Below, piece by piece: positions 1 through 64,000 of a stretch of DNA of 64,000 nt. Position numbers and translations under genes: made by a program. The stretch spans positions 952 through 64,951 of the forward strand of contig CAKPKQ010000005.1 in NCBI GenBank assembly GCA_934167305.1. Direction: 5' to 3'. How positions within the stretch are numbered: the first letter of the stretch is position 1; the number at the start of each line of letters is the position of its first letter. The notes beneath the pieces were generated by a model. That model made no database searches. It had not been told where the DNA came from and was given only the letters and a program-made list of their open reading frames with translations. The stretch is from an uncultured Clostridia bacterium. Lineage in GTDB: Bacteria; Bacillota; Clostridia; TANB77; CAG-508.

Positions 1-91
1 CTCCCTTCAAATTTATAATTTAATTACATGGTTATTATATATATAAAATTTATTTTATTCAACTAAAAATTTAAGTTTTCATCATTTAGGC

Positions 92-126
92 ACAAAAAAT
101 ATACAGTTTAAAATTAAACTGTATAT
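92..126 (-). terminator. Rho-independent terminator downstream of the 134..2035 gene
   Basis: Perfect 12-bp stem atatacagttta/taaactgtatat (99-126) with a 4-nt loop. On the minus strand it is followed by a T-run (plus-strand A-run 94-98). Confidence 0.7.
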
Positions 127-133
127 CTTATTT

Positions 134-2035
134 TTAATTTAAAATTGATATTTCTAATTGTTCTGCCCATTGTTTTTCTTGTTCATCATTTCCTGTATAA
201 TATAAAACACCATTTATAATAGAAAACTTATCACTTAATTTTTCATTTACTTCATCTGGATTTGTACCAATTAATGCAGTATCAATTACATCAAATGCAT
301 AACCAGCATCAGCTATATCGTTTTTTACTTTTTGTAAATTACTTGCTTTTTGTCTTAGTAATTGATCAATTTCCATAAGGTAATTTTGTGCATTTGTTAT
401 CGTTTGATCAGTTTTTAATGCATCACTTCTTGTTTTAACAGATATTCCTTTAATTCCTAATTTAACTGTATCTATCTGTTTAATATATGATAAATTTCCT
501 TGTAAAAGACTTCTATTTGCTACATTACAATACTTTAACTCTCTTTCAATTTCTTCAACTAATGCATCTATTTCATCTTGTATTGCTTGTCTGCCAGAAT
601 CTGTGTTAGTATCATTTGCTGCTTGTATTGTAAGTTCTTGCATTCTTAATAAACAACTGTCAACTTCATCAATTGCTCCTCTTGCAATTGTTATAAATCC
701 TATTGTTGTATTCCATGAATTTGCATTTGCTGTTGCTGTTTCTTTATCAGCTGTAGCTTCATATCTTTTATCTAACTGTTTTTCATATTCTTCTTCTATT
801 TTATTTTGTTTTGTTCCAAGTTTTTCTCTTTCTTTGCTTACTTTTTCTAATGCTGTTTGTATATTTGTAATAGCTTCGACTGGTTTTGTATAATCTATTT
901 TATCTGTACCATAAATTGATTTCCAATCCATACTATTTATAGAAACTGATACATTGTTCCCTTCATCATATGTAAAACCAATTTGTACATCCGCATTTAG
1001 GCTTCCATCTAGTAATGTTTTATTATCAAATTTTGTGTTTTTAACTATTGTGTTTATTTCATCTTTAAGTTGTTCCATTTCATTTTTTAACTTTTCTTTA
1101 TCAGAATCTGTTAAATTAGTACCGTTAGCCCATTGTGTCATAAGTTCATGCATTCTTTGTAACATTGAATGTGTTTCAACAAGTGCTCCTTCTGCCGTTT
1201 TTACCATTGATATGCCATCTCTTGCACTATATGCACCTGTAGCTAAAGTTACTTGTCTATAACTAAAAACATAGTTTGCTAAATCATATATATTACTATT
1301 TAATTCATCAATGTAATTAACTGTATGTTCTAATCTGTTTTGTTTTGCCCCAAGACTTGATCTTTGCTGTGAAACCTTTTCTAATGCTTTGTCAATCTTG
1401 TCTAAAGAATCTTGTGAAAGAGTATAATCAATATCATCTTCTCCATAAATGCCTTTCCATCCCATATTACTTATTGAAATTTCCATACTTCCCTGACTAT
1501 TGATTGAATCTCCAAGTTGAACTGTAGATTTATATGTTCCATCTAAAAGTTTTTGATTATCAAACATAGTAGTTTCTGCTATAAGGTTTATCTCATCTTT
1601 AAGTTGACTCATTTCATTTTTTATATTTTTAATATCTTCATCAGTAAAAGTATTATTTAAATATTGAGTCATAAGTTCTCTCATTCTTTGTAATATAGAA
1701 CTTGTTTCACCAAGTGCGCCTTCTGCTGTTTGTATTAAAGATATGTTGTCTTTTGCTTTCATTGCTGCTTTTTCATATGTTCTCATTTGAGCTTCTAATT
1801 TATCGCCTAGGTCTGTTATATGATTAACTTTAATTACTTGTTGACTTTTAGCACCTGCTTTTACATATGCTTTTTCTTTGTAACTTCCTGCTTCCATTTT
1901 AAATTTAGCTTCTTGTGATTTACTTACAAGCCCTTTGTTTGAAACCATAGTATTTATTGTTACTGATGCAAGTACAAGTAATACTATAATTGTTATTACT
2001 AAAGCTAATAAAGTTATACCTCTTTGTTCTTTCAT
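134..2035 (-). CDS. Pilin-like leader/hydrophobic helix fused to three flagellin D1-type modules (no D0), plus a conserved C-terminal YYTG domain
   Basis: N-terminus is MKEQRG|ITLLALVITIIVLLVLA. There are three copies of the flagellin N-type motif (SLIQTAEGALGETSSILQRMRELMTQ; SMVKTAEGALVETHSMLQRMHELMTQ; IARGAIDEVDSCLLRMQELTIQ). Flagellin C-type motifs are also present (SSLGAKQNRLEHTVNYIDEL; KLGTKQNKIEE). Confidence 0.8.
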   Translation of the reverse strand: MKEQRGITLLALVITIIVLLVLASVTINTMVSNKGLVSKSQEAKFKMEAGSYKEKAYVKAGAKSQQVIKVNHITDLGDKLEAQMRTYEKAAMKAKDNISLIQTAEGALGETSSILQRMRELMTQYLNNTFTDEDIKNIKNEMSQLKDEINLIAETTMFDNQKLLDGTYKSTVQLGDSINSQGSMEISISNMGWKGIYGEDDIDYTLSQDSLDKIDKALEKVSQQRSSLGAKQNRLEHTVNYIDELNSNIYDLANYVFSYRQVTLATGAYSARDGISMVKTAEGALVETHSMLQRMHELMTQWANGTNLTDSDKEKLKNEMEQLKDEINTIVKNTKFDNKTLLDGSLNADVQIGFTYDEGNNVSVSINSMDWKSIYGTDKIDYTKPVEAITNIQTALEKVSKEREKLGTKQNKIEEEYEKQLDKRYEATADKETATANANSWNTTIGFITIARGAIDEVDSCLLRMQELTIQAANDTNTDSGRQAIQDEIDALVEEIERELKYCNVANRSLLQGNLSYIKQIDTVKLGIKGISVKTRSDALKTDQTITNAQNYLMEIDQLLRQKASNLQKVKNDIADAGYAFDVIDTALIGTNPDEVNEKLSDKFSIINGVLYYTGNDEQEKQWAEQLEISILN

Positions 2036-2096
2036 TTTGTACCTCTTTTCCTCTTTTGAATTTTGTATTTTTAAATAATATCAAACTTAAATATTA

Positions 2097-3707
2097 TTAT
2101 TGTTTAATTTGTATATTAAGCTCTTGAGCCCATTTTTTTTCAAGTTCATTTGTACCTGTATAATATAAGATTCCATTTTCAATTGCGAATTTACTGTTTA
2201 TTACTCCATCTATGTCCATTTTTTCTGTTTGTTCTGATTTTTTACCATCATTTACTATATCAAATGCATAGCCAGGATCAGCTTTTTGGTCTTTTATTTC
2301 TTCCAAGCTATTCATTCGATTTCCTAAGTTTCCTTTAACCTTAGATATATATTCTATCGCATCACTTATTAGTTTTTTGGCTTTTCTTGCATCTTTTCTT
2401 GTTGAAACAGATAAATTAGATATACCTAGTTTATTTGTATCAATTTTTTCAACATATTGTAAATCCCCTTGTAAAAGATTTCTGTTTGCTACAATACAGC
2501 AAGAAAATTGTCTATCAAGTTCTTTGATTAGTTCATCTATTTCAAGTTGTATCACTTCTCTATCTTTATCTTCAAGTATGTCATTATCAGCTTGTACTGA
2601 AATTTCATACATTCTTTGTAACATAGAATGTGGTTCATTAAGTGCGCCTTCTGCTATTTGTACAAACCTCAATGTTGTTTCCCATGATGTTGCCATTTTT
2701 ATTGCATTATCTTCGCTATTATATCCTGTACTCAACTCTTCTTCTGCATTTAGGTCATTGTTTTGATATCTTTCCATTGCTTCTGCCATATTTGTATCAA
2801 ATATACTACTTTCTAACGATGTAACATTTTCACATACATTATCTATATATGAAATAGTATGTTCAAGTCTATTTAATAGTGCTCCTAATTTTTGCTTTTG
2901 TTTTAATACTTTTGCCATAGCATTTTTAATTTTTTCAGTAAGTTCTGTTAAATTTTTATAATCTATTTCATCTGCTCCATATAATTCTTTCCATTTTACA
3001 CTATCAATTGCAAATGTTATGCTTCCTTGTTTACTTGCTTCTCCTCCTAGTTGTATATCAAAGCTTTCTCCCTTTAATATGTTTATAGAATTGAATTGTG
3101 TTGTTTCTGCAGCTCTATCTATTTCTGTTTTAAGTTGATCCATTTCATATTTAAATGCATTTATCTCTTCTGCATCTGTCTTATATGTCATTTCAACAGC
3201 AACAATTTCGTACATTCTACTTAAAAAGCTTCTATCAGTTTCTCTAAGTTCTTTTTTTAGTTGTTCCATCTGAGCTTCTAATGCTTTTATATCTTCTTCT
3301 GTATTTGATTTATCTGTCATTGAAATTGCAATATATCTCATATTTTCTAATAATCCAATATCTGATTCGTTGTATATTTCATTAAGTGTTCCATCTGCAA
3401 CTTGTATAAGACTTATAGCATCTTCTGCATTGGTTGACCCTTGTGCAAGTGTCCTTATTTGACCTCTAAGTATTTCTCTTATTGCCCATATATGGTTATA
3501 ATCTGTTGTTTCTTGGCCTTGTGGAACTTTTGTAGGTTGCGTTCTTTCTTTATATGTAGTTGCTTCCATTTTAAACTTTGCTTCTTGTGATTTTCTTACA
3601 AGTCCATCATCTGAAACTATAGTATTAATTGTAACTGCCGCTAATATTAGCATTACAACAATTGTTATTACCAGAGCTAATAATGTTATTCCACTTTGTT
3701 TTTTCAT
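2097..3707 (-). CDS. Paralog of 134..2035: pilin-like leader/helix plus two flagellin D1-type modules and the same C-terminal domain
   Basis: N-terminus is MKKQSG|ITLLALVITIVVMLILA. Flagellin-type motifs: ISLIQVADGTLNE, VQIAEGALNEPHSMLQRMYEISVQ and KLGALLNRLEHTISYIDNVCENVTSLESSIFDTNMAEAME. The C-terminal tail (GILYYTGTNELEKKWAQEL) is shared with the neighbouring gene. Confidence 0.8.
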   Translation of the reverse strand: MKKQSGITLLALVITIVVMLILAAVTINTIVSDDGLVRKSQEAKFKMEATTYKERTQPTKVPQGQETTDYNHIWAIREILRGQIRTLAQGSTNAEDAISLIQVADGTLNEIYNESDIGLLENMRYIAISMTDKSNTEEDIKALEAQMEQLKKELRETDRSFLSRMYEIVAVEMTYKTDAEEINAFKYEMDQLKTEIDRAAETTQFNSINILKGESFDIQLGGEASKQGSITFAIDSVKWKELYGADEIDYKNLTELTEKIKNAMAKVLKQKQKLGALLNRLEHTISYIDNVCENVTSLESSIFDTNMAEAMERYQNNDLNAEEELSTGYNSEDNAIKMATSWETTLRFVQIAEGALNEPHSMLQRMYEISVQADNDILEDKDREVIQLEIDELIKELDRQFSCCIVANRNLLQGDLQYVEKIDTNKLGISNLSVSTRKDARKAKKLISDAIEYISKVKGNLGNRMNSLEEIKDQKADPGYAFDIVNDGKKSEQTEKMDIDGVINSKFAIENGILYYTGTNELEKKWAQELNIQIKQ

Positions 3708-3812
3708 TTTGCATTTCCTCTCTTTTTCTTTTGAATTATATATTGTAAGAATATCACAGTCATTTTATTTTTTCAATAGTTTTTTTTGCATTTTTATGCA
3801 TTTTTTACCAAC

Positions 3813-4439
3813 TTATTTTGTTCCAAAAATTCTATCTCCTGCATCACCTAGTCCTGGCACTATATACTTGTTTTCATTTAAATGATCATCTATATGTGCA
3901 CAATATATTGGTACATCTGGATGTTCTTTTTGTACTCTTTCAATTCCTTCTGGTGCTGCAATTATACATAAAAATTTCATTTTTTTAACACCTTTACTTT
4001 TTAAAAGTTCTATTGCATCAACTGCTGAACCACCTGTTGCAAGCATTGGGTCCAGTATAATTACTTCCTTTTCTTCAATATGTTTTGGAACCTTAAAAAA
4101 GTAGTTTACAGGTTCAAATGTCTTTTCATCTCTGTACATTCCAATATGTCCAATTTTGGCATTTGGTATTACTCTTGTTATTCCATCAAGCATTCCCATT
4201 CCTGCTCTTAATATTGGAACAAATGCATATTTGTCTTCATTTAGCTTACCTGTTTTTAATTTTGTTATAGGTGTTTCAATTTCCACCTCTTCTAATTCCG
4301 CTTCTTTCATTGCTTCATAGCACAAAAACATTGCTATTTCACTAACTAATTCTCTAAATTCTTTTGTTCCTGTCTTTTTATCTCTTAATATTGCTAATTT
4401 ATGTTCAATTAATGGGTGTTTTAATTCTTTTACTTTCAT
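3813..4439 (-). CDS. upp: Uracil phosphoribosyltransferase
   Basis: 208 aa, full-length Upp-like sequence ([13 protein letters not shown]..., [14 protein letters not shown]-binding loop, [12 protein letters not shown]). Confidence 0.95.
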
Positions 4440-4460
4440 ACAATCTTCTCTCTTTCTTTA

Positions 4461-5795
4461 TTATACTTTCATTGTTTCTTTTTTGGCTTCTGCTGATTCT
4501 ATTTTCTTTTTTTCTTCTTTATTATTTGGTATGCAAAGGTTTAATAATATTCCAACTACTGCTGCTAAACTCATCCCTGAAATTGTAATTGAAAAGTCAC
4601 CATTTACAATAGATATTGCTGCTCCACCTAACCCCAGTACTAGCATTGTTGAAGCAACAACTACATTTTTAGGATCTTCAAAATTCATTTGTTTTTGAAT
4701 AAGTACTTTTAAACCATTTACTGATATAAATCCATATAAAAGTAATGATACCCCTCCTAATACTGGTTGTGGTATACTTGAAACTATTGCTGTAAATTTT
4801 CCTAAAAAGCCCAAGCATATAGCAATAATCGCTGCTAATCCAATTACCCAAACAGATGCAATCTTTGTCATTCCTACAACAGAAGTATTTTCTCCATATG
4901 TAGTATTTGCTGGTCCTCCTAATGCTCCTGCTACAAATGTTGCTATACCGTCTCCAAGTAAAGTTTTATCTAATCCAGGATTTTTTAATAAATCTTTATT
5001 TATAATTGTACTTAATGCAGTGTGATCTCCAATATGTTCTGCCATTGTTACTAATGCAATTGGTGCAATTGTTAATACTGTTCCAAAATTTAAGGCATAA
5101 TCTTTAAATGGTAATATAAAATTAGGTAGACTAAAGAAGCCCTCTTCTGCCACCTGTGTAAAGTCTACTAATCCTAAGCATATTGATAATACATATCCAC
5201 TTACAATTCCAACTAAAAATGGAATTATTTTTAAAAATCCTTTTGCTTTTGTCATTACAATTGCTGTTACTAAAAATGATACTGTTGCTACTAATATGCC
5301 TTTCCATTCAAATGCTGTTCCTGATGATAAGCCAATTTGTGATATAGCACTTGGTGCTAGACTTAACCCTATAATCATTATCATTGGACCAATAACAATA
5401 GGTGGTAATAATTTATCAAGCCAACCTTTGCCTGTAAAATGTATAATTGTTGCTACTATTACATAAATTAAACCAACTGCCATAATTCCTGTCATTGTTC
5501 CAGATATTCCGCCTTTTAGAAATGCTGCTGCCATTGGCGTAATAAATGCAAAAGAACTGCCTAAATATACTGGTGATTTTCCTCTAGTACATAATATGTA
5601 AATTAGTGTTCCTATTCCTGATGTTACTAATGCAACTGGTATTGTAAGTACTGTTTCTCCTGCTGATGAGTTAACAAGTATTGGCACTAAAATTGTTGCC
5701 CCAAACATTGCAAACACATGTTGAATTGCTAGTATAATCCATTTGCCAATTGTTGGTTTTTCGTTAACGTCTAAAATCATTTTGCTTTGATTCAT
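4461..5795 (-). CDS. pyrP: Uracil/xanthine permease, NCS2 family
   Basis: 444 aa polytopic membrane protein with NCS2-type motifs (QHVFAMFGATILVP, TTYGENTSVVGMT). Immediately upstream of upp in the same orientation. Confidence 0.9.
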   Translation of the reverse strand: MNQSKMILDVNEKPTIGKWIILAIQHVFAMFGATILVPILVNSSAGETVLTIPVALVTSGIGTLIYILCTRGKSPVYLGSSFAFITPMAAAFLKGGISGTMTGIMAVGLIYVIVATIIHFTGKGWLDKLLPPIVIGPMIMIIGLSLAPSAISQIGLSSGTAFEWKGILVATVSFLVTAIVMTKAKGFLKIIPFLVGIVSGYVLSICLGLVDFTQVAEEGFFSLPNFILPFKDYALNFGTVLTIAPIALVTMAEHIGDHTALSTIINKDLLKNPGLDKTLLGDGIATFVAGALGGPANTTYGENTSVVGMTKIASVWVIGLAAIIAICLGFLGKFTAIVSSIPQPVLGGVSLLLYGFISVNGLKVLIQKQMNFEDPKNVVVASTMLVLGLGGAAISIVNGDFSITISGMSLAAVVGILLNLCIPNNKEEKKKIESAEAKKETMKV

Positions 5796-5823
5796 AAAAA
5801 AATCCTCCTTCTAATTTTAGGTA

Positions 5824-5858
5824 CAAAAAAAACACTAATAGTAATTTTAGTGTTTTTT
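5824..5858 (-). terminator. Intrinsic terminator or attenuator in the leader about 25 nt upstream of the pyrP start
   Basis: The minus strand reads aaaaaacactaa-aattacta-ttagtgtttttttt. The stem is followed by a T-run and lies between a promoter-like TTGCAT-17-TAATAT (about 5980-6010) and the pyrP SD. Confidence 0.55.
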
Positions 5859-5969
5859 GATTTTTAAAATATATGTATTAGAAAAAATAGAGATTATAAA
5901 AACAGCAATTGCATGAATTGCTTGTTTTGATTTAGTAAATTTCATTCTATTTTTTAAATAATTTGTCAT
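5847..5969 (-). CDS. Possible 40-aa small membrane peptide or leader ORF (below the ORF-track cutoff)
   Basis: An ATG is preceded by agagg 9 nt upstream. Translation: MTNYLKNRMKFTKSKQAIHAIAVFIISIFSNTYILKIKKH. The stop codon lies inside the terminator stem. Confidence 0.25.
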   Translation of the reverse strand: MTNYLKNRMKFTKSKQAIHAIAVFIISIFSNTYILKIKKH

Positions 5970-6033
5970 TTCTTGTACCTCTTTCGAAAAATATTACTAT
6001 AGTTTCGAAAAAAATGCAATAGTTTTTTTATAA

Positions 6034-6225
6034 TTATATGTTAAAATATACAATTAATGCTCCTACTATTGAAAATATAAAACCAAATATTTTTAAACCT
6101 GCTGAGCCTTCATTTTGATCACCAAAGCTAAACATTTTTTTAGTTATTATTCTTGCGTCAAATATACAAATTACACCAACTGTTGCTATGACTAATCCAA
6201 TTATTATTAAGATTATGTTTTTCAT
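6034..6225 (-). CDS. Small two-TM membrane protein, hypothetical
   Basis: 63-aa ORF with two hydrophobic segments. No recognisable family. Confidence 0.5.
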   Translation of the reverse strand: MKNIILIIIGLVIATVGVICIFDARIITKKMFSFGDQNEGSAGLKIFGFIFSIVGALIVYFNI

Positions 6226-6251
6226 GTTTTTATTCCTTTCTTAATAAGCAT

Positions 6252-7121
6252 TTAGAAAAACTCTACAGTATATTTACATTCAAATAAAGCATTTGGTTTT
6301 AGTGAAATAATATCTTGCTTTTGTGTGAATACTCCTGTACTTTTTACACTATCTGCTGTTGAATACCATGGTTCAATACATATAAACGGAGCATTTGGTT
6401 TTGACCAAATTGCCAAATATGGAAAACCCGTAAAGTCCATAGTTAATAGTGTTTTTCCACTTGCTTTATTTTTTAAACTAATTTTATTTGATGTAATCCC
6501 TTTCATTATTAATGCATCATTGTCAAATGTATGTGAATCAATCAAAATTTTTCTTTTATCTACTATTCTATCTTTTGCATAATCTATTCCGACTAAGCCA
6601 TCAACTAAGTATAAGAAATGAATTTTGTCTTCATCTTCTTCAAATTCTAGGTAATAATTGCCTTTTCTTAATTCTTGTATATCTATTTTAAAAGCAGGAT
6701 GTCCACCTATTCCAAATGGTAAATTTATTAATCCTGTATTTACAACTCTATATATTGTAGTAAGTTTGTTTTCCTCTGTACGATATGTATTATATAACTC
6801 AAATTCATAAGGGTATCTTGTTAATGTGTATTTATTGCTTTTCAAAACATAAGAATGAAAGTGATCTAGTTTAGTTATTGGTTCAAAGTCTAAGTCTCTT
6901 GCAAAGCCATGTTGCATTAGTTCATATGTTCTTCCACCTATTAATGTTTGATTTTTCTTTAGTTTGCCTACTATAGGGAATAATACTGGTGAATGTCTTT
7001 TCCAATATATTCTACCATTTTCGTCCATACATTGCTCACCTTGATGTATTTTTTCTTCACCGTTTACTTTAAAGCTTATTAATTCCCCACCTTTTTTTGA
7101 TGTTAACATTTGAGTGTACAT
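6252..7121 (-). CDS. Aldose 1-epimerase family protein (LacX-like)
   Basis: 289 aa with mutarotase-family motifs (SPVLFPIVG, HGFARD, GGHPAF). Confidence 0.8.
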   Translation of the reverse strand: MYTQMLTSKKGGELISFKVNGEEKIHQGEQCMDENGRIYWKRHSPVLFPIVGKLKKNQTLIGGRTYELMQHGFARDLDFEPITKLDHFHSYVLKSNKYTLTRYPYEFELYNTYRTEENKLTTIYRVVNTGLINLPFGIGGHPAFKIDIQELRKGNYYLEFEEDEDKIHFLYLVDGLVGIDYAKDRIVDKRKILIDSHTFDNDALIMKGITSNKISLKNKASGKTLLTMDFTGFPYLAIWSKPNAPFICIEPWYSTADSVKSTGVFTQKQDIISLKPNALFECKYTVEFF

Positions 7122-7196
7122 AGGCTACTCCTTTCTTGATTAATACAGTATATATAATATTGCTTTTTTATGTAAATGTCAATATTTTAGGCTTAA

Positions 7197-9260
7197 TTAC
7201 AACGAAACGCTTTGTTTTAATTTATTATCTACTAATTTTCTTAACCTTTCATTTTTTGGTTGTGTTAATCCTTTATCTTCACTTTCAATTTTTAAAGCTA
7301 CACTTTGCACTGATTTTAGCATTGGCATATCAACAAATAAGTTTGCTATTTTGAATTCCGGAATTCCATGTTGCCTTGTTCCAAAAAATTCTCCTGTTCC
7401 TCTTAATTCCAAATCTTTTTCTGCAATAACAAATCCATCATTTGTTTCTTGCATTGTTTTCATTCTTTCTTTTCCTATCTGTGAGCATTTACTATTATAT
7501 TTTAGTACACAATATGATTGATATTGTCCTCTTCCTACTCTTCCTCTTAATTGGTGAAGCTGTGCTAGACCAAATCTATCTGCATTTTCTACTACCATAA
7601 TATTTGCATTTGGCACATTTACCCCGACTTCTATTACTGTAGTAGATACTAGTATATCTATTTCTCCGTCTTTAAATTTTTGCATTATTTCATCTTTTTC
7701 TTTTGGTTTCATTTTTCCATACACACATTCTACTTTGTACTCTGGAAAAATTTGCTCTTTATATATTTGTGTCCATTCTTTTACAGCTTTTAAGTCTTTT
7801 GTAGTTTCATCATCTTCTTCTTTTTCTTCTACTAATGGACATACAACATATATTTGTCTTCCTTCATCAATATTCTTTTTTATAAATTTGTTTATTCTTT
7901 CTTCCATTTGTTTTGTTACAGCATATGTTTCTATTTTCTTTCTGTTTGGTGGAAGTTCATCAATTATAGATATGTCCAAATCTCCATATAGTATTAATGC
8001 CAATGTTCTTGGAATTGGTGTTGCTGTCATTACTAATGTGTCTGGATTATTGCCTTTTGCTGCAATTGCAGTTCTCTGCTTTACTCCAAATCTGTGTTGT
8101 TCATCTGTTACTACTAAGCCTAAATTTTTAAATGTTACATTTTCTGTTATTAGTGCATGTGTACCAATTAGCACATCTATTTCTCCATTTTGTAATCTTT
8201 CTAATATATTCTTTTTATTTTTTGCAGTTGTTGCTCCTAATAAAAGTTCACATTTTATTCCTAACGGTTCTAGTATTTTGCTAAATTCTTCCATATGTTG
8301 TGTTGCAAGTATTGCTGTTGGTGCCATTATAGCCACTTGATAGCCTGATTTTACTGCTTTATATGCAGATATAATGCTTATTACTGTTTTACCTGAGCCA
8401 ACATCTCCTTGTAATAGTCTATTCATTGGTTTTTCTGATTCCATGTCTGAGTCAATTTCTTCTAATACTCTTAATTGGGCTTTTGTTAGTTTAAATGGTA
8501 ATGTGTTTATTACATCTGACATTTTTGCGTTTTTGTCAAATGAAATTCCTTTGTTTTTTTCACTGTTTCCTTTTAGTTCTAGTAAAGCAAGTTGCATTGT
8601 TAATAGTTCTTCAAATACTAGTCGTTTTCTTGCTTGCATTCTATGTTCTACATCTGTTGGGAAATGTATTTGTTCTAAACTATTTTGTAAATCTAATAAA
8701 TTATATTCTTTTAAAAGGTAATCTGGTAAAGTTTCTTCTAGCTTTCCTTTTGTCATATTTAATGCGTTCTCTATTGCTTGCCTTATAGCTGTTTGTGATA
8801 GTTTGTATGTAGTTGGGTATACTGGCATTATTTTTCCTGTATTTTTTGTTGAGTCTACTTTGTCAAATACAGGATTTCTCATTTCAAAATGATTAAATTC
8901 ATTTATTGCTTTACCAAAAAATTTATATGTTTCGCCTCTTTTTATATGTTGTTTTATATATGTTTGATTAAACCATGTTATTGTACATCTACCTGTATTG
9001 TCTTCAACTATAGTCTTTAATACAGTCATATTTCTGCGTATTCTATTTATATTTACTTCTGATACTACTTTTGCCTCAATTGTAACTTCTTCTCCATTGA
9101 TTAAGTCTGCTATGTTTTTTGTTTTACTTCTGTCTTCATAATCTCTTGGAAAATATGTAAGTAAATCTTCTAATGTGAATATATTTAAATTGTTTAGTAA
9201 TGTCACTTTAGCTGGTCCTACACTTTTTACATATTGCACATTTTGCTTTAAATCAATCAT
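7197..9260 (-). CDS. recG: ATP-dependent DNA helicase RecG
   Basis: Wedge domain plus SF2 helicase motifs (GDVGSGKT, DEQHRFG, MTATPIPRT, QLHQLRGRVGRG). The ATG at 9260 has AAGAGG 8 nt upstream. The ORF track extends to a TTG at 9278. Confidence 0.95.
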   Translation of the reverse strand: MIDLKQNVQYVKSVGPAKVTLLNNLNIFTLEDLLTYFPRDYEDRSKTKNIADLINGEEVTIEAKVVSEVNINRIRRNMTVLKTIVEDNTGRCTITWFNQTYIKQHIKRGETYKFFGKAINEFNHFEMRNPVFDKVDSTKNTGKIMPVYPTTYKLSQTAIRQAIENALNMTKGKLEETLPDYLLKEYNLLDLQNSLEQIHFPTDVEHRMQARKRLVFEELLTMQLALLELKGNSEKNKGISFDKNAKMSDVINTLPFKLTKAQLRVLEEIDSDMESEKPMNRLLQGDVGSGKTVISIISAYKAVKSGYQVAIMAPTAILATQHMEEFSKILEPLGIKCELLLGATTAKNKKNILERLQNGEIDVLIGTHALITENVTFKNLGLVVTDEQHRFGVKQRTAIAAKGNNPDTLVMTATPIPRTLALILYGDLDISIIDELPPNRKKIETYAVTKQMEERINKFIKKNIDEGRQIYVVCPLVEEKEEDDETTKDLKAVKEWTQIYKEQIFPEYKVECVYGKMKPKEKDEIMQKFKDGEIDILVSTTVIEVGVNVPNANIMVVENADRFGLAQLHQLRGRVGRGQYQSYCVLKYNSKCSQIGKERMKTMQETNDGFVIAEKDLELRGTGEFFGTRQHGIPEFKIANLFVDMPMLKSVQSVALKIESEDKGLTQPKNERLRKLVDNKLKQSVSL

Positions 9261-9336
9261 CTTACTACCTCTTATCAAAGTTTTATTTAAATTACTCTAA
9301 ACTAAATTTGCCTTAATTGAAAATCGCCAAAAAGCA

Positions 9337-9365
9337 TTGACTAAATACTAAAAAGTATGTATAAT
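9337..9365 (+). promoter_or_regulatory. Sigma-A-type promoter TTGACT-17-TATAAT
   Basis: ttgact at 9337-9342, a 17-nt spacer, and tataat at 9360-9365. Confidence 0.6.
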
Positions 9366-9371
9366 AATGAT

Positions 9372-9459
9372 ATAGGAAACAAACATACAGAATGTATGTT
9401 GCCAATATTTTAGCAAACACTACATTGCAGTATCGAAGCAAAATGTAGTGTTTTTATTT
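9372..9459 (+). ncRNA. Candidate about 88-nt sRNA, convergent with and 3'-overlapping the small peptide gene (antitoxin-like)
   Basis: It starts after the consensus promoter. A 5' hairpin aacatac-agaat-gtatgtt is present. It ends in the hairpin aacactacatt/aatgtagtgtt (9416-9452) plus a T-run, and contains no ORF. Confidence 0.4.
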
Positions 9460-9562
9460 ATTCCTTATTTGTACAAATTATGTATATAACTGTTAATAAG
9501 GTTATGTTTATAGTTATTGAAATTATAAATCCTATGATTAGGAATTGTAAAAGATTTACCAT
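9458..9562 (-). CDS. 34-aa hydrophobic peptide, type I toxin-like (below the ORF-track cutoff)
   Basis: GAGGTGG SD lies 5 nt before the ATG. Translation: MVNLLQFLIIGFIISITINITLLTVIYIICTNKE. The 5' UTR hairpin cacttt..catagt-tttt-actatg..aaagtg abuts the SD. Promoter-like TTGTTT-17-TATAGT lies at about 9650-9678. Confidence 0.4.
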   Translation of the reverse strand: MVNLLQFLIIGFIISITINITLLTVIYIICTNKE

Positions 9563-9716
9563 AAACACCACCTCACTTTCCCATAGTAAAAACTATGTAG
9601 TAAAGTGGCAACACACATCTGCTTGTTAAGCTTGTTTCCTATATTTAATACTATACAATATTTCTTTATTAAAAACAAGCGAACATTTAAACAAATTTGT
9701 ATTTTTTTCCAGTGTC

Positions 9717-9745
9717 TTGTCATTTAATTTAAAATATTGTATAAT
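9717..9745 (+). promoter_or_regulatory. Promoter of ssrA (TTGTCA-17-TATAAT)
   Basis: ttgtca at 9717-9722, a 17-nt spacer, and tataat at 9740-9745, about 18 nt before the mature tmRNA 5' end. Confidence 0.6.
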
Positions 9746-9763
9746 ATATATTGTATTTTATTT

Positions 9764-10128
9764 GGGGATGTATTTGGTTTCGACAGTATCCTAGAAGTAT
9801 TGATAGCGAGTAGTGGATTCTCACTTGGCCACTTAAATAATGTGAGAAATTAAAAATAAACGCTGATAATAGAGAATTAGCATACGCTGCCTAATTAAAA
9901 GGCGCGTCATCTTACTTTATGTGCCCACGCTTAAAGATTAAGGTGTCAAATTAGTGGGAAACGAAATTATTTTTAGTTATGAAAATAATGGGTATTTTTA
10001 AATAACTACCTTTTTAATAAATTTGTTTGTTGTGTTATTATTTAGGGAATCTTTACAATAGACTGCACTCGGAGAAGTTGATATGGAAAGAATATTGGAC
10101 AGGAGTTCGACTCTCCTCATCTCCACCA
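9764..10128 (+). ncRNA. ssrA: tmRNA (SsrA)
   Basis: The 5' end reads GGGGATGTATTTGGTTTCGACAG. The acceptor stem pairs with the 3' end CATCTCCACCA, including G3:U. A T-arm aggagTTCGACTctcct is present. The tag reading frame at 9862-9894 (gct gat aat aga gaa tta gca tac gct gcc taa) encodes ADNRELAYAA*. Confidence 0.93.
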
Positions 10129-10194
10129 ATTTTTTATAAAAAATACTTGCACATTATTTAGTTTTGTGCTAATATAATAAAGTATTAAATTTTT

Positions 10195-10269
10195 AGGGGT
10201 ATAGTGTTAATGGTAGCACATCGGTCTCCAAAACCGCTTGTGAGGGTTCGAGTCCTTCTACCCCTGCCA
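10195..10269 (+). tRNA. tRNA-Trp (anticodon CCA), CCA encoded
   Basis: Cloverleaf: AGGGGTA/TACCCCT acceptor stem, anticodon loop CTCCAAA, T-arm GAGGG-TTCGAGT-CCTTC. Close to the B. subtilis tRNA-Trp pattern. Confidence 0.9.
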
Positions 10270-10274
10270 TTAAA

Positions 10275-10308
10275 AGAGAAGTTAATTAATAATTAGCTTC
10301 TTTTTTTC
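10275..10308 (+). terminator. Terminator after tRNA-Trp
   Basis: Stem gagaagtta/ttagcttc with one mismatch, followed by a T7 run. Confidence 0.5.
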
Positions 10309-10363
10309 TTGATATTTTATTTTTGTTACTGTATAATAGTTACACTAAGGTGGGAGATATAAA

Positions 10364-10792
10364 ATGGAAAAATTAAAGAAGCTATTAAATAGAGAAGTTA
10401 TTTCTTATATTATTTTTGGAGTTTTAACTACAGTTGTTAACATTAGTGTTTCATATGTTTTAAAAGCATTTTTACATGTAGAAACAAATATTGCAAGTAC
10501 AATTGGTATAATTATTTGTATTTTATTTGCATATTTTACTAATCGTAAATGGGTTTTTGAATCACATGCAAATACAGCTAAAGAAAAATGGGCTGAATTT
10601 TTTAAATTCATTTTAGGCAGAGCTTTTACAATGTTTGTTGAAATTGTAGGTGTATTCTTATTAAATGATGTATTTCATGCATTTTACAACTTTGGAGATA
10701 ACACAGGCTTTTTAATTAATAAATGTGTTATTACTGTAATTGTTATTATTCTAAACTTCTTTATCAGCAAGTTTTTTGCTTTTAAAAAATAA
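10364..10792 (+). CDS. GtrA family membrane protein
   Basis: 142 aa with four TM segments. The N-terminus (ISYIIFGVLTTVVN) and the NRKWVF motif are typical of GtrA-like proteins. Confidence 0.8.
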   Translation: MEKLKKLLNREVISYIIFGVLTTVVNISVSYVLKAFLHVETNIASTIGIIICILFAYFTNRKWVFESHANTAKEKWAEFFKFILGRAFTMFVEIVGVFLLNDVFHAFYNFGDNTGFLINKCVITVIVIILNFFISKFFAFKK

Positions 10793-10835
10793 AATTTTAT
10801 TATAAATTGGGGGCTACTAGAAATTGGAGGTATCT

Positions 10836-11410
10836 ATGTCTAGTAGTTTTTTCAAGCCTTTTTATTATTTATTTGCTTGTATCTTTTTGTTAACTTTATT
10901 TATTTCTTGCTTTTTTGGTTCTACAATTATTCGGTTCAGAATTTTACCCTTTTGATGAAAATGAGAAATATGTTTGGCCTTCTCCTGGCTATACATATAT
11001 AACTTCATATTTTGGTTATAGAGGTTTACCAACTGCTGGTGCTACCTCTTATCATGCTGGAATTGATATTGGAGCACCTGAGGGTAGTAAATTTATAGCT
11101 ATATGTGATGGTAAAATTACTTTTGCCGATTTTTTGGGCGGTGGTGGTTATACTATTACTTTAACAAATGAAAATATGAAAGTTACTTATTGCCATGTTT
11201 CACCAAATTATATTGTTAAAGTTGGTGATTATGTCTTAAAAGGCCAAGTTATAGGTAATGTTGGGCCTAAAAATGTTTATGGTGTAAAACGGTAATCAGT
11301 ATAAAGATGAAAATGGTAATCCAACTAATGGTGCAACTACTGGTCCTCATTTGCATTTAGGAATTAGAATTGATAATAAATATATTGACCCTTTAAGTCT
11401 GTTTAACTAA
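10836..11410 (+). pseudogene. M23 family metallopeptidase split by two +1 homopolymer frameshifts (sequencing artefact or pseudogene)
   Basis: GGAGG SD plus ATG at 10836 encodes a TM anchor that stops at 10934. The M23 core (YHAGIDIGAPEGS) is in the frame of ORF 10915..11295. The C-terminal GPHLHLGIRIDNKYIDPL is in a third frame, ending at 11410. The shifts fall at the T-run about 10908-10914 and the A-run about 11286-11289. Confidence 0.7.
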
Positions 11411-11447
11411 AAAAACTTCTGGCAGTTTATAACTGCTAGAAGTTTTT
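11411..11447. terminator. Bidirectional terminator between the M23 gene and the zinc-ribbon gene
   Basis: Stem aaaaacttctggcag/ctgctagaagttttt (one mismatch), flanked by an A-run and a T-run. Confidence 0.6.
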
Positions 11448-11452
11448 AACTT

Positions 11453-11944
11453 TTACATATCTTCATCATTTTCATCGTGTTCGTCTTTGTGATCATCATG
11501 TTTTTCATCATCTTCACATCCGCCACAATGAGAACAACATCCACCACATTCTTCTTCTCCGTTCCAATCTAGTTCAATAATGTTGTGGCATTCTGGACAT
11601 TCAATTTCTGTATTTTCATCACTATTTATATCTGCTACAAATTCATTATTGCAATATGGACATACTATTTCAAACTCATATGGTTCGTCTTCTTCATATA
11701 TATCATTTTCAATTCCATCTACAGCCTTTTTTACAACATCTATTTGGCTTTCAATTGTTTTTTGTTTTTCTTCTACTTCTTTTATTCTCATGTCTGTTAG
11801 GTTTGTCAATCTATCTATAACATCCATAAACATCATTGATAATTCTTGAAATTTATTTAAAACAAAAACTCTTTCTTCTTCATCTTGAAAATGATTTTCT
11901 AATTCAGTTAATATTGATTGATAATGATTTTTTAAGTCTGACAT
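11453..11944 (-). CDS. Zinc-ribbon protein with acidic/His-rich tail, conserved hypothetical
   Basis: CPYC...CPEC pairs followed by GGCCSHCGGC and a D/E/H-rich C-terminus. Sits just upstream of efp. Confidence 0.6.
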   Translation of the reverse strand: MSDLKNHYQSILTELENHFQDEEERVFVLNKFQELSMMFMDVIDRLTNLTDMRIKEVEEKQKTIESQIDVVKKAVDGIENDIYEEDEPYEFEIVCPYCNNEFVADINSDENTEIECPECHNIIELDWNGEEECGGCCSHCGGCEDDEKHDDHKDEHDENDEDM

Positions 11945-11961
11945 TGTTTTTTCCTTTCAAA

Positions 11962-12528
11962 CTATACTCTTTCCATATATTCACCAGTTCTAGTGTCTAT
12001 ACGAATAACATCTCCAATGTTTATAAACATTGGTACTGAAATTTCATAACCGTTTTCTAGTGTTGCTGGTTTGCCAGAAGTTGTAGTTGTGTTTCCTGCA
12101 AATCCTGGTTCTGTATATGTAACTTCTAATTCAACAAACATTGGTGGTTCTACTGAAAATACATTACCTTTGTATGATAATATTTTTACATTCATGTTTT
12201 CTTTTAAGAATTTTAAACTATCACCAAGTTGTTCTTTGTTTAATGGTAGTTGCTCATATGTTTCATTGTCCATGAAATAATAGATATCGCTATCATTATA
12301 TAAATATTGCATTTCTCTTTTTTCAATTTGTGCTGCAGGGTATTTGTCTGATGGGTTAAATGTTTTTTCTATAACTGCTCCTGAAATTACATTTTTTAAT
12401 TTTGTTCTAACAAATGCTGAACCCTTTCCTGGTTTTACGTGTTGGAATTCAACTACTTTAAATACATTTCCTTCCATTTCAAATGTTGTTCCGTTTCTAA
12501 AATCTCCTGCCATATATACGTCTGCCAT
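11962..12528 (-). CDS. efp: Elongation factor P
   Basis: 188 aa. Contains [16 protein letters not shown] with the conserved loop lysine. Full-length EF-P pattern. Confidence 0.95.
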
Positions 12529-12630
12529 ATTTAATTTCCCCTTTCAATATACATTTATTTTTATTACTTAATTAATAACTTTTTCAAAGCCTTTATATTA
12601 TACACCTTGTTTACGCTAAAATCAAGCTTT

Positions 12631-13704
12631 TTATTCAGCTTTATCTACTATAATATAATTTTTGTCAGATTTAGTTAAATTTATACAACCAGATTTTGTA
12701 ATTAATGTTGTATCTTCTATTCTAACTCCAAATTCTCCTGGTATATATATACCTGGTTCATTGGTTACTACCATGTTTTCTTTAAGTTGATTGTCGTTTT
12801 TAAAACTTATTATTGGTATTTCATGAATATCTAGTCCAACACCATGCCCAAGTGCATGCACTAAGTTATAGCCATTTAGTTTAAAATCATTTTCCACGTT
12901 TCTTGCTAATATTCTAATACTTGCACCATCTTTCATGTCTTTTTCAGTTTGTAATTGATTTTTTAAAACTAAATTATATACTTTTTTTATTTTTTCAGGT
13001 ACATATCCTGCAAATATTGTTCTTGTCATGTCCGAACAATACCCTTTATATTTGCAACCAAAATCTATTGTAATAGGATCTCCTACATCTATTTTTCTTT
13101 CAGTTGTTTTTGAATGTGGTTTAGATGAGTTTGTTCCCGAGGCTACAATTGTTTCAAATGATACCCCTTCAGCACCATTTTCTAAAAAGTAATTTTCTAT
13201 TTCTGTTGCTATTTGTTTTTCTGTCATGCCTATTTTTATATATTGCACTATATGTTCAAAGCATTTATCAGTTATTTCACATGCTTTTGTTAAATATTCT
13301 ATCTCTTTTTCATCTTTTATTAATCTTTGTTTTTCTATTATATTTTCTGTTTCTTCTAAGTGGTTTGCTTTGTATTTATGCATGTAGTTTTTGTATGTTG
13401 CATATGTTACATAGTTTTCTTCAAATCCAACATTTTCGCAAAATGAGAAAAAATTTTCATAATCATATTCACTAATGTCTGTATAATTGCTTACAATAAT
13501 TTCATCATCTATTGTAAGTGTTGATTGTACTTCTTCTATGTATCTGGCATCTGTTATATAGTAGTTTTCTTTTCTAGTAATTAAAAGTACACCTTCTGCG
13601 TTTATTCCAGTTAAGTATTTAACATTAATAGGGTTTGATACAATCATTCCCTGTATGTCTAGTCCACGAAGTTTTTCCTTTAAACATTTAATTTTTTCAT
13701 TCAT
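12631..13704 (-). CDS. Xaa-Pro aminopeptidase/dipeptidase, M24B family
   Basis: Creatinase-like N-domain plus M24 metal ligands (DFGCKYKGYCSDMTRT, HGVGLDIHE, EPGIY, IEDT). The ATG at 13704 follows GGGTGG. The ORF track starts at a GTG at 13716. Confidence 0.9.
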   Translation of the reverse strand: MNEKIKCLKEKLRGLDIQGMIVSNPINVKYLTGINAEGVLLITRKENYYITDARYIEEVQSTLTIDDEIIVSNYTDISEYDYENFFSFCENVGFEENYVTYATYKNYMHKYKANHLEETENIIEKQRLIKDEKEIEYLTKACEITDKCFEHIVQYIKIGMTEKQIATEIENYFLENGAEGVSFETIVASGTNSSKPHSKTTERKIDVGDPITIDFGCKYKGYCSDMTRTIFAGYVPEKIKKVYNLVLKNQLQTEKDMKDGASIRILARNVENDFKLNGYNLVHALGHGVGLDIHEIPIISFKNDNQLKENMVVTNEPGIYIPGEFGVRIEDTTLITKSGCINLTKSDKNYIIVDKAE

Positions 13705-13727
13705 AAAACCACCCACTATTTACTTTT

Positions 13728-14471
13728 TTATCTAGAAAGCCCCAAGGTGAATATTTTCCATACTATGGTTTGTAGTAATTCTGTTGGAACAAATATAGCT
13801 ATAAATGCACTTGCAACAATAAATGGTCCAAATGGTATATACTCATTTGCTCTTTTCTTTTTACTTGCAAGTATTGCTATACTTATAATAGCTGCTAATA
13901 AAAATGATAATACTGATACAATAATTGTATTGTTCATTCCTAGAAATAAACCTAATGCTCCCATTAGTTTTACGTCTCCAAACCCCATTGCCTCTTTTCC
14001 AGCTATGAAGCCCCCTATAACAGTTATAAGTAAAAATATTCCTCCGCCTATAAGCATTCCTATTATATTGTTAGTTAATACATTAAGTCCTAACCCTGTA
14101 TTTGAAATTACTTCTATAAACGTAAATGCTAAACCTGTTTCAAATATTGTTAGAGTTAATCTATTTGGTATAATTTGAAATTTTAAATCTATGCAAAATG
14201 CAATTAAAAGCATTGGTACTAAAAATAGATATTTAAACAACTCTATACTTACACCAAAGAAATACACTAAAGCTACAAACATTATTGCTGTTATACTCAT
14301 TAATATATAGTTTGGCTTAAGTGCTTTTAAATATTCTTTAAAAAAATCTTTTGTAAAAACTTTTTTATAGTCTGGCATACGTTTATTGCACCAATCTATA
14401 AACTGTCCTACTATTAAACCTATAATTCCAGCTATTACATAAATTAATATGTGTGTATCATTAATATACAT
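13728..14471 (-). CDS. A24 family prepilin peptidase (peptidase domain only)
   Basis: Polytopic membrane protein with both catalytic Asp motifs (FCIDLKFQIIPN and GFGDVKLMGALGLFLG) and PFGPF. There is no Cys-rich N-terminal methyltransferase-associated segment. Confidence 0.85.
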   Translation of the reverse strand: MYINDTHILIYVIAGIIGLIVGQFIDWCNKRMPDYKKVFTKDFFKEYLKALKPNYILMSITAIMFVALVYFFGVSIELFKYLFLVPMLLIAFCIDLKFQIIPNRLTLTIFETGLAFTFIEVISNTGLGLNVLTNNIIGMLIGGGIFLLITVIGGFIAGKEAMGFGDVKLMGALGLFLGMNNTIIVSVLSFLLAAIISIAILASKKKRANEYIPFGPFIVASAFIAIFVPTELLQTIVWKIFTLGLSR

Positions 14472-14976
14472 TTTTTTCTCCTTTGTTACTTTGTTTTAAA
14501 TATTTTTGTATAATTTTATTTTCTATTGGTCTTTTAAATTTTGTAATCCAAATGTCTTTTTCATTAATTGGCTTAACAAGTATTGAAAACATTTTTGCCC
14601 TATTAGCTCCAATTACATCTGTAAAAATCTGATCTCCAACCACTGCTATTTGGCTTTCTTCTATGCTCATTATTTTTCCAGCCTTTTTTAAACCACCTAT
14701 GCATGGTTTTTTTGCGAAAAATATATATGGTATTTCTAACTTCTTAGCTGTGTTCTCAACTTTTTCTTTATGATTTGAATTTGATACTATACACATTTTT
14801 ATTTTGTTACTCTTTAAATTTTCTGCCCATTCTTTTATTCCTTCTGGCATCTTTTTATCAAAGTCAATTAGTGTATTATCAACGTCAAGTATTAAACCTT
14901 TTATATTATTTTGTTCTAACATTTTTAAAGTAATTTCTTTTACACTATTTAAGTATAATTTTGGATATAAAAACAT
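14461..14976 (-). CDS. YqeG-family HAD-IIIA phosphatase
   Basis: 171 aa with DVDNTL, VSNS and GDQIFTD motifs. Confidence 0.85.
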   Translation of the reverse strand: MFLYPKLYLNSVKEITLKMLEQNNIKGLILDVDNTLIDFDKKMPEGIKEWAENLKSNKIKMCIVSNSNHKEKVENTAKKLEIPYIFFAKKPCIGGLKKAGKIMSIEESQIAVVGDQIFTDVIGANRAKMFSILVKPINEKDIWITKFKRPIENKIIQKYLKQSNKGEKNVY

Positions 14977-15149
14977 TTTGCCTCCAATATGTTGTATAAA
15001 TAAAGCTTATTTTTCTTTTTAATATTATCAATATGCATTGCATTTGTCAAGGAGAACTTTATATGATTTTTTATAGTAAAAAATTATTGACTAAAATATT
15101 AAGTTGTGATAGCCTATAGTAAATTATCTTAAGAAAGGATGATATACAA

Positions 15150-15629
15150 ATGACAGATAAAGAAAGAAAAGTTATTTTTACTTTGATTGGAGTACTTGTA
15201 GCAATTTTAGTAATTATTTTAACAGTAAAAGGCGTTCGTAGAAATAAATTAAAAAATTCAATTTCAGATTCTGAAAACACAAATAATGAAGAATATGTTA
15301 CTTCTTTTAAAGATCTTGGAAGTGATGTTAAGCTAAATAATAGCACTGAATTTAATAGTACCAAAACATATAATAATATAGAGTTTTCTAATATTAGATT
15401 TGTTTATCAAAATGGAAGTAGTACATTAACTGCAGATTTGAAAAATGTTGGCTCTAGTAAACATGAAGAAGAAATAGTAACATTATCAATATTAGGTACA
15501 GATGGTTCTGTAATTGTTACTCTTGATGCTAGTATTCCAACTCTTGAACCAGGTGAAACAAGCCGTTTAAATGCTTCTGCTACAGCAGATATAATAAATG
15601 CTAAAGATTTTAAAATTGAAGCAAAATAA
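15150..15629 (+). CDS. Membrane-anchored hypothetical protein
   Basis: N-terminal TM (VIFTLIGVLVAILVIILTV) followed by a beta-rich ectodomain. SD aaagga precedes the ATG. Confidence 0.55.
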   Translation: MTDKERKVIFTLIGVLVAILVIILTVKGVRRNKLKNSISDSENTNNEEYVTSFKDLGSDVKLNNSTEFNSTKTYNNIEFSNIRFVYQNGSSTLTADLKNVGSSKHEEEIVTLSILGTDGSVIVTLDASIPTLEPGETSRLNASATADIINAKDFKIEAK

Positions 15630-15636
15630 ACAGTAA

Positions 15637-15672
15637 AGTGTGTCAAAATTCAAATTGACACACTCTTTTTTT
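15637..15672 (+). terminator. Terminator after 15150..15629
   Basis: Stem agtgtgtcaa/ttgacacact followed by a T-run. Confidence 0.7.
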
Positions 15673-15684
15673 CTAATAAAATAC

Positions 15685-16368
15685 TTATTTACAAAATCTA
15701 TGATTTCCAATCGTTACAGTCATTGGTCTAGACCATATCCATTTATTTGTAGCCGTGTTTGGGTTAAAATAATAAATTGCGCCATAGCTAGGGTCCCATC
15801 CATTTAATGCATCTTGAGCTGCTTTCTTTGAAGTTGAATCAGGTGACATATTTATTTGACCATCAGATACAACATCAAATGCTCCTTTTTGATATATAAC
15901 TCCTGCTATTGTATTTGGAAACGAACTGCTTTTTACACGATTTAAAACAACTGCCGCAACTGCCACTTGCCCAGAATATGGCTCTCCTCTTGCCTCACCA
16001 TGTACTAACCTAGCTAATAAATCTAAATTAGTTGAATAGCTTGAACTCGAACTACTATTTGAAGAATTTATTCCCATTGCCTCTAATGTTTTTTTACCAG
16101 CTATTCCATCAACTGTTAACCCATTTTTAGATTGAAACCATCTTACTGCTTTTTGTGTTTGAGTTCCATATATTCCGTCTATACTTCCGCTGTAATAGCC
16201 CCATCTTTTTAATTTAGTTTGAATTTGCGTTACTTCATTTCCTCTAGAACCATACTTTGACAATGCGTCTACTTCATTATTTTTGAAAAATATATTATAT
16301 GAAATAAATATAGAGAAAGTTATTATAATAACAATCATTCCTATTAATGTTTTTTTATTTTTTTGCAT
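15685..16368 (-). CDS. Cell wall hydrolase (SleB/CwlJ-type catalytic domain) with a PG_binding_1 domain
   Basis: N-terminal TM. Peptidoglycan-binding repeat (GNEVTQIQTKLKRWGYYSGSIDGIYGTQTQKAVRWFQSKNGLTVDGIAG). Hydrolase_2-like C-terminus (LLARLVHGEARGEPY...VVLNRV...QKGAF). Confidence 0.85.
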   Translation of the reverse strand: MQKNKKTLIGMIVIIITFSIFISYNIFFKNNEVDALSKYGSRGNEVTQIQTKLKRWGYYSGSIDGIYGTQTQKAVRWFQSKNGLTVDGIAGKKTLEAMGINSSNSSSSSSYSTNLDLLARLVHGEARGEPYSGQVAVAAVVLNRVKSSSFPNTIAGVIYQKGAFDVVSDGQINMSPDSTSKKAAQDALNGWDPSYGAIYYFNPNTATNKWIWSRPMTVTIGNHRFCK

Positions 16369-16440
16369 AAAAACACACCTACTTTAGTTAAATTTAATTA
16401 TTGTTATTTTAACCAAATTAGGTGTTTATATACATTAATT

Positions 16441-18102
16441 TTAGAATATTCCTATAATGTTTCCATCTGCATCTAAGTCTATACTCTCAGCTGATGGAAC
16501 TCTTGGTAAACCAGGCATTGTCATTATTTTACCTGTTAATACTACAATAAACTCAGCTCCTGCTTTTAATACAACATCTTGTACATGTATATTAAATGGT
16601 TCTTTACATTCTAAATTTTTAGGATCATCTGAAAATGAATATTGAGTTTTAGCTATACATACTGGTAAATTGCTATATCCTAATTTTTCAATCTCTTTAA
16701 TATGTAATTTAGCTTCATCTGTATATTCTACATTTTCAGCTCCATATATTTTTTTAGCTACTGAATTTATTTTTTCTTCAATTGTTTCATTTAATTCATA
16801 TGCAAATTTGAAGTTTGAAGTTTTTTGAGTTAAGTTAACTATTTTTTCTGCTAAATCTTCTGCTCCTTCTCCGCCTTTTTCCCAACTTTCAACTAAACTT
16901 AAATCAATTCCCTTTTCTTGTAATTTCGCTTGTAAAAATTCTATTTCAGCTTTTGTATCATGTGTATATTTGTTTATTGCTACTATAACATTTAAGCCAT
17001 ATTTATTTTTTAGGTTATCTACATGTCTTTCTAGGTTTTCAAATCCTTTTGCTAAATATTCAACACTTTCATTTTTTATTTCTTCTTTTGGCATTCCGCC
17101 ATGATATTTCAATGCTTTAATTGTTGCTACACATACTACTGCATCTGGTTTTAAATTTGCTTTTCTGCATTTTATATCCAAGAATTTTTCTGCTCCTAGG
17201 TCTGCTCCAAATCCCGCTTCTGTAATAACATAATCTCCTAACTTAAGTGCAAGTTTTGTTGCTATTACACTATTACATCCATGTGCAATATTAGCAAATG
17301 GACCTCCATGAACTATTGCAGGTGTTTTTTCTAAGCTTTGTACTAAATTTGGATTAATAGCATCTTTTAGTAATACCGTCATTGCTCCATCTGCTTTTAA
17401 ATCCTTTGCAGTTATTGGCTTGTTTTCTTTAGTATAGCCAACTATAATGTTTCCAATTCTTCTTTTTAAATCATTTACATCTGTTGCCAAACAAAAAATA
17501 GCCATTATTTCAGATGCAACAGAAATATCAAATCCATCCATTCTTGGTACTATATTTTTTTCTTGTGATAAACCGGTATTTACTGTTCTTAATTGTCTAT
17601 CATTTAAATCTACACATCTTTTCCAAACAACTCTGTCAAAACCTAATTCATTACCGAAATATATGTGGTTGTCTATCATTGCTGATAATAAATTATTTGC
17701 AGATGTAATTGCATGTATGTCTCCCGTAAAGTGTAGGTTTATATCTTCCATTGGTGCTATTTGACTATGACCTCCACCTGTTGCTCCACCTTTTATTCCA
17801 AATACAGGTCCTAAAGATGGTTCTCTTAATGCAAGTATTGCCTTTTTACCTATTTTTCTTAATCCATCAGCTAGACCTATTGCCATTGTTGTTTTTCCTT
17901 CTCCAAGTGGAGTTGGATTTATTGCTGTTACTAAAATTAGTTTTCCGTCCTTGTTATCTTTTAATTTTTTGTATACCCCAGGAGAAATTTTTGCTTTATA
18001 TTTCCCATATTGTTCTAATTGTTCTTCCTCAATATTTAAACCTTCTGCTATTTTAGTTATTTTTTCTAATTTTGTATTTCTTGCAATTTCAATATCTTCC
18101 AT
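16441..18102 (-). CDS. fhs: Formate--tetrahydrofolate ligase
   Basis: 553 aa, full-length FTHFS pattern (PTPLGEGKTT, EPSLGPVFGIKGGATGGG, PGLP). Confidence 0.95.
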   Translation of the reverse strand: MEDIEIARNTKLEKITKIAEGLNIEEEQLEQYGKYKAKISPGVYKKLKDNKDGKLILVTAINPTPLGEGKTTMAIGLADGLRKIGKKAILALREPSLGPVFGIKGGATGGGHSQIAPMEDINLHFTGDIHAITSANNLLSAMIDNHIYFGNELGFDRVVWKRCVDLNDRQLRTVNTGLSQEKNIVPRMDGFDISVASEIMAIFCLATDVNDLKRRIGNIIVGYTKENKPITAKDLKADGAMTVLLKDAINPNLVQSLEKTPAIVHGGPFANIAHGCNSVIATKLALKLGDYVITEAGFGADLGAEKFLDIKCRKANLKPDAVVCVATIKALKYHGGMPKEEIKNESVEYLAKGFENLERHVDNLKNKYGLNVIVAINKYTHDTKAEIEFLQAKLQEKGIDLSLVESWEKGGEGAEDLAEKIVNLTQKTSNFKFAYELNETIEEKINSVAKKIYGAENVEYTDEAKLHIKEIEKLGYSNLPVCIAKTQYSFSDDPKNLECKEPFNIHVQDVVLKAGAEFIVVLTGKIMTMPGLPRVPSAESIDLDADGNIIGIF

Positions 18103-18224
18103 TTATCTTCTCCTTTATATATTTTTAGCAGTAATATAATATTTTTCTTTCAAACTTCATAAAGAGCTGTATCCACAGCGTTTTACTGTGAAAATTATTA
18201 TATTATTGCTAATAAAAATAATTA

Positions 18225-18659
18225 TTAAAATAATAGTCCAACTATAACCCCAATAGCTGCTCCTACAACAACTTGAACTGGTGTATGCCCCAGAACCTCA
18301 ACCAATTTTTCAGATACTTGTAATCCTGTTAACCCAGGTGTTTCTACTATTTTATTTAATAGTTTTGCCTGTTTTCCAGCAGCTCTTCTTACCCCTGCAG
18401 CATCATACATTACAATAAAAGAAAAGATTAATGACACAGCAAATAAAGGTGAATTGATACCTACATTTTTTCCTATCATAGTTGTTAATGCCACAACAAC
18501 TCCAGAATGTGAACTTGGCATTCCACCTGCTTGCATTAATCTTTTAAAGTTGAATTTTTTATTTTTTATCAAATCATACACAAATTTAAATAGCTGTATT
18601 GCAAACCATACTAAAAATGGAACTATTATATATTTGTAATCATTAAAACATCCCTGCAT
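18225..18659 (-). CDS. Divergent PAP2 family membrane protein (DUF212)
   Basis: 144 aa with GGMPSSHS and MYDAAGVRR motifs. Confidence 0.8.
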   Translation of the reverse strand: MQGCFNDYKYIIVPFLVWFAIQLFKFVYDLIKNKKFNFKRLMQAGGMPSSHSGVVVALTTMIGKNVGINSPLFAVSLIFSFIVMYDAAGVRRAAGKQAKLLNKIVETPGLTGLQVSEKLVEVLGHTPVQVVVGAAIGVIVGLLF

Positions 18660-18662
18660 TTT

Positions 18663-18893
18663 TTATTCCTCTTCTTGTAAAAAATTTTCTTCTTGTACTT
18701 CGTCTCCATCTTTTATTAAAATGGTTATTCTTTTTTCTGCATCTTCTAATAAATTGCTACATTCTTTTGAAAGTTTCATTCCTTCTTCAAATTTTGAAAC
18801 AGATTCTTCTAAATTTAAATCACCTTTTTCTAATTCTGCAGCTATTTCTTCTAGTTTGCTCATTGTTTCTTCAAAACTTACTTTTTTACCCAT
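18663..18893 (-). CDS. xseB: Exodeoxyribonuclease VII small subunit
   Basis: 76 aa. FEETMSKLEEIAAELEKGDLNLEESVSKFEEGMKLSKEC is the XseB signature. Confidence 0.9.
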   Translation of the reverse strand: MGKKVSFEETMSKLEEIAAELEKGDLNLEESVSKFEEGMKLSKECSNLLEDAEKRITILIKDGDEVQEENFLQEEE

Positions 18894-18903
18894 CTTTACT
18901 CCT

Positions 18904-19392
18904 CTATTTTTCAGTCACAACTTCTGTTGTAACATCAACTATATAACCAGTAATTGTTCTAGTTGTTTTTGTATCATATACTGTTACCAAATATTTTCCA
19001 TCATTTTGAATACTTATATTAAATGCTATACCTTCTAATCCCCCAAATTGTTCAGTACACTTTTGCTTTACTAAATTGATTGCTTTGGTTTCTTTTGATG
19101 TCATTTGATTTCCATCATCTTCTATAGAATTACTTGATGCTGTAACAGTTGACTCATTTTTATTTTCTTCTTGCTTTTTTTGGTCTTCTTCTGGCTCTGT
19201 AACATTTTCGTCTAATATATCATTTATTATGTTCTCAAGACCACTATTTGCATCTGGCAATATTTCCCCTTCTCCAATTACCGTTTTAGGCAATGGTTTT
19301 TGACTATAATGTTGATATATTATGCATATTAAAGCAAATACTAATATAGTAATAACTACTATAATTAAAATATTCTTTGTTGTTTTCGTCAT
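18904..19392 (-). CDS. Membrane-anchored hypothetical protein inserted between xseA and xseB
   Basis: N-terminal TM, acidic linker, small C-terminal domain. No recognisable family. Confidence 0.5.
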   Translation of the reverse strand: MTKTTKNILIIVVITILVFALICIIYQHYSQKPLPKTVIGEGEILPDANSGLENIINDILDENVTEPEEDQKKQEENKNESTVTASSNSIEDDGNQMTSKETKAINLVKQKCTEQFGGLEGIAFNISIQNDGKYLVTVYDTKTTRTITGYIVDVTTEVVTEK

Positions 19393-19404
19393 ATTTTTCT
19401 CCTT

Positions 19405-20595
19405 TTACATAACTTTGGCTTTTACGTCTCCATCTTGCATTTTAATAGAAATTTCGTCTTCTTTATTTAGTTGATTTTTACTTTTTATAATTTCTCCATT
19501 TTTCGTAATTATTCCATAGCCTCTAGTTAAAGTTTTTAATGGACTTAATGAATCCAATTTTAAAATTACATTTTGTGCTTTTGCTTTTTCTTGTAGAATC
19601 TTATTATTTATACTGTGTTCCATTGATTTTACTTTAATATCAACTAACATTAGCTTTTCATTTATTTGTTGTAAAGCTCCTGTAAATGCTTTTCTTGACA
19701 TACATTTTTCATATTGTAATTTCATTAATTGCACTTTTCTAATCAATGCTTGCTCATATCTTTTTTGAAAAACTTTAAGTTTTTGTTCTACTTCTTTTAT
19801 ATCTGCCACTGCAAGTTCTGCAGCTGCTGATGGAGTTGGTGCTCTTAAATCTGCAACAAAATCTGCTATTGTAAAGTCTGTTTCGTGCCCCACAGCTGAA
19901 ATAACAGGTAATTCCGAGTTATATATTGCTCTTGCAACAATTTCTTCATTAAATGGCCATAAATCTTCTAATGAGCCTCCGCCTCTTGCAATAATAAGCA
20001 CATCCGCCAATTTATGCTTATTCATAAATTCAATACCTTCTGCTATTTTCTTTCCTGCTCCTTCGCCTTGCACTGGAACTGGAAATAGCCTAATATGTAC
20101 ATTCGGATTTCTTCTGGTAGACACATTTATAATATCTCTTATAACAGCTCCAGTATTTGAAGTTAACACTCCTATTGTTTCAGGCATTATAGGTATTTCT
20201 TTTTTATGTTTTTGGTCAAATAATCCTTCTTTTTCTAGTTTTGCCTTTAGTTCTTCATATGCTGCTCTTAAGTCTCCTATTTTTCCAAGTTGTTTCATTG
20301 CTTTAGCATATAATTGATATGTTCCGTCTCTTTCAAATACAGATACACTTCCAAGTACCATTACTTTCATACCATCTTGAGGTACAAAATCTAAATGTGT
20401 TGTATATGTTTTAAACATTATTGATTTTATTAAAGATTTTTCATCCTTTAATGTAAAATACATATGGCCTGTATAGTGATTTTTAAAGTTTGAAATCTCT
20501 CCCTCTACTAAAACATTAGCAAAGAATTCATCATTCTCAAACTTTTCTTTTACATATTTATTTAGTTCACTTACACTTATGGGATTATATGTCAT
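19405..20595 (-). CDS. xseA: Exodeoxyribonuclease VII large subunit
   Basis: 396 aa with OB fold and catalytic region (GVLTSNTGAVIRD, ARGGGSLEDLWPFN, SAVGHETD). Confidence 0.95.
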   Translation of the reverse strand: MTYNPISVSELNKYVKEKFENDEFFANVLVEGEISNFKNHYTGHMYFTLKDEKSLIKSIMFKTYTTHLDFVPQDGMKVMVLGSVSVFERDGTYQLYAKAMKQLGKIGDLRAAYEELKAKLEKEGLFDQKHKKEIPIMPETIGVLTSNTGAVIRDIINVSTRRNPNVHIRLFPVPVQGEGAGKKIAEGIEFMNKHKLADVLIIARGGGSLEDLWPFNEEIVARAIYNSELPVISAVGHETDFTIADFVADLRAPTPSAAAELAVADIKEVEQKLKVFQKRYEQALIRKVQLMKLQYEKCMSRKAFTGALQQINEKLMLVDIKVKSMEHSINNKILQEKAKAQNVILKLDSLSPLKTLTRGYGIITKNGEIIKSKNQLNKEDEISIKMQDGDVKAKVM

Positions 20596-20597
20596 TA

Positions 20598-21026
20598 TTA
20601 CTCCTCATTTGTTATGCCAGCTTGTTTTATAATATTAGCTAGTATTCCATTTATAAAAGATGGTGAATTTTCATCTCCATATTTTTTTGCTATTTCTACT
20701 ACTTCATTTACAACTACTTTGTATGGTAGTTTTGCGTAAACTATTTCATATGTGGCAAGTTTTAACAAAGTAATATTTACTTTTGAAATTCTTGAGATAT
20801 CCCATTTTTCTTTTAAGTTTTGAGATATCAATTTTAAAATTGCTTCTTCATTTTCATTTATTCCATTTATCGTTTGTGTTATATATGTTTTTACTTTTTC
20901 TTGGTCAATTTCCTGCTCTTTTAAAAACATTTCAATTTGTTCTGCATATTCATTTTGTTCTGTTTTTTGAATTTCTAAGCTATATAGTAATTCAAAAGTA
21001 AGTTCTCTTGTTTCTGTTCTTGTCAT
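20598..21026 (-). CDS. nusB: Transcription antitermination factor NusB
   Basis: 142 aa with the NusB C-terminal pattern (VVNEVVEIAKKYGDENSPSFINGIL). Confidence 0.9.
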   Translation of the reverse strand: MTRTETRELTFELLYSLEIQKTEQNEYAEQIEMFLKEQEIDQEKVKTYITQTINGINENEEAILKLISQNLKEKWDISRISKVNITLLKLATYEIVYAKLPYKVVVNEVVEIAKKYGDENSPSFINGILANIIKQAGITNEE

Positions 21027-21044
21027 TTATTTGTTACTCCCTTT

Positions 21045-21260
21045 TTATAACTTATCTATAAAATTTTTTATTTTATCTTTTACTCTTTCTTTATTTTTTT
21101 GATAATAGTTTCCAGCCCAAATGCATATAAGTATTAATGCTATTATTAATAAAATTTTATATAAATTTGTACAAAATAATAAAACTGCTAATGCTATTCC
21201 AACTAGGCCACCAACAATACCGCCACCATATTTGTCACAAAACATTTTGAAATTTTCCAT
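21045..21260 (-). CDS. DUF2273 small integral membrane protein
   Basis: 71 aa with two TM segments, in the usual position within asp23 clusters. Confidence 0.7.
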   Translation of the reverse strand: MENFKMFCDKYGGGIVGGLVGIALAVLLFCTNLYKILLIIALILICIWAGNYYQKNKERVKDKIKNFIDKL

Positions 21261-21281
21261 TTGTTTCGCTCCTTTCGTTTT

Positions 21282-21851
21282 TTACTCTTGAACTATTGGT
21301 TTCACAGGTTCAATATCTTTTACTTTAATATTAACTTCTTTAACTTCTAAGTCAGAAGTATTTTTTATTGTCGTTTTAATTTTAGTTTGTAAATTTGTTG
21401 ATAATTCTTTTATAATTGCATTTTCTTTAACACTTAAATTTACAAATACTGTTACATTGTTTTCTTTATCTAGTTCTACTCTTGTTGTTACATTTTCTGC
21501 ACTATCAAAACCTTTTACTACACTATTAACCAAGTTTTCTATAGTATCTTTTGTAATTAAAAGTTTTCCGTCAGAATTTTCTAGCAATATGCCATTTTTA
21601 TAGTCCATTTCTTGTTTTGCACTTGAATCAAAAAATATACATTTAATTGCTAACAATATAAATAAAACGCTTACTGCAAGTATTATGTTAGATGTAACCT
21701 CATTTTGTAATGCACTTACTATTACGTCATGTGTTAATTCTATATTTAACCACCCAAAAATTATTAAACATGTTATTATTGATAATATAAGTATTATTGT
21801 AGAAAAAAGAGCTAGTCCTATTCTATCTAATATTTTCATTTTTTGCTTCAT
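21282..21851 (-). CDS. Alkaline shock response membrane anchor protein (AmaP-like)
   Basis: 189 aa with two N-terminal TM segments and a C-terminal soluble domain. Adjacent to asp23. Confidence 0.7.
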   Translation of the reverse strand: MKQKMKILDRIGLALFSTIILILSIITCLIIFGWLNIELTHDVIVSALQNEVTSNIILAVSVLFILLAIKCIFFDSSAKQEMDYKNGILLENSDGKLLITKDTIENLVNSVVKGFDSAENVTTRVELDKENNVTVFVNLSVKENAIIKELSTNLQTKIKTTIKNTSDLEVKEVNIKVKDIEPVKPIVQE

Positions 21852-21922
21852 CCTTTCTTAATATATGCTTTGAAACTTTAAATTAGGCACAGTAAATTTT
21901 ATTGTGCCTAATTCTTATTTTA

Positions 21923-22366
21923 TTATTCTTTGTCTTCTTCTTTTTCGTTGCTTACGCCCATGTTATCTGTACTAACACCTTGTATATGAACGTTAACCTC
22001 AACAACTTTTAATCCTGTCATGTTTTCAACTGCTTTTTTTACTTTGTTTTGAATTTCAAAGGCAACATCTGGAATTCTTACTCCATACTCTACTATAATG
22101 TTTACATCTATTTTTGTTTCTTTTTCACCAGTTTCAACCTTTATTCCTTTTGCTAAATTCTTTTTACCACTAAGTACCTCTGAAATTCCACCTGCAAATC
22201 CGCCTGACATTTGTGCTACTCCAGGTACTTCTGATACTGCTACTCCTGCAATTACAGATACTACATCATCTGAAATTTTTATATTTGTGTTACTTTCTAG
22301 TGCAACTTCCCCACTATTTTCAACTACTTCTTCAACCTCTTTTATTTCTTTCTTTTCTTCTTCCAT
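21923..22366 (-). CDS. Asp23/Gls24 family envelope stress protein
   Basis: Core motif ISDDVVSVIAGVAVSEVPGVAQM...VNIIVEYGVRIPDVAFEIQNKVKKAVENMTG. Confidence 0.9.
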   Translation of the reverse strand: MEEEKKEIKEVEEVVENSGEVALESNTNIKISDDVVSVIAGVAVSEVPGVAQMSGGFAGGISEVLSGKKNLAKGIKVETGEKETKIDVNIIVEYGVRIPDVAFEIQNKVKKAVENMTGLKVVEVNVHIQGVSTDNMGVSNEKEEDKE

Positions 22367-22412
22367 AAAGAAACCTCCTTTTCTTACGAAAATTTATATT
22401 TTTAGATATATA

Positions 22413-23057
22413 TTAGTATATCAATTTTGTTGAAATTTTACAACTATTTTCCTTTATTTTTTTATATTTATTATAAATTTGAATCCATGAATATACTCTA
22501 GTAAGTTCTGGTACTTCTATGCCTTGATTACATGTAGAAGTATATAAAAATGCTGTTATTCCACCATTTTTAACATTTCTGCAATGTTCTATACTATCAT
22601 CTATAAATATATCTATATTATTTTCCTTTGAAACCTCTAATTTATTTTGTGCATTCATTACAAGTTTATCATACGGAATATTATTTTTTTCGAGCCATTT
22701 TTGTGTATAATCTTTTATAACAGAACTTCCTTCTTCATATTCATACCTAGATGTAATCAAAATTATATTATTTTTTTCTTTTTGGAGCTTTTTTAATATT
22801 TCGCTAACACAATCTTTGGGTCTTGCTATTGTTAACATATCAATAAAATATTTTTGCCAAAATAAATTTATTTGTTCACTCGTCCAATGTGAATACATTG
22901 TTTCTATGTAATTATGATTTGGAATTTTTCCATATTGTTTTGGATCACCACTGTTTCCAAGTTCTATATCAAATTTTTGTGCACTTGTAAATACACTTTC
23001 AAATGAGTTTGATATTGTATCATCTATATCTATTCCTATATTCATGTTTTTCTCCAT
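22413..23057 (-). CDS. HAD-superfamily 5'(3')-deoxyribonucleotidase-like protein
   Basis: IGIDIDDT motif I, ITSR motif II, and IFIDDS motif. Confidence 0.7.
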   Translation of the reverse strand: MEKNMNIGIDIDDTISNSFESVFTSAQKFDIELGNSGDPKQYGKIPNHNYIETMYSHWTSEQINLFWQKYFIDMLTIARPKDCVSEILKKLQKEKNNIILITSRYEYEEGSSVIKDYTQKWLEKNNIPYDKLVMNAQNKLEVSKENNIDIFIDDSIEHCRNVKNGGITAFLYTSTCNQGIEVPELTRVYSWIQIYNKYKKIKENSCKISTKLIY

Positions 23058-23129
23058 TTCTTATTTAATATGTTTTAAATTTTAACATATCAATTTTAAA
23101 ATTTCAATATACAAATATAAAACTTTTGT

Positions 23130-23177
23130 TTGACAAATTAATTTTCTTGTATTATAATTGTTACGAACATTTATTTG
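23130..23177 (+). promoter_or_regulatory. Consensus promoter TTGACA-17-TATAAT with a CGAACAT-type LexA-box candidate at the start site
   Basis: ttgaca at 23130-23135 and tataat at 23153-23158. The box cgaacatttatttg lies at 23164-23177. The Firmicute Cheo box is CGAACnnnnGTTCG. Confidence 0.45.
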
Positions 23178-23194
23178 TATTGTGAGGTTTACTT

Positions 23195-24544
23195 ATGGAA
23201 ATTGAAGAAAAACTAGAAATATTATCTGCTTCTGCAAAATATGATGCATCTTGTAGTTCATCTGGCGGTAGCAGAAAAAATACATCTAAAGGAATTGGTA
23301 ATAGTGAAACTTCAGGAATTTGTCACAGCTGGGGTGCTGATGGTAGGTGTATTTCTCTACTTAAAATTTTAATGACAAATTGCTGTATGTATGATTGTAA
23401 ATATTGTATAAATCGTAAAAGTAATTCTGTTAGAAGAGCTACTTTTACTCCAAAAGAAATTGCAGATTTAACTATTGGTTTTTATAAACGTAATTATATT
23501 GAGGGGTTGTTTTTGAGTTCAGCTGTTATAAAATCCCCTGATTACACTATGGAACAAATGATACAAGCTATTACTATTTTACGAAATGAATACCATTTTA
23601 ACGGGTATATTCATGCAAAAACTATTCCTGGCAGTAGCCAAGAACTTATTGATAAATTAGGTACATTAGTTGATCGTATGAGTGTTAATATTGAGCTTCC
23701 ATCTCAAGCTAGTTTAAAGTTACTAGCTCCTGATAAATCTAAAGAGAATATTGTTGAACCAATGAGCTATATTTCTAATAAGTTAAGTTTATCTGCTCAA
23801 AAATTTTTGCCTACTACTAAAAAGAGTTTTAGTTTTTTGCCTAGTAATGTAATTAATAAACCAAAAGACAAAGACTTTGTACCAGCAGGTCAAACTACTC
23901 AAATGATAGTTGGTGCAACACCTGATACAGATTTACAAATTATAAAATTGTCTGAAAGTTTGTATAATAAATTTCATTTAAAAAGAGTTTATTATTCTGC
24001 TTATGTTTCGGTCAATGAAGATTCTAACTTACCAACTTTGGCTAAACCACCATTACTTAGAGAAAACAGAATCTACCAAGCTGACTGGTTGCTTAGGTTT
24101 TATGGCTTTAAAGCTGACGAATTATTAAATGAGCAAAACCCTAATTTTAATACCTTGTTAGATCCAAAGTGTGACTGGGCATTAAGACATTTAGACAGTT
24201 TCCCTGTTGAAATAAACACTGCTGATTACTATACTTTACTTAGAATTCCTGGTATTGGTGTTATATCAGCAAAAAGAATTATATCTGCAAGAAAGTATTG
24301 CCACTTGCAGTTTGAACACCTAAAAAAATTAGGTGTCGTTCTAAAAAGAGCTAGATACTTTATTACATGTGATGGAAAATATTATGATACAATAAAACAT
24401 TTTTCTGATGGCTTTATTGAACAAAATTTATTATTTTTAGAAAGAAACAGTTTGCCAGTATCTTCATATATTCAAACGTCTTTATTTAGTGCCTCAGAGC
24501 CTAATAGATTTGATAAACTAAAAGTTCTTACTGGAAATTTGTAG
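23195..24544 (+). CDS. Putative DNA modification/repair radical SAM protein (TIGR03916-like)
   Basis: CMYDCKYC radical SAM cluster and a C-terminal HhH (LLRIPGIGVISAKRII). Paired with the DUF4130-type partner downstream. Confidence 0.85.
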   Translation: MEIEEKLEILSASAKYDASCSSSGGSRKNTSKGIGNSETSGICHSWGADGRCISLLKILMTNCCMYDCKYCINRKSNSVRRATFTPKEIADLTIGFYKRNYIEGLFLSSAVIKSPDYTMEQMIQAITILRNEYHFNGYIHAKTIPGSSQELIDKLGTLVDRMSVNIELPSQASLKLLAPDKSKENIVEPMSYISNKLSLSAQKFLPTTKKSFSFLPSNVINKPKDKDFVPAGQTTQMIVGATPDTDLQIIKLSESLYNKFHLKRVYYSAYVSVNEDSNLPTLAKPPLLRENRIYQADWLLRFYGFKADELLNEQNPNFNTLLDPKCDWALRHLDSFPVEINTADYYTLLRIPGIGVISAKRIISARKYCHLQFEHLKKLGVVLKRARYFITCDGKYYDTIKHFSDGFIEQNLLFLERNSLPVSSYIQTSLFSASEPNRFDKLKVLTGNL

Positions 24545-24559
24545 AGGAGTGTATTATAT

Positions 24560-25333
24560 ATGATTAATTGGAAATTTTTAAATAATGAAGTTTATTTATA
24601 TGATGGAACATTTAATGGTCTTCTTAGTGTTGCGTTTTATTGTTATGTAAACAAAGTTATTCCTTATAGAGTTGTTGATGAAAATTGCTATTTTCATAAT
24701 TTATTAGAAAATTCAAAGTTTATACCTACTAATGAACTACATGCTGAACGTATATTTAACGGAATTTATCATTCAGCTGGCCGTAGTGCGATATATGATT
24801 GCTATAATGCTTTTCTTTCTGGTAGTTCATCTAAAGAATTACCTATATTAAAGTATATTTTAAATAGTTTTGAAATCGGCCCTAATATTTGTAACATGCT
24901 TTCATTAGATTATGTTTTAGAGGTAGTAAAACTACGTAAAAATGTTCTCATGGAAGCTCATAGATTTGATGGATTGGTTCGCCTTCAAGAAATTGGCAAT
25001 AACTTATGGTATGCCTCTGTTCATCCTGATAATAATATAATTGAAAACGTTGGTCAATTTTTAATGAAACGATTTCCAATGCAAAATATAATTTTACATG
25101 ACAAAAATAGAAATTTAGCCTTTATGTATAGTGTACTAAGGCCTAATAATTATGAAATAATTGAAGTTCCAAAGGATATTGAATTTTCTTTTCTTTCTGA
25201 TGACGAACTCAAATTTCAATCTTTATGGAAAACATTTTTCAAAAGTATTGCAATTAAAGAAAGGACAAACTCAAAGTTGCAAATGCAATTTATGCCTAAA
25301 AAATATTGGCAAGATTTGGTCGAGTTAAAATAA
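24560..25333 (+). CDS. TIGR03915-like probable DNA metabolism protein (DUF4130), partner of the radical SAM enzyme
   Basis: 257 aa, 15 nt downstream of the radical SAM gene. This is the typical two-gene arrangement. Confidence 0.75.
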   Translation: MINWKFLNNEVYLYDGTFNGLLSVAFYCYVNKVIPYRVVDENCYFHNLLENSKFIPTNELHAERIFNGIYHSAGRSAIYDCYNAFLSGSSSKELPILKYILNSFEIGPNICNMLSLDYVLEVVKLRKNVLMEAHRFDGLVRLQEIGNNLWYASVHPDNNIIENVGQFLMKRFPMQNIILHDKNRNLAFMYSVLRPNNYEIIEVPKDIEFSFLSDDELKFQSLWKTFFKSIAIKERTNSKLQMQFMPKKYWQDLVELK

Positions 25334-25336
25334 AAA

Positions 25337-25365
25337 TTGACATAATTATTTTTTGATGTTATAAT
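25337..25365 (+). promoter_or_regulatory. Perfect sigma-A consensus promoter TTGACA-17-TATAAT
   Basis: ttgaca at 25337-25342, a 17-nt spacer ending in tgt, and tataat at 25360-25365. Confidence 0.7.
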
Positions 25366-25371
25366 TTTGTA

Positions 25372-25707
25372 GAAATTAGCCTGTTAGGTTAAAAATACTG
25401 AAAGGAGAGGCCTTTATCATGGAAAAAATGAAAGTGACTTTTGCTGTAAAATCGGCATCAACTGCAAGTTCAACATCCCCAGCAGAAAACTTTTCACGTA
25501 AGTACGAAATTCCTACGAAATCATTTCCGAAGGTTCATCAGATATTGACTAAAAGACTCCATGCAAGTTATTGCACTCTCAACAACACGTTTTTGTTCGA
25601 CTCTCGGGAAGAAGTTTTTATCGGTCTCGAAAAAATTATTTACTTAATTGTAGATGATTAATAAAAGCAAAGAGCATACCTAAAAATCGGTATGCTCTTT
25701 GTTTTTT
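25372..25707 (+). other. Orphan transcription unit: either an unclassified structured RNA or an 80-aa ORF (25419..25661)
   Basis: Consensus promoter, AAAGGAGAGG SD 8 nt before the ATG, and a strong terminator at 25668-25707. Three hand-counted 60-nt blocks give 42/37/38% G+C against a much lower flanking value. The ORF uses codons rare for this genome (tcg, acg, ccg, cgg, ctc). Confidence 0.4.
25668..25707. terminator. Bidirectional terminator (orphan unit on plus, thrS on minus)
   Basis: 13-bp stem caaagagcatacc/ggtatgctctttg. A T-run follows on the plus strand and ttttatt follows on the minus strand. Confidence 0.8.
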
Positions 25708-25785
25708 AGTATACAATAAAATTAAGTTACCTTAGGCCGTGCTCATTTTAAAGCACTCCCTGTACATATGGCAAAGCCACTTTTC

Positions 25786-27702
25786 TTATTTGTATTCTTC
25801 TACTTCTTTCTTTATTTTTAATATAAAGTCATTTAGTCCCATTACTCCAATATCACCATCTGATCTAGAACGAACTCCTACAGCATTTGCTTCTACTTCT
25901 TTATCTCCTATAATTAACATATATGGAATTTTTTGAAGTTGTGCTTCTCTAATTTTATAACCAATTTTTTCTTGTCTTTCATCAATTTCTGCACGAATTC
26001 CATTGTTGTCTAGTTCTTCTAAAACTTTTTCTGCATATTCTTTATGCGCGTCAGCTATTGGTAATATTTTTACTTGTACTGGTGATAACCATGTTGGAAA
26101 TGCACCTGCATAATGTTCTGTTAAAATACCAATAAATCTTTCAAATGAACCAAATAATGCTCTATGTAGCATAATTGGTGTTTTCTTTTCTCCATCTGAA
26201 TCAATGTATGATAAATTAAATCTTAATGGTAATTGGAAGTCAACTTGTACTGTTCCCATTTGCCATTCTCTTCCTAAACAGTCCTTCATTTTAATATCAA
26301 TTTTTGGACCATAGAAAGCTCCATCACCTTCATTTACACGATAATTGTCTTTACCACATATTTCGTCTAATACATCTTTTAAGTCCGCTTCTGCTTTGTT
26401 CCATAAATTGATGTCTCCCATATAATCTTCTGGTCTGGTAGATAATGTTAGTATAAAGTCTAATCCAAATATGTTATATAGTTTTTTAGCAATTTCAAGA
26501 ATATTTTTAATCTCTTCTTTAATTTGTGATTCCATAACATAATTGTGTGAATCATCTTGTCTAAACATTCTTACACGGAATAAACCGTTTAATTGTCCAG
26601 ATTTTTCATTACGATGTATAATATCTATATCACTAAATCTTAAAGGCAAGTCCTTGTAACTTCTTAATTTGCTTTGATAAATTTTAATAGAGTTTGGACA
26701 GTTCATTGGTTTTAAAGCTTGTTCTTTTCCATCACTATCTATTAAAACAAACATATCATCTTTGTAATGATCCCAATGTCCTGATGTTTTCCATAAACTA
26801 CTGCTGTTTAATTGTGGACCAGAGAATTCTTGATATCCTCTCTTTTTATGTTCTTTTCTCCAAAGGTCTATAAGTATATTCATCATTGTGAAGCCTTTAG
26901 GCATCCAATATGCCATACCTGGTGCTGTTTCATCAAAGAAAAATAAATCTAATTCTTTTCCTAATTTACGATGATCTCTTTTTTTAGCTTCTTCTAACAT
27001 ATGTAAATGTTCTTCTAACATGCTAGCTTTAGGAAATGAAATACCATAAATTCTTTGAAGAGTTTGTTTTGTTTCGTCCCCTCTCCAATATGAAGCTGAT
27101 GAATGTAATAATTTGAATGCTTTTACTGAGCCTGTACTCATAATATGTGGTCCAGCACATAATTCTTTAAATTCACCTTGATCATAAAAGCTAATTTCTT
27201 CACCTTCTGGTAGTTCTTCAATTAATTCTACTTTATATGGTTCTTTTCTATCTTTCATTAACTTAATAGCTTCTTCTCTTGGAAGAGTATATCTTGTGAT
27301 TGGTAAATCTTCTTTAACAATCTTTTTCATTTCTTCTTCAATTTTAGCTAAATCTTCTTCTGTGAATGGTTTTTCCACGTCAAAATCATAATAAAAACCA
27401 TTATCAATAGATGGACCAATTGTTAATTTTACATTATCTCCATATAGTCTTTTTATAGCTTGTGCCATAATGTGAGATGTTGTATGCCAATATGCCTTTT
27501 TACCATCTAAATCATCAAAAGTTAAAATCTCTAATTTACAATCTTTTTCAATTAAAGTACGTAAATCTTTTACCTCTCCATCAATCTTTCCCGCCATAGC
27601 ATTTCTTGCTAAGCCTTCACTTATTTTTTTTGCAATTTCTAAAATAGAAGAACCTACATTAACCTCTATTTTAGAACCATCTTTTAATTCTACTTTTACC
27701 AT
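25786..27702 (-). CDS. thrS: Threonine--tRNA ligase
   Basis: 638 aa with TGS, editing and class II catalytic domains (HRDHRKLG, FRVRMFRQDDSH, HRALFGSFERF). Confidence 0.97.
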   Translation of the reverse strand: MVKVELKDGSKIEVNVGSSILEIAKKISEGLARNAMAGKIDGEVKDLRTLIEKDCKLEILTFDDLDGKKAYWHTTSHIMAQAIKRLYGDNVKLTIGPSIDNGFYYDFDVEKPFTEEDLAKIEEEMKKIVKEDLPITRYTLPREEAIKLMKDRKEPYKVELIEELPEGEEISFYDQGEFKELCAGPHIMSTGSVKAFKLLHSSASYWRGDETKQTLQRIYGISFPKASMLEEHLHMLEEAKKRDHRKLGKELDLFFFDETAPGMAYWMPKGFTMMNILIDLWRKEHKKRGYQEFSGPQLNSSSLWKTSGHWDHYKDDMFVLIDSDGKEQALKPMNCPNSIKIYQSKLRSYKDLPLRFSDIDIIHRNEKSGQLNGLFRVRMFRQDDSHNYVMESQIKEEIKNILEIAKKLYNIFGLDFILTLSTRPEDYMGDINLWNKAEADLKDVLDEICGKDNYRVNEGDGAFYGPKIDIKMKDCLGREWQMGTVQVDFQLPLRFNLSYIDSDGEKKTPIMLHRALFGSFERFIGILTEHYAGAFPTWLSPVQVKILPIADAHKEYAEKVLEELDNNGIRAEIDERQEKIGYKIREAQLQKIPYMLIIGDKEVEANAVGVRSRSDGDIGVMGLNDFILKIKKEVEEYK

Positions 27703-27721
27703 ATTTTCTCCTCCTTCTTAA

Positions 27722-27787
27722 TGTCAGTTCGGGGACGTTTCTTCAACTGACATTTTTGTCAGTTAAAGATACGTCCCCAAACTGACA
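27722..27787. repeat. 66-bp composite palindromic element (TGTCAGTT-N15-AACTGACA, twice, mutually inverted)
   Basis: Two 31-nt arms (27722-27752 and 27757-27787) are 28/31 complementary. Each arm is itself bounded by TGTCAGTT/AACTGACA. Related copies lie at 32659-32797. Confidence 0.85.
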
Positions 27788-28013
27788 AGCACTCCTAAAG
27801 TATTGCTACTTTAGGAGTGCTTTTACACGGTTCCATCCTATTTTTAACTTAATTACTCTTTAACGCAGATGTACGCCTAGCTTTTTACTAGGAACTAATG
27901 AGGTAGTTTTTCAAATCTGTTTATTTAAGTTAGCTTTCAGCCGTTGACCAACTCTCTCTTTTAACAACCTTGATTTTACTTTGTCTCATTCTTGTCTTTA
28001 TTTTTTCAAACTA
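27788..28013 (-). promoter_or_regulatory. T-box riboswitch leader of thrS (Thr specifier)
   Basis: AGAGAG/GGT..GCTGAAAG stem I elements are present. The specifier region is candidate ACU/ACC at about 27902-27907. The T-box motif AGGATGGAACCGTG lies at 27826-27839. The terminator stem aagcactcctaaagt/actttaggagtgctt lies at 27788-27823. Confidence 0.85.
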
Positions 28014-28019
28014 TATATT

Positions 28020-28048
28020 ATTATACTCGCTGTTTTTTCAAGTGTCAA
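28020..28048 (-). promoter_or_regulatory. Promoter of the thrS leader (TTGACA-17-TATAAT)
   Basis: On the minus strand, TTGACA lies at 28048-28043 and TATAAT at 28025-28020, with a 17-nt spacer. Confidence 0.7.
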
Positions 28049-28054
28049 GTGCTT

Positions 28055-28363
28055 TTATATAAGTTTCAATATATCTTCTTTGGGTTGTACTCCTATTGTT
28101 CTTGCGGTTTCGGTTCCATTTTTTATAATTAAGAATGCTGGTATAGTCATTATTTCATATTTTTCTGCTAACTCATGATTTTCATCTACATTTACTTTAC
28201 ATACTTTAACTTTATCTCCCATCTCTTCTGCTATTTTATCTATTACTGGTGACATCATTCTACATGGTCCACACCAGCTTGCCCAAAAGTCAATTAAAAC
28301 TGGTACATTTGCCTCCATTACTTCTTTTTCATAATTATCTTTGTTTAATTCTGTTACACTCAT
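28055..28363 (-). CDS. trxA: Thioredoxin
   Basis: WASWCGPCRM active site. The ATG at 28363 is preceded by GGAGG. The ORF track extends to a TTG at 28378. Confidence 0.95.
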   Translation of the reverse strand: MSVTELNKDNYEKEVMEANVPVLIDFWASWCGPCRMMSPVIDKIAEEMGDKVKVCKVNVDENHELAEKYEIMTIPAFLIIKNGTETARTIGVQPKEDILKLI

Positions 28364-28381
28364 TTTATTTACCTCCAAAAT

Positions 28382-29224
28382 TTATTTTAACACAGCTAAA
28401 CCTGCTTTTGTCCCTTCATATATAGCTTTAGATATTTGTAGCAAACCTCCTGTACAATCTCCACACGCAAATAACCCTGGTACTGTTGTTTCCATATTTT
28501 CATTTACTACAATGTTATTGTTTTCAATTCTAGCACCTATCCTTCTTGCTATATCTGTACTTGACGCTGTTCCAACTGCTATAAATACTCCATTTATTTT
28601 TTGCTTTGTATCATCTTCAAATTCAACTTCTTCAAGTTTGTTCGTTCCTCTAAATTCTTTTATCTTTTTTTCATTTACTACAACCCCATTGCTTCTATTT
28701 TGAACTATTTTTCCACCATTTGTTAGTATAGTTACAGAGTTTGCAATCGGTTTTAATGTTTCAAATTCATGTATAGCATAATTTCCTTCGCCTAATACTG
28801 CAACATCTTTCTCTTTGTAGAAGAAAGAATCGCATATTGCACAATAACTTATCCCTTTTCCTTCAAATTCTTTAATTCCTTTTATATTTGGAATATTTCT
28901 ATTTACCCCTGTTGCCAATATTACTGATTTTGTATCATATTTTGAATTAACAGTTTCTATTGTAAAATTATCTTTCAACTCTATGTTTATTACTTCATCT
29001 TGTACTATTTCTACTCCTAAATTGACAGCTTGATTTAGCCCATTTTCATATAATTTTTTTCCTGATACACCATTTGCAAAACCATAGTAATTATCTATTT
29101 TTTTTGCTTTTTCTAAAGCTCCATTTCCTTTTGATATAACTAATGTAGACAAATTTCTTCTTTTCGCATAAATAGCTGCTGTAATTCCAGCTGGTCCACT
29201 TCCAATTACTGCTACATCATACAC
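28382..29224 (-). CDS. Thioredoxin reductase-like flavoprotein lacking the NADPH-binding signature (FFTR-like)
   Basis: GSGPAG FAD motif and CAICD redox motif are present. GEGNYA replaces GGGNSA, and ILTNGGK sits where HRRxxxR is expected. Confidence 0.8.
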   Translation of the reverse strand: MYDVAVIGSGPAGITAAIYAKRRNLSTLVISKGNGALEKAKKIDNYYGFANGVSGKKLYENGLNQAVNLGVEIVQDEVINIELKDNFTIETVNSKYDTKSVILATGVNRNIPNIKGIKEFEGKGISYCAICDSFFYKEKDVAVLGEGNYAIHEFETLKPIANSVTILTNGGKIVQNRSNGVVVNEKKIKEFRGTNKLEEVEFEDDTKQKINGVFIAVGTASSTDIARRIGARIENNNIVVNENMETTVPGLFACGDCTGGLLQISKAIYEGTKAGLAVLK

Positions 29225-29367
29225 CTTATATTCGCCTCCTCACTAGTTTTATATATATTTTATTTATTTTATGCAATTATTATACACTAATTTTTTTGTT
29301 TTTCAAACACTTGTCTATGAGATTTTTAACACTTCTTAAAAATATTTTAAATTTTTTCAAATTTTTC

Positions 29368-29415
29368 TTGACAAAGCGAACATGTTTTTGTATACTATAT
29401 ACGAACATTGATTCG
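29368..29415 (+). promoter_or_regulatory. Promoter TTGACA-17-TATACT overlapped by two CGAACAT-type LexA-box candidates
   Basis: ttgaca at 29368-29373 and tatact at 29391-29396. The boxes are cgaacatgtttttg (29377-29390) and cgaacattgattcg (29402-29415). Confidence 0.45.
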
Positions 29416-29444
29416 GAGATATAATTTTTTAGGAGGTATTAATT

Positions 29445-30143
29445 ATGAACATTTTCAAAAATAGAAATAATGTAATTTCATATACAGTAAACAAGGAAAT
29501 CGGCTCAAATTGCTATGTTTCAGTTGATGATGGAGAAGTTGTAGTTAATGCCCCATGGTATTTTTCTAGAAGACAAATTCAAACAATTATTGAAGAAAAA
29601 AGGCAATGGATCTTAAACAAAATTAAAGAATATCAAGAACAAAATAATGTATATTCTGATAGAGGTAGTATTGTTATTTTAGGTGCTAATCATCAGGTAC
29701 ATTTATATTATAAAAGTGTAAACACTCCTACCATAAATATAGTTAATCGTACTATTGAAGTTGTACTTCCTAATAAATATAAAAAATTAGAAACAACTCA
29801 AATTTTAAAAATATTAGTTGATAAACTATATGAAAAAGTTGCCGAGCAGGAAGTTGAAAGAGCTATGGAAAAAACAAGATTATTACTTGGATATGCTCCT
29901 GAAGATTACGAAATAAAAAAACTATCTGCTAATGTTATTGCTCATTTTTCTAGCGAAGACAAAAAAATATCAATTAGTTCAAATATAGCTAAATATGATA
30001 GAAATATAATTGATTATGTTGTATTACATGAGTTCTGTCATATGCAATACAAAATTCATACAAAGAATTTTTGGAAAATAATTGCTAAATATATGCCAAG
30101 TTATGAAAAATATGAAAATACTTTAAAAGGCTTGTCATATTAA
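29445..30143 (+). CDS. YgjP-like (DUF45) M48-family metal-dependent hydrolase
   Basis: 232 aa with HEFCH (HExxH) near the C-terminus in the usual DUF45 context. Confidence 0.75.
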   Translation: MNIFKNRNNVISYTVNKEIGSNCYVSVDDGEVVVNAPWYFSRRQIQTIIEEKRQWILNKIKEYQEQNNVYSDRGSIVILGANHQVHLYYKSVNTPTINIVNRTIEVVLPNKYKKLETTQILKILVDKLYEKVAEQEVERAMEKTRLLLGYAPEDYEIKKLSANVIAHFSSEDKKISISSNIAKYDRNIIDYVVLHEFCHMQYKIHTKNFWKIIAKYMPSYEKYENTLKGLSY

Positions 30144-30169
30144 AATAACCTTAATTAGTTTTTAACATC

Positions 30170-30201
30170 AAAAATGCTAACCCATAATGGTTAGCATTTT
30201 T
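30170..30201. terminator. Bidirectional terminator between the DUF45 gene and thyX
   Basis: Stem aaaatgctaacc/ggttagcatttt with a 6-nt loop. Confidence 0.75.
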
Positions 30202-30223
30202 GTTATTAATCTAAAAATTTATA

Positions 30224-30895
30224 TTATAAATCTTCATCAACTGTAAGTTTTGCATAGTATTTTTCATCAAAATCCTCGTCATATTCAATATTTTCAAATA
30301 TTTCTGGCATTTCTTTTTGGAAATACTTTAATAAAGGAATAAGTACTTGTCTTATTGAAGGATGTACATGTTTTGTAGTTCTTAAACTTAAAATATGTTT
30401 CCACTCTCTAATATTAGCTGTCATAACATATTCTGCTGCTACTGAATGAGGTAATACTTCTCTACACATATCTGTAGTAGCCCCCAATTCTTTCATTTTC
30501 ATATATCTTGCTTCTATTTCTTGCATTGCTTTTTTCCATTCTTCATATATTTCTTTATCTTCTATATATGCTGGATTAACAAAAGCAATTTCATTTCCGT
30601 ATTTATCTTTATCATAACTGCAATATCTAGTTGATTCTATTGAAAAACTTGCATGTCTATGTCTTGTCAAGTCTTTATATGATCCCAAATCATTATAAAT
30701 TCTAACTGTAATTTTTTCATGTTCTAAAACTGATTCATGTCCTCTGTTCAAGCAATTTTTTAATAAATTTTTATATGATTCTTCTGAAACCATTCCTTCT
30801 GAGCGATAGCAAGTTCTGCAAGCCTTTTCTATTTTTTTCATTATTTCTATTCCGTCAAATTTTTCTACTTTTATCCATGGTTCTACTATTCTCAT
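30224..30895 (-). CDS. thyX: FAD-dependent thymidylate synthase
   Basis: 223 aa with the ThyX motif RHRHASFSIESTRY. Confidence 0.93.
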   Translation of the reverse strand: MRIVEPWIKVEKFDGIEIMKKIEKACRTCYRSEGMVSEESYKNLLKNCLNRGHESVLEHEKITVRIYNDLGSYKDLTRHRHASFSIESTRYCSYDKDKYGNEIAFVNPAYIEDKEIYEEWKKAMQEIEARYMKMKELGATTDMCREVLPHSVAAEYVMTANIREWKHILSLRTTKHVHPSIRQVLIPLLKYFQKEMPEIFENIEYDEDFDEKYYAKLTVDEDL

Positions 30896-30962
30896 TTATT
30901 TTTCCTCCCTTTTTTTACTTCAAATACTATATCAAAAAAATCAAAATATTACAAGAAAAATT

Positions 30963-31854
30963 TTAATTTAAAATATTAAAATCTGGTACATACTCTTCTT
31001 CATGATCACCAAGTTCTTGTATATATCCATTTTCCAAATTTAGAGTATATAAATAATTTTCTATTTCTTTATATTCTTTTTTAGTTAATTTTCTATTTAA
31101 TAATTTGTCTTCCTTTGCTTTATATGTAGGAAAATATTGAGCCATTACACTTACATATGTACCTTCTGGCATATTTTCTTTTATCCATTTTAAAATATGT
31201 TTTGAATTTTGAATATGATTAGGTAATACTAAATGTCTAATAATTACTCCTTTTTGTATTATTCCATTTTCATTAAATATTGGATTTCCAACTTGTTTTT
31301 GCATTTCTTGTATTGCTGTAGTTGCTATTTTAAAGTAGTTATCTGCTTTAGAATATTTTGTACTTAACTCATTTGAATAGTATTTCAAATCTGGTAAATA
31401 TACATCAATATATCCATTTAGCATTTTTATCGTTTCTACATTTTCATATCCATTTGTGTTATATATAATTGGTATATTTAAACCATTTTCTTTTGCTATT
31501 TTTAATGCTTCTATAATTTGATAAGCATACATTGTGGGTGTAACTAAATTAATATTATTTACTCCTTTTGCTTGTTGGTCTAAAAATATTTGTGCAAGTT
31601 CTTTTACTGTTATTTCTTTTCCTTTACCTAATTGGCTTATTTCATAATTTTGGCAATATATACAATTCAAATTACAATTACTAAAAAACACTGTACCAGA
31701 GCCGTTTTTTCCACTTATACTTGGCTCTTCATAATTATGTACTGACGCTAAAGCAATTTTTATTTTATCATTACATTTACAATATCCTATATTTCCAATT
31801 TTTCTATTAACCCCGACAGTTTCGAGGACAAATATTACATTTTTCTAGATTCAT
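30963..31854 (-). pseudogene. PflX-like radical SAM protein with a +1 frameshift in a G-run (artefact or pseudogene)
   Basis: ATG at 31854 follows GGAGA. MNLEKCNICPRNCRG* stops at the G4 run (plus-strand cccc, 31811-31814). The next frame continues VNRKIGNIGYCKC...GTVFFSNCNLNCIYCQN into ORF 30963..31691. Confidence 0.75.
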
Positions 31855-31946
31855 TTTTTCTCCTGATTCCAATTGTTATTTTTCAATATTTGTATTATAA
31901 TATTTGATAGTTATTTTGTAAAGATCTGTCCTTAAGGAGGGAAAAA

Positions 31947-32669
31947 ATGAGTTTTATTGAAAGAGAATATAAGGTTGATATTAGACATATTGGAACTAGT
32001 AATTTAATTACTAACTATGGTATTTTGTGTTTGCTTGAAGACATTGCAACAGTTCATTCTGATATTGCTGGTTATGGCATAGCTCAAATACCTTTTACCC
32101 ATGTTTCATGGATTTTACTTAATTGGAAGGTATCTGTTTTTAAAAGAGTAGCTTTTGGTGATACTGTTAAGGTTAGAACTTGGTCTGTACCATATAATGA
32201 GCTTTTTACTTATAGAAATTTTGAAATTTATGATAACGAAAATAATTTAATTTGTATTGCAAATTCTAAATGGACATTAGTTAATTCTGATACTAAGACT
32301 CTTACTAAAATCACGGATGAAATAAAAAATAGTTATGAGCCTGAAAGTAAGTTGGTATTTGATAAACTTGAAATAGCCAAATTGAAAGAACCTAGCACTT
32401 CTGAGCATACATTTAGCTTTAATGTTTTAAGAAGAGATATTGATTTTAATAATCATATGCACAACCTATACTATCTTTTATATGCTTATGAAGCATTACC
32501 TAAAGAAGTATATGAAAAAGATGAATCAAATAACTTTGAAATTATGTATAAATCTGGTAGTATGTTAGGTGATAAAATTGATTGTTATTATTCACATGAT
32601 AATGAATCTGATTACATTGTAATGAAAACCAATAATAAATTACATGCAATCATTAAATTGTCAGTTTAG
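31947..32669 (+). CDS. Acyl-ACP thioesterase
   Basis: 240 aa with a double hotdog pattern (NYGILCLLEDIA..., DIDFNNHMHN). The last codons and the stop lie inside the palindromic element. Confidence 0.8.
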   Translation: MSFIEREYKVDIRHIGTSNLITNYGILCLLEDIATVHSDIAGYGIAQIPFTHVSWILLNWKVSVFKRVAFGDTVKVRTWSVPYNELFTYRNFEIYDNENNLICIANSKWTLVNSDTKTLTKITDEIKNSYEPESKLVFDKLEIAKLKEPSTSEHTFSFNVLRRDIDFNNHMHNLYYLLYAYEALPKEVYEKDESNNFEIMYKSGSMLGDKIDCYYSHDNESDYIVMKTNNKLHAIIKLSV

Positions 32670-32797
32670 GGACGTTTCTTTAACTGACATAAATGTCACT
32701 CGGGGGACACATCTTGAAAGTATAATTAAAAAAACTTGAAAGATGTGTCCCCTTAACTGACAAAAATGTCAGTTAAAGAAACGTCCCCGAACTGACA
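32659..32797. repeat. 139-bp compound/nested palindromic element of the same family as 27722-27787
   Basis: The outer arms (32659-32689 and 32767-32797) match the thrS-leader element. A variant hairpin at 32694-32762 (tgtcactcgggggacacatctt...aagatgtgtccccttaactgaca) sits where the 4-nt loop should be. Confidence 0.85.
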
Positions 32798-32858
32798 CAA
32801 AATTATTATTATTGTCATATTATGTAATATAAATTGATTTTAAGGAGGAATATAAAAC

Positions 32859-33248
32859 ATGTTTAATCGTTATAATAGATGTTGTTGCCAAAATAAGTAC
32901 AATCCTGAAATTATAGAGTCATTGTGCAATGATGTTGGTACAACAGCAGATTATGCCCAAGACCCTGAAAATAGTTGTAGTTGTAGGCGTAATAATATGG
33001 TAAATACTAATTCATGCTCATGTGGTTTTGATGAAGAGCCTGTTTCTAATATGTTTCCATCTAACCCAATGTTAGGTCAAAGCTATGTCCCACTTCAAGA
33101 AATGAATAGAACTTTTACACCTTGCTGTGGTTTAAAAATGGGAACTATATTTCCTGAACTAGTAAGTCCATATATGCCAGGTCAAAGTATGGCTGAAAAT
33201 GACTATTTAAGAAGAAATAATGAAATTGGAGAGGGGTGTAATGGTTAA
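32859..33248 (+). CDS. cotJA: Spore coat-associated protein CotJA with a Cys-rich N-terminal extension
   Basis: YVPLQEMNRTFTPCCGLKMGTIFPELVSPY is the CotJA signature. Confidence 0.85.
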   Translation: MFNRYNRCCCQNKYNPEIIESLCNDVGTTADYAQDPENSCSCRRNNMVNTNSCSCGFDEEPVSNMFPSNPMLGQSYVPLQEMNRTFTPCCGLKMGTIFPELVSPYMPGQSMAENDYLRRNNEIGEGCNG

Positions 33249-33664
33249 TGGAAGATGAAAATAGAGATTGTAACTGCGGTGTAAATAAAATGGCTTGTAA
33301 AGATTGTAGTTATACTACTCAAGGCATTAATGCTGCATTTGGATATAATACTCCAGATATGATTGCAAATAATGTTAATAATAATTCGTGTGGTTGTGGT
33401 AATTCAGATGATCCTGATTGTAGTAGAGCTGATATGTTAAATAGCATTAAAAGTTTAAATTTTGCTGTTATTGAGTTAGGTTTATATTTAAATACTCATC
33501 CAGATGATGAAAAAGCTCTTTGTTTACACAGAGAATATTGCAGACAATTAAGAGATTTAAAAGATAAATATCAAAAAGTTTATGGACCTTTAAGCATTTA
33601 CTTCCCATGTAATAAGTGGAGATGGCTTGAAGAACCATGGCCTTGGGAAGGAGGAAATATTTAA
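33248..33664 (+). CDS. cotJB: Spore coat protein CotJB with a Cys-rich N-terminal extension
   Basis: LNFAVIELGLYLNTHPDDEKAL...YGPL...WPWE pattern. TAATG overlap with cotJA. Confidence 0.85.
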   Translation: MEDENRDCNCGVNKMACKDCSYTTQGINAAFGYNTPDMIANNVNNNSCGCGNSDDPDCSRADMLNSIKSLNFAVIELGLYLNTHPDDEKALCLHREYCRQLRDLKDKYQKVYGPLSIYFPCNKWRWLEEPWPWEGGNI

Positions 33665-33665
33665 T

Positions 33666-34304
33666 ATGTGGACTTATAATAAAGTATTGGAATACCCAGT
33701 TAATATAAAATGCCCAAATGCTAAACTTGCTAAATTTATTATTTCTCAATATGGTGGTCCTGATGGTGAGCTTGCCGCTTCCCTTCGTTATTTATCTCAA
33801 AAATTTGGTATGCCTGACCAAATTGCAAAGGCTACTTTAAATGATATAGGTACTGAAGAATTAGCACATTTAGAAATGGTTGGTACTATTGTCCATCAAT
33901 TAACTGAAGGCTTAAGTATTGAAGAAATTAAAGCTGCTGGTTTAGGCGCTTACTATACTGATCATGGTGTAGATATATATCCTCAATCTGCTGCTGGTGT
34001 GCCTTTCTCTGCAAATTGTCTTGCTTGTAAAGGTGACCCAATTGCTAATTTACAAGAAGACTTGGCTGCTGAACAAAAAGCCAGGGCAACTTATGAAAAA
34101 TTGATTGATTTATGTGCAGATGATCCTGATGTTGTTGATCCTCTTCGTTTCTTGCGAGAAAGAGAAGTTGTTCACTTCCAAAGATTTGGTGAAGCATTGA
34201 GAAATGTTCAAGATAAACTTGCTCAAAGAAGATTTTTTACAAGTGGAATGAATAATACAAATTGTATGAATAACAACACATCTGATTCTGATTGTGGAAT
34301 GTAA
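33666..34304 (+). CDS. cotJC: Spore coat protein CotJC (manganese catalase family)
   Basis: ISQYGGPDGELAASLRYLSQ and EELAHLEMV ferritin-like motifs. The ATG at 33666 follows AGGAGG. The ORF-track start at 33627 overlaps cotJB. Confidence 0.9.
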   Translation: MWTYNKVLEYPVNIKCPNAKLAKFIISQYGGPDGELAASLRYLSQKFGMPDQIAKATLNDIGTEELAHLEMVGTIVHQLTEGLSIEEIKAAGLGAYYTDHGVDIYPQSAAGVPFSANCLACKGDPIANLQEDLAAEQKARATYEKLIDLCADDPDVVDPLRFLREREVVHFQRFGEALRNVQDKLAQRRFFTSGMNNTNCMNNNTSDSDCGM

Positions 34305-34506
34305 AAAAATATAATAACAAGCTTTACTTGAAATGTAAATCACTCCAAGTGAGGCTTGTTTTATCTTGTACATTATGTTAAGTTGTGGTATAATTGTTTT
34401 GATATAGTTTTTTCTATATTATGGAATTCCTTTAAAATATTTTGTAAAGGAGGACTAGCTTGTTCTAGTATTTTTTATTTCACACTTACATACTAAGGAG
34501 GAACAT

Positions 34507-35076
34507 TTGAATATGGGTTTTCCATTTTATGATGGTACAACATTATTGAGTTTATCATATTGCTCAAGGAAATTGACTGATCTTTACCATCAGAGTATAC
34601 TGGCACATAACCTAACATCTTCATGCAACGACTATAAAGTTCAAGCAATTACTGAAAATATTTCTTTTTATCGCAAGGTAAAAGAAGAACTTACAAATAT
34701 GCATAAAAATTTAGATGGAAAAGATCTTATGGATTTAATTTTGCCTCTAATGATTCAAAAGATCGATGAGGCACACTCATCTCAAATTTTTATCATATTT
34801 TCATATGTGAGTTCACACACTTTAAAATTTACAATAAAAAAGGCTTGCTCTTCTCATTTGGCATTTAAATATTTTTTTGAAGATATCTTTTCAACTGAAG
34901 TTACATTTAAGGATGAGCTATACAGTGAATCCTGGTATCCTAGTTATAATGGTTTGCCCAAATATACACGTTCATTCATTCCAACTTATTTCTGCAAAAA
35001 AGTGAAACTTTTAATAGAAAACACTATTCACAGTAGTTTTCCAAATATATTGCTTTTTGTGGAAGGAGAAAACTAA
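34507..35076 (+). CDS. Hypothetical protein
   Basis: 189-aa ORF after an AGGAGG SD (TTG at 34507 or ATG at 34513). No recognisable family. Confidence 0.45.
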   Translation: MNMGFPFYDGTTLLSLSYCSRKLTDLYHQSILAHNLTSSCNDYKVQAITENISFYRKVKEELTNMHKNLDGKDLMDLILPLMIQKIDEAHSSQIFIIFSYVSSHTLKFTIKKACSSHLAFKYFFEDIFSTEVTFKDELYSESWYPSYNGLPKYTRSFIPTYFCKKVKLLIENTIHSSFPNILLFVEGEN

Positions 35077-35086
35077 CAAGCTTTTT

Positions 35087-35120
35087 AAAAAGTGGCATTT
35101 TGTAAATGCCACTTTATTTT
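35087..35120. terminator. Bidirectional terminator
   Basis: Stem aaagtggcattt/aaatgccacttt, flanked by A and T runs. Confidence 0.75.
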
Positions 35121-36226
35121 TAATCTTTATTTGTTTTGTTAAATGCTGGTATTTCGCCTATTGCAGTGTTTTTAGCTGTTCTTATTAAAGTTTGGAAAAA
35201 TTCCATAATCATTTTTTTACTTTCGTCATCTAGGCTTTGATATTTTTTTAACATTATTCTCATATCTGTAAATAGTTTTTCCTTTATTTCTTTAAAACTA
35301 TTTGCATCTGTGGTATTTATTATTTCAAATATCGCGTCAACTACAATTTCTCTTTGTTTTGGTTCTATTTCTTTTAACCATTCTTTTATTGTTTTGTCAA
35401 CAAATTGGCTTCCATTTGTAACTTCGGCTAAACTTACAAGTTTTTTTCCTTCAAGTTGCCAGCTGTATAAATCATGTTGCATAAGACCTTTTTGAACACT
35501 TTGAACTATAGTATATTTTTCTTCATGGTTTAGCAATCTTCCTATAACTGATGATTGAGGAATATATGTATGTACTTTTGTTATTGCTTCTTTATATTCC
35601 TTTGTATCTGTTATTTCTTCTATAAATCCAGGTCCATCATTATTATATACATTTATAATTCTATTTTTTACAGTTTTGTTTGCAAATGTTGCAGCATATA
35701 CTGCTAAATTACCACCTTTTGAATGTCCACCTATTCTTATTTTTTGTTTATATTTTTTTGCAATTTCATTTACATATTGTGCTGAATCTTTTTGTGAAGC
35801 AATATGTGCTTTAAAGCTCATATTAAAATCTTCCTTCCAGCCAACTAATGTATCATCTGTTCCTCTATATGTAACAAATACCGTGTTGTCTGGCATTACA
35901 ACTGTAACTGCAAAAAATTGTCTTTCTTCTTCTTTATTAAATTTATTTACCATATCAGTTACAAGCATTTTTCCAAACCTTGCTGATTTTCCTAGTAATG
36001 GTATAAGATATTTATCATCTTCCCAAAGTATTCTTAAAGTTGCTTGGTCTGCTTGTTCAAATCTTTTTGCAAATTCTTCTATTGTTATTTCTTCATTTTC
36101 TTTTGTTAGTTGTTCAAATGGAAAGTAAGATAATCTTGATAATATTAGTCCATCTATTTCGTTGAACTCATCATTTTTTAATTCTAAATCTCCTCTCCAT
36201 TTAACATAATCACAAACATTCGCCAT
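35120..36226 (-). CDS. DUF2974 (Mbeg1-like) alpha/beta-hydrolase-fold protein
   Basis: N-terminus is CDYVKWRGDLEL...LSRLSYFPF. Nucleophile-elbow motif GHSKGGNLA. Confidence 0.8.
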   Translation of the reverse strand: MANVCDYVKWRGDLELKNDEFNEIDGLILSRLSYFPFEQLTKENEEITIEEFAKRFEQADQATLRILWEDDKYLIPLLGKSARFGKMLVTDMVNKFNKEEERQFFAVTVVMPDNTVFVTYRGTDDTLVGWKEDFNMSFKAHIASQKDSAQYVNEIAKKYKQKIRIGGHSKGGNLAVYAATFANKTVKNRIINVYNNDGPGFIEEITDTKEYKEAITKVHTYIPQSSVIGRLLNHEEKYTIVQSVQKGLMQHDLYSWQLEGKKLVSLAEVTNGSQFVDKTIKEWLKEIEPKQREIVVDAIFEIINTTDANSFKEIKEKLFTDMRIMLKKYQSLDDESKKMIMEFFQTLIRTAKNTAIGEIPAFNKTNKD

Positions 36227-36263
36227 ATACTACTCCATTCTTTTTACTCATTATTTTTCAACA

Positions 36264-37277
36264 CTAATCAGCTTTTTCAACCGCCTCACAAATCCTACTC
36301 ATCGTCTCAACACATTCAACTGGATATTCTCCTGTTGCTGTTTCGCCAGAAAGCATTACATAATTTGCCATATCATATACTGCATTTGCTACATCATTTA
36401 CTTCTGCTCTTGTTGGTCTAGGGCTATGTGTCATTGACTCTAGCATTTGAGTTGCTATTATAACTGGTTTTCCTGCTCTGTTACATTTTCTAATAAACTC
36501 TTTTTGTCTAATTGGAACTTCTTCCATTGGAATTTCAACTCCCAAATCTCCTCTTGCAACCATAATTCCATCAGATACTTCTAATATTTCATCAAAGTTA
36601 TCTATTCCTTGTCTATTCTCTATTTTAGCTATTATTTTAATTCCTTCTCCACCATTTTCTTGTAATACTTTTTTGATATTTAATATATCTTGTGCACTAC
36701 GTACAAAAGATGCTGCAATACAATCGAATCCTGCTTTTATACCAAATTTTATATCTTCAATATCTTTTTCTGTTGGACTTGGAAGGTTTATTTCCATTCC
36801 AGGAATATTAATACTTTTTGTATTAGTTAATTTTCCTCCATCTATTACTTGGCATATAATATCTGTTCCCTTTATTTCAATAACTTTAATTTTTATTAGT
36901 CCATCATTTATTAAAATAATTGTACCTACATTTACTTCATTGTATAAATTTTTATATGTTATTGAAACTTGTTCTTTATTTCCAAGTATATCTTCTGTTT
37001 TTAATGTAAATATATCATTTGGATTTAGCCATATTTCTCCATTTTCAAATTTTCCAATTCTGATTTCTGGTCCTTTTGTATCTAACATTAAAGAAACTTT
37101 TTTTCCAACCTTTTCCCTTACCTTTTTAAAGTTTTCTATTCTTTCTTCTTGATCTTGATAGTTTCCATGTGAAAAGTTAATTCTTCCTACATTCATTCCA
37201 GCTAGAATAAGTCTTTCTAATACTTCTGGTTTATCTACTGCTGGTCCTAATGTACATATGATTTTTGTTTTCCTCAT
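36264..37277 (-). CDS. pyk: Pyruvate kinase, A+B domains only (C-terminal domain absent)
   Basis: 337 aa with [30 protein letters not shown] and MLSGETA motifs. It ends right after the last A-domain helix, and only 37 nt separate it from the next gene. Confidence 0.85.
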
Positions 37278-37329
37278 TTTAAACTCCTTCCTATATATAA
37301 AGAGCGCTTATATTACGCCCTTTCTTTTT

Positions 37330-39897
37330 CTATTTTGTAATCCATTTTATTAAATCTAAGTTAGCTGAGTCTAATATCATTTCATGTTTAGGCATTACTC
37401 TAAATGTGTAACCATAGTTTCCGCCATTTACAAGGTTTACTTTAGCTTTATAAGTATATATTCTGTTTTCTTCATCTGCCTCTTCTAGTTCCATTGGAAT
37501 AATACTAATGTCATCAACTGTTCCATTTTCACTTATTTTTCCGTAATATACTTGTGCTTGAATGTTATCTTTATTAATATTTGATAATTTTACTTTACAT
37601 CTTACTTCTATATTATTTCCTGCATCTAATGTAATATTGTCTAAGTTGTTTTCTTGAGTTATTTCAATATCATTCCAACTATTTCTTAGGCTTTCTTTCC
37701 AACTGTTAAGCTCTCCTACTTTTCCTAAGTCTGAATAATAGTTGTCATATAAGTTGCATAATGGTATATACAAATTGTCCACATAGTCTGTTAGCATTCT
37801 TGCTGTACTATATCTTCCTCCATTTGACATTATAGATTCTTTCATAGTTTGCATCCATTTTTCTGATATACCGTTTTTTCCTTTTTCGTAATACATAGGT
37901 ATTATTTTGTTTTCCAATGTATCATAAATGCTTTGACTATCTGCTCTGTCTTGTGATTCATAATCAGAATATTCTATTGAATCACCAATCTTCCAACCAT
38001 TTTTAGTATTATAGCCTTCTGCCCACCAGCCATCTAAAATACTGAAATTAATTACTCCATTAACAGCTGCTTTTTGTCCACTTGTACCTGATGCTTCCAT
38101 TGGTCTTCTAGGCGTATTTAACCATACATCTACACCACTAACTAAGTATTTTGACATTGCTATATTATAGTTTTCAAGTAAAAATACTTTGCCTTTGAAT
38201 TGTGGTTTCATTGAAATTTCATGTATATATCTTATTAAATCTTGTCCTTCTTTATCTGCCGGATGAGCTTTTCCTGCAAATATAATTTGTACTTTTTGAT
38301 TTTGATTATTTAATATTTGTGTTATTCTTTCTAGATCTTTAAATATTAAAGTAGCTCTTTTATATGTTGCAAATCTTCTTGCAAAGCCGATTGTTAAGGC
38401 ATTTGGATCTAAGCAATCAACTATTTTCATTATTTCATCATAGTTATACCCACATCTTCTTAATCTATTTACTGTATTTTCTTTAACAATAGCTAGCATT
38501 TTGGTTTTGCGTTCTTGATGTGCTTTCCAAAGTTCTTCATTTGGAATATCTGATATTTTTTTCCATACTTCATTATCATAAATTTTATCTTGCCAATATG
38601 GAATTAAATATTTGTTATACAATTCTTTTAAGTGTGGTGATAGCCATGAACATGTATGAATTCCATTTGTTACATATGTAATTGGAGATTCATTTGCAGC
38701 AATATTGGGCCATACTTCTCCAAATAGTTCTCTTGAAACTGCTCCATGTAACTTACTTACACCATTCTTTTTACCTGCAACTTTAAGTGCTAATATTCCC
38801 ATGTTAAACCCTGTTGTATCAATTTTTGCATCTGGTTTCATTCCCATTTGGAAAAATTCTTGTTTTGTTATTCCAAGTTTATCCCAATAGTCTTTGAAAT
38901 ATTTTTCAACTAAGCTTAATGCAAAAATGTCATTTCCTGCTGGCACTGGTGTATGCGTTGTAAACTCTGTTTTAGATGATACTATATCTCTTGCAATTTG
39001 GAATGATACTTGTTTTTCTTTCATTAAATTATATATTAATTCAAGTATTAAGAATGATGAATGTCCTTCATTCATATGGTATATAGTTGGATTATAGCCT
39101 AATGCTTTTAGCATTGCTACACCACCTTGACCAAGTATAATTTCTTGTTGTATTCTCATTTCACGGTCTCCACCATATAAAGTTTTGGTAATTTCTCTAT
39201 ATTCTGGTATATTTGCTTCAATGTCAGAATCAAGCAAATATAGCTCAACTCTACCAACATTTACTTTCCATGCTTTTAAGTATAACTTTTTCTTTGGAAA
39301 ATGTAATGCAACCAATACATCTTTTCCTTCTGAATCTTTTACACTTTCCATTGGTAAATTTTCTATGTCAATATCATTATATTCAGTTTCTTGTATTCCG
39401 TTTCCATTTATTTTTTGATTAAAATATCCATTCTTATATAGTAATCCAATAGCAACTAATGGAACTCCTAAATCGCTTGCTGATTTAAGGTGATCACCTG
39501 ATAATATTCCAAGTCCACCTGAATAAATTGCTAAAGTTTGGTCTAATCCATATTCTGCTGAAAAATATGCAATTAAATCATTTTTGTTTTCAGGATATTT
39601 TTTTTCAAACCAATTATTTTTGCTTTTCATGTAATCTTCAAAGTTTTCTACAACTTTGTCATACTTTTTTAAGAAATCAGGATTTTGTGCAGCTTTTTCT
39701 AGCTTTTCTTGTGTTACTAATTTCAAAAATTTTATTGGGTTTTTATTTACACTTTCCCATAAATCAATATCCATTTCTTTAAAAAGTTTAAGAAACTCTG
39801 TGTTCCAAGACCACCAAAGGTTGTAACCAATCTCTGATAATTTTTCAATTCTTTTTGGCAACTGTGGATTAACAGTAATTCTATTAAATATATACAT
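37330..39897 (-). CDS. glgP: Alpha-glucan phosphorylase (GT35)
   Basis: 855 aa with GGLGILSGDHLKSASD, TNGIH and EASGTSGQKAA (PLP lysine region). Confidence 0.9.
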   Translation of the reverse strand: MYIFNRITVNPQLPKRIEKLSEIGYNLWWSWNTEFLKLFKEMDIDLWESVNKNPIKFLKLVTQEKLEKAAQNPDFLKKYDKVVENFEDYMKSKNNWFEKKYPENKNDLIAYFSAEYGLDQTLAIYSGGLGILSGDHLKSASDLGVPLVAIGLLYKNGYFNQKINGNGIQETEYNDIDIENLPMESVKDSEGKDVLVALHFPKKKLYLKAWKVNVGRVELYLLDSDIEANIPEYREITKTLYGGDREMRIQQEIILGQGGVAMLKALGYNPTIYHMNEGHSSFLILELIYNLMKEKQVSFQIARDIVSSKTEFTTHTPVPAGNDIFALSLVEKYFKDYWDKLGITKQEFFQMGMKPDAKIDTTGFNMGILALKVAGKKNGVSKLHGAVSRELFGEVWPNIAANESPITYVTNGIHTCSWLSPHLKELYNKYLIPYWQDKIYDNEVWKKISDIPNEELWKAHQERKTKMLAIVKENTVNRLRRCGYNYDEIMKIVDCLDPNALTIGFARRFATYKRATLIFKDLERITQILNNQNQKVQIIFAGKAHPADKEGQDLIRYIHEISMKPQFKGKVFLLENYNIAMSKYLVSGVDVWLNTPRRPMEASGTSGQKAAVNGVINFSILDGWWAEGYNTKNGWKIGDSIEYSDYESQDRADSQSIYDTLENKIIPMYYEKGKNGISEKWMQTMKESIMSNGGRYSTARMLTDYVDNLYIPLCNLYDNYYSDLGKVGELNSWKESLRNSWNDIEITQENNLDNITLDAGNNIEVRCKVKLSNINKDNIQAQVYYGKISENGTVDDISIIPMELEEADEENRIYTYKAKVNLVNGGNYGYTFRVMPKHEMILDSANLDLIKWITK

Positions 39898-39976
39898 GTT
39901 TTCCTCCTTGGTATTTTTAACTTCTTTTGTTTTCTATATTATCTATTAAGTTTTTATTTTTGTCAATGAATTTTAC

Positions 39977-41245
39977 TTAATGTAATTCTAAAAATTCTAT
40001 GTCCTTTTTAGGGTATTCTTCTGGCTTTAATCCAACTTTATCTCTCATTTTATCAATTAGTAGCACTAATGCTATTGTTACGATACAACCAAGTACAAAA
40101 ACCGTACCAGATGTAGTAGTTTTTTGCAATAGCCATGACGCAATTAAAGATAATATTGCTCTTGATATACTTTCTGCTAAATTATACGCAGATGTAATTT
40201 TATTTCTTAATGATGAGGTTGTAAAATTATTTAAATATCTTTTTATTAATGTATAGAAAGCACCTTTTGCTAAGAATTGTACTAAGAAAAGTGGAATAAG
40301 CATTGTTAATGTTATTTGCATATTAAAATTTCCGGATACACAAAATCCTATTAACATGCATGAAACAGCTGTCGGTATAGATATAACAGCTAGTGTTTTA
40401 TTGGTAAATTTATTATGAATTTTATTTTGATTTTTAGCTGTAATTCCAGATGTTATTCCTAGTATTGCAAATATAATTCCGAAGTATTGCTCTGGTACCC
40501 CTATTTGCTCTAATGTTCCACTTCTTAAACTTATTAGTACACTTAGTAATGCTGAAAATGTTGCTCCAAAAATAAATAAATATTTTAATCTATCTGATTG
40601 TAACATATATTTAAGTGAATTCTTTAGGTCAGTTATATATTGTTTTGTATTTGTTATTTCAACTTGATCTGCCTTTTTTATGTCATTAAACATAAAAGAT
40701 AAAACTACTGAAAGTAAACAACAAATAAGGCTTAAAATTAATGGTATATAACCATTTATTACATATAAAAAACCTGATGCGACAGATGAAACCGCATCTG
40801 CATAGTAATACCACGACATACCTTTTCCATCTATCTTAGAAAATGCATTTCCTCTTTTTCCGTCTTTTGGTAAACTATCATATAAAAGATTAGTTTCTAC
40901 TATTCCCTTTATATTAAATGTTATAGCTGATAATAATTGCCCTAATATTACAAAATTTAAATCTTTTGCAACAATATAGCTTAAAACCGAAAGTGCATTT
41001 ATACTATTAGCTAAAATCAAACTATTTCTCTTTCCAATTTTATTTATTAATGCAGTAAGTGGAACTAATAATATTATTTTGAATATTGGATAGCATGCCT
41101 CTGCAAATAGTACATCTGACGCACTTATTCCTTTTACTTGAATTAAAAATATAAAGTTTATTGAATAGAAAAACAATAAGTCCCAAGATAACATTTTATA
41201 TATGGGATATATTCGCATATTTTGTTCTTCTTTTGTTATATTCAT
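39977..41245 (-). CDS. MFS-type transporter
   Basis: 422 aa with about 12 hydrophobic segments. The family call is generic. Confidence 0.65.
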   Translation of the reverse strand: MNITKEEQNMRIYPIYKMLSWDLLFFYSINFIFLIQVKGISASDVLFAEACYPIFKIILLVPLTALINKIGKRNSLILANSINALSVLSYIVAKDLNFVILGQLLSAITFNIKGIVETNLLYDSLPKDGKRGNAFSKIDGKGMSWYYYADAVSSVASGFLYVINGYIPLILSLICCLLSVVLSFMFNDIKKADQVEITNTKQYITDLKNSLKYMLQSDRLKYLFIFGATFSALLSVLISLRSGTLEQIGVPEQYFGIIFAILGITSGITAKNQNKIHNKFTNKTLAVISIPTAVSCMLIGFCVSGNFNMQITLTMLIPLFLVQFLAKGAFYTLIKRYLNNFTTSSLRNKITSAYNLAESISRAILSLIASWLLQKTTTSGTVFVLGCIVTIALVLLIDKMRDKVGLKPEEYPKKDIEFLELH

Positions 41246-41387
41246 TTTATCACCATTAAAATTATATCGATAATTATATTAAAATGTCAATAGAAAGTAT
41301 TCATATAACTTTAAGAAAATTTTAATAGATTTTTCACGGTATTAGGTTTATAATATACTTGTAAATTAAATAAGGAGTTTAATATTT

Positions 41388-42107
41388 ATGGTTAAAATTA
41401 TTAAAAGGACTTTGCTTTTTATTTTAGTTGCAATTATTATAGCAAGTGGATTTGTTATATATAAAGGTCATGAGGTTTATGCAGATGCATTAAAAACAAC
41501 TAGCTTAGCAGACAAAATTGAAAAAATAAAAAGTGATGATAGTTATGTTGAATTAAACACATTACCTGTATATTACAAAAATGCCATAGTTTCTGTTGAA
41601 GATCACCGTTATTATGATCATGGTCCTATTGATTTAATTGCAATTATGAGGGCAATTGTTTCAAATATACGTAATAAAGATTTATTAGAAGGTGGTAGTA
41701 CAATAACACAACAAGTTGCTAAAAACTTATATTTTATTGGTACAGATACTAATTCACTTTATAGAAAAATTGCTGAAATATTTATGGCATATGATTTGGA
41801 AGATACTTATTCTAAAGATGATATTTTAGAGTTTTACATTAATACAATTTATTTTGGTGATGGTTATTATGGAGTAGATGAAGCTTGTAATGGTTACTTT
41901 AAAAAATCTGCTAAAGACATGACATTATATGAAGCAACTATGCTAGCTGGAATTCCAAATGCTCCTAGTGTTTATGCTCCTACAGTTAATAAGGATTTAG
42001 CATTAAATAGACAAAGAAAAGTTATTTCTACAATGGTAGAAAATGAATACTTAACTCAAGAACAAGCTGATGAACTAATTAAAATGCAAGAAAAAGAAAC
42101 CCCATAA
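41388..42107 (+). CDS. Monofunctional peptidoglycan glycosyltransferase (GT51)
   Basis: N-terminal TM. GT51 motifs present: VEDHRYYDHGPID, GGSTITQQVAKN, RKIAEIFMAYDLE. Confidence 0.88.
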   Translation: MVKIIKRTLLFILVAIIIASGFVIYKGHEVYADALKTTSLADKIEKIKSDDSYVELNTLPVYYKNAIVSVEDHRYYDHGPIDLIAIMRAIVSNIRNKDLLEGGSTITQQVAKNLYFIGTDTNSLYRKIAEIFMAYDLEDTYSKDDILEFYINTIYFGDGYYGVDEACNGYFKKSAKDMTLYEATMLAGIPNAPSVYAPTVNKDLALNRQRKVISTMVENEYLTQEQADELIKMQEKETP

Positions 42108-42133
42108 GGAGTTTCTTTTTTTTTGCCTTCTAT

Positions 42134-42913
42134 TTATTCTTCTGTTCTTTGAGCACCTTTTTCTTCACACCATTTTCCAAATTCTTCCCAATCTAAGAAC
42201 TCAGAACCAGGAACCTTATATGGATCATTATTGTTTAAATATTGATCAATGGTGTATTCCTTAAATATTTCCGCATTAAAAGCATTAAGGTATTTCTCTC
42301 TGTTATATGTTTTTCTTGCATTGGTGTCATAAATTTTATTTTTTCTGCATAATGCTGCATGTCCACATTTTTCTTCCATACATGGTTTAATGCTCATCCA
42401 AATAATTTTAATTTCTGGATCTTTTAAAGCATTTGCTATCAAATATGTCGTGTTATAACATAAATGATTGCAACCTTCTGAACGAATAAATGAATATAAT
42501 TCTTTATCATTTTTTCTTATCGTCATCCAGTTTTTGAATGTTATTACTCCAAAATTGATAAGCTGGATATTTCTGATTTTCCGCTTTATACTTGCTCTAA
42601 TATCTTCCACGTCTTTTTTTTGAGCAATTACCATAATCACAATATAAAAGACGTCTATTGCTATAGCTGTTATAATACTAAAGCAAACAATAAGAGTTAT
42701 TCCCCAGCCTTTAAATGCATTGTTTAATACCATGCTAATTATGCAAAGTACCAATGCTATCAAAGTTGGAATGGTTGAGGTTGTAAGCCGATATGTTAAC
42801 CATGTGGCAAAATACTTGTGCTTGAATAAATATAAGTCCTCTTTTTTCTCTTCTTTTGAGAGTTCTTGAAATTCTTTAATTTCTCTCAAAGCAATTCTTT
42901 CGTAAAAAAACAT
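42134..42913 (-). CDS. Membrane protein with a Cys/His-containing C-terminal domain, hypothetical
   Basis: Three or four TM segments, followed by EGCNHLCY...CGHAALC...YDTN. A thiol-hydrolase-like fold is only a guess. Confidence 0.5.
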   Translation of the reverse strand: MFFYERIALREIKEFQELSKEEKKEDLYLFKHKYFATWLTYRLTTSTIPTLIALVLCIISMVLNNAFKGWGITLIVCFSIITAIAIDVFYIVIMVIAQKKDVEDIRASIKRKIRNIQLINFGVITFKNWMTIRKNDKELYSFIRSEGCNHLCYNTTYLIANALKDPEIKIIWMSIKPCMEEKCGHAALCRKNKIYDTNARKTYNREKYLNAFNAEIFKEYTIDQYLNNNDPYKVPGSEFLDWEEFGKWCEEKGAQRTEE

Positions 42914-43390
42914 TTTATTTCCTCCATTTTCTAAGATGTTATAATTTATTTGCTTGGGAAGGAAATGTTTTTCACCACTTGGTAAAAAACATTTGTATTT
43001 CTAATGGGATATTGCCCATAGTATATATATTATAGCACATTTTAGTAACTTTTACCAGTAAAATTTGTATTTGATAATTATTAATATACATCAAAAAAGA
43101 ATAGCTTTAGCTATTCTTTTGGAATGACATAACTAATCTCTTATATTTATATATGCTCAAAATATGTTAATTATATTATATGTTAATAAAAAATTATTTT
43201 TATCTAAATATATAAGTATTTAAGCTTTTAATAGTATCAAATTTCAAGCAGTAAGCATTTGTTCGTTCTTCAGTTACAAACTTAAAAATGTAGTTAATAT
43301 TTTTAGATGCTGATGCTCAAAGTTTGAGCATCAGCAGTAGATGAGAATATTATTGGTTTAATTTTATAAGTTGCCTAGATAAAAAGATTC

Positions 43391-43819
43391 TTAAATTCGT
43401 TCAGTTTGGTTTATTCCTCCTGCAATGTATGTTATCCCAGAAGAAAAAAATTCTACAACATAGCTATTTCCACTGCACGAATTAATAACCTTTTTGTTAA
43501 TCTTTTCTCCAACTTTTAGATTATATGAAGCTCTCAATACTTGAACACTTCCAACATTTTCATATACAGAAATTGTACAATCTTCACCAGCCACAGGAGA
43601 AAGGATCAGCCAAAGTCCCCATCCCTTGTTAGGAGTTACAGTCACAGTTTTATATGAGTTAATTCTTGTATTTTCAAACTGTGCTAGAATCCGTTGGTCA
43701 GTGCTCGTAACACTTTCTTCTTGTTCTAATGTTTCTGGAACTTCTACTGCATGAACAGATACCGCCATTACAGAAAGCACCAAGATAATTGTGAAAACCA
43801 TAGATGTAATTTTTTTCAT
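43391..43819 (-). CDS. Small secreted hypothetical protein
   Basis: Signal peptide MKKITSMVFTIILVLSVMAVSVHA followed by a beta-rich 118-aa domain. Confidence 0.5.
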   Translation of the reverse strand: MKKITSMVFTIILVLSVMAVSVHAVEVPETLEQEESVTSTDQRILAQFENTRINSYKTVTVTPNKGWGLWLILSPVAGEDCTISVYENVGSVQVLRASYNLKVGEKINKKVINSCSGNSYVVEFFSSGITYIAGGINQTERI

Positions 43820-43976
43820 TTGAATTTTTCTCCTTAATAGCTTCTAAATATCCTCATCTACTATTAACACTATCAAGAATTGATAGTATTAATTAGTTTA
43901 TAAATATTTATTATATATATTTTGCATTTTTACATTTGTCAATACTTTCAATTTGCATAAACTATAAAAAAATAAA

Positions 43977-44618
43977 TTATTCCTCTACATACCCCGTTAC
44001 ATCTGGTTTAGTAACATCGTTTTCTTGTACATCACCAATTTCTTTATAGTAATCTTGAATTACTGATTTTCCTTCATGTTGACTTATCATCCTTAATAGC
44101 TTTCCTGTATTAGCTTCAATAATATACTCCCATGAAGATTGTTGTACCAAATAACAACTTTTGTCTCTAAATTTAATTTTCTCTATTTTAGAATATATAG
44201 CAGAATTAAATGAATATAAAATTGTCTTATCGGTATTTTGTAATGCCATTTTTCCGATTGAATTAACATTTTTTTTAGTTTTGTTTTTTCCATCATTACT
44301 TAGCACAAAACTTTCATTTTCATCTTCATATTCAATCAAATTACTTAATGATCTATTTTCGTTTTTAGAATAAGAGCTAGTATATCTTATTTTTTTATTT
44401 TCCTTTATATATTCTTCTCCATATATTATTGTATCTTCTGTAACACTAATTTCTGTTAAATGATAATTATAAGTTTTATTATTTATTTCATTTATCTCAG
44501 CTTTCTTTACTAAATCATTAAGTATAATGTATTTTCGAGTAATATTTACAGCAAATGCAATTACTATAATTAATAATACTACACCTAAAATTTTAAATGT
44601 TTTTTTCTCATTTTTCAT
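43977..44618 (-). CDS. Membrane-anchored hypothetical protein
   Basis: N-terminal TM (FKILGVVLLIIVIAFAV) plus an ectodomain. Confidence 0.5.
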   Translation of the reverse strand: MKNEKKTFKILGVVLLIIVIAFAVNITRKYIILNDLVKKAEINEINNKTYNYHLTEISVTEDTIIYGEEYIKENKKIRYTSSYSKNENRSLSNLIEYEDENESFVLSNDGKNKTKKNVNSIGKMALQNTDKTILYSFNSAIYSKIEKIKFRDKSCYLVQQSSWEYIIEANTGKLLRMISQHEGKSVIQDYYKEIGDVQENDVTKPDVTGYVEE

Positions 44619-44723
44619 ATATCTTTTTCTCCTTACTTATACGACGTTTTTTTATTTATTTTATTACAAATTTTGTAATAGTATCATAAACGTCCATTTT
44701 TTATAAATTAATTTTTATATCTA

Positions 44724-45278
44724 TTATTGTTTATAGAAAAAATTAACTTCGTTAATAGTTGGTATTACTTTAGGTAAAAACTCTTTAATAATTGGTCCTA
44801 AAATATCAACAAATTCTTTTCTTTCGAAAATAATTTTTAAGCCCATTGGTAAACCATTGTCTGAAATATGGTACATTATCGCAACAATATTTATAACCAA
44901 AGTTGCTCTAAAAAGTCCTACATTGTCAACTGATAAACTTTCAAATAATCCATTTTCAGTTTCTAATTTTCTATCATATATACTTTGAAGTCCAAAATAA
45001 GTTATAATAAGGTTGTTTAAATCTAATTCTCTGTGTGAATCTGGAATAGATATATATGATTTAAGGCTATGCTTTAAGATTGTTGCATTATTTTGAGCTC
45101 CAACTATTTCTTGTATTGCCTCTTTTTCTGTCGCATCAAAAAATTCTTTAAATTGAGGATTAGAGTTTTTGCAAGAATACCAATCTTCCATAATATTTAT
45201 TGCACTATTATTTTTTATATAATTACTTAACTCCTCAATTAATTGCTCATTAACAGGTGTAGTTACATTGTCATTCAA
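44724..45278 (-). CDS. Hypothetical cytoplasmic protein
   Basis: 184-aa ORF, 6 nt downstream of 45285..46115, so likely an operon with it. Confidence 0.5.
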   Translation of the reverse strand: MNDNVTTPVNEQLIEELSNYIKNNSAINIMEDWYSCKNSNPQFKEFFDATEKEAIQEIVGAQNNATILKHSLKSYISIPDSHRELDLNNLIITYFGLQSIYDRKLETENGLFESLSVDNVGLFRATLVINIVAIMYHISDNGLPMGLKIIFERKEFVDILGPIIKEFLPKVIPTINEVNFFYKQ

Positions 45279-45284
45279 ATCTCT

Positions 45285-46115
45285 TTATTTTATACTTAAT
45301 TCAAAATTATATCCTCTATCCATAATAGGTCTGCTTAAACATAATTTGCTATTTTTTGTTAATGTAAATATATTTTCAGATCGATTCAAATTGATTTTTC
45401 CATCTTTAACTTCACACATAGGGTTAGTTTTAATTATAATAAAGTTTTCTCCAATATTGACAATCTTAAAAGTAAAAAGAATTGTTTCTTCATGAATTTC
45501 TTTTCCATTTTTTAAATATGAAATGCCCATTTTGGATACTACATTTTCTATATTTGTTTTAATATCATAAGTTTTTATTTTTCCTGTCTTTTTGTCTAAA
45601 ACTTCTATTATATCGTATTGTGTAATTTTTTCTGCCTTATTTTCTGTAGTTGAAATATCACTATTTTCTAATGTTCTAACGCTTGAAATGTTCATTTTTT
45701 CAATATTAGTTATTAATATTCTACTTACCTCTTTTAATATTGATTTTGTAATATTTTCAATACGACTAACAATATTAATTAAATCATTATCTCTAAAGTT
45801 ATTACAAAATTCTTTAATATTTTTATTCACCATTTCTTGGTCTGTTAATAATGAATCTATATCATTTATTGTTAACTCTTTTTTGTTATAAAAATTATTT
45901 AAAACTATTGCCTTAAAAACATCACATGTTACTATTTTCCAAAATGGATCAGTTTCTAATGATTTATCCTCATCTAAAATTTCTTTAAGCATTCGATCTA
46001 AATATTTTAATGTTTCTTTTAAATCGTCATTTTCATAATTTAGATATGCCATTTTTAAGTCTCTTTCTAAATCTTCTAATTTCATTTTATACACCCTACC
46101 TTTCTTGCTTTTCAT
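45285..46115 (-). CDS. Hypothetical cytoplasmic protein
   Basis: 276-aa ORF (alternative ATG at 46085). Helical N-half and beta-rich C-half. Confidence 0.5.
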   Translation of the reverse strand: MKSKKGRVYKMKLEDLERDLKMAYLNYENDDLKETLKYLDRMLKEILDEDKSLETDPFWKIVTCDVFKAIVLNNFYNKKELTINDIDSLLTDQEMVNKNIKEFCNNFRDNDLINIVSRIENITKSILKEVSRILITNIEKMNISSVRTLENSDISTTENKAEKITQYDIIEVLDKKTGKIKTYDIKTNIENVVSKMGISYLKNGKEIHEETILFTFKIVNIGENFIIIKTNPMCEVKDGKINLNRSENIFTLTKNSKLCLSRPIMDRGYNFELSIK

Positions 46116-46262
46116 TCTATACTATAACTGATCTTTTTGCAACAGTAGGTAAAAGATAGTCAATAAAAAATCACTTTAAAAGAATTAAAATAAAAAAGAA
46201 TTAGTATATTTTCCTAATTAATAAACTAATTCTTTGCAGAATATTTGTTCGTAATGTTATGC

Positions 46263-46291
46263 TTTTAAAAACAAGTTGAAAAACTTGTTTT
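46263..46291 (-). terminator. Terminator of the tRNA operon
   Basis: The minus strand directly after the CCA end reads aaaaacaagtt-tttc-aacttgttttt. Confidence 0.7.
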
Positions 46292-46599
46292 TGGTGGGCA
46301 GAGATGGATTCGAACCATCGTACTCGTACGAGAACAGATTTCTTACTACTATAGTTTTCACTACCATTTAAATGTTTGTAGTCTGGACTTTCTCTTTATC
46401 TTGATAAGATACCAGGTATAAAGTCTCTACACTCGAAATTTCTTTCTAGCTCGGGATTATCATCAGCTTTATCTGTTAAGACTTCCCCGAATTAGCCCGG
46501 TTTTCATCATACAATTACTTGTATGAGCTGCAATTTCTGATTTTTTGATTTAAATCAAAGCCTACAGTCTGCCGCCTTTAGCCACTCGGCCATCTGCCC
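46292..46599 (-). tRNA. tRNA-Tyr (GTA) interrupted by a 222-nt intron in the anticodon loop. Exons are 46564-46599 and 46292-46341.
   Basis: Acceptor stem GGGCAGA/TCTGCCC plus A-CCA. D-arm GCCGAGTGGCTAAAGGC. Anticodon stem GCAGA/TCTGT. The spliced loop is CTGTAAA. There is a long variable arm and a T-arm GATGG-TTCGAAT-CCATC. The spliced length is 86 nt. Confidence 0.85.
46342..46563 (-). ncRNA. Group I intron (IC3-like) in tRNA-Tyr
   Basis: The 5' exon ends in U and the intron ends in G. Helices found (intron numbering): P2 CATACAA-GTAA-TTGTATG; P3 ACCGGG (63-68)/CCTGGT (148-153); P4 TTCGGG (73-78)/CCCGAG (109-114); P6 CTAGAAA-GAAA-TTTCGAG; P8 ATCTT-ATC-AAGAT. GTAGAGACT with GACT/AGTC forms P7. 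Confidence 0.75.
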
Positions 46600-46638
46600 A
46601 TATATTATTAAATTGTTGTACTTTAATTATTTAAAGTA

Positions 46639-46715
46639 TGGTCCGCCATCTAGGATTCGAACCTAGGACCCACCGGTTATGAGCCGGTTGCTCTGACCAA
46701 CTGAGCTAATGGCGG
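46639..46715 (-). tRNA. tRNA with CAT anticodon (elongator Met or Ile2/lysidine type), CCA encoded
   Basis: CCGCCAT/ATGGCGG acceptor stem, TAGCTCAGTTGGTCAGAGC D-arm, ACCGG-CTCATAA-CCGGT anticodon arm, CTAGG-TTCGAAT-CCTAG T-arm. Confidence 0.85.
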
Positions 46716-46836
46716 ATTTGTAATGCAAGTCTAAGTATAAATCATTTTTTTAAAATTGTCAAGTGATTTATTAATTTATTTATAATTTTTTTCATATATA
46801 AAGTGGTCAGATTACTCCAACCACTTTAATATAACA

Positions 46837-47682
46837 TTAATTGTGATTTTCTTCTCCTCTACCTTCTGGAAGTGCAGGAATTTGAACAACAATTCTAACC
46901 TTCATTGCATATTTAATTGCCTTAACAAATTTGCTGTTTTTAAATCTTTGCCATAATGTAGGTTTTACTTCTACTCTTGTTTGTTCAAAATATGTTTTCT
47001 CTTCTGGAGTTGTTTGTTCTATTTCATTTAATACTGCTTCAACTTCGTTTGGATCATCTTGTGGTGCTGGTATTAATTTTAATGCATCTGCTATTTCAAT
47101 TCCAATGTAACTTAAAGCTTTTGATCTATCTTCTATTCTTTCCATATCTATTTCAATATGAAGATTTGACTCTAAATTAACAATTCTTGCATTTATTAGT
47201 TTTACAGCATCTTGATAATTTTGTGACTTTGTTGATTTGGATCTTCCAATTATGCTTAATGTATCAATTATATCTTCTGGGAAATCTCTAGAAACTGATT
47301 TTACTGTTTCTTTCCAATTGCCTTCTTTGTTTTGAACTACTTCTAAAGTTTCTTTTAATTTATTAGCTAAAGCTATATTTTTTTCTCTTTGACGAATAAG
47401 TTCTTCTATTTTTTTTGTATTTTCTTCGAATTGATTTGTAGCATATTCAACTAATTCGTAAGCAGTTTTATATACAGCCTTAGGAAAATTTTTCTTTTTT
47501 GGATATTCAATTAAATATGTTTTTATAGATTCAATTAAATCCTTAAAAAATGCATCTTCTTCTAATTGGACAATTTGTTTCTTGCTATTAGGATTGATTA
47601 GTTTTTGAACTTTGTCCATATTTGATAATATTTTTTCTTCCGTGATAACCATTCTCACGTTTACTATGCCAGATCTAGACAT
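46837..47682 (-). CDS. Hypothetical protein (coiled-coil rich)
   Basis: 281-aa ORF with a GGAGGGAAG SD upstream. No recognisable family. Confidence 0.5.
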   Translation of the reverse strand: MSRSGIVNVRMVITEEKILSNMDKVQKLINPNSKKQIVQLEEDAFFKDLIESIKTYLIEYPKKKNFPKAVYKTAYELVEYATNQFEENTKKIEELIRQREKNIALANKLKETLEVVQNKEGNWKETVKSVSRDFPEDIIDTLSIIGRSKSTKSQNYQDAVKLINARIVNLESNLHIEIDMERIEDRSKALSYIGIEIADALKLIPAPQDDPNEVEAVLNEIEQTTPEEKTYFEQTRVEVKPTLWQRFKNSKFVKAIKYAMKVRIVVQIPALPEGRGEENHN

Positions 47683-47865
47683 CGTAAACTTCCCTCCTTT
47701 ATCCTATGTTAATTTTCCTATGTGTTAAAATTTTATACTGAATTATAAAAACTACAATAGGATTTATTCTATTCTTTTTATATTTCTGTTAAGATTTTAT
47801 TACAACATTTTTGCAAAGTCAAGGTTATTTTGTGATAAATTGTATTTTTTTGTAAAAATATTTGT

Positions 47866-49737
47866 TTAATTGTTTTTCTTTATTTCTGCATAACGTTTTA
47901 TTTTCATTGTAGTAGTTTTTTCAAATTCATCATGTTTAATTTCTAGGTTTTTAATTGCCTTGTATGATGTTAATTTTTTATTAACTTCTTTAATTTTAGG
48001 CCAAATTATTTCTCTTATTTGTTCATCAGTTAAATCTTTTCCATGTTCTTTTTCTAATTTTTCCAAATTAGGTATTACTTTTACAGAAATAATAAGTTCT
48101 TTATTGTTTTTATTTTCGCTATCTTCTTTTCCATATACCATGCATTCTTTTATTTCTGGAACTTGTGATAATAGTAGTTCTATTTCTTCCGGATAAATAT
48201 TTTTTCCATTTTGAGTTACAATTACGTTTTTGCTTCTTCCAGTTATGTATAAGAATCCATCTTTATCTAAATAGCCTATGTCTCCTGAATGAAACCATCT
48301 TTCTCCATTGATTTCTTCTATTACTTCTTTTGTTGCTTCTTCATCTTCATAATATCCAATCATTAATGTAGGACTTTTTATTAATACTTCTCCCTCACCA
48401 TTTTCATTCGGATCTTCAATACGTATTTCTCCTTTAGGAATTGCTTTTCCCGCAGACCCTACTTTTGTTTGATATTCTGGTGTTAGTGCGGCTATTGGTG
48501 CTGTTTCAGTTAGTCCATAACCTTGTAAAAATGTTATTCCTATATTTTCTACCCATTTACCAACTTTTGCATCTATTGGTGCCGCTGCTGATACTATAAT
48601 TCTTAGGTTTCCGCCTAAATTCTCGTGAATGTCAGAAAATACCTTTCTTTTAATATCTACTCCTACTGCTCTTAATGCATTTGTTACATGTATCATTGAC
48701 CCTACTAAACCATCTTTATTTGCTTTTTTTATGCTTGCATTTATTTTTTTATACAAATTTTCTATTAAAAGTGGAACTGATATCATTACTGTAGGTTTTG
48801 TTTCTAACAAGTTTGGTACAATATGTTTTAAACCTTGGCATACAGCTATTGAGCATCCCCACGCCATTGGAAGTAAAAAACCTATTGTTGATTCATAAGT
48901 ATGGTGTAAAGGTAAAACTGAAAAGAATCTGTCTTCTGGATATACTTTTGCATATGCAGTTGCTGCATTTATATTTTCAGCTAAATTTCTACTTGTTAGC
49001 ATTACTCCTTTTGAATTTGATGTAGTTCCTGAAGTAAATAATAATATTTTAAATTCATCTGGATCAGTATTTACTTTTGCAAAATAATCGTCACCTGTAT
49101 TGACTATTTTTTTGCCCTCATTTATTAAATACTTCATACCAATTGATTTACCGTTTTTTTCTTCTTCTGAGTACATTTTTATAAAATATTTAACCTTTGG
49201 ACATTTTTCCATTATTCTTTTTACGGAATCTGCTTTTTTTTCTGAATATATAATAACATCTGCTCTTGATCTTTGCACAACATTTTCAAGTTCATTGTCT
49301 GGTAGTTCTTTATCTGTTGGTATTGCAATTGAATCTATGCAAAGTGAAGTAACATATGATACATACCAAGCATATGTTGTTTCACTTAATATTAAAATTC
49401 TTGGTTTATTATTTAGTTTTAGTATTTTATTTAATGCTGTTCCAAATCCAACTACGTCTTCTCCAAATTGTTTGTATGTAATTTCTTCAAATTTTCCTTT
49501 TGGATCAAATTTTTCTAGTATAAACTCTTTATTTGCATATTTATTTATTGAATATTCAAATACTTGCTTTATATCAGAATAGTTTGTAGCTATATACTCT
49601 TTTTTATCTTTTTTCTTTTCTTTTGCTTTTTCTATTTCTTCACTATTCATATCAATTTCTTCAATTTCAGATATGTCTTTCATCTTGAATTTTGGAAATT
49701 TGAAATTTGGAACTTTAAAATCTCTTAATCCTCTCAT
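47866..49737 (-). CDS. Long-chain acyl-CoA synthetase (AMP-binding family)
   Basis: LLFTSGTTSNSKGVMLT AMP-binding motif, plus GYGLTET, SGDIGYLDKDGFLYITGRSK and KIKR. Confidence 0.88.
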   Translation of the reverse strand: MRGLRDFKVPNFKFPKFKMKDISEIEEIDMNSEEIEKAKEKKKDKKEYIATNYSDIKQVFEYSINKYANKEFILEKFDPKGKFEEITYKQFGEDVVGFGTALNKILKLNNKPRILILSETTYAWYVSYVTSLCIDSIAIPTDKELPDNELENVVQRSRADVIIYSEKKADSVKRIMEKCPKVKYFIKMYSEEEKNGKSIGMKYLINEGKKIVNTGDDYFAKVNTDPDEFKILLFTSGTTSNSKGVMLTSRNLAENINAATAYAKVYPEDRFFSVLPLHHTYESTIGFLLPMAWGCSIAVCQGLKHIVPNLLETKPTVMISVPLLIENLYKKINASIKKANKDGLVGSMIHVTNALRAVGVDIKRKVFSDIHENLGGNLRIIVSAAAPIDAKVGKWVENIGITFLQGYGLTETAPIAALTPEYQTKVGSAGKAIPKGEIRIEDPNENGEGEVLIKSPTLMIGYYEDEEATKEVIEEINGERWFHSGDIGYLDKDGFLYITGRSKNVIVTQNGKNIYPEEIELLLSQVPEIKECMVYGKEDSENKNNKELIISVKVIPNLEKLEKEHGKDLTDEQIREIIWPKIKEVNKKLTSYKAIKNLEIKHDEFEKTTTMKIKRYAEIKKNN

Positions 49738-49846
49738 TTTTATTCACTCCTGTTTTTCTTAATAAAACAATTAATATTATACATTTTTATTTTAAATTTT
49801 GCAAGTTTTTGGGGATAGAGAATTAAAATCTCTATCCCCTCATAAT

Positions 49847-51382
49847 TTATCTTGGATTATTTATTAAATCTGGGCAACTACTATATGTTGAACCATTCAT
49901 CTTCCATACTGAACTACTTAGTCCACTTGGTAAACTTGTTAATCCTGTTGATGTTGTATCATAAGTATACAAATTTGAATATGATGGTCTTGTTGTAGCA
50001 ATATATCCTACATCATCTGATGTATCATCTATTCCAACGATATTGTTTGTATTAGCTATATAAATGTTATTTAAGCTACCACCTTTACACCATCCAACCA
50101 TGCCTCCAACTGCCGCTGCTCCTTTTACTACATTTGTTAATATAGCATAGCTATCTTTTATACTTCCAGTACTTCCACCAGCTATACCACCCATGTTTTG
50201 GTATATAGATGTACTACTATTGTAATATGAATTTATTTCTGAATTAGCAACTGTACTATTTACTCCTCCTATAAAATAAGACTCTGATATACTTCCAAAG
50301 TTTTTGCCTGTTATTCCTCCAGTCCATTTATAGCCTTTATTTGCACTCTGAGCACTACATTTGCTTATTGTTCCAGAATTACTGCCTGCTATTCCTCCTG
50401 CTGCTCCAGCTGTTGAAGCATTTGTGCTTGTAGAAGTTACACTTCCGCTTACATGACAATTTTCAATTGTAGCTCCATCCATATTATTTCCACATATAAT
50501 TCCAACTACTGATGAAGCCTTGACTGTAGCAGATGTTATATTTAAATTTTTTATAGTTCCACTGTTGACTTCTACAAATCCAATATTTCGACTTGATGAG
50601 AAATCACTTGTTAAATTTGAAATAGTATATCCTCTTCCATTAAAGCTACCTGAGAAATATATTTTGTCATTAACTTTTCCTAGTGGAGTCCAATTAGCTG
50701 AACCAAGATCTATATCATTATCTAAAGCATATTTGTCATCTAACTTCTTTTGTATATTTTTTAATCCTGTTGAATTTTTTATTAGAACTTCACCATCATC
50801 AGTCTCTTTACATACATTTAAAGTATATTCACTTTTATCTGCTTTTTCATTTTCAATGACTACTGTTGGATTTTCAATTGATGAATCATGTTTTGAATAT
50901 AAAACATATCCCTCTGGCATTTTTACTGTTGATTCATTTAAAGGTGTCGTTTCTAAAAGTTTCAAACCTACTGTATCAACGTTTTCTTCATTTATATAAT
51001 CATACAAAGCAACTTTTACAGATATTAATTTCTTATTATATGGTATAGTATAAGTTTTACCTTTATAATTTACCTTTATTTCAGTTCCACTATCTGATAT
51101 GTCTCCATCTTCTACACCAAGTTTATGAAGTTCATCTATTAATTGACTTTTATTTATTCTTCCTTCTTCATTTATAGAAGCTGCAAATTTAATAGTTTCA
51201 ATTTCTTCATCTGATTGAGATGTTTCATACTCTTTTACAGCTTTTTCTGTAGTATTAAAATTACCTGTTGCAATTTGTATAGCAACCACACTTAGTAATA
51301 GCAAAACAACTATTGTTATAATAAGTGCAACTAATGTAATACCTTTTGTTTCTACGAATTTTTTCTTTAGCATTTTTATCAT
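49847..51382 (-). CDS. Pilin-like leader/helix protein with C-terminal GLUG-motif repeats
   Basis: N-terminus KKFVETKG|ITLVALIITIVVLLLL. The C-terminal half has repeated GGIAG/GGITG/GGMVG units with alternating G-x-I-x-N/S strands, typical of GLUG domains. Confidence 0.7.
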   Translation of the reverse strand: MIKMLKKKFVETKGITLVALIITIVVLLLLSVVAIQIATGNFNTTEKAVKEYETSQSDEEIETIKFAASINEEGRINKSQLIDELHKLGVEDGDISDSGTEIKVNYKGKTYTIPYNKKLISVKVALYDYINEENVDTVGLKLLETTPLNESTVKMPEGYVLYSKHDSSIENPTVVIENEKADKSEYTLNVCKETDDGEVLIKNSTGLKNIQKKLDDKYALDNDIDLGSANWTPLGKVNDKIYFSGSFNGRGYTISNLTSDFSSSRNIGFVEVNSGTIKNLNITSATVKASSVVGIICGNNMDGATIENCHVSGSVTSTSTNASTAGAAGGIAGSNSGTISKCSAQSANKGYKWTGGITGKNFGSISESYFIGGVNSTVANSEINSYYNSSTSIYQNMGGIAGGSTGSIKDSYAILTNVVKGAAAVGGMVGWCKGGSLNNIYIANTNNIVGIDDTSDDVGYIATTRPSYSNLYTYDTTSTGLTSLPSGLSSSVWKMNGSTYSSCPDLINNPR

Positions 51383-51427
51383 TCCTTTCTATTTTTTTAT
51401 ACCACACATTTCAATTTTTGTCCATAT

Positions 51428-51460
51428 AAAAAGAACATATTTTTAATATATGTTCTTTTT
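51428..51460 (-). terminator. Terminator downstream of mreB
   Basis: Stem aaaaagaacatat/atatgttcttttt. Confidence 0.7.
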
Positions 51461-51467
51461 ATAATTT

Positions 51468-52472
51468 TTATTTTCTTCTTTTACCATCTAGTGCATCTAA
51501 ATTATCTAATGCCTTTCCTGTTCCTAATGCTACACATGATACAGCATCTTGAGCTATCATTACATTTATTCCTGTTTTTTCTTGTAGTAGTTTATCTAGT
51601 CCGTCTATTAAGCAACCTCCACCTGTCATATAAATACCTCTGTCACTAATATCTGCTGCAAGTTCTGGCGGTGTTTTTTCTAACACTCCATGTACTGCAT
51701 CAACAACCATCATTGCTGGTTCTATAAGTGCTTCTAGCATTTCACTTGAACGAACTGTTACTGTTTTTGGAAGTCCAGTTGCTAAGTCTCTTCCTCTTAT
51801 ATCCATTTCCATATCTTGGATTTTTGGGTATACACATCCTATATTAATTTTTAAATCTTCAGCTGTTCTTTCTCCTATAACTACATTGTGTTTTCTTTTT
51901 ATATATTTAACTATTGCCTCATCAAACTTGTCTCCTGCCACTTTAATAGAACTGCTTACTACAGAGCCACCTAAAGATATAACTGCAATATCAGTTGTTC
52001 CTCCACCAATGTCAACTACCATATTTCCACATGGTTTAGATATATCTAGCCCTGCTCCAATTGCTGCAGCTATTGGTTCTTCAATTAAATATACTTTTCT
52101 TGCACCTGCTTGTGAAGCAGCATCTATAACTGCCTTTTTTTCAACTTCAGTAACTTGTGAAGGTATACAAATCATAATTCGTGGTGCAAATATAAATTTG
52201 CCACAAACTCTATTAATAAAATATTTAAGCATTTTTTCTGTTACGGTGTAATTAGATATTACTCCATCTCTTAATGGTCTTGTTGCAACTATGTTTCCAG
52301 GTGTCCTTCCAAGCATTCTTCTTGCTTCTTTTCCAACTGCTAAGACCTCTCCTGTATTATTATCTACTGCAACTACTGATGGTTCTCTTAGTACTATCCC
52401 TTTACCTTTAGCATAGGCAATAACTGTTGCTGTTCCTAAATCTATTCCTATATCTTGTCCATACTTAAACAT
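51468..52472 (-). CDS. mreB: Rod shape-determining protein MreB/Mbl
   Basis: 334 aa with GIDLGTA, VVDIGGGTTD and LTGGG-type actin-fold motifs. Confidence 0.95.
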   Translation of the reverse strand: MFKYGQDIGIDLGTATVIAYAKGKGIVLREPSVVAVDNNTGEVLAVGKEARRMLGRTPGNIVATRPLRDGVISNYTVTEKMLKYFINRVCGKFIFAPRIMICIPSQVTEVEKKAVIDAASQAGARKVYLIEEPIAAAIGAGLDISKPCGNMVVDIGGGTTDIAVISLGGSVVSSSIKVAGDKFDEAIVKYIKRKHNVVIGERTAEDLKINIGCVYPKIQDMEMDIRGRDLATGLPKTVTVRSSEMLEALIEPAMMVVDAVHGVLEKTPPELAADISDRGIYMTGGGCLIDGLDKLLQEKTGINVMIAQDAVSCVALGTGKALDNLDALDGKRRK

Positions 52473-52593
52473 TTAAAATCTTTCCTTTCGATAAAGTACA
52501 TTTCTGTTTTGTTACAATTCTGTTACAATTATATTACAAAGTATTCAAAATAGCAATCAATTTTTAATATATTTTTTAATATTATATTGCACA

Positions 52594-52624
52594 AAAATAG
52601 AGTATGTTTTTCATACTCTATTTT
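52594..52624 (-). terminator. Terminator downstream of 52642..53163
   Basis: Stem aaaatagagtatg/catactctatttt. Confidence 0.7.
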
Positions 52625-52641
52625 ACCATTTTTTTCTTTAT

Positions 52642-53163
52642 TTATGCAAATAGACGTCCTAAAAGTAATAATTGAATTATTCCTGCTGGTGCAAATGTTG
52701 GAATAAGCTCTAATTCTTCAGGAGTAGCTTTTAACAAATCGTCTTCTCCTGCCATTGAGATTTTTACTGAAGATACATTATCATATTTAAATCCTAATTC
52801 AAAGTTTTTTTCAACTCCAACATCTAAGCTGTCTATTTTTAAGTATTTAGTTCCTATATTAACATCTCTAGGTGTATAAAAATCAAATCTTATGTATTTA
52901 TCTATTAATTTTTCATCTGTGGTATTTTTAATAGTTCCTTTAACATTTCCGTTTACATTTGATGCTTCTGCAACATTAACTGTAACTTGAGGAGCTTCTA
53001 TATTTACTTCATACTTTTCCATTGGTTTATATAATGATTTTGTATATAAGTATATCATTACATCTGAAAAAGCAAATACTATTAAGAATAATAGTACATA
53101 ACATAAAAGCACTTTCATTCTAGGTCTACTATTATATATCCATATTGATAAATAGTCGCTCAT
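52642..53163 (-). CDS. Membrane-anchored hypothetical protein, downstream of lexA
   Basis: 173 aa with an N-terminal TM and a hydrophobic C-terminal tail. 15 nt after the lexA stop. Confidence 0.5.
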   Translation of the reverse strand: MSDYLSIWIYNSRPRMKVLLCYVLLFLIVFAFSDVMIYLYTKSLYKPMEKYEVNIEAPQVTVNVAEASNVNGNVKGTIKNTTDEKLIDKYIRFDFYTPRDVNIGTKYLKIDSLDVGVEKNFELGFKYDNVSSVKISMAGEDDLLKATPEELELIPTFAPAGIIQLLLLGRLFA

Positions 53164-53178
53164 TTTATACCCCTTTCT

Positions 53179-53838
53179 TTATAGCTTTCTAAATACTCCT
53201 GCTACTTTTCCTAATATTTCACATGTTGGTACAATTATTGGATCCATGGTGCTATTTTGTGGTTGTAATCTAATATGGTCTTTTTCTTTATAAAATGTTT
53301 TTACTGTTGCTTCATCTCCTATTAATGCTACAACTATTTCACCATTTATAGCAGTATTTTGTTTTTTTACTAAAATATAATCTCCGTTCAAAATACCTGC
53401 TTCTATCATACTTTCTCCTCTAACAGTAAGCATAAAGCTTTCGCTGTTTCCAACAAAATCAATTGGAATTGGAAATGTATCTGTAACATTTTCTACTGCT
53501 AATATTGGTTCTCCAGCTGTAATTTTTCCGATAACAGGTACTTCAACCATTTCTCTACCAGTATAATAATTTTTGTCTTCATGTTTTCCAACTGGTTCTC
53601 CATTTCCACCTTTTAATAGGCGTAGAGTTCTACCTTTTTGATCTTCCTTTTTTATGTACCCTTTTTCAGATAGTTTTGATAAATAGCCATGTACTGTTGC
53701 TGTTGATTTTAATCCAACAGCTTTTCCAATTTCTCTTACTGATGGTGCATAGCCTTTTTCATCTACTTGTTTTTCAATAAATTTTAGTATTGCCTTTTCT
53801 CTTTTATTAATTGACATAGGATCTTTTCTTTTAGCCAA
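53179..53838 (-). CDS. lexA: LexA repressor
   Basis: wHTH (PSVREIGKAVGL), a cleavage-site region, and the S24 Ser/Lys domain (VRGESMIEAGI..., ATVKTF). The TTG at 53838 sits 10 nt after AAGGAG. An ATG at 53817 aligns better with Bacillus LexA. Confidence 0.93.
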   Translation of the reverse strand: MAKRKDPMSINKREKAILKFIEKQVDEKGYAPSVREIGKAVGLKSTATVHGYLSKLSEKGYIKKEDQKGRTLRLLKGGNGEPVGKHEDKNYYTGREMVEVPVIGKITAGEPILAVENVTDTFPIPIDFVGNSESFMLTVRGESMIEAGILNGDYILVKKQNTAINGEIVVALIGDEATVKTFYKEKDHIRLQPQNSTMDPIIVPTCEILGKVAGVFRKL

Positions 53839-53969
53839 AATAACATCACTCCTTATTTTATCTCTTTAATTGGTTAATTTAACCATTTTTCCATTCTTTT
53901 ATATAATAACATACAAACAAAAAAATGTCAAACAAATATTTGACATTTTTTGTATAAATATATTATTTT

Positions 53970-55280
53970 TTATGCAGTTCCTGCTTTTTTAGTTGTTGAT
54001 TGTCTTTTAACTTTTACAGTTTTTGGTTCAGGAATTTCCCTATTATTATTTATAATAATTTTAGGTGGCTCTCCATTCTTTACTGTTTCTTCAGTTATTA
54101 TACATTTTTCTATTTTAGGATTAGAAGGTATTTCAAACATTATATCTCTCATAATTTCTTCTATAATAGAACGTAAACCTCTTGCGCCAGTTTTTCTCTC
54201 TATTGCTTTATCAACTATTAAATTTAATGCTTCTTTTTCAAATTCAAGATCAACATTGTCTAATTTAAATAGTTTTTGATATTGTTTTACTAATGCATTT
54301 TTAGGTTTTGTAACAATGTCAATTAAAGCATCCCTGTCTAATTCTTGTAATGTTGCAATAATTGGCAATCTACCTACAAACTCTGGTATTAAACCAAATT
54401 TTAATAAATCTTGTGGTAATAATTGTTCAAACACCTTGTATTTGTCAATGTCTTTGTTGCTTTCTATTTTAGCTCCAAATCCTATTGATTTTTGGCCTAT
54501 TCTATCTTTTACTATTTTTTCAAGTCCTTCAAATGCTCCTCCACATATAAACAATATGTTTGATGTGTTTATTTGTATAAACTCTTGATGAGGATGTTTT
54601 CTTCCTCCCTGTGGTGGCACTGATGCTACTGTTCCTTCTACTATTTTTAGTAAAGCTTGTTGTACACCTTCTCCACTAACATCTCTAGTAATTGAAGGAT
54701 TTTCAGACTTTCTAGAAATTTTATCTATTTCATCAATATATATAATTCCTTTTTCTGCTTTTTCTATATCGTAGTCAGCTGCTTGAATAAGTTTTAGTAA
54801 AATATTTTCAACATCTTCTCCAACATAACCTGCTTCTGTTAATGTTGTTGCATCTGCTATTGCAAATGGAACTTGCAATATTTTGGCTAAAGTTTGAGCT
54901 AACAAAGTTTTACCACAACCTGTAGGCCCTAATAATAAAACATTACTTTTTTGTAATTCCACATCATCAGATTCTTCTTGATGATTTATTCTTTTGTAAT
55001 GGTTGTATACGGCAACAGATAGTGTCTTTTTAGCTTCATCTTGACCAATTACATATGAGTCTAAAACTTCTTTTATCTCAGCTGGTTTTGGTAGTTTATC
55101 TTCGACCTTTGTTGTATATGTCATTTCTGCATCTTCATATATTTCTTCTTCTAAAATATTGTTACATACTTTTATACATTCATCACAAATATATACTCCA
55201 GGTCCAGCAATAATTCTACCTACTGCTTCTTGTGATTTACCACAAAAAGAACATTTTACGCCTTTAGTTTTATTTGTCAT
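53970..55280 (-). CDS. clpX: ATP-dependent Clp protease ATP-binding subunit ClpX
   Basis: Zinc ribbon CSFCGK...CDEC, Walker [24 protein letters not shown]. Confidence 0.97.
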
Positions 55281-55307
55281 TTTCAGCTAATTTCCTTTCA
55301 ATTTTGA

Positions 55308-55913
55308 TTAAATTCTTTTTTCCATAATGCCATCAATTAGCCCATATTTAAGAGCTTCTTCTGCTGTCATGTAATTATCTCTTTCTGTGTCTTTATTAAT
55401 TACTTCTAATGGTTGGCCTGTTCTTTCACTTAAGAATTTATTTAGTTTTTCTCTTGTTTTCACCATGTGGTCTGCGTGTATTTTTATTTCTGTTGTTTGA
55501 CCAGATAGTCCACCACCACCAATTAATGGTTGATGAATTAGAATTTCAGCATTTGGTGTTGCAAATCTTTTGCCTTTTTCACCTGCTGCTAAAAGAACAG
55601 CTCCCATGCTTGCAGCCATACCTATACATATAGTTGAAACTGGGCATTTAATATAATTCATTGTGTCAACAATTCCCATTCCATCTGTAATAGATCCTCC
55701 TGGGCTATTTATGTATAAGTGAATTTCTTTATCAGGATCTTCTGATTCAAGAAATAATAATTGAGCAATTACCAAACTTGCTGAAGTTTGATTAACATCT
55801 TCACCTAAAAATATAATTCTGTCTTTCAAAAGTCTTGAGAAAATATCATAAGATCTTTCTCCTTTTGCAGTTTGTTCAATAACATAAGGTACTAAACTGT
55901 TTTGTTCTTTCAT
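55308..55913 (-). CDS. clpP: ATP-dependent Clp protease proteolytic subunit
   Basis: 201 aa with GMAASMGA (catalytic Ser) and IHQP (His). Confidence 0.97.
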
Positions 55914-55954
55914 ACTTATTAATTACCAACCTTTCTCTTTTGATCAAATTAAAG

Positions 55955-57238
55955 TTATTTTATTTTAGCATTGCTAATGATGAATTCAATTGCTTTTTCT
56001 ACTTTCATATTATTTTCAATATATTCTTTTATGTATTCATTTTTAGCCATTTCTTCTTTAGTTTTGCCATAGTTTTTAGCCATTTCTTCAAGTTTTTCTT
56101 CAACTTCTTTTTCTTCTGGTTTTATATCTTCTGCTTTAATAATAGCTTCTATTACAAGTCTTGATTTAACTGCTTTTTCAGCTTGTTCTTTCATTTCTTC
56201 TCTAACTTGTGCTTCTGTTTTACCAGATAAAGTGAAGTATTGAGCTAATGTTAGTCCTTGATATTGTAATCTTTGTTCAACATCTTTCATCATGTTGTCA
56301 ATTTCATTATTAATCATTCCTGATGGAATTTCTATTTCTACATCATCACTAACAGCATTTAATGCAGCATCTTCCATTTCATATTTTGCTTTTTCTTCGT
56401 TTGCTTTTTGCATTCTTTCTTTAATACTATTCTTTAATTCTTCTAATGTGTCAAATTCGCTAACATCTTTTGCAAATTCATCATCGATTTTTGGAAGTTC
56501 TTTTTTCTTAATTTCATGTAATTTTACTTTAAATACAGCTGGCTTTCCTGCTAATTCTTTAGAAAAATAATCTTCTGGGAAAGTAACTGTAATATCTTTT
56601 TCTTCATCTAATTTCATTCCAATTACTTGATCTTCAAAACCTGGAATAAATGTATTACTTCCAATTTCTAATTCGTGTTTTTCTGCTTTTCCACCTTCAA
56701 ATGGAACTCCGTCAATAGATCCTTCAAAGTCAATAACTGTTATATCTCCTTTTTCTACTGGTCTATCTTCTACACTTACTAATCTTGCATTATGTTCTGC
56801 CATATGTCCTAATTCATGTTCAATATCATGGTCAGATACATTATACTCAATTTTCTTTAATTCTATACCTTTATATTTTCCTAATTTCACTTCTGGTTTT
56901 ACTTGTACTATTGCTGTAAATATAAGGTCTTTTCCTTTTCCAATTTGAGTAATATCTATATCAGGGTTACTTACAACTTGAAGATCATTTTCTTTAATTG
57001 CTGCTTCATAAATTTCTGGTACTAATTCATTAAATGTATCTTCATGGAATATTTCTGTTCCATATTGTTTTTCTACCATATTCATTGGTGCTTTACCTTT
57101 TCTAAATCCAGGTATTGTAAAGTATTTAGCTGTTTTTGCATATACTTTTTTCATCGCTTCATCAAATTTTTCTGCTTCTACTACGAAACTTAATTTTACT
57201 TCATTTTTGTTTTCTGTGTTTTCTACTTTTACACTCAT
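55955..57238 (-). CDS. tig: Trigger factor
   Basis: 427 aa with the GFRKGKAP ribosome-binding motif and an FKBP-type PPIase core. Confidence 0.95.
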   Translation of the reverse strand: MSVKVENTENKNEVKLSFVVEAEKFDEAMKKVYAKTAKYFTIPGFRKGKAPMNMVEKQYGTEIFHEDTFNELVPEIYEAAIKENDLQVVSNPDIDITQIGKGKDLIFTAIVQVKPEVKLGKYKGIELKKIEYNVSDHDIEHELGHMAEHNARLVSVEDRPVEKGDITVIDFEGSIDGVPFEGGKAEKHELEIGSNTFIPGFEDQVIGMKLDEEKDITVTFPEDYFSKELAGKPAVFKVKLHEIKKKELPKIDDEFAKDVSEFDTLEELKNSIKERMQKANEEKAKYEMEDAALNAVSDDVEIEIPSGMINNEIDNMMKDVEQRLQYQGLTLAQYFTLSGKTEAQVREEMKEQAEKAVKSRLVIEAIIKAEDIKPEEKEVEEKLEEMAKNYGKTKEEMAKNEYIKEYIENNMKVEKAIEFIISNAKIK

Positions 57239-57313
57239 TTTATAATCTTCCTTTCAAAAATTAATTAGCTTTTATATTATACCACATTTTTCAAGTATTT
57301 CAAGTGTTTCTGA

Positions 57314-58006
57314 CTATATTTTAATTAAATCAAAATTCAAGTAATCTGCACTAACAAGTGTAAATTTTATTCCATCTACTACACCTTCTATTGCATCTTG
57401 ATGTGATTTTCCATGTAAATGCCCATAATAACATTGTTTTATATTATATTGTTTTAATGTATTCAAAAAATCTGATGTTTGATTATTTTTAGTTATTGGT
57501 GGATAATGCATAAACACTATTATTTCTTTGTCAGTTCCATATTGATTTATTCCTTGTTCTATGGCAAGTTTTAATCTTATATTTTCTCTTTTTATCATTT
57601 TACTGCTATTTTCTGTATCCATTAGGTTCCACCCTCTGGTCCCTGTTATTATTTTATTTTCTACTAGATAACTATTATTATATATAAAGTCTATATTTTC
57701 AAATTTATTTTCCTTTAAATAAGTTCTCATACTTGTAACAGTCATCCACCAGTAATCATGGTTTCCTTTTAGTAATAGCTTTTTACCTGGTAAAGCATTT
57801 AAGTATTCAAAGTCTTTATATGTATCTTTCAAATGCATAGACCATGAAAAATCGCCAGGCAATACTACTGTATCTTCCTGTTTTACTTTAGATATCCAAT
57901 TATCTCTTATTTTTTGACTATGTCCCTCCCATTTTTCTCCAAATATGCTCATTGGCTTATCTTGAGAAAAAGAAAGGTGTAAGTCAGCTATTACATATAT
58001 TGCCAT
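57314..58006 (-). CDS. Metallophosphoesterase family protein
   Basis: DLHLS, GDF, GNHDYW and GHLH motifs. Confidence 0.8.
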   Translation of the reverse strand: MAIYVIADLHLSFSQDKPMSIFGEKWEGHSQKIRDNWISKVKQEDTVVLPGDFSWSMHLKDTYKDFEYLNALPGKKLLLKGNHDYWWMTVTSMRTYLKENKFENIDFIYNNSYLVENKIITGTRGWNLMDTENSSKMIKRENIRLKLAIEQGINQYGTDKEIIVFMHYPPITKNNQTSDFLNTLKQYNIKQCYYGHLHGKSHQDAIEGVVDGIKFTLVSADYLNFDLIKI

Positions 58007-58024
58007 ATCTTCTTCCTTTTCTTT

Positions 58025-59014
58025 TTAATTAATTCCTAGGTTTGGCACTGCATTTAAAGTTAAATCTGATGTTTTACCTGCTATATATGTATAATACCCT
58101 GCTGAGGCAATCATAGCTGCATTATCTGTACATAATACAGGTTCTGGGTAATAAACCTGATATCCTTTTTGATTTAATTTTAAGAATTCATTTCTTATAT
58201 ATGAATTTGCAGATACTCCTCCTGCTAGTGCTATTTTTGTTATATTTAGTTCTTTTGCTGCTCTAAGAGTATGATCTAATAATACCTCTGTTATAGTTTT
58301 TTCAAAACTATTGCATAAATCAGCTTTATTAACATCTGGATTCTTGTGGTGTAAATTTATTACTGCTGTTTTTATTCCACTAAAGCTAAAGTCTAAATTA
58401 TCTATATGTGTTTTTGGTAGTTCAATTGTTGGTTTTCCCTCTTTTGCTAGTTTATCTACTTTTGGTCCACCTGGGTAGCCTAATCCAACTACTCTTGCTA
58501 CTTTATCAAAAGCCTCTCCTACTGCGTCGTCTCTTGTTTTGGCTAGTACCTCAAATTCAGAATAGCTCTTTATATGTACCAAATGAGTATGTCCACCAGA
58601 TATAACCAAACATAAAAATGGTGGTTCTAGTTCTGGGTGGCTTATATAATTTGCAGCAATATGACCATGTATATGGTTTGTTCCAACTAATGGTTTGTTT
58701 AAAGAATAACTTAATGCTTTTGCATAAGATACTCCTACTAACAGTGCTCCAACCAAACCTGGTCCATAAGTACATGCTATTACATCTATATCATTCATTG
58801 TAATATTAGCCTGTTTTATCGACTCTTTTACAACATTTGAAATAGCTTCTATATGATTTCTAGAAGCTATTTCTGGCACTACTCCTCCAAATTGCTCATG
58901 TATTTTTATTTGCGAATTTATAACATTTGATAAAACTTCTCTTCCATTTTTTACTATAGATGCTGAAGTTTCATCACAACTTGATTCAATTCCTAAAGTT
59001 AATATATCTTTCAT
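58025..59014 (-). CDS. tsaD: tRNA N6-adenosine threonylcarbamoyltransferase TsaD
   Basis: [17 protein letters not shown] and GGVSAN motifs. The ATG at 59014 is chosen. A GTG at 59032 overlaps the upstream stop and is an alternative. Confidence 0.93.
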
Positions 59015-59028
59015 TTTTATTTTCCTTT

Positions 59029-59757
59029 TCACATAAATATGCTAAATAAACCATAGATCATATTAGTAATTCCTGTATCAATAGCATTTATAATAGGTGA
59101 AACAATTTCACCAGCAATTGGTGTAATCCAAATAATTAAAAACACTATATAAAATATTTTCTCATGATCTTCAAACCATCTTTTTGCATTATATGGTAAA
59201 AATGCCATTAGTACTTTTGAGCCATCAAGTGGTGGTAATGGTATTAAGTTAAATACTCCAAGTCCAATATTTACAATTATTGCATATTTTAAAATTATAT
59301 ATATTATTAATCCTATTTTTGAAAAACTAACAAAATTTGTTGCAAACAAGTCTAAAGCACATGTTATTATTGTTAATACTATAGCTAATAAAAAATTCAT
59401 AACAGGTCCAGCAGCTGCAACAAGTGCTTCTCCAGTTTTTGCTGATATTTTTTTATTAAAATTATTTGGATTTATTTCTACAGGTTTTCCCCATCCAATA
59501 TGTGTAAACATTAATAATACAACCGCTACTGGATCTAAGTGAGTAAATGGGTTTAAGCTTAGCCTTCCCTGAACTTTTGGTGTATCATCTCCAAGCTTAT
59601 ATGCAACTAAAGCATGTGCATATTCATGGAAAGTAATTGCTAAAAGTACACCTGGTACAGAAAACAATACAGCAAGTAAACTAAAACTTCCACTCATTAT
59701 GCTAGCGAAAACTATAATTGCCAAAATTATGTATATGTATCTACTATCAAATTTCAT
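59029..59757 (-). CDS. Site-2 protease family (M50) membrane metalloprotease
   Basis: HEYAHALVA (HExxH) in a TM segment. [10 protein letters not shown] second motif. Confidence 0.85.
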
Positions 59758-59776
59758 ATTTTTTTAACCTTTCATT

Positions 59777-60244
59777 TTATTTTTTTCTTGCAACTACTGC
59801 TAATCTTCCATCTTCTGTATGATATGAGCATGTAGATAATGTCATTAACTGTTCTCCATATTTAGCAGTTTTTCCTGTATCATACAAAGATGCCGATTTG
59901 CAATTTTTTACATATTCATTATATTCTTCTTCATTTTGAGCATCTATAAAAAAGTAATATCTAAAAACATTCTTTTCTGATTTATAATATACCCTTGATA
60001 AAAATACTGATATTATTTCATATTCTGATTCTTCGTTATTTGTCATGAATTTTATATTAGGATGTTGTTTGTAAAAGCTTTCTTTTTGATATTTTGTTAA
60101 GTCTTCAAACATAATACCTTGCTCATGTCTATGCCCATATATAAGTAAATTGCTACTTGGTTTGTTAAAGTCATATGCTTTGCCTTTTTCTCTTTCAAAA
60201 CATACCTTTTCCTTTTTAATTTTACAGTTAATATTATAACTCAA
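59777..60244 (-). pseudogene. Class B sortase remnant lacking the N-terminal about 90 residues
   Basis: Catalytic motifs are retained (LLIYGHRHE, LMTLSTCSY, AVVARK). There is no TM anchor or N-terminal beta strands. The ORF opens at a TTG that lies within or upstream of a promoter -10 box. Confidence 0.6.
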
Positions 60245-60369
60245 ATTTCAAAATATGTAAACATTTGGAAGTGATTAAATTTATTAGTTAAATATTAAGC
60301 ATATAATAGTCAAAAACGAAAGTACACAATTTATTTGTTACTCTCGTTTTTGTATTATTATTATTGATT

Positions 60370-61875
60370 TTAGCTTAAAGGTTTCATAGTTGGGAATAAA
60401 AGTACATCTCTTATAGATGCAGAATCTGTTAGTAGCATTACTAAACGATCAATTCCCATTCCCATTCCACCTGTTGGAGGCATACCATACTCTAATGCTT
60501 CTATAAAGTCTGTATCCATCATGTTTGCTTCTTCGTCTCCAGCTTCTCTTGCTTCAACTTGTTTTAAGAATCTCTCATATTGGTCTATTGGATCATTTAA
60601 TTCTGAATATGCATTTGCAAATTCTCTTCCACCAATAAATAATTCAAATCTTTGAGTCATTTTTGGATTGTCTTTATATTTTTTAGTAAGTGGAGAATTT
60701 TCTACTGGATATTCATATAAGAATGTTGGTTGTCTTAATGTTTCTTCAACTTTTTCATCAAATATTTGTGCAATTATATCCCCTCTTGATGTTTTTATTG
60801 GATCTACTTCAATGCCAAGTTCTTTTGCAACTTTTTGTGCTTGTTCGTCAGTTTCAATTGTATTGAAGTCAACACCTGTAACATTTTTTATTGCTTCAAT
60901 CATTGTTATTCTTTTAAATGGTGATTCTAAATCTATTTCTTCACCTTGATAAGATATTTTGCCTGTTCCACATACTTTACTAGCACATTTTCTTATTATT
61001 TCTTCAGTTATATTCATCATGCCTTCTAAGTCAGTGTATGCTTGGTATAATTCTATACATGTAAATTCAGGATTATGTTTGATGTCCATTCCTTCATTTC
61101 TGAAGTTTCTTCCTATTTCATATACTCTGTCAAATCCACCAATTATTAATCTTTTTAAATATAATTCTGTTGCAATTCTTAAATACATATCAATGTCAAG
61201 TGTATTGTGATGTGTAATAAAAGGTCTTGCTGATGCCCCTCCTGCTATTGTTTGTAGTATTGGTGTTTCAACTTCCATAAAACCTTTTTCATCTAATACT
61301 TTTCTAATTTCTTTTATAATTTCTGTTCTCTTTCTAAATGTGTCTTTAACTTCTGGATTCATAATCAAGTCAACTGATCTTTGACGATAACGTAAATCAG
61401 TATCTTTTAGTCCATGAAATTTTTCTGGCAATGGTCTTAATGATTTTGATAGAAGTGTTACTTCTTTTGCATGTATAGAAATTTCACCAGTTTTTGTTTT
61501 GAATACAAAACCTGTAATTCCTATAATGTCTCCTATGTCATCTTCTTTAAATTGTTTGTAGCTCTCTTCTCCCAAGTCATTTATACTAACATAACTTTGT
61601 ATTTTTCCTTCGTTATCTTGAATATGACAAAAAGAAGCTTTTCCCATTATACGTTTAGCCATCATTCTTCCTGCTATTGTAACATCTTTACCTTCTAATT
61701 CTTCAAAGTTTTCTTTTATTTGTTTGCTATTATGTGTTACATCAAATTTTATAATTTCAAAAGGATCTTTTCCTTCTGCTTGTAATTTTGCAAGTTTTTC
61801 TCTTCTTATTTTCATAAGTTGATTTAAATCTAATTCTTGTTCTTGGTTGTTTATATTTTTCTCTTCCATTTGCAA
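60370..61875 (-). CDS. lysS: Lysine--tRNA ligase (class II)
   Basis: 501 aa with an OB anticodon-binding domain and class II motifs ([15 protein letters not shown]). Confidence 0.97.
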
Positions 61876-61964
61876 ACTCTCCTTTTATTTATTATTTAGC
61901 AATAATATTATATCTTATAAATCTTGATATGTAAACATTTGGAAGGAAATTTATGAAAACTTTA

Positions 61965-63587
61965 TTATGAAGCCTTTCTCAATTCTTGTGCATGTGCTTT
62001 TGCAATTTCTGTTATTTCACCTGATGAAATTCTTGCTATTTCTTCTATTGTTTCTTCTTCATTTAATAGTTTTATGCTTGTATATGTTTTGTTTTCTTTT
62101 GTTTGTTTACTTATATAATAATTATAATCACCTTTTGCAGCAATTGAAGGTAAATGTGTAATACAAATAACTTGGTGCAAATTTGAAATTGATTTCATTT
62201 TTTCTGCAACTGCTTTTGAAGCTTTACCACTAATTCCTGTATCTATTTCATCAAACACTAATGTACTAACTTCATCAACATCTGCAAGCACATTTTTTAT
62301 TCCAAGCATTATTCTTGCCATCTCGCCTCCTGAGGCAATTTTTGCAAGTGGTTTTAGTCCTTCGCCAATATTTGTGCAAATCATAAATTCAACTTCATCT
62401 ATTCCATTTTCATAAAATTTCTCTGTTTTATTTACTTTTATTTCAAACTTAGCATTTGGCATTTCTAAATCTCTTAATTCTTGGTTTATTTTGTATGATA
62501 ATTCATTTGCATATTTAGCTCTAGTATTACTTATTTGGTTTGCAATTTCAAATAATTCCTTTTTGATTGTTTCTATTTGTGTTTTTATTTTTTTATGATA
62601 TTCATCTAAATTTTCTATTTTATGAATTTCAAGTTCTACATTATTTTGGAATTCGAGTATTTCTGAAATTGTATTTCCATATTTTCTTTTTAATGAATAA
62701 ATTAAATCTAGTCTTTCTTCTAATTGATTTCTTTCATCTTCATCAAAGTCTATTTCTTCTCTCATATAGCTAAAATCTCTTGCTAATTCTTGAATATCAT
62801 AATAGCTATTTTTTAATATGCTTAGTTTTTCGTTATATTCTTTTCCACAGTCCTGTATTTTTTCTAAGTTGTGAATCGCATTGCTTATTGCTGTTATAGC
62901 ATTGTCATTTAAGTTAGAATCTATTTCACATAAATTTTCTTTTAATTTTTCGGCATTTTGCATCATTTTGTGCTTTTCTTGTAATTCTTCTTCTTCGTTC
63001 TTTTTTAATTTTGCTTGCTCTATTTCATTATATTGATATCGAAGTAAGTCGAGTCTTCTTTCTTTTTCTTGATCCTCACCATAAGTGTTTTTTAATTCTT
63101 GCTTTAATTCATTATATTTTGTTAATTTTTCAGCATATTTACATAGATTTTCTTTTATTTCATTTCCAATAAATTTATCTAAATACATTATATGATTAAC
63201 TGGATTTAAAATTAATTGACTGTCATGTTGTCCATGTATGTCTATAATTTTACTCATAACTTCTTTCAACTCATTAACTGTAACTAATCTTCCATTAATT
63301 TTACAAGAATTTCTACCGTTTAAATGTATTTCTCTTGATACTATAATGTTATTATCTATTGATTGCTCATTATTTGGACAATAAAAGTTTGCTTCTATAA
63401 ATGAAAAATCTTCCCCATTTCTAATCATTTCTTTTGAAAATCTACCACCTGCTAAAATTGCAAGTGAACCAATTATTAATGTTTTTCCTGCCCCTGTTTC
63501 ACCTGTTAATACATTAAACCCTTCATTTAATTCAATATTTATATCATCAATAATACCAACGTTTTTTATGTGTAATGTTGTTACCAT
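61965..63587 (-). CDS. recN: DNA repair protein RecN
   Basis: Walker A GETGAGKT, a long coiled coil, the SGGE signature and LVFDEIDTG. Confidence 0.93.
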   Translation of the reverse strand: MVTTLHIKNVGIIDDINIELNEGFNVLTGETGAGKTLIIGSLAILAGGRFSKEMIRNGEDFSFIEANFYCPNNEQSIDNNIIVSREIHLNGRNSCKINGRLVTVNELKEVMSKIIDIHGQHDSQLILNPVNHIMYLDKFIGNEIKENLCKYAEKLTKYNELKQELKNTYGEDQEKERRLDLLRYQYNEIEQAKLKKNEEEELQEKHKMMQNAEKLKENLCEIDSNLNDNAITAISNAIHNLEKIQDCGKEYNEKLSILKNSYYDIQELARDFSYMREEIDFDEDERNQLEERLDLIYSLKRKYGNTISEILEFQNNVELEIHKIENLDEYHKKIKTQIETIKKELFEIANQISNTRAKYANELSYKINQELRDLEMPNAKFEIKVNKTEKFYENGIDEVEFMICTNIGEGLKPLAKIASGGEMARIMLGIKNVLADVDEVSTLVFDEIDTGISGKASKAVAEKMKSISNLHQVICITHLPSIAAKGDYNYYISKQTKENKTYTSIKLLNEEETIEEIARISSGEITEIAKAHAQELRKAS

Positions 63588-63604
63588 TTTGCGCCTCCAT
63601 AATA

Positions 63605-63618
63605 CGAATCATTGTTTG
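63605..63618. promoter_or_regulatory. LexA-box candidate in the recN promoter/5' UTR
   Basis: cgaatcattgtttg against the CGAACnnnnGTTCG consensus (two mismatches). It lies just downstream of a TTGACA-16-TATAAT promoter on the minus strand. Confidence 0.4.
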
Positions 63619-63738
63619 TATGTTTGTATTATATACCAAATTTTTGTTTTGTCAATTGTTTTTATTTACTTTTTATAAAAAACATGATATACTTGATTTA
63701 TTCACAAACGTGAAAATATTAAAAGGAGCGTATTAGCT

Positions 63739-63924
63739 ATGAATGACAGTCTTAAGTTATCACCGCAAATTGGCAATAATGAAATTATTGCTAAAATCAA
63801 AATGGACGCTTCTCAACCCGCAAATTTCTTTGGTTCTCCAAATTCTACTCATAAAAAGAGTAATAAACGGAGCACCAAAGGAAAAAATGTTACAAAGTTT
63901 CGCCAAGTAAAGGCTCCTAAGTAA
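63739..63924 (+). CDS. Small basic hypothetical protein
   Basis: 61 aa. AAAGGAG SD lies 8 nt before the ATG. Lys/Arg-rich C-terminal tail. Followed by a long perfect hairpin. Confidence 0.45.
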   Translation: MNDSLKLSPQIGNNEIIAKIKMDASQPANFFGSPNSTHKKSNKRSTKGKNVTKFRQVKAPK

Positions 63925-64000
63925 CAAAAAACGACTTACAAGAATTTCTACGCAGTGCAAACTGCTAGAAATTCTTGTAAGTCGCATATTTATCTTCTGC

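Follow-up and report, generated by a model that had tools for sequence, protein, structure and literature searches.

Flagellin D1 modules on a pilin-like N-terminal anchor: tandem genes from an uncultured gut Clostridia bacterium

In an uncultured Clostridia bacterium from the human gut, two adjacent genes arranged in tandem within the 64-kb stretch of DNA analysed here (the window) raise the question of what kind of protein carries flagellin-like modules behind an N-terminus that resembles a prepilin leader. The original prediction located the pair correctly at positions 134–3707, and both genes lie on the minus strand (Table 1); its ORF1 and ORF2 are referred to here as ORF-A and ORF-B. The claim that their first 150 nt are near-identical was overstated, as the identity amounts to 80% (120/150). 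Each gene has its own ribosome-binding site (GAGAGGAAA ahead of the ATG of ORF-B). Judging from its sequence, the hairpin downstream of ORF-A probably terminates a two-gene operon (ORF-B, ORF-A); it was not called by the terminator scan because its stem has fewer than three G-C pairs.

Table 1. Coordinates of the genes, protein regions and signals discussed in the text (positions in the window)
Feature	Position	Strand	Remarks
Promoter-like hexamers upstream of ORF-B	3735..3776	minus	Consensus matches only; chance-level frequency in AT-rich DNA
ORF-B	3707..2097	minus	536 aa; leader MKKQSG; upstream gene of the pair
ORF-B basic leader MKKQSG	3690..3707	minus	Putative A24 cleavage site after Gly6
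ORF-B hydrophobic helix (ITLLALVITIVVMLILAAVTINTIV)	3615..3689	minus	aa 7–31; Ala at +5
ORF-B conserved post-membrane helix (…DDGLVRKSQEAKFKMEA…)	3540..3614	minus	aa 32–56
ORF-B D1 module 1	2793..3491	minus	aa 73–305; Pfam, blastp, model
ORF-B terminal D1 module, divergent	2292..2693	minus	aa 339–472; Pfam, NCBIfam, blastp, model
ORF-B C-terminal region	2100..2291	minus	aa 473–536; disordered linker, then β-β-β-α-β mini-domain (…KFAIENGILYYTGTNELEKKWAQELNIQI)
ORF-A	2035..134	minus	633 aa; leader MKEQRG
ORF-A N-terminal module	1868..2035	minus	aa 1–56; leader MKEQRG, hydrophobic helix, conserved post-membrane helix
ORF-A D1 module 1	1262..1861	minus	aa 59–258; homology begins at flagellin residue 25
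ORF-A D1 module 2	746..1246	minus	aa 264–430; Pfam, blastp
ORF-A terminal D1 module, divergent	326..742	minus	aa 432–570; Pfam, blastp
ORF-A C-terminal conserved region	137..325	minus	aa 571–633
AT-rich hairpin, then T-run, downstream of ORF-A	93..126	minus	Read from the sequence
A24 prepilin peptidase gene	13728..14471	minus	Peptidase_A24, 67 bits
Third protein of the leader class (…ETKGITLVALIITIVVLLLL…)	49847..51382	minus	511 aa; GLUG / M26_N-type cargo

The Pfam search identified Flagellin_N in three stretches of ORF-A (164 bits, 2.2e-48) and three of ORF-B (85 bits, 8.6e-24), as well as Flagellin_C in both proteins (36 and 35 bits). The best Flagellin_N matches begin only at profile position 48 (ORF-A) or 67 (ORF-B) and end at 135–138 of 139, positions 1–47 being matched in neither protein; thus, ND0 is absent. 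Likewise, Flagellin_C is covered from 1 to 39 and from 2 to 63 of its 86 positions, and CD0 is therefore absent as well: nothing matches past position 63, and the chain terminates in an unrelated mini-domain. The flagellin matches in NCBIfam and Pfam are limited to D1, and all NCBIfam flagellin and FlgL models score far below their cutoffs (best 237.6 bits versus 531). Blastp against ordinary flagellin delineated three ND1 modules in ORF-A (aa 59–194, 264–374 and 432–535) and two in ORF-B, exactly the numbers originally predicted; the three Flagellin_N stretches in the two-module ORF-B are due to a 50-aa internal duplication of ND1 in its first module, which 485-aa alleles lack. This module comprises the ND1 helices, a β-hairpin and the CD1 helix, and extends to the CD1/CD0 junction (…FDTNMAEAMERYQNN). 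The AlphaFold model (pLDDT 74.6) supports the D1 fold, as its structural matches are to flagellins only, with the D1 fragment from B. subtilis (5gy2_C) as the best local fit (TM 0.84, rmsd 2.7 Å). Profiles, blastp and structure comparison thus confirm that these proteins contain flagellin D1 modules without D0.

The modules share with D1 of B. subtilis Hag and Salmonella FliC the ND1a and ND1b helices, the β-hairpin and the CD1 helix, both in sequence and in fold, together with the LQRxxEL and QNRLEHT motifs; however, ND0 and CD0 are missing, D1 occurs two or three times per chain, a membrane helix forms the N-terminus, and the genes have no flagellar context. In flagellins the N-terminal D0 helix carries the type III export signal, while the C-terminal D0 helix forms the filament core and binds FliS. 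The lack of D0 therefore makes flagellar type III export and flagellar filament packing impossible. The flagellin scaffold has likewise been repurposed or decorated in the cell-surface flagellin of Sphingomonas A1 (PDB 3k8v), in flagellinolysin and in a GLUG-bearing flagellin (P0163), but those proteins retain D0 and flagellar export, whereas in ORF-A and ORF-B the export route has been replaced.

The N-termini of both proteins exhibit a short basic leader that ends in Gly (Ala in some homologues), followed by a single membrane helix of about 25 uncharged hydrophobic residues, where PilFind asks for 14 or more uncharged residues from the cleavage site on. Glu or Asp at +5 is the defining feature of bacterial type IV pilins; it is absent from ORF-A and ORF-B, which have Gly at -1 and Ala at +5 and do not match the PilFind motif [GAS]-x4-[DE], as the original prediction had observed for Glu. 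Pfam N_methyl (PF07963) scores below its 21.2-bit cutoff in both proteins (17.4 bits in ORF-A, 13.2 in ORF-B), whereas the consensus of the leader class described below passes it with 22.4 bits. The weak NCBIfam matches are mostly to N-termini of pilins and pseudopilins (GspG, PilA, PpdD), aligned in register. The prepilin-like character of the leader and helix is thus supported by the in-register matches, by the class consensus and by an A24 peptidase gene in the window. In the AlphaFold model the hydrophobic helix leads through a disordered linker (aa 56–70) directly into D1, with no pilin globular head (α1-C packed on a β-sheet). The helix at aa 32–56 of ORF-B is the most conserved region (72% mean pairwise identity); it is part of the N-terminal module shared with other proteins, not a relic of flagellin ND0.

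The N-terminal ~50 aa of ORF-A and ORF-B correspond to a widespread unannotated module (KGITLIALVITIIVLLILAGV…GDNGI..KAQEAK), whose distribution among surface proteins of gut Clostridia is new with respect to the original prediction. A 52-position profile (K-G-I-T-L-[IVL]-A-L-V-[IV]-T-I…, then G-x-x-G…K-[AS]-Q-E-A-K) detected the representatives of at least 3,578 protein clusters at E ≤ 1e-10; relaxing the threshold to 1e-3 raised the number to 28,179, which may include generic hydrophobic helices. Since the profile was built from three sequences of the window, the scores of the 50%-identity representatives of their own clusters are circular (P0005, ORF-A type, 107.5 bits; P0011, ORF-B type, 105.7; P0123, for the third protein, 78); independent support comes from thousands of other proteins with 67–82 bits. 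Among the best 146 hits, Gly at -1 and Ile at +1 are each found in 145 and Ala at +5 in 140, while Glu at +5 is found in none; N_methyl matches 46 of 67 members of the class, weakly. The cargoes are varied and adhesin-like (BspA-type LRR, DUF285, Big_2, dockerin, GLUG, MucBP, PT-HINT). As a mobile module, the leader occurs at the N-terminus of thousands of unrelated surface proteins, which makes flagellin one cargo among many.

Three proteins of this class and one A24 peptidase are encoded within the 64 kb. The peptidase gene has pepP-efp on one side and, on the other, a HAD-phosphatase gene with whose end it overlaps; both Asp motifs can be read in its sequence (…CIDLKFQIIPN…, …GFGDVKL…). Its product consists of the Peptidase_A24 domain only, like TadV of the Tad/Flp system, and lacks the DiS-P-DiS domain, hence N-methylation is not expected. 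The peptidase could instead serve another, canonical set of pilins. Neither pilB, pilC, pilM or com genes nor genes for ComGA/GB or TadA/B/C were found in the window, in its 10-kb flanks or beside five leader-class genes elsewhere, and there are no flagellar genes in the 64 kb plus 10 kb on either side. The leader-class genes lie dispersed amid housekeeping genes, with no pilus machinery next to them in any of the loci inspected; in another lineage the fusion gene is located between murJ and ylxM-ffh.

The family of fusions is very small: human-gut metagenomes yield about 22 clusters, and one of the 185,579 species genomes scanned contains it. None of 20 homologue clusters has a name or a source in NCBI or UniRef; one family member lies on an NCBI-derived GTDB MAG contig, and the sole named one is a 'hypothetical protein' in the NCBI annotation. 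In every member the last ~60 aa form a conserved mini-domain, for which the structure search found no fold match and which in ORF-B belongs to a family-specific region with omega of 0.07. The original prediction had overlooked this mini-domain, as well as the lack of a pilin head and of pilus or flagellar genes in the vicinity. Constraint is strongest in the N-terminal and C-terminal regions (omega 0.07–0.28) and weaker in the D1 modules (0.3–0.57); ORF-A and ORF-B diverge faster than the neighbouring upp and aldose epimerase genes (dN = 0).

We class the fusions as a variant of modular pilin-like surface proteins. The modular type IV pilins include PilB and PilC of Streptococcus sanguinis, which carry a vWA and a lectin module, respectively, and a survey listed 264 architectures that combine IPR012902 with another domain, among them IPR012902-GLUG (Raynaud et al. 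2021, PMC8179133). This last architecture corresponds to the third leader-bearing protein of the window, and in both groups a class-III-type leader and hydrophobic helix carry a grafted domain unrelated to pilus biology. On the other hand, ORF-A and ORF-B lack Glu at +5 and a globular pilin module between helix and cargo, their genes are outside a pil locus, and their cargo, flagellin D1, is absent from all 264 architectures. Flagellin D1 without D0 on a pilin-like anchor thus appears to be a combination undescribed so far, in line with the original prediction.

The Glu-less leader has a parallel in archaeal class III signal-peptide proteins, such as the archaellins and the sugar-binding 'bindosome' proteins of Sulfolobus, which carry a pilin-type leader without Glu at +5 and are processed by a short A24 peptidase without the methyltransferase domain. 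This leader occurs on many non-pilin ectodomains, often encoded by scattered genes, and the assembly ATPase and platform proteins of archaellins and bindosome are known. The bacterial class is alike in its leader, short peptidase, many ectodomains and scattered genes; however, the archaeal ectodomains are unrelated to bacterial flagellin, and no ATPase or platform protein was found here in the window, flanks and five loci. Flp pilins are about 60 aa long and carry Glu5-Tyr6, unlike ORF-A and ORF-B, and no tad genes are seen nearby.

Our preferred explanation, to which we assign a probability of roughly 0.6, is that ORF-A and ORF-B are not flagellar subunits but cell-surface proteins anchored N-terminally by a pilin-like module. 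This module comprises the 6-residue basic leader ending in Gly, the hydrophobic helix (some 25 residues) and the conserved amphipathic helix. It is joined near residue 57 to the two or three D1 bundles, probably derived from a Bacillota-type flagellin, whose ND0 (the first 24 or so residues) and CD0 (the C-terminal helix) would have been lost during the fusion, with the conserved 60-aa mini-domain closing the chain. The proteins would be inserted via Sec/SRP with the N-terminus inside. The A24 peptidase may act on both, probably removing MKKQSG or MKEQRG at the Gly–Ile bond. The hydrophobic helix would then retain the protein in the membrane or deliver it to a type-IV-filament-like assembly, while the tandem D1 bundles would form a rigid, fast-evolving rod whose D1 surfaces, together with the conserved C-terminal domain at its end, would extend through and beyond the cell wall.

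Could the fusion stem from faulty assembly or gene calling, or be a pseudogene? A frameshifted copy without the leader does exist on a related contig (L011), but this reading is refuted by intact, full-length copies in many independent assemblies: apart from the sample of the window, six others contain the pair at equal lengths on their contigs (L001, L002, L003, L009, L010, and P0001 with P0015 on one further contig of 5,921 bp), dN/dS is ~0.3, and the complete architecture is common to all of the family's roughly 22 clusters. A true flagellar component, i.e. an unusual flagellin or a FlgL-type hook-associated protein exported by the type III route, would account for the strong Pfam matches and the sub-threshold matches to FlgL models; nevertheless, it is very improbable given the absence of both D0 segments, the hydrophobic N-terminal membrane helix, the NCBIfam scores far under cutoff, the window and flanks devoid of flagellar genes, and the murJ and ylxM-ffh neighbours in the other lineage.

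A plain signal-anchor (bitopic) protein, with neither A24 processing nor a filament and with the D1 ectodomain tethered beneath the cell wall, deserves more attention, although we regard it as rather unlikely. It agrees with the missing Glu at +5, the sub-cutoff N_methyl scores, the location of leader-class genes amid housekeeping genes and never beside pilus machinery in the loci seen, and the uninformative NCBI annotation of the sole named member. However, unrelated ectodomains carry the near-invariant Gly(-1)-Ile-Thr-Leu and a conserved stretch of 45 aa, a conservation that far exceeds the needs of a passive anchor; moreover, the class consensus passes N_methyl, most of the weak matches are to N-termini of pilins in register, and the A24 peptidase encoded in the window has both catalytic Asp motifs.

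An additional function, compatible with the anchored pilin-like architecture rather than an alternative to it, would be that of D0-less TLR5 ligands, whose surface D1 arrays might bind TLR5 of the host, either for adhesion or as a 'silent' decoy that signals weakly; we consider this improbable. The residues that form the TLR5 hot spot in B. subtilis flagellin (R89, L93, I111 and E114, read against PMC5247705) are kept in all three modules of ORF-A and largely in ORF-B, the best structural match is a TLR5-bound D1 fragment, the bacterium is an inhabitant of the human gut, and the 269–1355-fold lower signalling of D0-less flagellins (PMC5247705) is consistent with a 'silent' decoy. Yet the same residues also make contacts within flagellin itself, hence their retention may serve folding only, and constraint on the protein is weakest in the D1 modules.

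Or perhaps the leader class represents an uncharacterised, very widespread surface-assembly system of gut Clostridia with archaeal-like traits, namely the missing Glu at +5 and the short A24 peptidase, in which the flagellin-D1 fusions would be filament or tip subunits presenting TLR5-binding, poorly signalling surfaces? We view this as a long shot. If true, a pilin-style helical core with an outer layer of flagellin D1 would be a bacterial mirror image of the archaellum, and D0-less flagellin surfaces that bind TLR5 but signal weakly would be shown to the human host.

The interval 134-3707 is filled by two tandem minus-strand genes, ORF-B and ORF-A, whose products we conclude to be predicted surface proteins anchored at the N-terminus, in which flagellin D1 bundles have been put to new use as an extended ectodomain. 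Each gene has a ribosome-binding site of its own; with a promoter-like site ahead of ORF-B and an AT-rich hairpin plus T-run after ORF-A, the pair looks like a two-gene operon. No sigma-28-type promoter was seen upstream of ORF-B on inspection by eye, and a sigma-70 scan gave matches as frequent as chance would produce in DNA so rich in A+T. The pair is flanked by upp/uraA upstream and by tkt, ftsEX, two PcsB-like peptidases and ctpB downstream. The DNA (28% G+C) is chromosomal and comes from an endospore-forming Clostridia bacterium, whose MreB clusters at 90% identity with Clostridium sp. CAG:567. Its genes read as upp, recG, efp, clpXP, tig, lysS and cotJ, and include a tmRNA gene followed by tRNA-Trp; a cotJABC-like block and a SleB-like hydrolase point to an endospore former. 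Past the right end of the window, contig L017 encodes a ParB_N protein with a LysM protein adjoining, and the former may belong to a mobile element.

Coordinates of the features discussed in the text
Feature	Sequence	Coordinates	Strand	Length	Remarks
ORF-B	window	3707..2097	-	536 aa	upstream member of tandem pair
First D1 module of ORF-B	window	2793-3491	-		duplication at ~aa 110-175
ORF-A	window	2035..134	-	633 aa	downstream of ORF-B
tmRNA gene	window	9764-10269	+		tag peptide ADNRELAYAA; interval includes the following tRNA-Trp
Short A24 prepilin peptidase	window	14471..13728	-	247 aa	full Peptidase_A24 profile, 67 bits vs cutoff 26.5
SleB-like hydrolase	window	15685-16368	-
cotJABC-like block	window	32859-34304	+		three genes reading like spore-coat cotJA, cotJB, cotJC
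Third leader-bearing protein	window	51382..49847	-	511 aa	GLUG / Peptidase_M26_N-type cargo, mreB adjoining
ORF-B homologue	L011	1660-2820			no leader, C-terminus frameshifted
P0193	L008	10001-11221		406 aa	leader-class protein
ParB_N protein	L017	748-6459		1,903 aa	LysM protein adjoining

The original prediction of flagellin D1 modules (the core helices) without the terminal D0 segments was borne out by the profile analysis, in which Pfam Flagellin_N matched three stretches in each protein (164 bits for ORF-A, 85 bits for ORF-B) and Flagellin_C scored 36 and 35 bits. Coverage is partial: the best Flagellin_N matches leave out the start of the 139-position profile, beginning at 48 for ORF-A and at 67 for ORF-B, those to Flagellin_C cover only positions 1-39 or 2-63 of 86, and the homology begins at flagellin residue 25, i.e. 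the end of the N-terminal D0 segment (ND0). The curated flagellin/FlgL models of NCBIfam all match, all far under cutoff. Comparison with ordinary flagellin likewise reproduced the predicted module counts, with three D1 modules in ORF-A (aa 59-194, with the C-terminal D1 helix extending to about 258, 264-374 and 432-535) and two in ORF-B. The first D1 module of ORF-B contains an internal 50-aa duplication of the N-terminal D1 (ND1) helices, which is present in the 536-aa alleles (the window, P0014, P0015) and absent from the 485-aa alleles (P0010-P0013), hence the locus is polymorphic between strains. The AlphaFold model of ORF-B (pLDDT 74.6, pTM 0.64) comprises helical bundles and short hairpins, and all 40 of its Foldseek matches at E ≤ 0.001 were flagellins, the best local fit being the TLR5-bound D1 fragment of B. 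subtilis flagellin (5gy2_C; TM 0.84, rmsd 2.7 Å). Despite this similarity, ORF-A and ORF-B cannot be flagellar subunits: both D0 and a type III export signal are missing, and no flagellar context was seen in the window or within 10 kb past either end.

The N-termini of both proteins comprise M-K-x-Q-x-G, about 25 uncharged residues and a conserved helix (…GLV.KSQEAKFKMEA). A prepilin-like leader and helix had been proposed here, in agreement with the weak N-terminal matches, which besides Pfam N_methyl mainly involve the N-termini of pilins and pseudopilins, in register (GspG, PilA, PpdD, PpdA). N_methyl itself scores the two proteins at 17.4 and 13.2 bits, short of the 21.2 that it requires, and residue +5 is Ala in both, so that the canonical Glu is indeed missing. 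The post-membrane helix belongs to the shared module and is therefore no ND0 remnant, which places the fusion point at about residue 57.

The window also encodes an A24 prepilin peptidase with both Asp motifs (…CIDLKFQIIPN… and …GFGDVKL…), which, having no match to the DiS-P-DiS domain, is of the short, TadV-like form; it showed no meaningful match to PDB sequences. Its gene, placed between pepP-efp and a HAD-phosphatase gene that it overlaps at the end of the latter, is part of a housekeeping run (HAD phosphatase, peptidase, pepP, efp) and has no pilus genes beside it. Three observations, namely the near-invariant G↓ITL motif, the resemblance to N_methyl and GspG, and the occurrence of the peptidase gene, make it plausible that this enzyme would process the ORF-A and ORF-B leaders in the class III manner. 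Archaeal class III systems resemble this leader and peptidase in having no Glu at +5 and a short peptidase. Neither the 64-kb window plus 10 kb past each end nor the neighbourhoods of five leader-class genes elsewhere, in other genomes, showed any pilB/pilC, com, tad or flagellar genes; the neighbours of those five are only housekeeping or prophage genes. The leader-class protein P0193 is adjoined by prophage genes (Sipho_Gp37, Prophage_tail, Bro-N/ANT).

With this leader, ORF-A and ORF-B join a large pilin-like class. A word-indexed homologue search with the 57-aa leader, ill-suited to a short hydrophobic query, returned 3 candidates only; a 52-position profile built from the three window leaders and searched exhaustively against 1.84 billion representative proteins identified 28,179 proteins at E ≤ 1e-3, of which 3,578 pass E ≤ 1e-10, so the class comprises no fewer than 3,578 clusters formed at 50% identity (P0201-P0346 among them). 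The best 146 matches exhibit Gly at -1 and Ile at +1 in 145 cases each and Ala at +5 in 140; in no case is the +5 residue Glu or Asp. Members are near-identical over about 45 residues (KGITLIALVITIIVLLILAGV.I…GDNGI..KAQEAK.K.E) and unrelated in the remainder. N_methyl scores 22.4 bits on the class consensus, just over cutoff, and 13-20 bits on natural members, with a weak match in 46 of the 67 members of at least 200 aa; the cargoes among these 67 include BspA-type LRR, DUF285, Big_2, dockerin, GLUG, FGE-sulfatase, MucBP and PT-HINT. Most 'short' leader proteins are fragments from contigs under 1 kb and are not to be taken as major pilins. No source name of a member carries a pilin annotation, the sole NCBI-named one being a 'hypothetical protein', and searching the literature with the leader's sequence string turned up nothing relevant. 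The PilFind rule for Gram-positive pilins ([DE] at +5, length under 350 aa) would miss the whole class on account of both requirements. The third window protein bears the GITLxA leader too; its homologues at 70% identity or more keep the leader, and remoter GLUG proteins have ordinary signal peptides or lipoprotein signals in its place. The same cargo type occurs in P0163 (815 aa, NCBI), an ordinary flagellin with intact D0 termini, whose hypervariable region contains a large domain of GLUG repeats.

The whole architecture, in turn, was found in only 20 clusters among 5.8 billion proteins (317 bits or more), below which there is a steep fall in score to about 128 bits, the level of ordinary flagellins; two further members, P0202 and one on contig L014, were found later. 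Common to all members are the leader, the SQEAKFKMEA segment and a C-terminus of conserved sequence (…D.GYAFD……KF.I.NG.LYYTG..E.EKKWAQ.L.I). In a model of the C-terminal 100 aa the terminal mini-domain has a pLDDT of about 85, and Foldseek found no PDB match for it at E ≤ 0.001. Among 185,579 species genomes one member was identified, in an uncultured Clostridia MAG from the Hadza gut; a metagenome scan yielded seven loci, two with human gut in their contig names, and a scan of viral contigs yielded none, so the family is not phage-borne. In another lineage the gene is single and lies between murJ and ylxM-ffh, hence the genomic context is not conserved. Contig L011 carries, directly upstream of an intact ORF-A homologue, an ORF-B homologue, which is a copy that has decayed or else a chimera produced in assembly. 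Comparison with a strain on contig L001 gave dN about 0.03, dS 0.09-0.12 and omega about 0.3 for ORF-A/ORF-B, and dN = 0 and dS 0.02-0.05 for two neighbours, upp and aldose epimerase. Constraint is strongest on the N-terminal 56 aa and C-terminal 63 aa (omega 0.07-0.28) and weaker on the D1 modules (0.3-0.57); in distant members the N-terminal module is 65-72% identical and the first D1 module 29-44%. Judged by these substitutions, the pattern is that of an exposed variable middle between conserved, apparently functional ends.

Taken with the D1-only homology, the leader class supports the cautious form of the original prediction, a flagellin-derived ectodomain on a membrane anchor or pilin-like stalk. 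Several features that define pilins are lacking: the +5 Glu, a globular head and, at the loci covered, machinery genes close by. Conceptually, the two proteins come nearest to the 'modular pilin' of Raynaud et al. 2021 (PMC8179133), whose survey comprises 264 architectures, IPR012902-GLUG among them, but no flagellin domain. Literature searches found nothing relevant on D0-less or membrane-anchored flagellins or flagellin domains, and no prior case of flagellin D1 outside flagellar type III-exported proteins, in keeping with the claim that the architecture had not been described. We class ORF-A and ORF-B as modular, pilin-like surface proteins with an unprecedented flagellin-D1 cargo and a leader that is unannotated, widespread and without Glu at +5.

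The TLR5 hot-spot residues of B. subtilis flagellin (R89, L93, I111 and E114; PMC5247705) are all kept in modules 1 (LQRMRELMTQ…IKNEM) and 3 (LLRMQELTIQ…IQDEI) of ORF-A, three of the four in module 2, where Leu replaces I111, and largely in the terminal module of ORF-B (LQRMYEISVQ…IQLEI). As D0-less flagellin signals 269-1355-fold more weakly (PMC5247705), a D0-less D1 array on the surface could bind TLR5 with little activation, which we put forward as a hypothesis, because the hot-spot residues also make contacts within flagellin. If D1 arrays engage TLR5 without D0, this would bear on how commensal Clostridia relate to host flagellin sensing. The transfer of D1 to an inferred Sec-dependent, pilin-like anchor, and its multiplication there, is a clear case in which a core domain of the flagellum serves elsewhere. 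Also of note is the large N-terminal module itself, unannotated, present in thousands of clusters and missed by current pilin predictors because Glu at +5 is absent, which human-gut Clostridia appear to use to display adhesin-type domains and which may deserve a study of its own.

Follow-up and report, generated by a model that had tools for sequence, protein, structure and literature searches.

[quoted passage not shown] A purely computational study raised from 4 to 21 the number of bacterial tRNA types known to be split by introns, and its seeds all belong to subgroup IC3 (Williams K.P., bioRxiv 2020, doi 10.1101/2020.01.27.920355). The seed alignment of this preprint holds an intron of the tRNA-Tyr class, Mba143.Tyr.4Ug, whose host, at a guess from the name code, may be a candidate-phylum bacterium, and the same file holds a Clostridia structural-RNA case, Cbo40.tmRNA. 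The initial annotation of the DNA studied here was aware of no group I intron in a bacterial tRNA-Tyr or in a Clostridia tRNA; this novelty claim is contradicted by the Tyr.4Ug seed, and the Cbo40 entry shows a group I intron in another structural RNA of Clostridia. Our search of the literature on group I introns with tRNA-Tyr, Clostridium or Saccharibacteria returned no description apart from this preprint. As for mobility, PF11645 is the 'ssp6803i' homing endonuclease family (I-Ssp6803I), mainly cyanobacterial in range, whose only characterized member cuts a tRNA gene at the site of an anticodon-loop group I intron. A tRNA-Tyr class split at the site described below is already represented in that seed alignment; what is new here is the near fixation of the intron in CAG:508-like bacteria, its kinship with introns of tRNA-Thr(UGU), and an endonuclease gene, or its scar, downstream.

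The window, a stretch of 64,000 nucleotides from an uncultured human-gut Clostridia bacterium, carries on its minus strand a tRNA-Tyr(GUA) gene that is complete, with 86 nt, once an insert is excised:

46564 to 46599, minus strand: exon 1 of tRNA-Tyr(GUA), 36 nt, ending ...GCAGACTGT (C32 U33 G34 U35), with U35 (46564) as U-1 of the 5' splice site
46342 to 46563, minus strand: group I intron, 222 nt, ORF-less, of IC3/tRNA type as judged from sequence, AGGC...GTAAG, supported by RF00028, ARAGORN, covariation and the absence of this segment in the intron-less allele L004
46292 to 46341, minus strand: exon 2 of tRNA-Tyr, 50 nt, AAATCTGT...CCACCA

Exon 2 contains A36 A37 A38, the 3' side of the anticodon stem, the long variable arm, the T arm, the 3' strand of the acceptor, A73 and an encoded CCA. 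When the joined exons were submitted to ARAGORN, they were called as tRNA-Tyr(gta) of 86 nt with a long variable arm, and the cloverleaf shows the GUA anticodon, G1-C72, A73 and standard D and T arms, as expected for a type II tRNA-Tyr. An intron-aware search of the unspliced DNA (ARAGORN -i), the kind of check that the initial annotation had called for, returned tRNA-Tyr (gta) i(37,222), which is the exact 222-nt insert. The insertion point lies between U35 and A36, and the tRNA can have no function before splicing because the insertion splits the anticodon. The expected ligated junction in RNA is ...GGCAGACUGU|AAAUCUGUUCUC... (...GACUGU|AAAUCUG...). The 3' edge of the intron was fixed independently by L004, and a 1-base A/A ambiguity was settled by the rule that U precedes the 5' splice site and G ends the intron; U35 (46564) and ωG (46342) occupy these positions. 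No ORF lies inside the insert; no frame stays open for more than 37 codons. All coordinates and sequences of the initial annotation proved correct when re-read from the sequence, and its main claim, a tRNA-Tyr(GUA) split at 35/36 by an ORF-less IC3-type group I intron, is borne out by exon reassembly, the RF00028 alignment, covariation and the junction of the intron-less allele. ARAGORN found no second tRNA-Tyr gene within the 64-kb window.

The split gene is the second of a pair, with the following surroundings:

46734 to 46762, minus strand: sigma-70-type promoter TTGACA-17-TATACT of the tRNA-Met/tRNA-Tyr operon, 11 of 12 consensus matches
46639 to 46715, minus strand: tRNA-Met(CAU), first gene of the operon (RF00005, 71.5 bits)
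46268 to 46291, minus strand: A/T-rich hairpin AAAACAAGUU-UUUC-AACUUGUUUU followed by U, candidate operon terminator read from the sequence

The promoter, recognized by consensus match, is 19 nt upstream of tRNA-Met, and no other strong site occurs in the 1-kb region. This tRNA-Met(CAU) is not the initiator, since its position 1:72 is a paired C-G. The Met-Tyr gene order is kept at all related loci among the matches listed. The hairpin at 46268 to 46291 is likely the terminator of the operon and is conserved at sister loci; with no more than 2 G-C pairs, it escaped the terminator scan. A T-box in the window was considered as a tyrS leader and rejected, as it precedes thrS. Homologs of the neighboring genes carry the names Clostridium sp. 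CAG:508 and Clostridiales bacterium, in agreement with the Clostridia host suggested in the initial annotation.

The initial annotation had made its case depend on a match to the Rfam group I intron model. Such a match exists (RF00028, 39.6 bits, E = 1.1e-8 on a 551-nt region, with a full-length alignment) but stays below the gathering score of 50. Whole-window Rfam scans, at gathering and at sensitive settings, did not recover the intron, presumably due to the Infernal filters in the case of the sensitive scan, and default ARAGORN run on the window reported nothing at the tRNA-Tyr locus. According to the Williams preprint, none of the Rfam seeds is bacterial, and that study worked with 18-20 bits combined with a split-tRNA call (doi 10.1101/2020.01.27.920355). 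The sub-gathering score is a sensitivity limit of the model and not evidence against membership.

The insert folds into all the helices named in the initial annotation (P2 with its GUAA cap, P3, P4, P6 with its GAAA cap, P7 and P8) and into a three-helix P9 that was absent from it:

46528 to 46567, minus strand: P1, exon CUGU plus intron AG (46567-46562) paired with the guide UUGCAG (46533-46528); the splice site is marked by a U35·G wobble
46559-46553 / 46542-46536, minus strand: P1 extension, UUUGAUU/AAUCAGA, in which GAUU/AAUC becomes GGUU/AACC in L026, L033 and L088
46507 to 46526, minus strand: P2 hairpin, UCAUACAA-GUAA-UUGUAUGA, with GNRA loop L2; 6 of 8 pairs changed on both sides
46411 to 46501, minus strand: P3, ACCGGG (46501-46496) / CCUGGU (46416-46411); 97.4% of cells paired, 4 of 6 pairs compensated
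46435 to 46493, minus strand: J3/4-P4-P5-P5a-P6 domain (AAUUCGGGG...UCCCGAG; P6 GAAA-GAAA-UUUC); P6 compensated in 4 of 4 pairs, P4 invariant
46432-46422, minus strand: J6/7-P7, GUGUAGA-GACU, within 46386 to 46432; P7 invariant
46410-46398, minus strand: P8 hairpin, ATCTT/AAGAT; 3 of 5 pairs compensated
46397-46386, minus strand: J8/7-P7', AAAGAGAA-AGUC, P7 forming a pseudoknot with P3
46342 to 46382, minus strand: P9 domain, with P9.0 ACUAC/GUAGU, P9a CAUU/AAUG, P9b GUAGU-GAAA-ACUAU and UAAG leading to ωG; covariation

In P1, the partner of U35 (46564) is G33 of the intron, within CUGUAG/UUGCAG, and this pairing is kept in all 8 Tyr introns. P3 encloses the P4-P5-P6 domain together with the 5' strand of P7, the presumed guanosine-binding site. 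The P9 domain reaches the terminal G at 46342, 19 nt past the end of the Rfam match, and shows covariation that includes the changes CUAC/GUAG to CCAC/GUGG and GUAGU/ACUAU to GCAAU/AUUGU.

Covariation was assessed on 19 introns, 8 of tRNA-Tyr and 11 of tRNA-Thr, over 53 pairs, with slid controls and 500 shuffles. The Thr introns (Thr.5Ug-type; L011, L015, L018, L045, L048, L050, L060, L063, L089, L120 and L122) come from metagenome-assembled genomes of uncultured gut Clostridia and Bacilli. Across the 19 introns, 91.6% of cells were paired compared with 35-41% in the slid controls, compensatory changes were seen in 25 of the 53 pairs, and the covariation score was 0.352 against 0.04-0.10 in the controls, with none of the 500 shuffles as high. 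P4 (TTCGGG/CCCGAG) and P7 yield no covariation evidence because they are invariant in all 19 sequences. RNAalifold independently gave P2 to P6, P8 and P9, and the single-sequence fold, for an intron with 34% G+C, showed the same hairpins (z = -2.1). As modeled, the fold is probably braced by its GNRA loops, with P8, a plain helix, receiving L2 (GUAA) and P5 receiving L9b (GAAA). The match of J3/4-P4 and J6/7-P7 to IC3 seeds suggests the IC3/tRNA type.

From the chemistry of this family, we infer how splicing would proceed. In the precursor, exon CUGU would pair with the guide UUGCAG, which places U35 opposite G as a wobble pair. In the first step, an exogenous guanosine held at P7 would attack after U35; the terminal G (46342) would then occupy the guanosine site, and the 3'-OH of U35 would attack after 46342. 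U35 would thus be joined to A36 and the intron freed, and the anticodon loop would become readable and modifiable only afterwards. Taking together the evidence given above and below, we hold it very probable that the locus is a functional Met-Tyr operon with an IC3 self-splicing intron at 35/36, inherited in a near-vertical manner after a past spread that was probably aided by an endonuclease.

The initial annotation had also proposed a survey of related genomes for intron-plus and intron-minus alleles. Both were found: in Clostridium sp. CAG:508-like gut bacteria, 54 loci are intron-plus and one, L004, is intron-minus, among the matches listed. The intron is present at 4 of 5 same-species places and at all 30 sister-lineage loci, in at least 7 GTDB species, and 13 metagenome contigs were intron-plus with 0 intron-less for the matched pattern. 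Between lineages the intron is 95.5% identical where the flanking gene reaches only ~83%, and the exons are identical across three lineages. These data indicate that the inheritance of the intron is now almost vertical and that it is near fixation in CAG:508-like lineages. BLAST of the locus on phage and plasmid collections gave no close relative, only tRNA-level matches and one 94-nt match to a pelagiphage intron.

L004, a same-species metagenome contig, carries an uninterrupted tRNA-Tyr (L004:6739-6824) whose exons are identical to those of the window and whose junction is exactly as predicted. The divergent tract around it is not merely a hypervariable gene; it was imported, since it matches a sister species at 98%, and the intron-less allele thus sits in a foreign tract, unlike the product of a homing event. 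The crossover could not be placed from exon polymorphisms, the exons being the same in all lineages. The contig is probably not a chimeric assembly, as chimerism would not cleanly delete the intron when both putative parents carry it. More broadly, since the window and most of its relatives are metagenome assemblies, the split gene could be suspected to be an assembly artifact, or a pair of chance tRNA halves around an unrelated insert. The same structure recurs in dozens of independent assemblies from varied projects and hosts, including contigs of >1 Mb; this replication already refutes such an explanation, whose probability is negligible, and the RF00028 E-value of 1e-8 and the strong covariation speak against it as well.

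The same data bear on whether the intron still splices. It could be a decayed, non-splicing remnant in a tRNA-Tyr pseudogene, tyrosine codons being decoded by another tRNA-Tyr gene, as the sub-gathering RF00028 score could suggest and as the view of a single 64-kb window allows, since a second gene may lie elsewhere. Decay is hard to reconcile with exons perfectly kept in three lineages, with an intron better conserved than the flanking genes and with helices held by compensatory changes, with core elements that are all intact, with a near-consensus promoter still in place, and with the intron-plus state of 54 of 55 loci across species among the matches listed; we regard it as highly improbable. 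Alternatively, splicing could be conditional, dependent on a protein or on growth conditions, and so regulate the supply of mature tRNA-Tyr. The near fixation of the intron and its high conservation within an abundant lineage would fit such a retained function, as would a split anticodon that leaves the tRNA inactive until splicing. The intron is a minimal 222-nt core with no ligand-binding or extra domain, an intron-less strain exists (L004), and the conservation is accounted for just as well by the requirement for a working ribozyme in a gene that is essential, all of which makes regulation unlikely, if slightly less so than decay.

Such an intron has practical consequences. tRNAscan-SE was not built for group I introns (PMC8450103), and default ARAGORN and Rfam overlook the present intron, so that CAG:508-type genomes will seem to be without tRNA-Tyr; a seemingly missing tRNA can be misread as genome incompleteness or recoding. 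The lineage concerned is very abundant in the human gut, a neighboring protein being present in thousands of indexed assembly blocks. If this were the only tRNA-Tyr gene, all tyrosine codons would depend on a ribozyme reaction, the locus would offer for study a minimal IC3 ribozyme, A/T-rich and of natural origin, from an anaerobe of the gut, and the dependence could constitute a lineage-specific vulnerability. The locus also provides a natural series, sampled well, in which to follow how the intron became fixed and the endonuclease decayed, with a tetraloop-receptor swap between sister introns and one precisely intron-less recombinant.

Compared with the classical tRNA introns, those of Azoarcus tRNA-Ile(CAU), Leu(UAA), Arg(CCU) and fMet are likewise small (~200-250 nt), ORF-less and inserted in the anticodon loop after a U, and GNRA loops on P2 and P9 are common to the classical IC3 introns and to the window intron. 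The likeness of its P4 and J6/7-P7 segments to Azoarcus, noted in the initial annotation, is indeed present in the published seed alignment, where Aol6.Ile2.5Ug has AAAUUCGGCGAAA and GGUGUAGAGACUA and the window intron has AAUUCGGGGAAG and GUGUAGAGACUU; J3/4-P4 matches, and J6/7-P7 is the same save for the last base. The differences lie in the insertion site (35/36 here, 34/35 in Leu, 36/37 in Ile, Arg and Thr), in overall sequence (54-65% identity, the window intron being A/T-rich), in L2 and P8, where by eye the window intron has GUAA/GUGA instead of the classical GAAA and a P8 without the 11-nt GAAA receptor, and in a host phylum outside the cyanobacteria and proteobacteria given in reviews. 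A motif scan of GTDB with AATTCGGGGAA...GTGTAGAGACT gave at least 120 loci, including Tyr and Thr introns and, among the matches listed, Leu(taa), Arg(cct) and Met(cat) introns in many phyla. Anticodon-loop group I introns thus occur, among these matches, in far more isotypes and phyla than reviews record, which independently supports what the Williams 2020 preprint presents.

The window intron has the features of the Tyr.4Ug class, that is a tRNA-Tyr host, insertion after nt 4 of the anticodon loop, U-1 and ωG. As given in the seed alignment, Mba143.Tyr.4Ug shares the GUA host and the site (CUGU/AAA, 35/36), U-1, ωG, a P1 of CUGUA(A/G) with UUGCAG (CUGUAA in the seed) and a similar P2. The two are 61% identical overall, introns of other tRNAs being equally close in that alignment (54-65%), their core strings differ (GAUAACGGUGAAA...GUAGAGACUA in the seed, CUAAUUCGGGGAAG...GUGUAGAGACUU here), and P9 is single and GAAA-capped in the seed but three-helix in the window. 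Mba143.Tyr.4Ug may therefore belong to another intron lineage, the likeness being confined to P1 and P2 as far as can be told from the alignment. The nearest non-Tyr relatives, among the matches listed, are the introns of tRNA-Thr(UGU), with 71-77% identity. Their core strings are identical to those of the Tyr introns, and both sets share the three-helix P9 with a GAAA loop, have UGU just before the intron and AA just after it, and reside in hosts of a like kind. The Thr introns sit one nt further 3' (36/37), with the guide UUGCAC as opposed to UUGCAG, and combine a GAAA L2 with the canonical CCUAAG...UAUGG receptor, whereas the Tyr introns combine GUAA/GUGA with a plain P8 helix.

In sister strains, the split tRNA-Tyr is followed after 68-85 nt by a free-standing ORF of 128 aa, for example L127:4463-4849. 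The protein matches PF11645 with 66 bits, and its sole PDB match is 2OST. This arrangement recurs at no fewer than 14 loci of at least 5 lineages (the same-species L001, where the ORF is L001:10452-10838, and at least 13 sister loci), and independent deletion remnants of it were seen at other loci. No such gene adjoins the intron-bearing gene in the window, where tblastn gave no match and the alignment of loci with the gene, with remnants and without it shows only a scar:

46226 to 46236, minus strand: empty site or scar of the PF11645 gene, with the junction ...AUAUUCUGC | AAAGAAUUAG

The last ~10 nt of this scar are the final codons and stop of the sister-strain ORF. When a profile of the 128-aa proteins was run, all 8 matches were beside or inside intron-split tRNA genes of several phyla, among the 120 GTDB loci listed. 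Every sampled locus but one carries the intron, and no PF11645 gene was found near the Clostridia tRNA-Thr introns.

These observations suggest that a free-standing gene of the I-Ssp6803I family, whose target would be the intron-less tRNA gene, probably assisted the intron in trans when it first spread. Some sister strains still have the complete endonuclease gene, others an internally deleted copy, and the window just the ~10-nt scar. A serious competing possibility, to which we give somewhat less than even weight, is that the intron is a true ribozyme but frozen vertical baggage that lacks any active means of moving, and that the PF11645 gene is an unrelated selfish or defense nuclease using the 3' flank of the tRNA as a landing site. 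The 3' end of tRNA-Tyr is a general integration hot spot, as different islands directly follow the CCA in L001 and L126, one of them with a serine recombinase; the endonucleases, with 85-90% amino-acid identity between lineages, diverge much as their hosts do; and Clostridia tRNA-Thr introns do without a PF11645 neighbor. Against this possibility, the sole characterized family member serves the homing of a group I intron in a tRNA anticodon loop, 8 of 8 profile matches among the 120 unrelated loci listed adjoin or lie inside intron-split tRNA genes, and intact, deleted and scarred copies compose the classic cycle of endonuclease decay after fixation.

A fuller reading, which we advance only tentatively and with less confidence than the simple help in trans, takes the Tyr intron and the endonuclease together as a collaborative-homing element on the chromosomes of abundant human-gut Clostridia. 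The endonuclease would recognize the uninterrupted, pseudo-palindromic DNA of the tRNA-Tyr anticodon stem-loop, to which the intron would confer immunity, and the sister strains and the window would show the endonuclease gene at different points of its life cycle, either complete, internally deleted or, as in the window, a scar. The Tyr intron would form a lineage of its own, derived by a jump from tRNA-Thr(UGU) into tRNA-Tyr(GUA), a step needing a one-base change of the guide and the L2/P8 tetraloop-receptor swap. Self-splicing would be essential, the intron lying in the only tRNA-Tyr gene of reduced genomes. If collaborative homing holds, this would be the first case of homing in trans on a bacterial chromosome and the first in a tRNA, and would give PF11645 proteins their first functional context beyond cyanobacterial introns.

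In the collaborative homing known from phages, an ORF-less intron is likewise accompanied by a homing-family endonuclease gene that adjoins the interrupted gene, and the presence, decay and absence of the endonuclease after fixation of the intron are common to that system and to the Clostridia loci. The Clostridia case differs in residing on a bacterial chromosome instead of a phage, in a gene that is free-standing and not intron-encoded, in a target that we infer, and in hosts that lie outside the mainly cyanobacterial range of PF11645.

The split tRNA-Tyr gene comes second in a small operon made of a promoter-like site, a tRNA-Met gene, tRNA-Tyr and a hairpin:

46762-46734, minus strand: putative promoter, consensus-like TTGACA-17-TATACT
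46715-46639, minus strand: tRNA-Met(CAU), from ARAGORN and Rfam scans
46599-46564, minus strand: tRNA-Tyr exon 1, GGGCAGATGGCCGAGTGGCTAAAGGCGGCAGACTGT, from the sequence
46563-46342, minus strand: 222-nt intron, AGGCTTTG...AGTAGTAAG, from the sequence
46341-46292, minus strand: tRNA-Tyr exon 2, AAATCTGTTCTCGTACGAGTACGATGGTTCGAATCCATCTCTGCCCACCA, from the sequence
46291-46268, minus strand: A/T-rich hairpin after tRNA-Tyr, from the sequence

Once joined, the exons were recognized by ARAGORN as an 86-nt tRNA-Tyr(gta); its variable arm is long, it has G1-C72 and A73, and the CCA is encoded. Default ARAGORN and a Rfam scan at gathering threshold gave no call at this position, and ARAGORN with intron detection returned tRNA-Tyr (gta) i(37,222) from the unspliced DNA. 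This is exactly the splice site proposed in the initial annotation, whose layout of exons and insert also agrees with the minus-strand sequence. Independent proof of the boundaries comes from L004, a human-gut metagenome scaffold whose tRNA-Tyr at this locus is uninterrupted: its two exon sequences are the same as in the window and the gap is exactly the predicted 222 nt. The only ambiguity left by the comparison is a one-base A/A slide, which is resolved by the group I rule of a U before the 5' splice site and a G as final intron base.

In a sensitive Rfam scan of a 551-nt region, the insert aligned end to end with the group I catalytic intron model RF00028, with a score of 39.6 bits (E = 1.1e-8) that falls short of the 50 bits set as curated cut-off. 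The match (window 46361-46567, minus strand) was missing from both whole-window scans, the sensitive one included; in genome-scale searches, the gathering score and, presumably, Infernal filters conceal this intron class. The insert contains no ORF, the longest open stretch in any frame being 37 codons, as had been claimed. P1 is formed by exon CUGU and intron AG paired with the internal guide UUGCAG, so that U35 sits in a U·G wobble, the hallmark of a group I 5' splice site, and the final intron base (46342) is a G. The likeness to the Azoarcus intron put forward in the initial annotation holds: the window carries AAUUCGGGGAAG at J3/4-P4 and GUGUAGAGACUU at J6/7-P7, and the Azoarcus entry Aol6.Ile2.5Ug of the published bacterial tRNA intron seed alignment carries AAAUUCGGCGAAA and GGUGUAGAGACUA at these segments.

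Relatives were sought by scanning one genome per GTDB species for the core motif AATTCGGGGAA-N(35-65)-GTGTAGAGACT, which gave at least 120 matches (L006-L125). Among the 120 listed, 105 lie inside intron-split tRNA genes.

Intron-split tRNA genes among the matches listed
Leu(taa): 38
Thr(tgt): 16
Met(cat): 14
Tyr(gta): 7
Phe(gaa): 6
Leu(caa): 6
Arg(cct): 5
others: 13

Split tRNA genes marked by the IC3 core motif span at least 12 isotypes, including Leu, Thr, Met, Tyr, Phe, Arg, Asp, Ile, Asn, Ser and Ala; ARAGORN may have assigned a wrong isotype in some cases of odd anticodon position. Hosts among the matches listed include Patescibacteria/Saccharibacteria, Acidobacteria, Nitrospirae, Chloroflexi, Bacteroidota, Actinomycetota, α-/γ-proteobacteria and cyanobacteria. 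In Pelagibacter phage HTVC120P (MH598807.1; L156:1386-1568, about 19599-19781), the major capsid gene appears in the annotation as a pair of separate 'capsid protein' CDSs, gp29 and gp30, and the interval between them holds a group I intron. This intron matches RF00028 at 48.6 bits (E = 3e-11), just below the gathering score, and its 3' half is 78% identical to the window's intron.

All seven Tyr cases listed come from uncultured Clostridia gut MAGs (human, goat, sheep, chicken), with tRNA-Met upstream, the same insertion site and introns of 220-229 nt that are 85-94% identical to the window's. The next closest among the matches listed, at 71-77% identity, are tRNA-Thr(UGU) introns of uncultured Clostridia/Bacilli MAGs, inserted one base further 3' (CUUGU|AA, 36/37). 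These split Thr(UGU) genes (L011, L015, L018, L045, L048, L050, L060, L063, L089, L120 and L122) lie in Lys-Glu-Thr clusters and have introns of 218-238 nt. Read off the alignments by eye, the Thr introns show L2 GAAA and a P8 with the canonical 11-nt CCUAAG...UAUGG receptor. In the Tyr introns L2 is GUAA, GUGA or GCAA, and P8 is a plain helix with CU:AG; both sets share a GAAA L9b. Judged by established tetraloop-receptor rules, this L2/P8 difference resembles a concerted exchange of one tertiary contact for another.

The precursors of 8 Tyr and 11 Thr introns were aligned to analyze covariation. RNAalifold recovered P2, P3, P4, P5, P6, P8 and a three-helix P9 domain, with 24 of 47 pairs compensated. 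We also scored the explicit full topology, P3/P7 pseudoknot included, against partners slid by 1-3 columns and 500 shuffles. Standard pairs occupied 91.6% of cells versus 35-41% in the slid controls, both sides had changed in 25 of 53 pairs, and the covariation score was 0.352 versus 0.04-0.10 in the slid controls, a value reached by 0 of 500 shuffles. P4 and P7 are invariant across the 19 precursors and are neutral evidence since they never vary. The window sequence alone folds into a P1 extension, P2, P4-P5-P5a, P8, P9a and P9b (z = -2.1). The group I fold is conserved and compensated.

By the established chemistry of the family, a guanosine bound at P7 would attack after U35, ωG (the last intron G) would then take its place in the same site, and the U35 3'-OH would attack after ωG, joining U35 to A36. 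The anticodon stem (GCAGA/UCUGU) may help gather the splice sites, as reported for the Anabaena pre-tRNA, and modification of the anticodon loop would have to follow splicing.

The survey of related genomes for both alleles, called for in the initial annotation, covered 64 kb of the genome at hand and no more than 14 kb of any relative. To find same-species places, public assemblies were queried for the acyl-CoA-synthetase-like neighbour (47866-49737, minus strand); an identical protein is encoded at five distinct places, four with a split tRNA-Tyr and one, L004, with an uninterrupted gene.

Intron-plus and intron-less tRNA-Tyr loci
Same-species places: 4 intron-plus, 1 intron-less
Sister-lineage loci (introns 221 or 226 nt): 30 intron-plus, 0 intron-less
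GTDB species (among matches listed): 7 intron-plus, 0 intron-less
JGI metagenome scan anchored on tRNA-Met 3' end: 13 intron-plus, 0 intron-less
All data sets (GTDB part = matches listed): 54 intron-plus, 1 intron-less

The intron is near fixation in the population. The three closest lineages share the same tRNA-Tyr exons. Their introns show 95.5% identity, against only about 83% for the flanking synthetase gene; this conservation above its flanking gene argues that the intron is not inactive.

Over 11.5 kb, L004 and the window show 151 differences; about 140 fall in a single tract, roughly -1300 to -37 nt from the intron site, and the two are near-identical elsewhere. This 1.27-kb tract (L004:5469-6738, versus window 47864-46601) shares 98% identity with a sister species and encodes the same protein as P0018. 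Since the flanks are 99.95% window-type and only 83% like the sister species, L004 is a window-type genome with an inter-species conversion tract. One tract end falls within or just after the tRNA-Tyr gene, from which the intron is precisely absent, the crossover being placed no finer because the exons are invariant across lineages. Since the intron is present in every donor-lineage member sampled, the probable donor is an intron-less relative outside that sample.

In the same-species locus L001 and many sister loci, a free-standing ORF of 126-128 aa lies on the same strand 68-85 nt downstream of tRNA-Tyr. It matches Pfam PF11645 (PDDEXK_5) at 66 bits, its only PDB match being 2OST (E = 3.5e-4). 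The endonuclease I-Ssp6803I is encoded within the Synechocystis tRNA-fMet group I intron and cleaves the intron-less tRNA gene. PF11645/2ost is listed as the 'ssp6803i' homing endonuclease family (PMC3424549); I-Ssp6803I is a tetramer with a 23-bp pseudo-palindromic target and mainly cyanobacterial close homologues (PMC3384342). The full-length gene occurs at no fewer than 14 loci in at least five lineages, among them the GTDB species L061 and L088 (68% amino-acid identity):

L001:10452-10838: PF11645 gene
L127:4463-4849: PF11645 gene
L139:4481-4861: PF11645 gene
L061:2055-2432, minus strand: PF11645 gene
L088:5002-5382: PF11645 gene
Window 46226-46236, minus strand: PF11645 scar, last ~10 nt of the ORF

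Many other tRNA-Tyr loci keep a 31-aa remnant with an internal deletion, and the remaining loci lack the gene. At the window junction ...ATATTCTGC|AAAGAATTAG... (46236/46235), only the last codons and stop of the ORF are left. These states fit the decay expected when a homing endonuclease has no unoccupied alleles left.

A profile built from these proteins and run on six-frame ORFs of the 120 listed GTDB loci matched only ORFs beside or inside intron-split tRNA genes: one downstream of tRNA-Leu(CAA) in Lewinella, four in long introns uncalled by ARAGORN with the ORF directly 5' of the P4 core, and one in a cyanobacterial tRNA-Met intron. The ORFs directly 5' of P4 apparently lie inside long tRNA introns, and others lie just downstream of split tRNAs. 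The ORFs are L027:4674-5159, L070:2261-2707, L085:5033-5587 (minus strand), L107:2466-3179, L123:517-957 and L059:6380-6880, with Rhodothermales, Patescibacteria, Saprospiraceae, Chloroflexia, Lewinella and a cyanobacterium as hosts. The association of the family with tRNA introns seems to reach well beyond cyanobacteria. 'Collaborative (trans) homing' has been described for two phage systems (PMC3984707), and the PF11645 gene and intron would fit it, with a presumed endonuclease and a putative target.

An adjacent 281-aa protein has homologues recorded under 'Clostridium sp. CAG:508' and 'Clostridiales bacterium', each homologue on at least 1000 contigs, which, with a window G+C of 28.5%, indicates an uncultured, very common human-gut Clostridia lineage as host. 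The tRNA-Tyr 3' end is an integration hot spot: L001 (9446-10450) and L126 (4395 onward) carry different islands, both beginning right after CCA with ATGACGT(A/T)TCTG. The L126 island encodes a 641-aa serine recombinase, and L001 holds a second copy of the tRNA 3' end and terminator at 10380-10443. The window differs again downstream of tRNA-Tyr, with five ORFs (42134-46115) that gave no family match. Elsewhere in the window, a T-box leader (27810-28001, minus strand; 70.9 bits, E = 2e-13, gathering score 93) precedes a 638-aa threonyl-tRNA synthetase gene (25786-27702, minus strand) and is an ordinary thrS leader overlooked by the curated threshold. At 9764-10269 (plus strand), a standard one-piece tmRNA (tag ADNRELAYAA, 151.6 bits) precedes tRNA-Trp(CCA); no intron interrupts this tmRNA, in contrast to that of Clostridium botulinum in the seed file of Williams (2020).

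Reviews name bacterial tRNA introns only for tRNA-Leu, fMet, Ile and Arg, in cyanobacteria and α-/β-proteobacteria, and the isotype and phylum breadth of anticodon-loop introns far exceeds this. The bioRxiv preprint of K.P. Williams (2020) reports a screen of 80,413 bacterial genomes that raised intron-split tRNA types from 4 to 21 (5,292 genes), with a released seed alignment. Its entry Mba143.Tyr.4Ug, seed of the class split after the fourth anticodon-loop nucleotide, means that the Tyr intron class was already catalogued, computationally and in a preprint only, and answers the initial annotation, which knew of no group I intron described in a bacterial tRNA-Tyr and asked for a literature check. 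Mba143.Tyr.4Ug shares with the window intron the tRNA, the site, U-1/ωG and P1, but the two are only 61% identical and differ in core and P9. The window intron may belong to a lineage of its own that reached this site by convergence, or it may be a strongly diverged relative.
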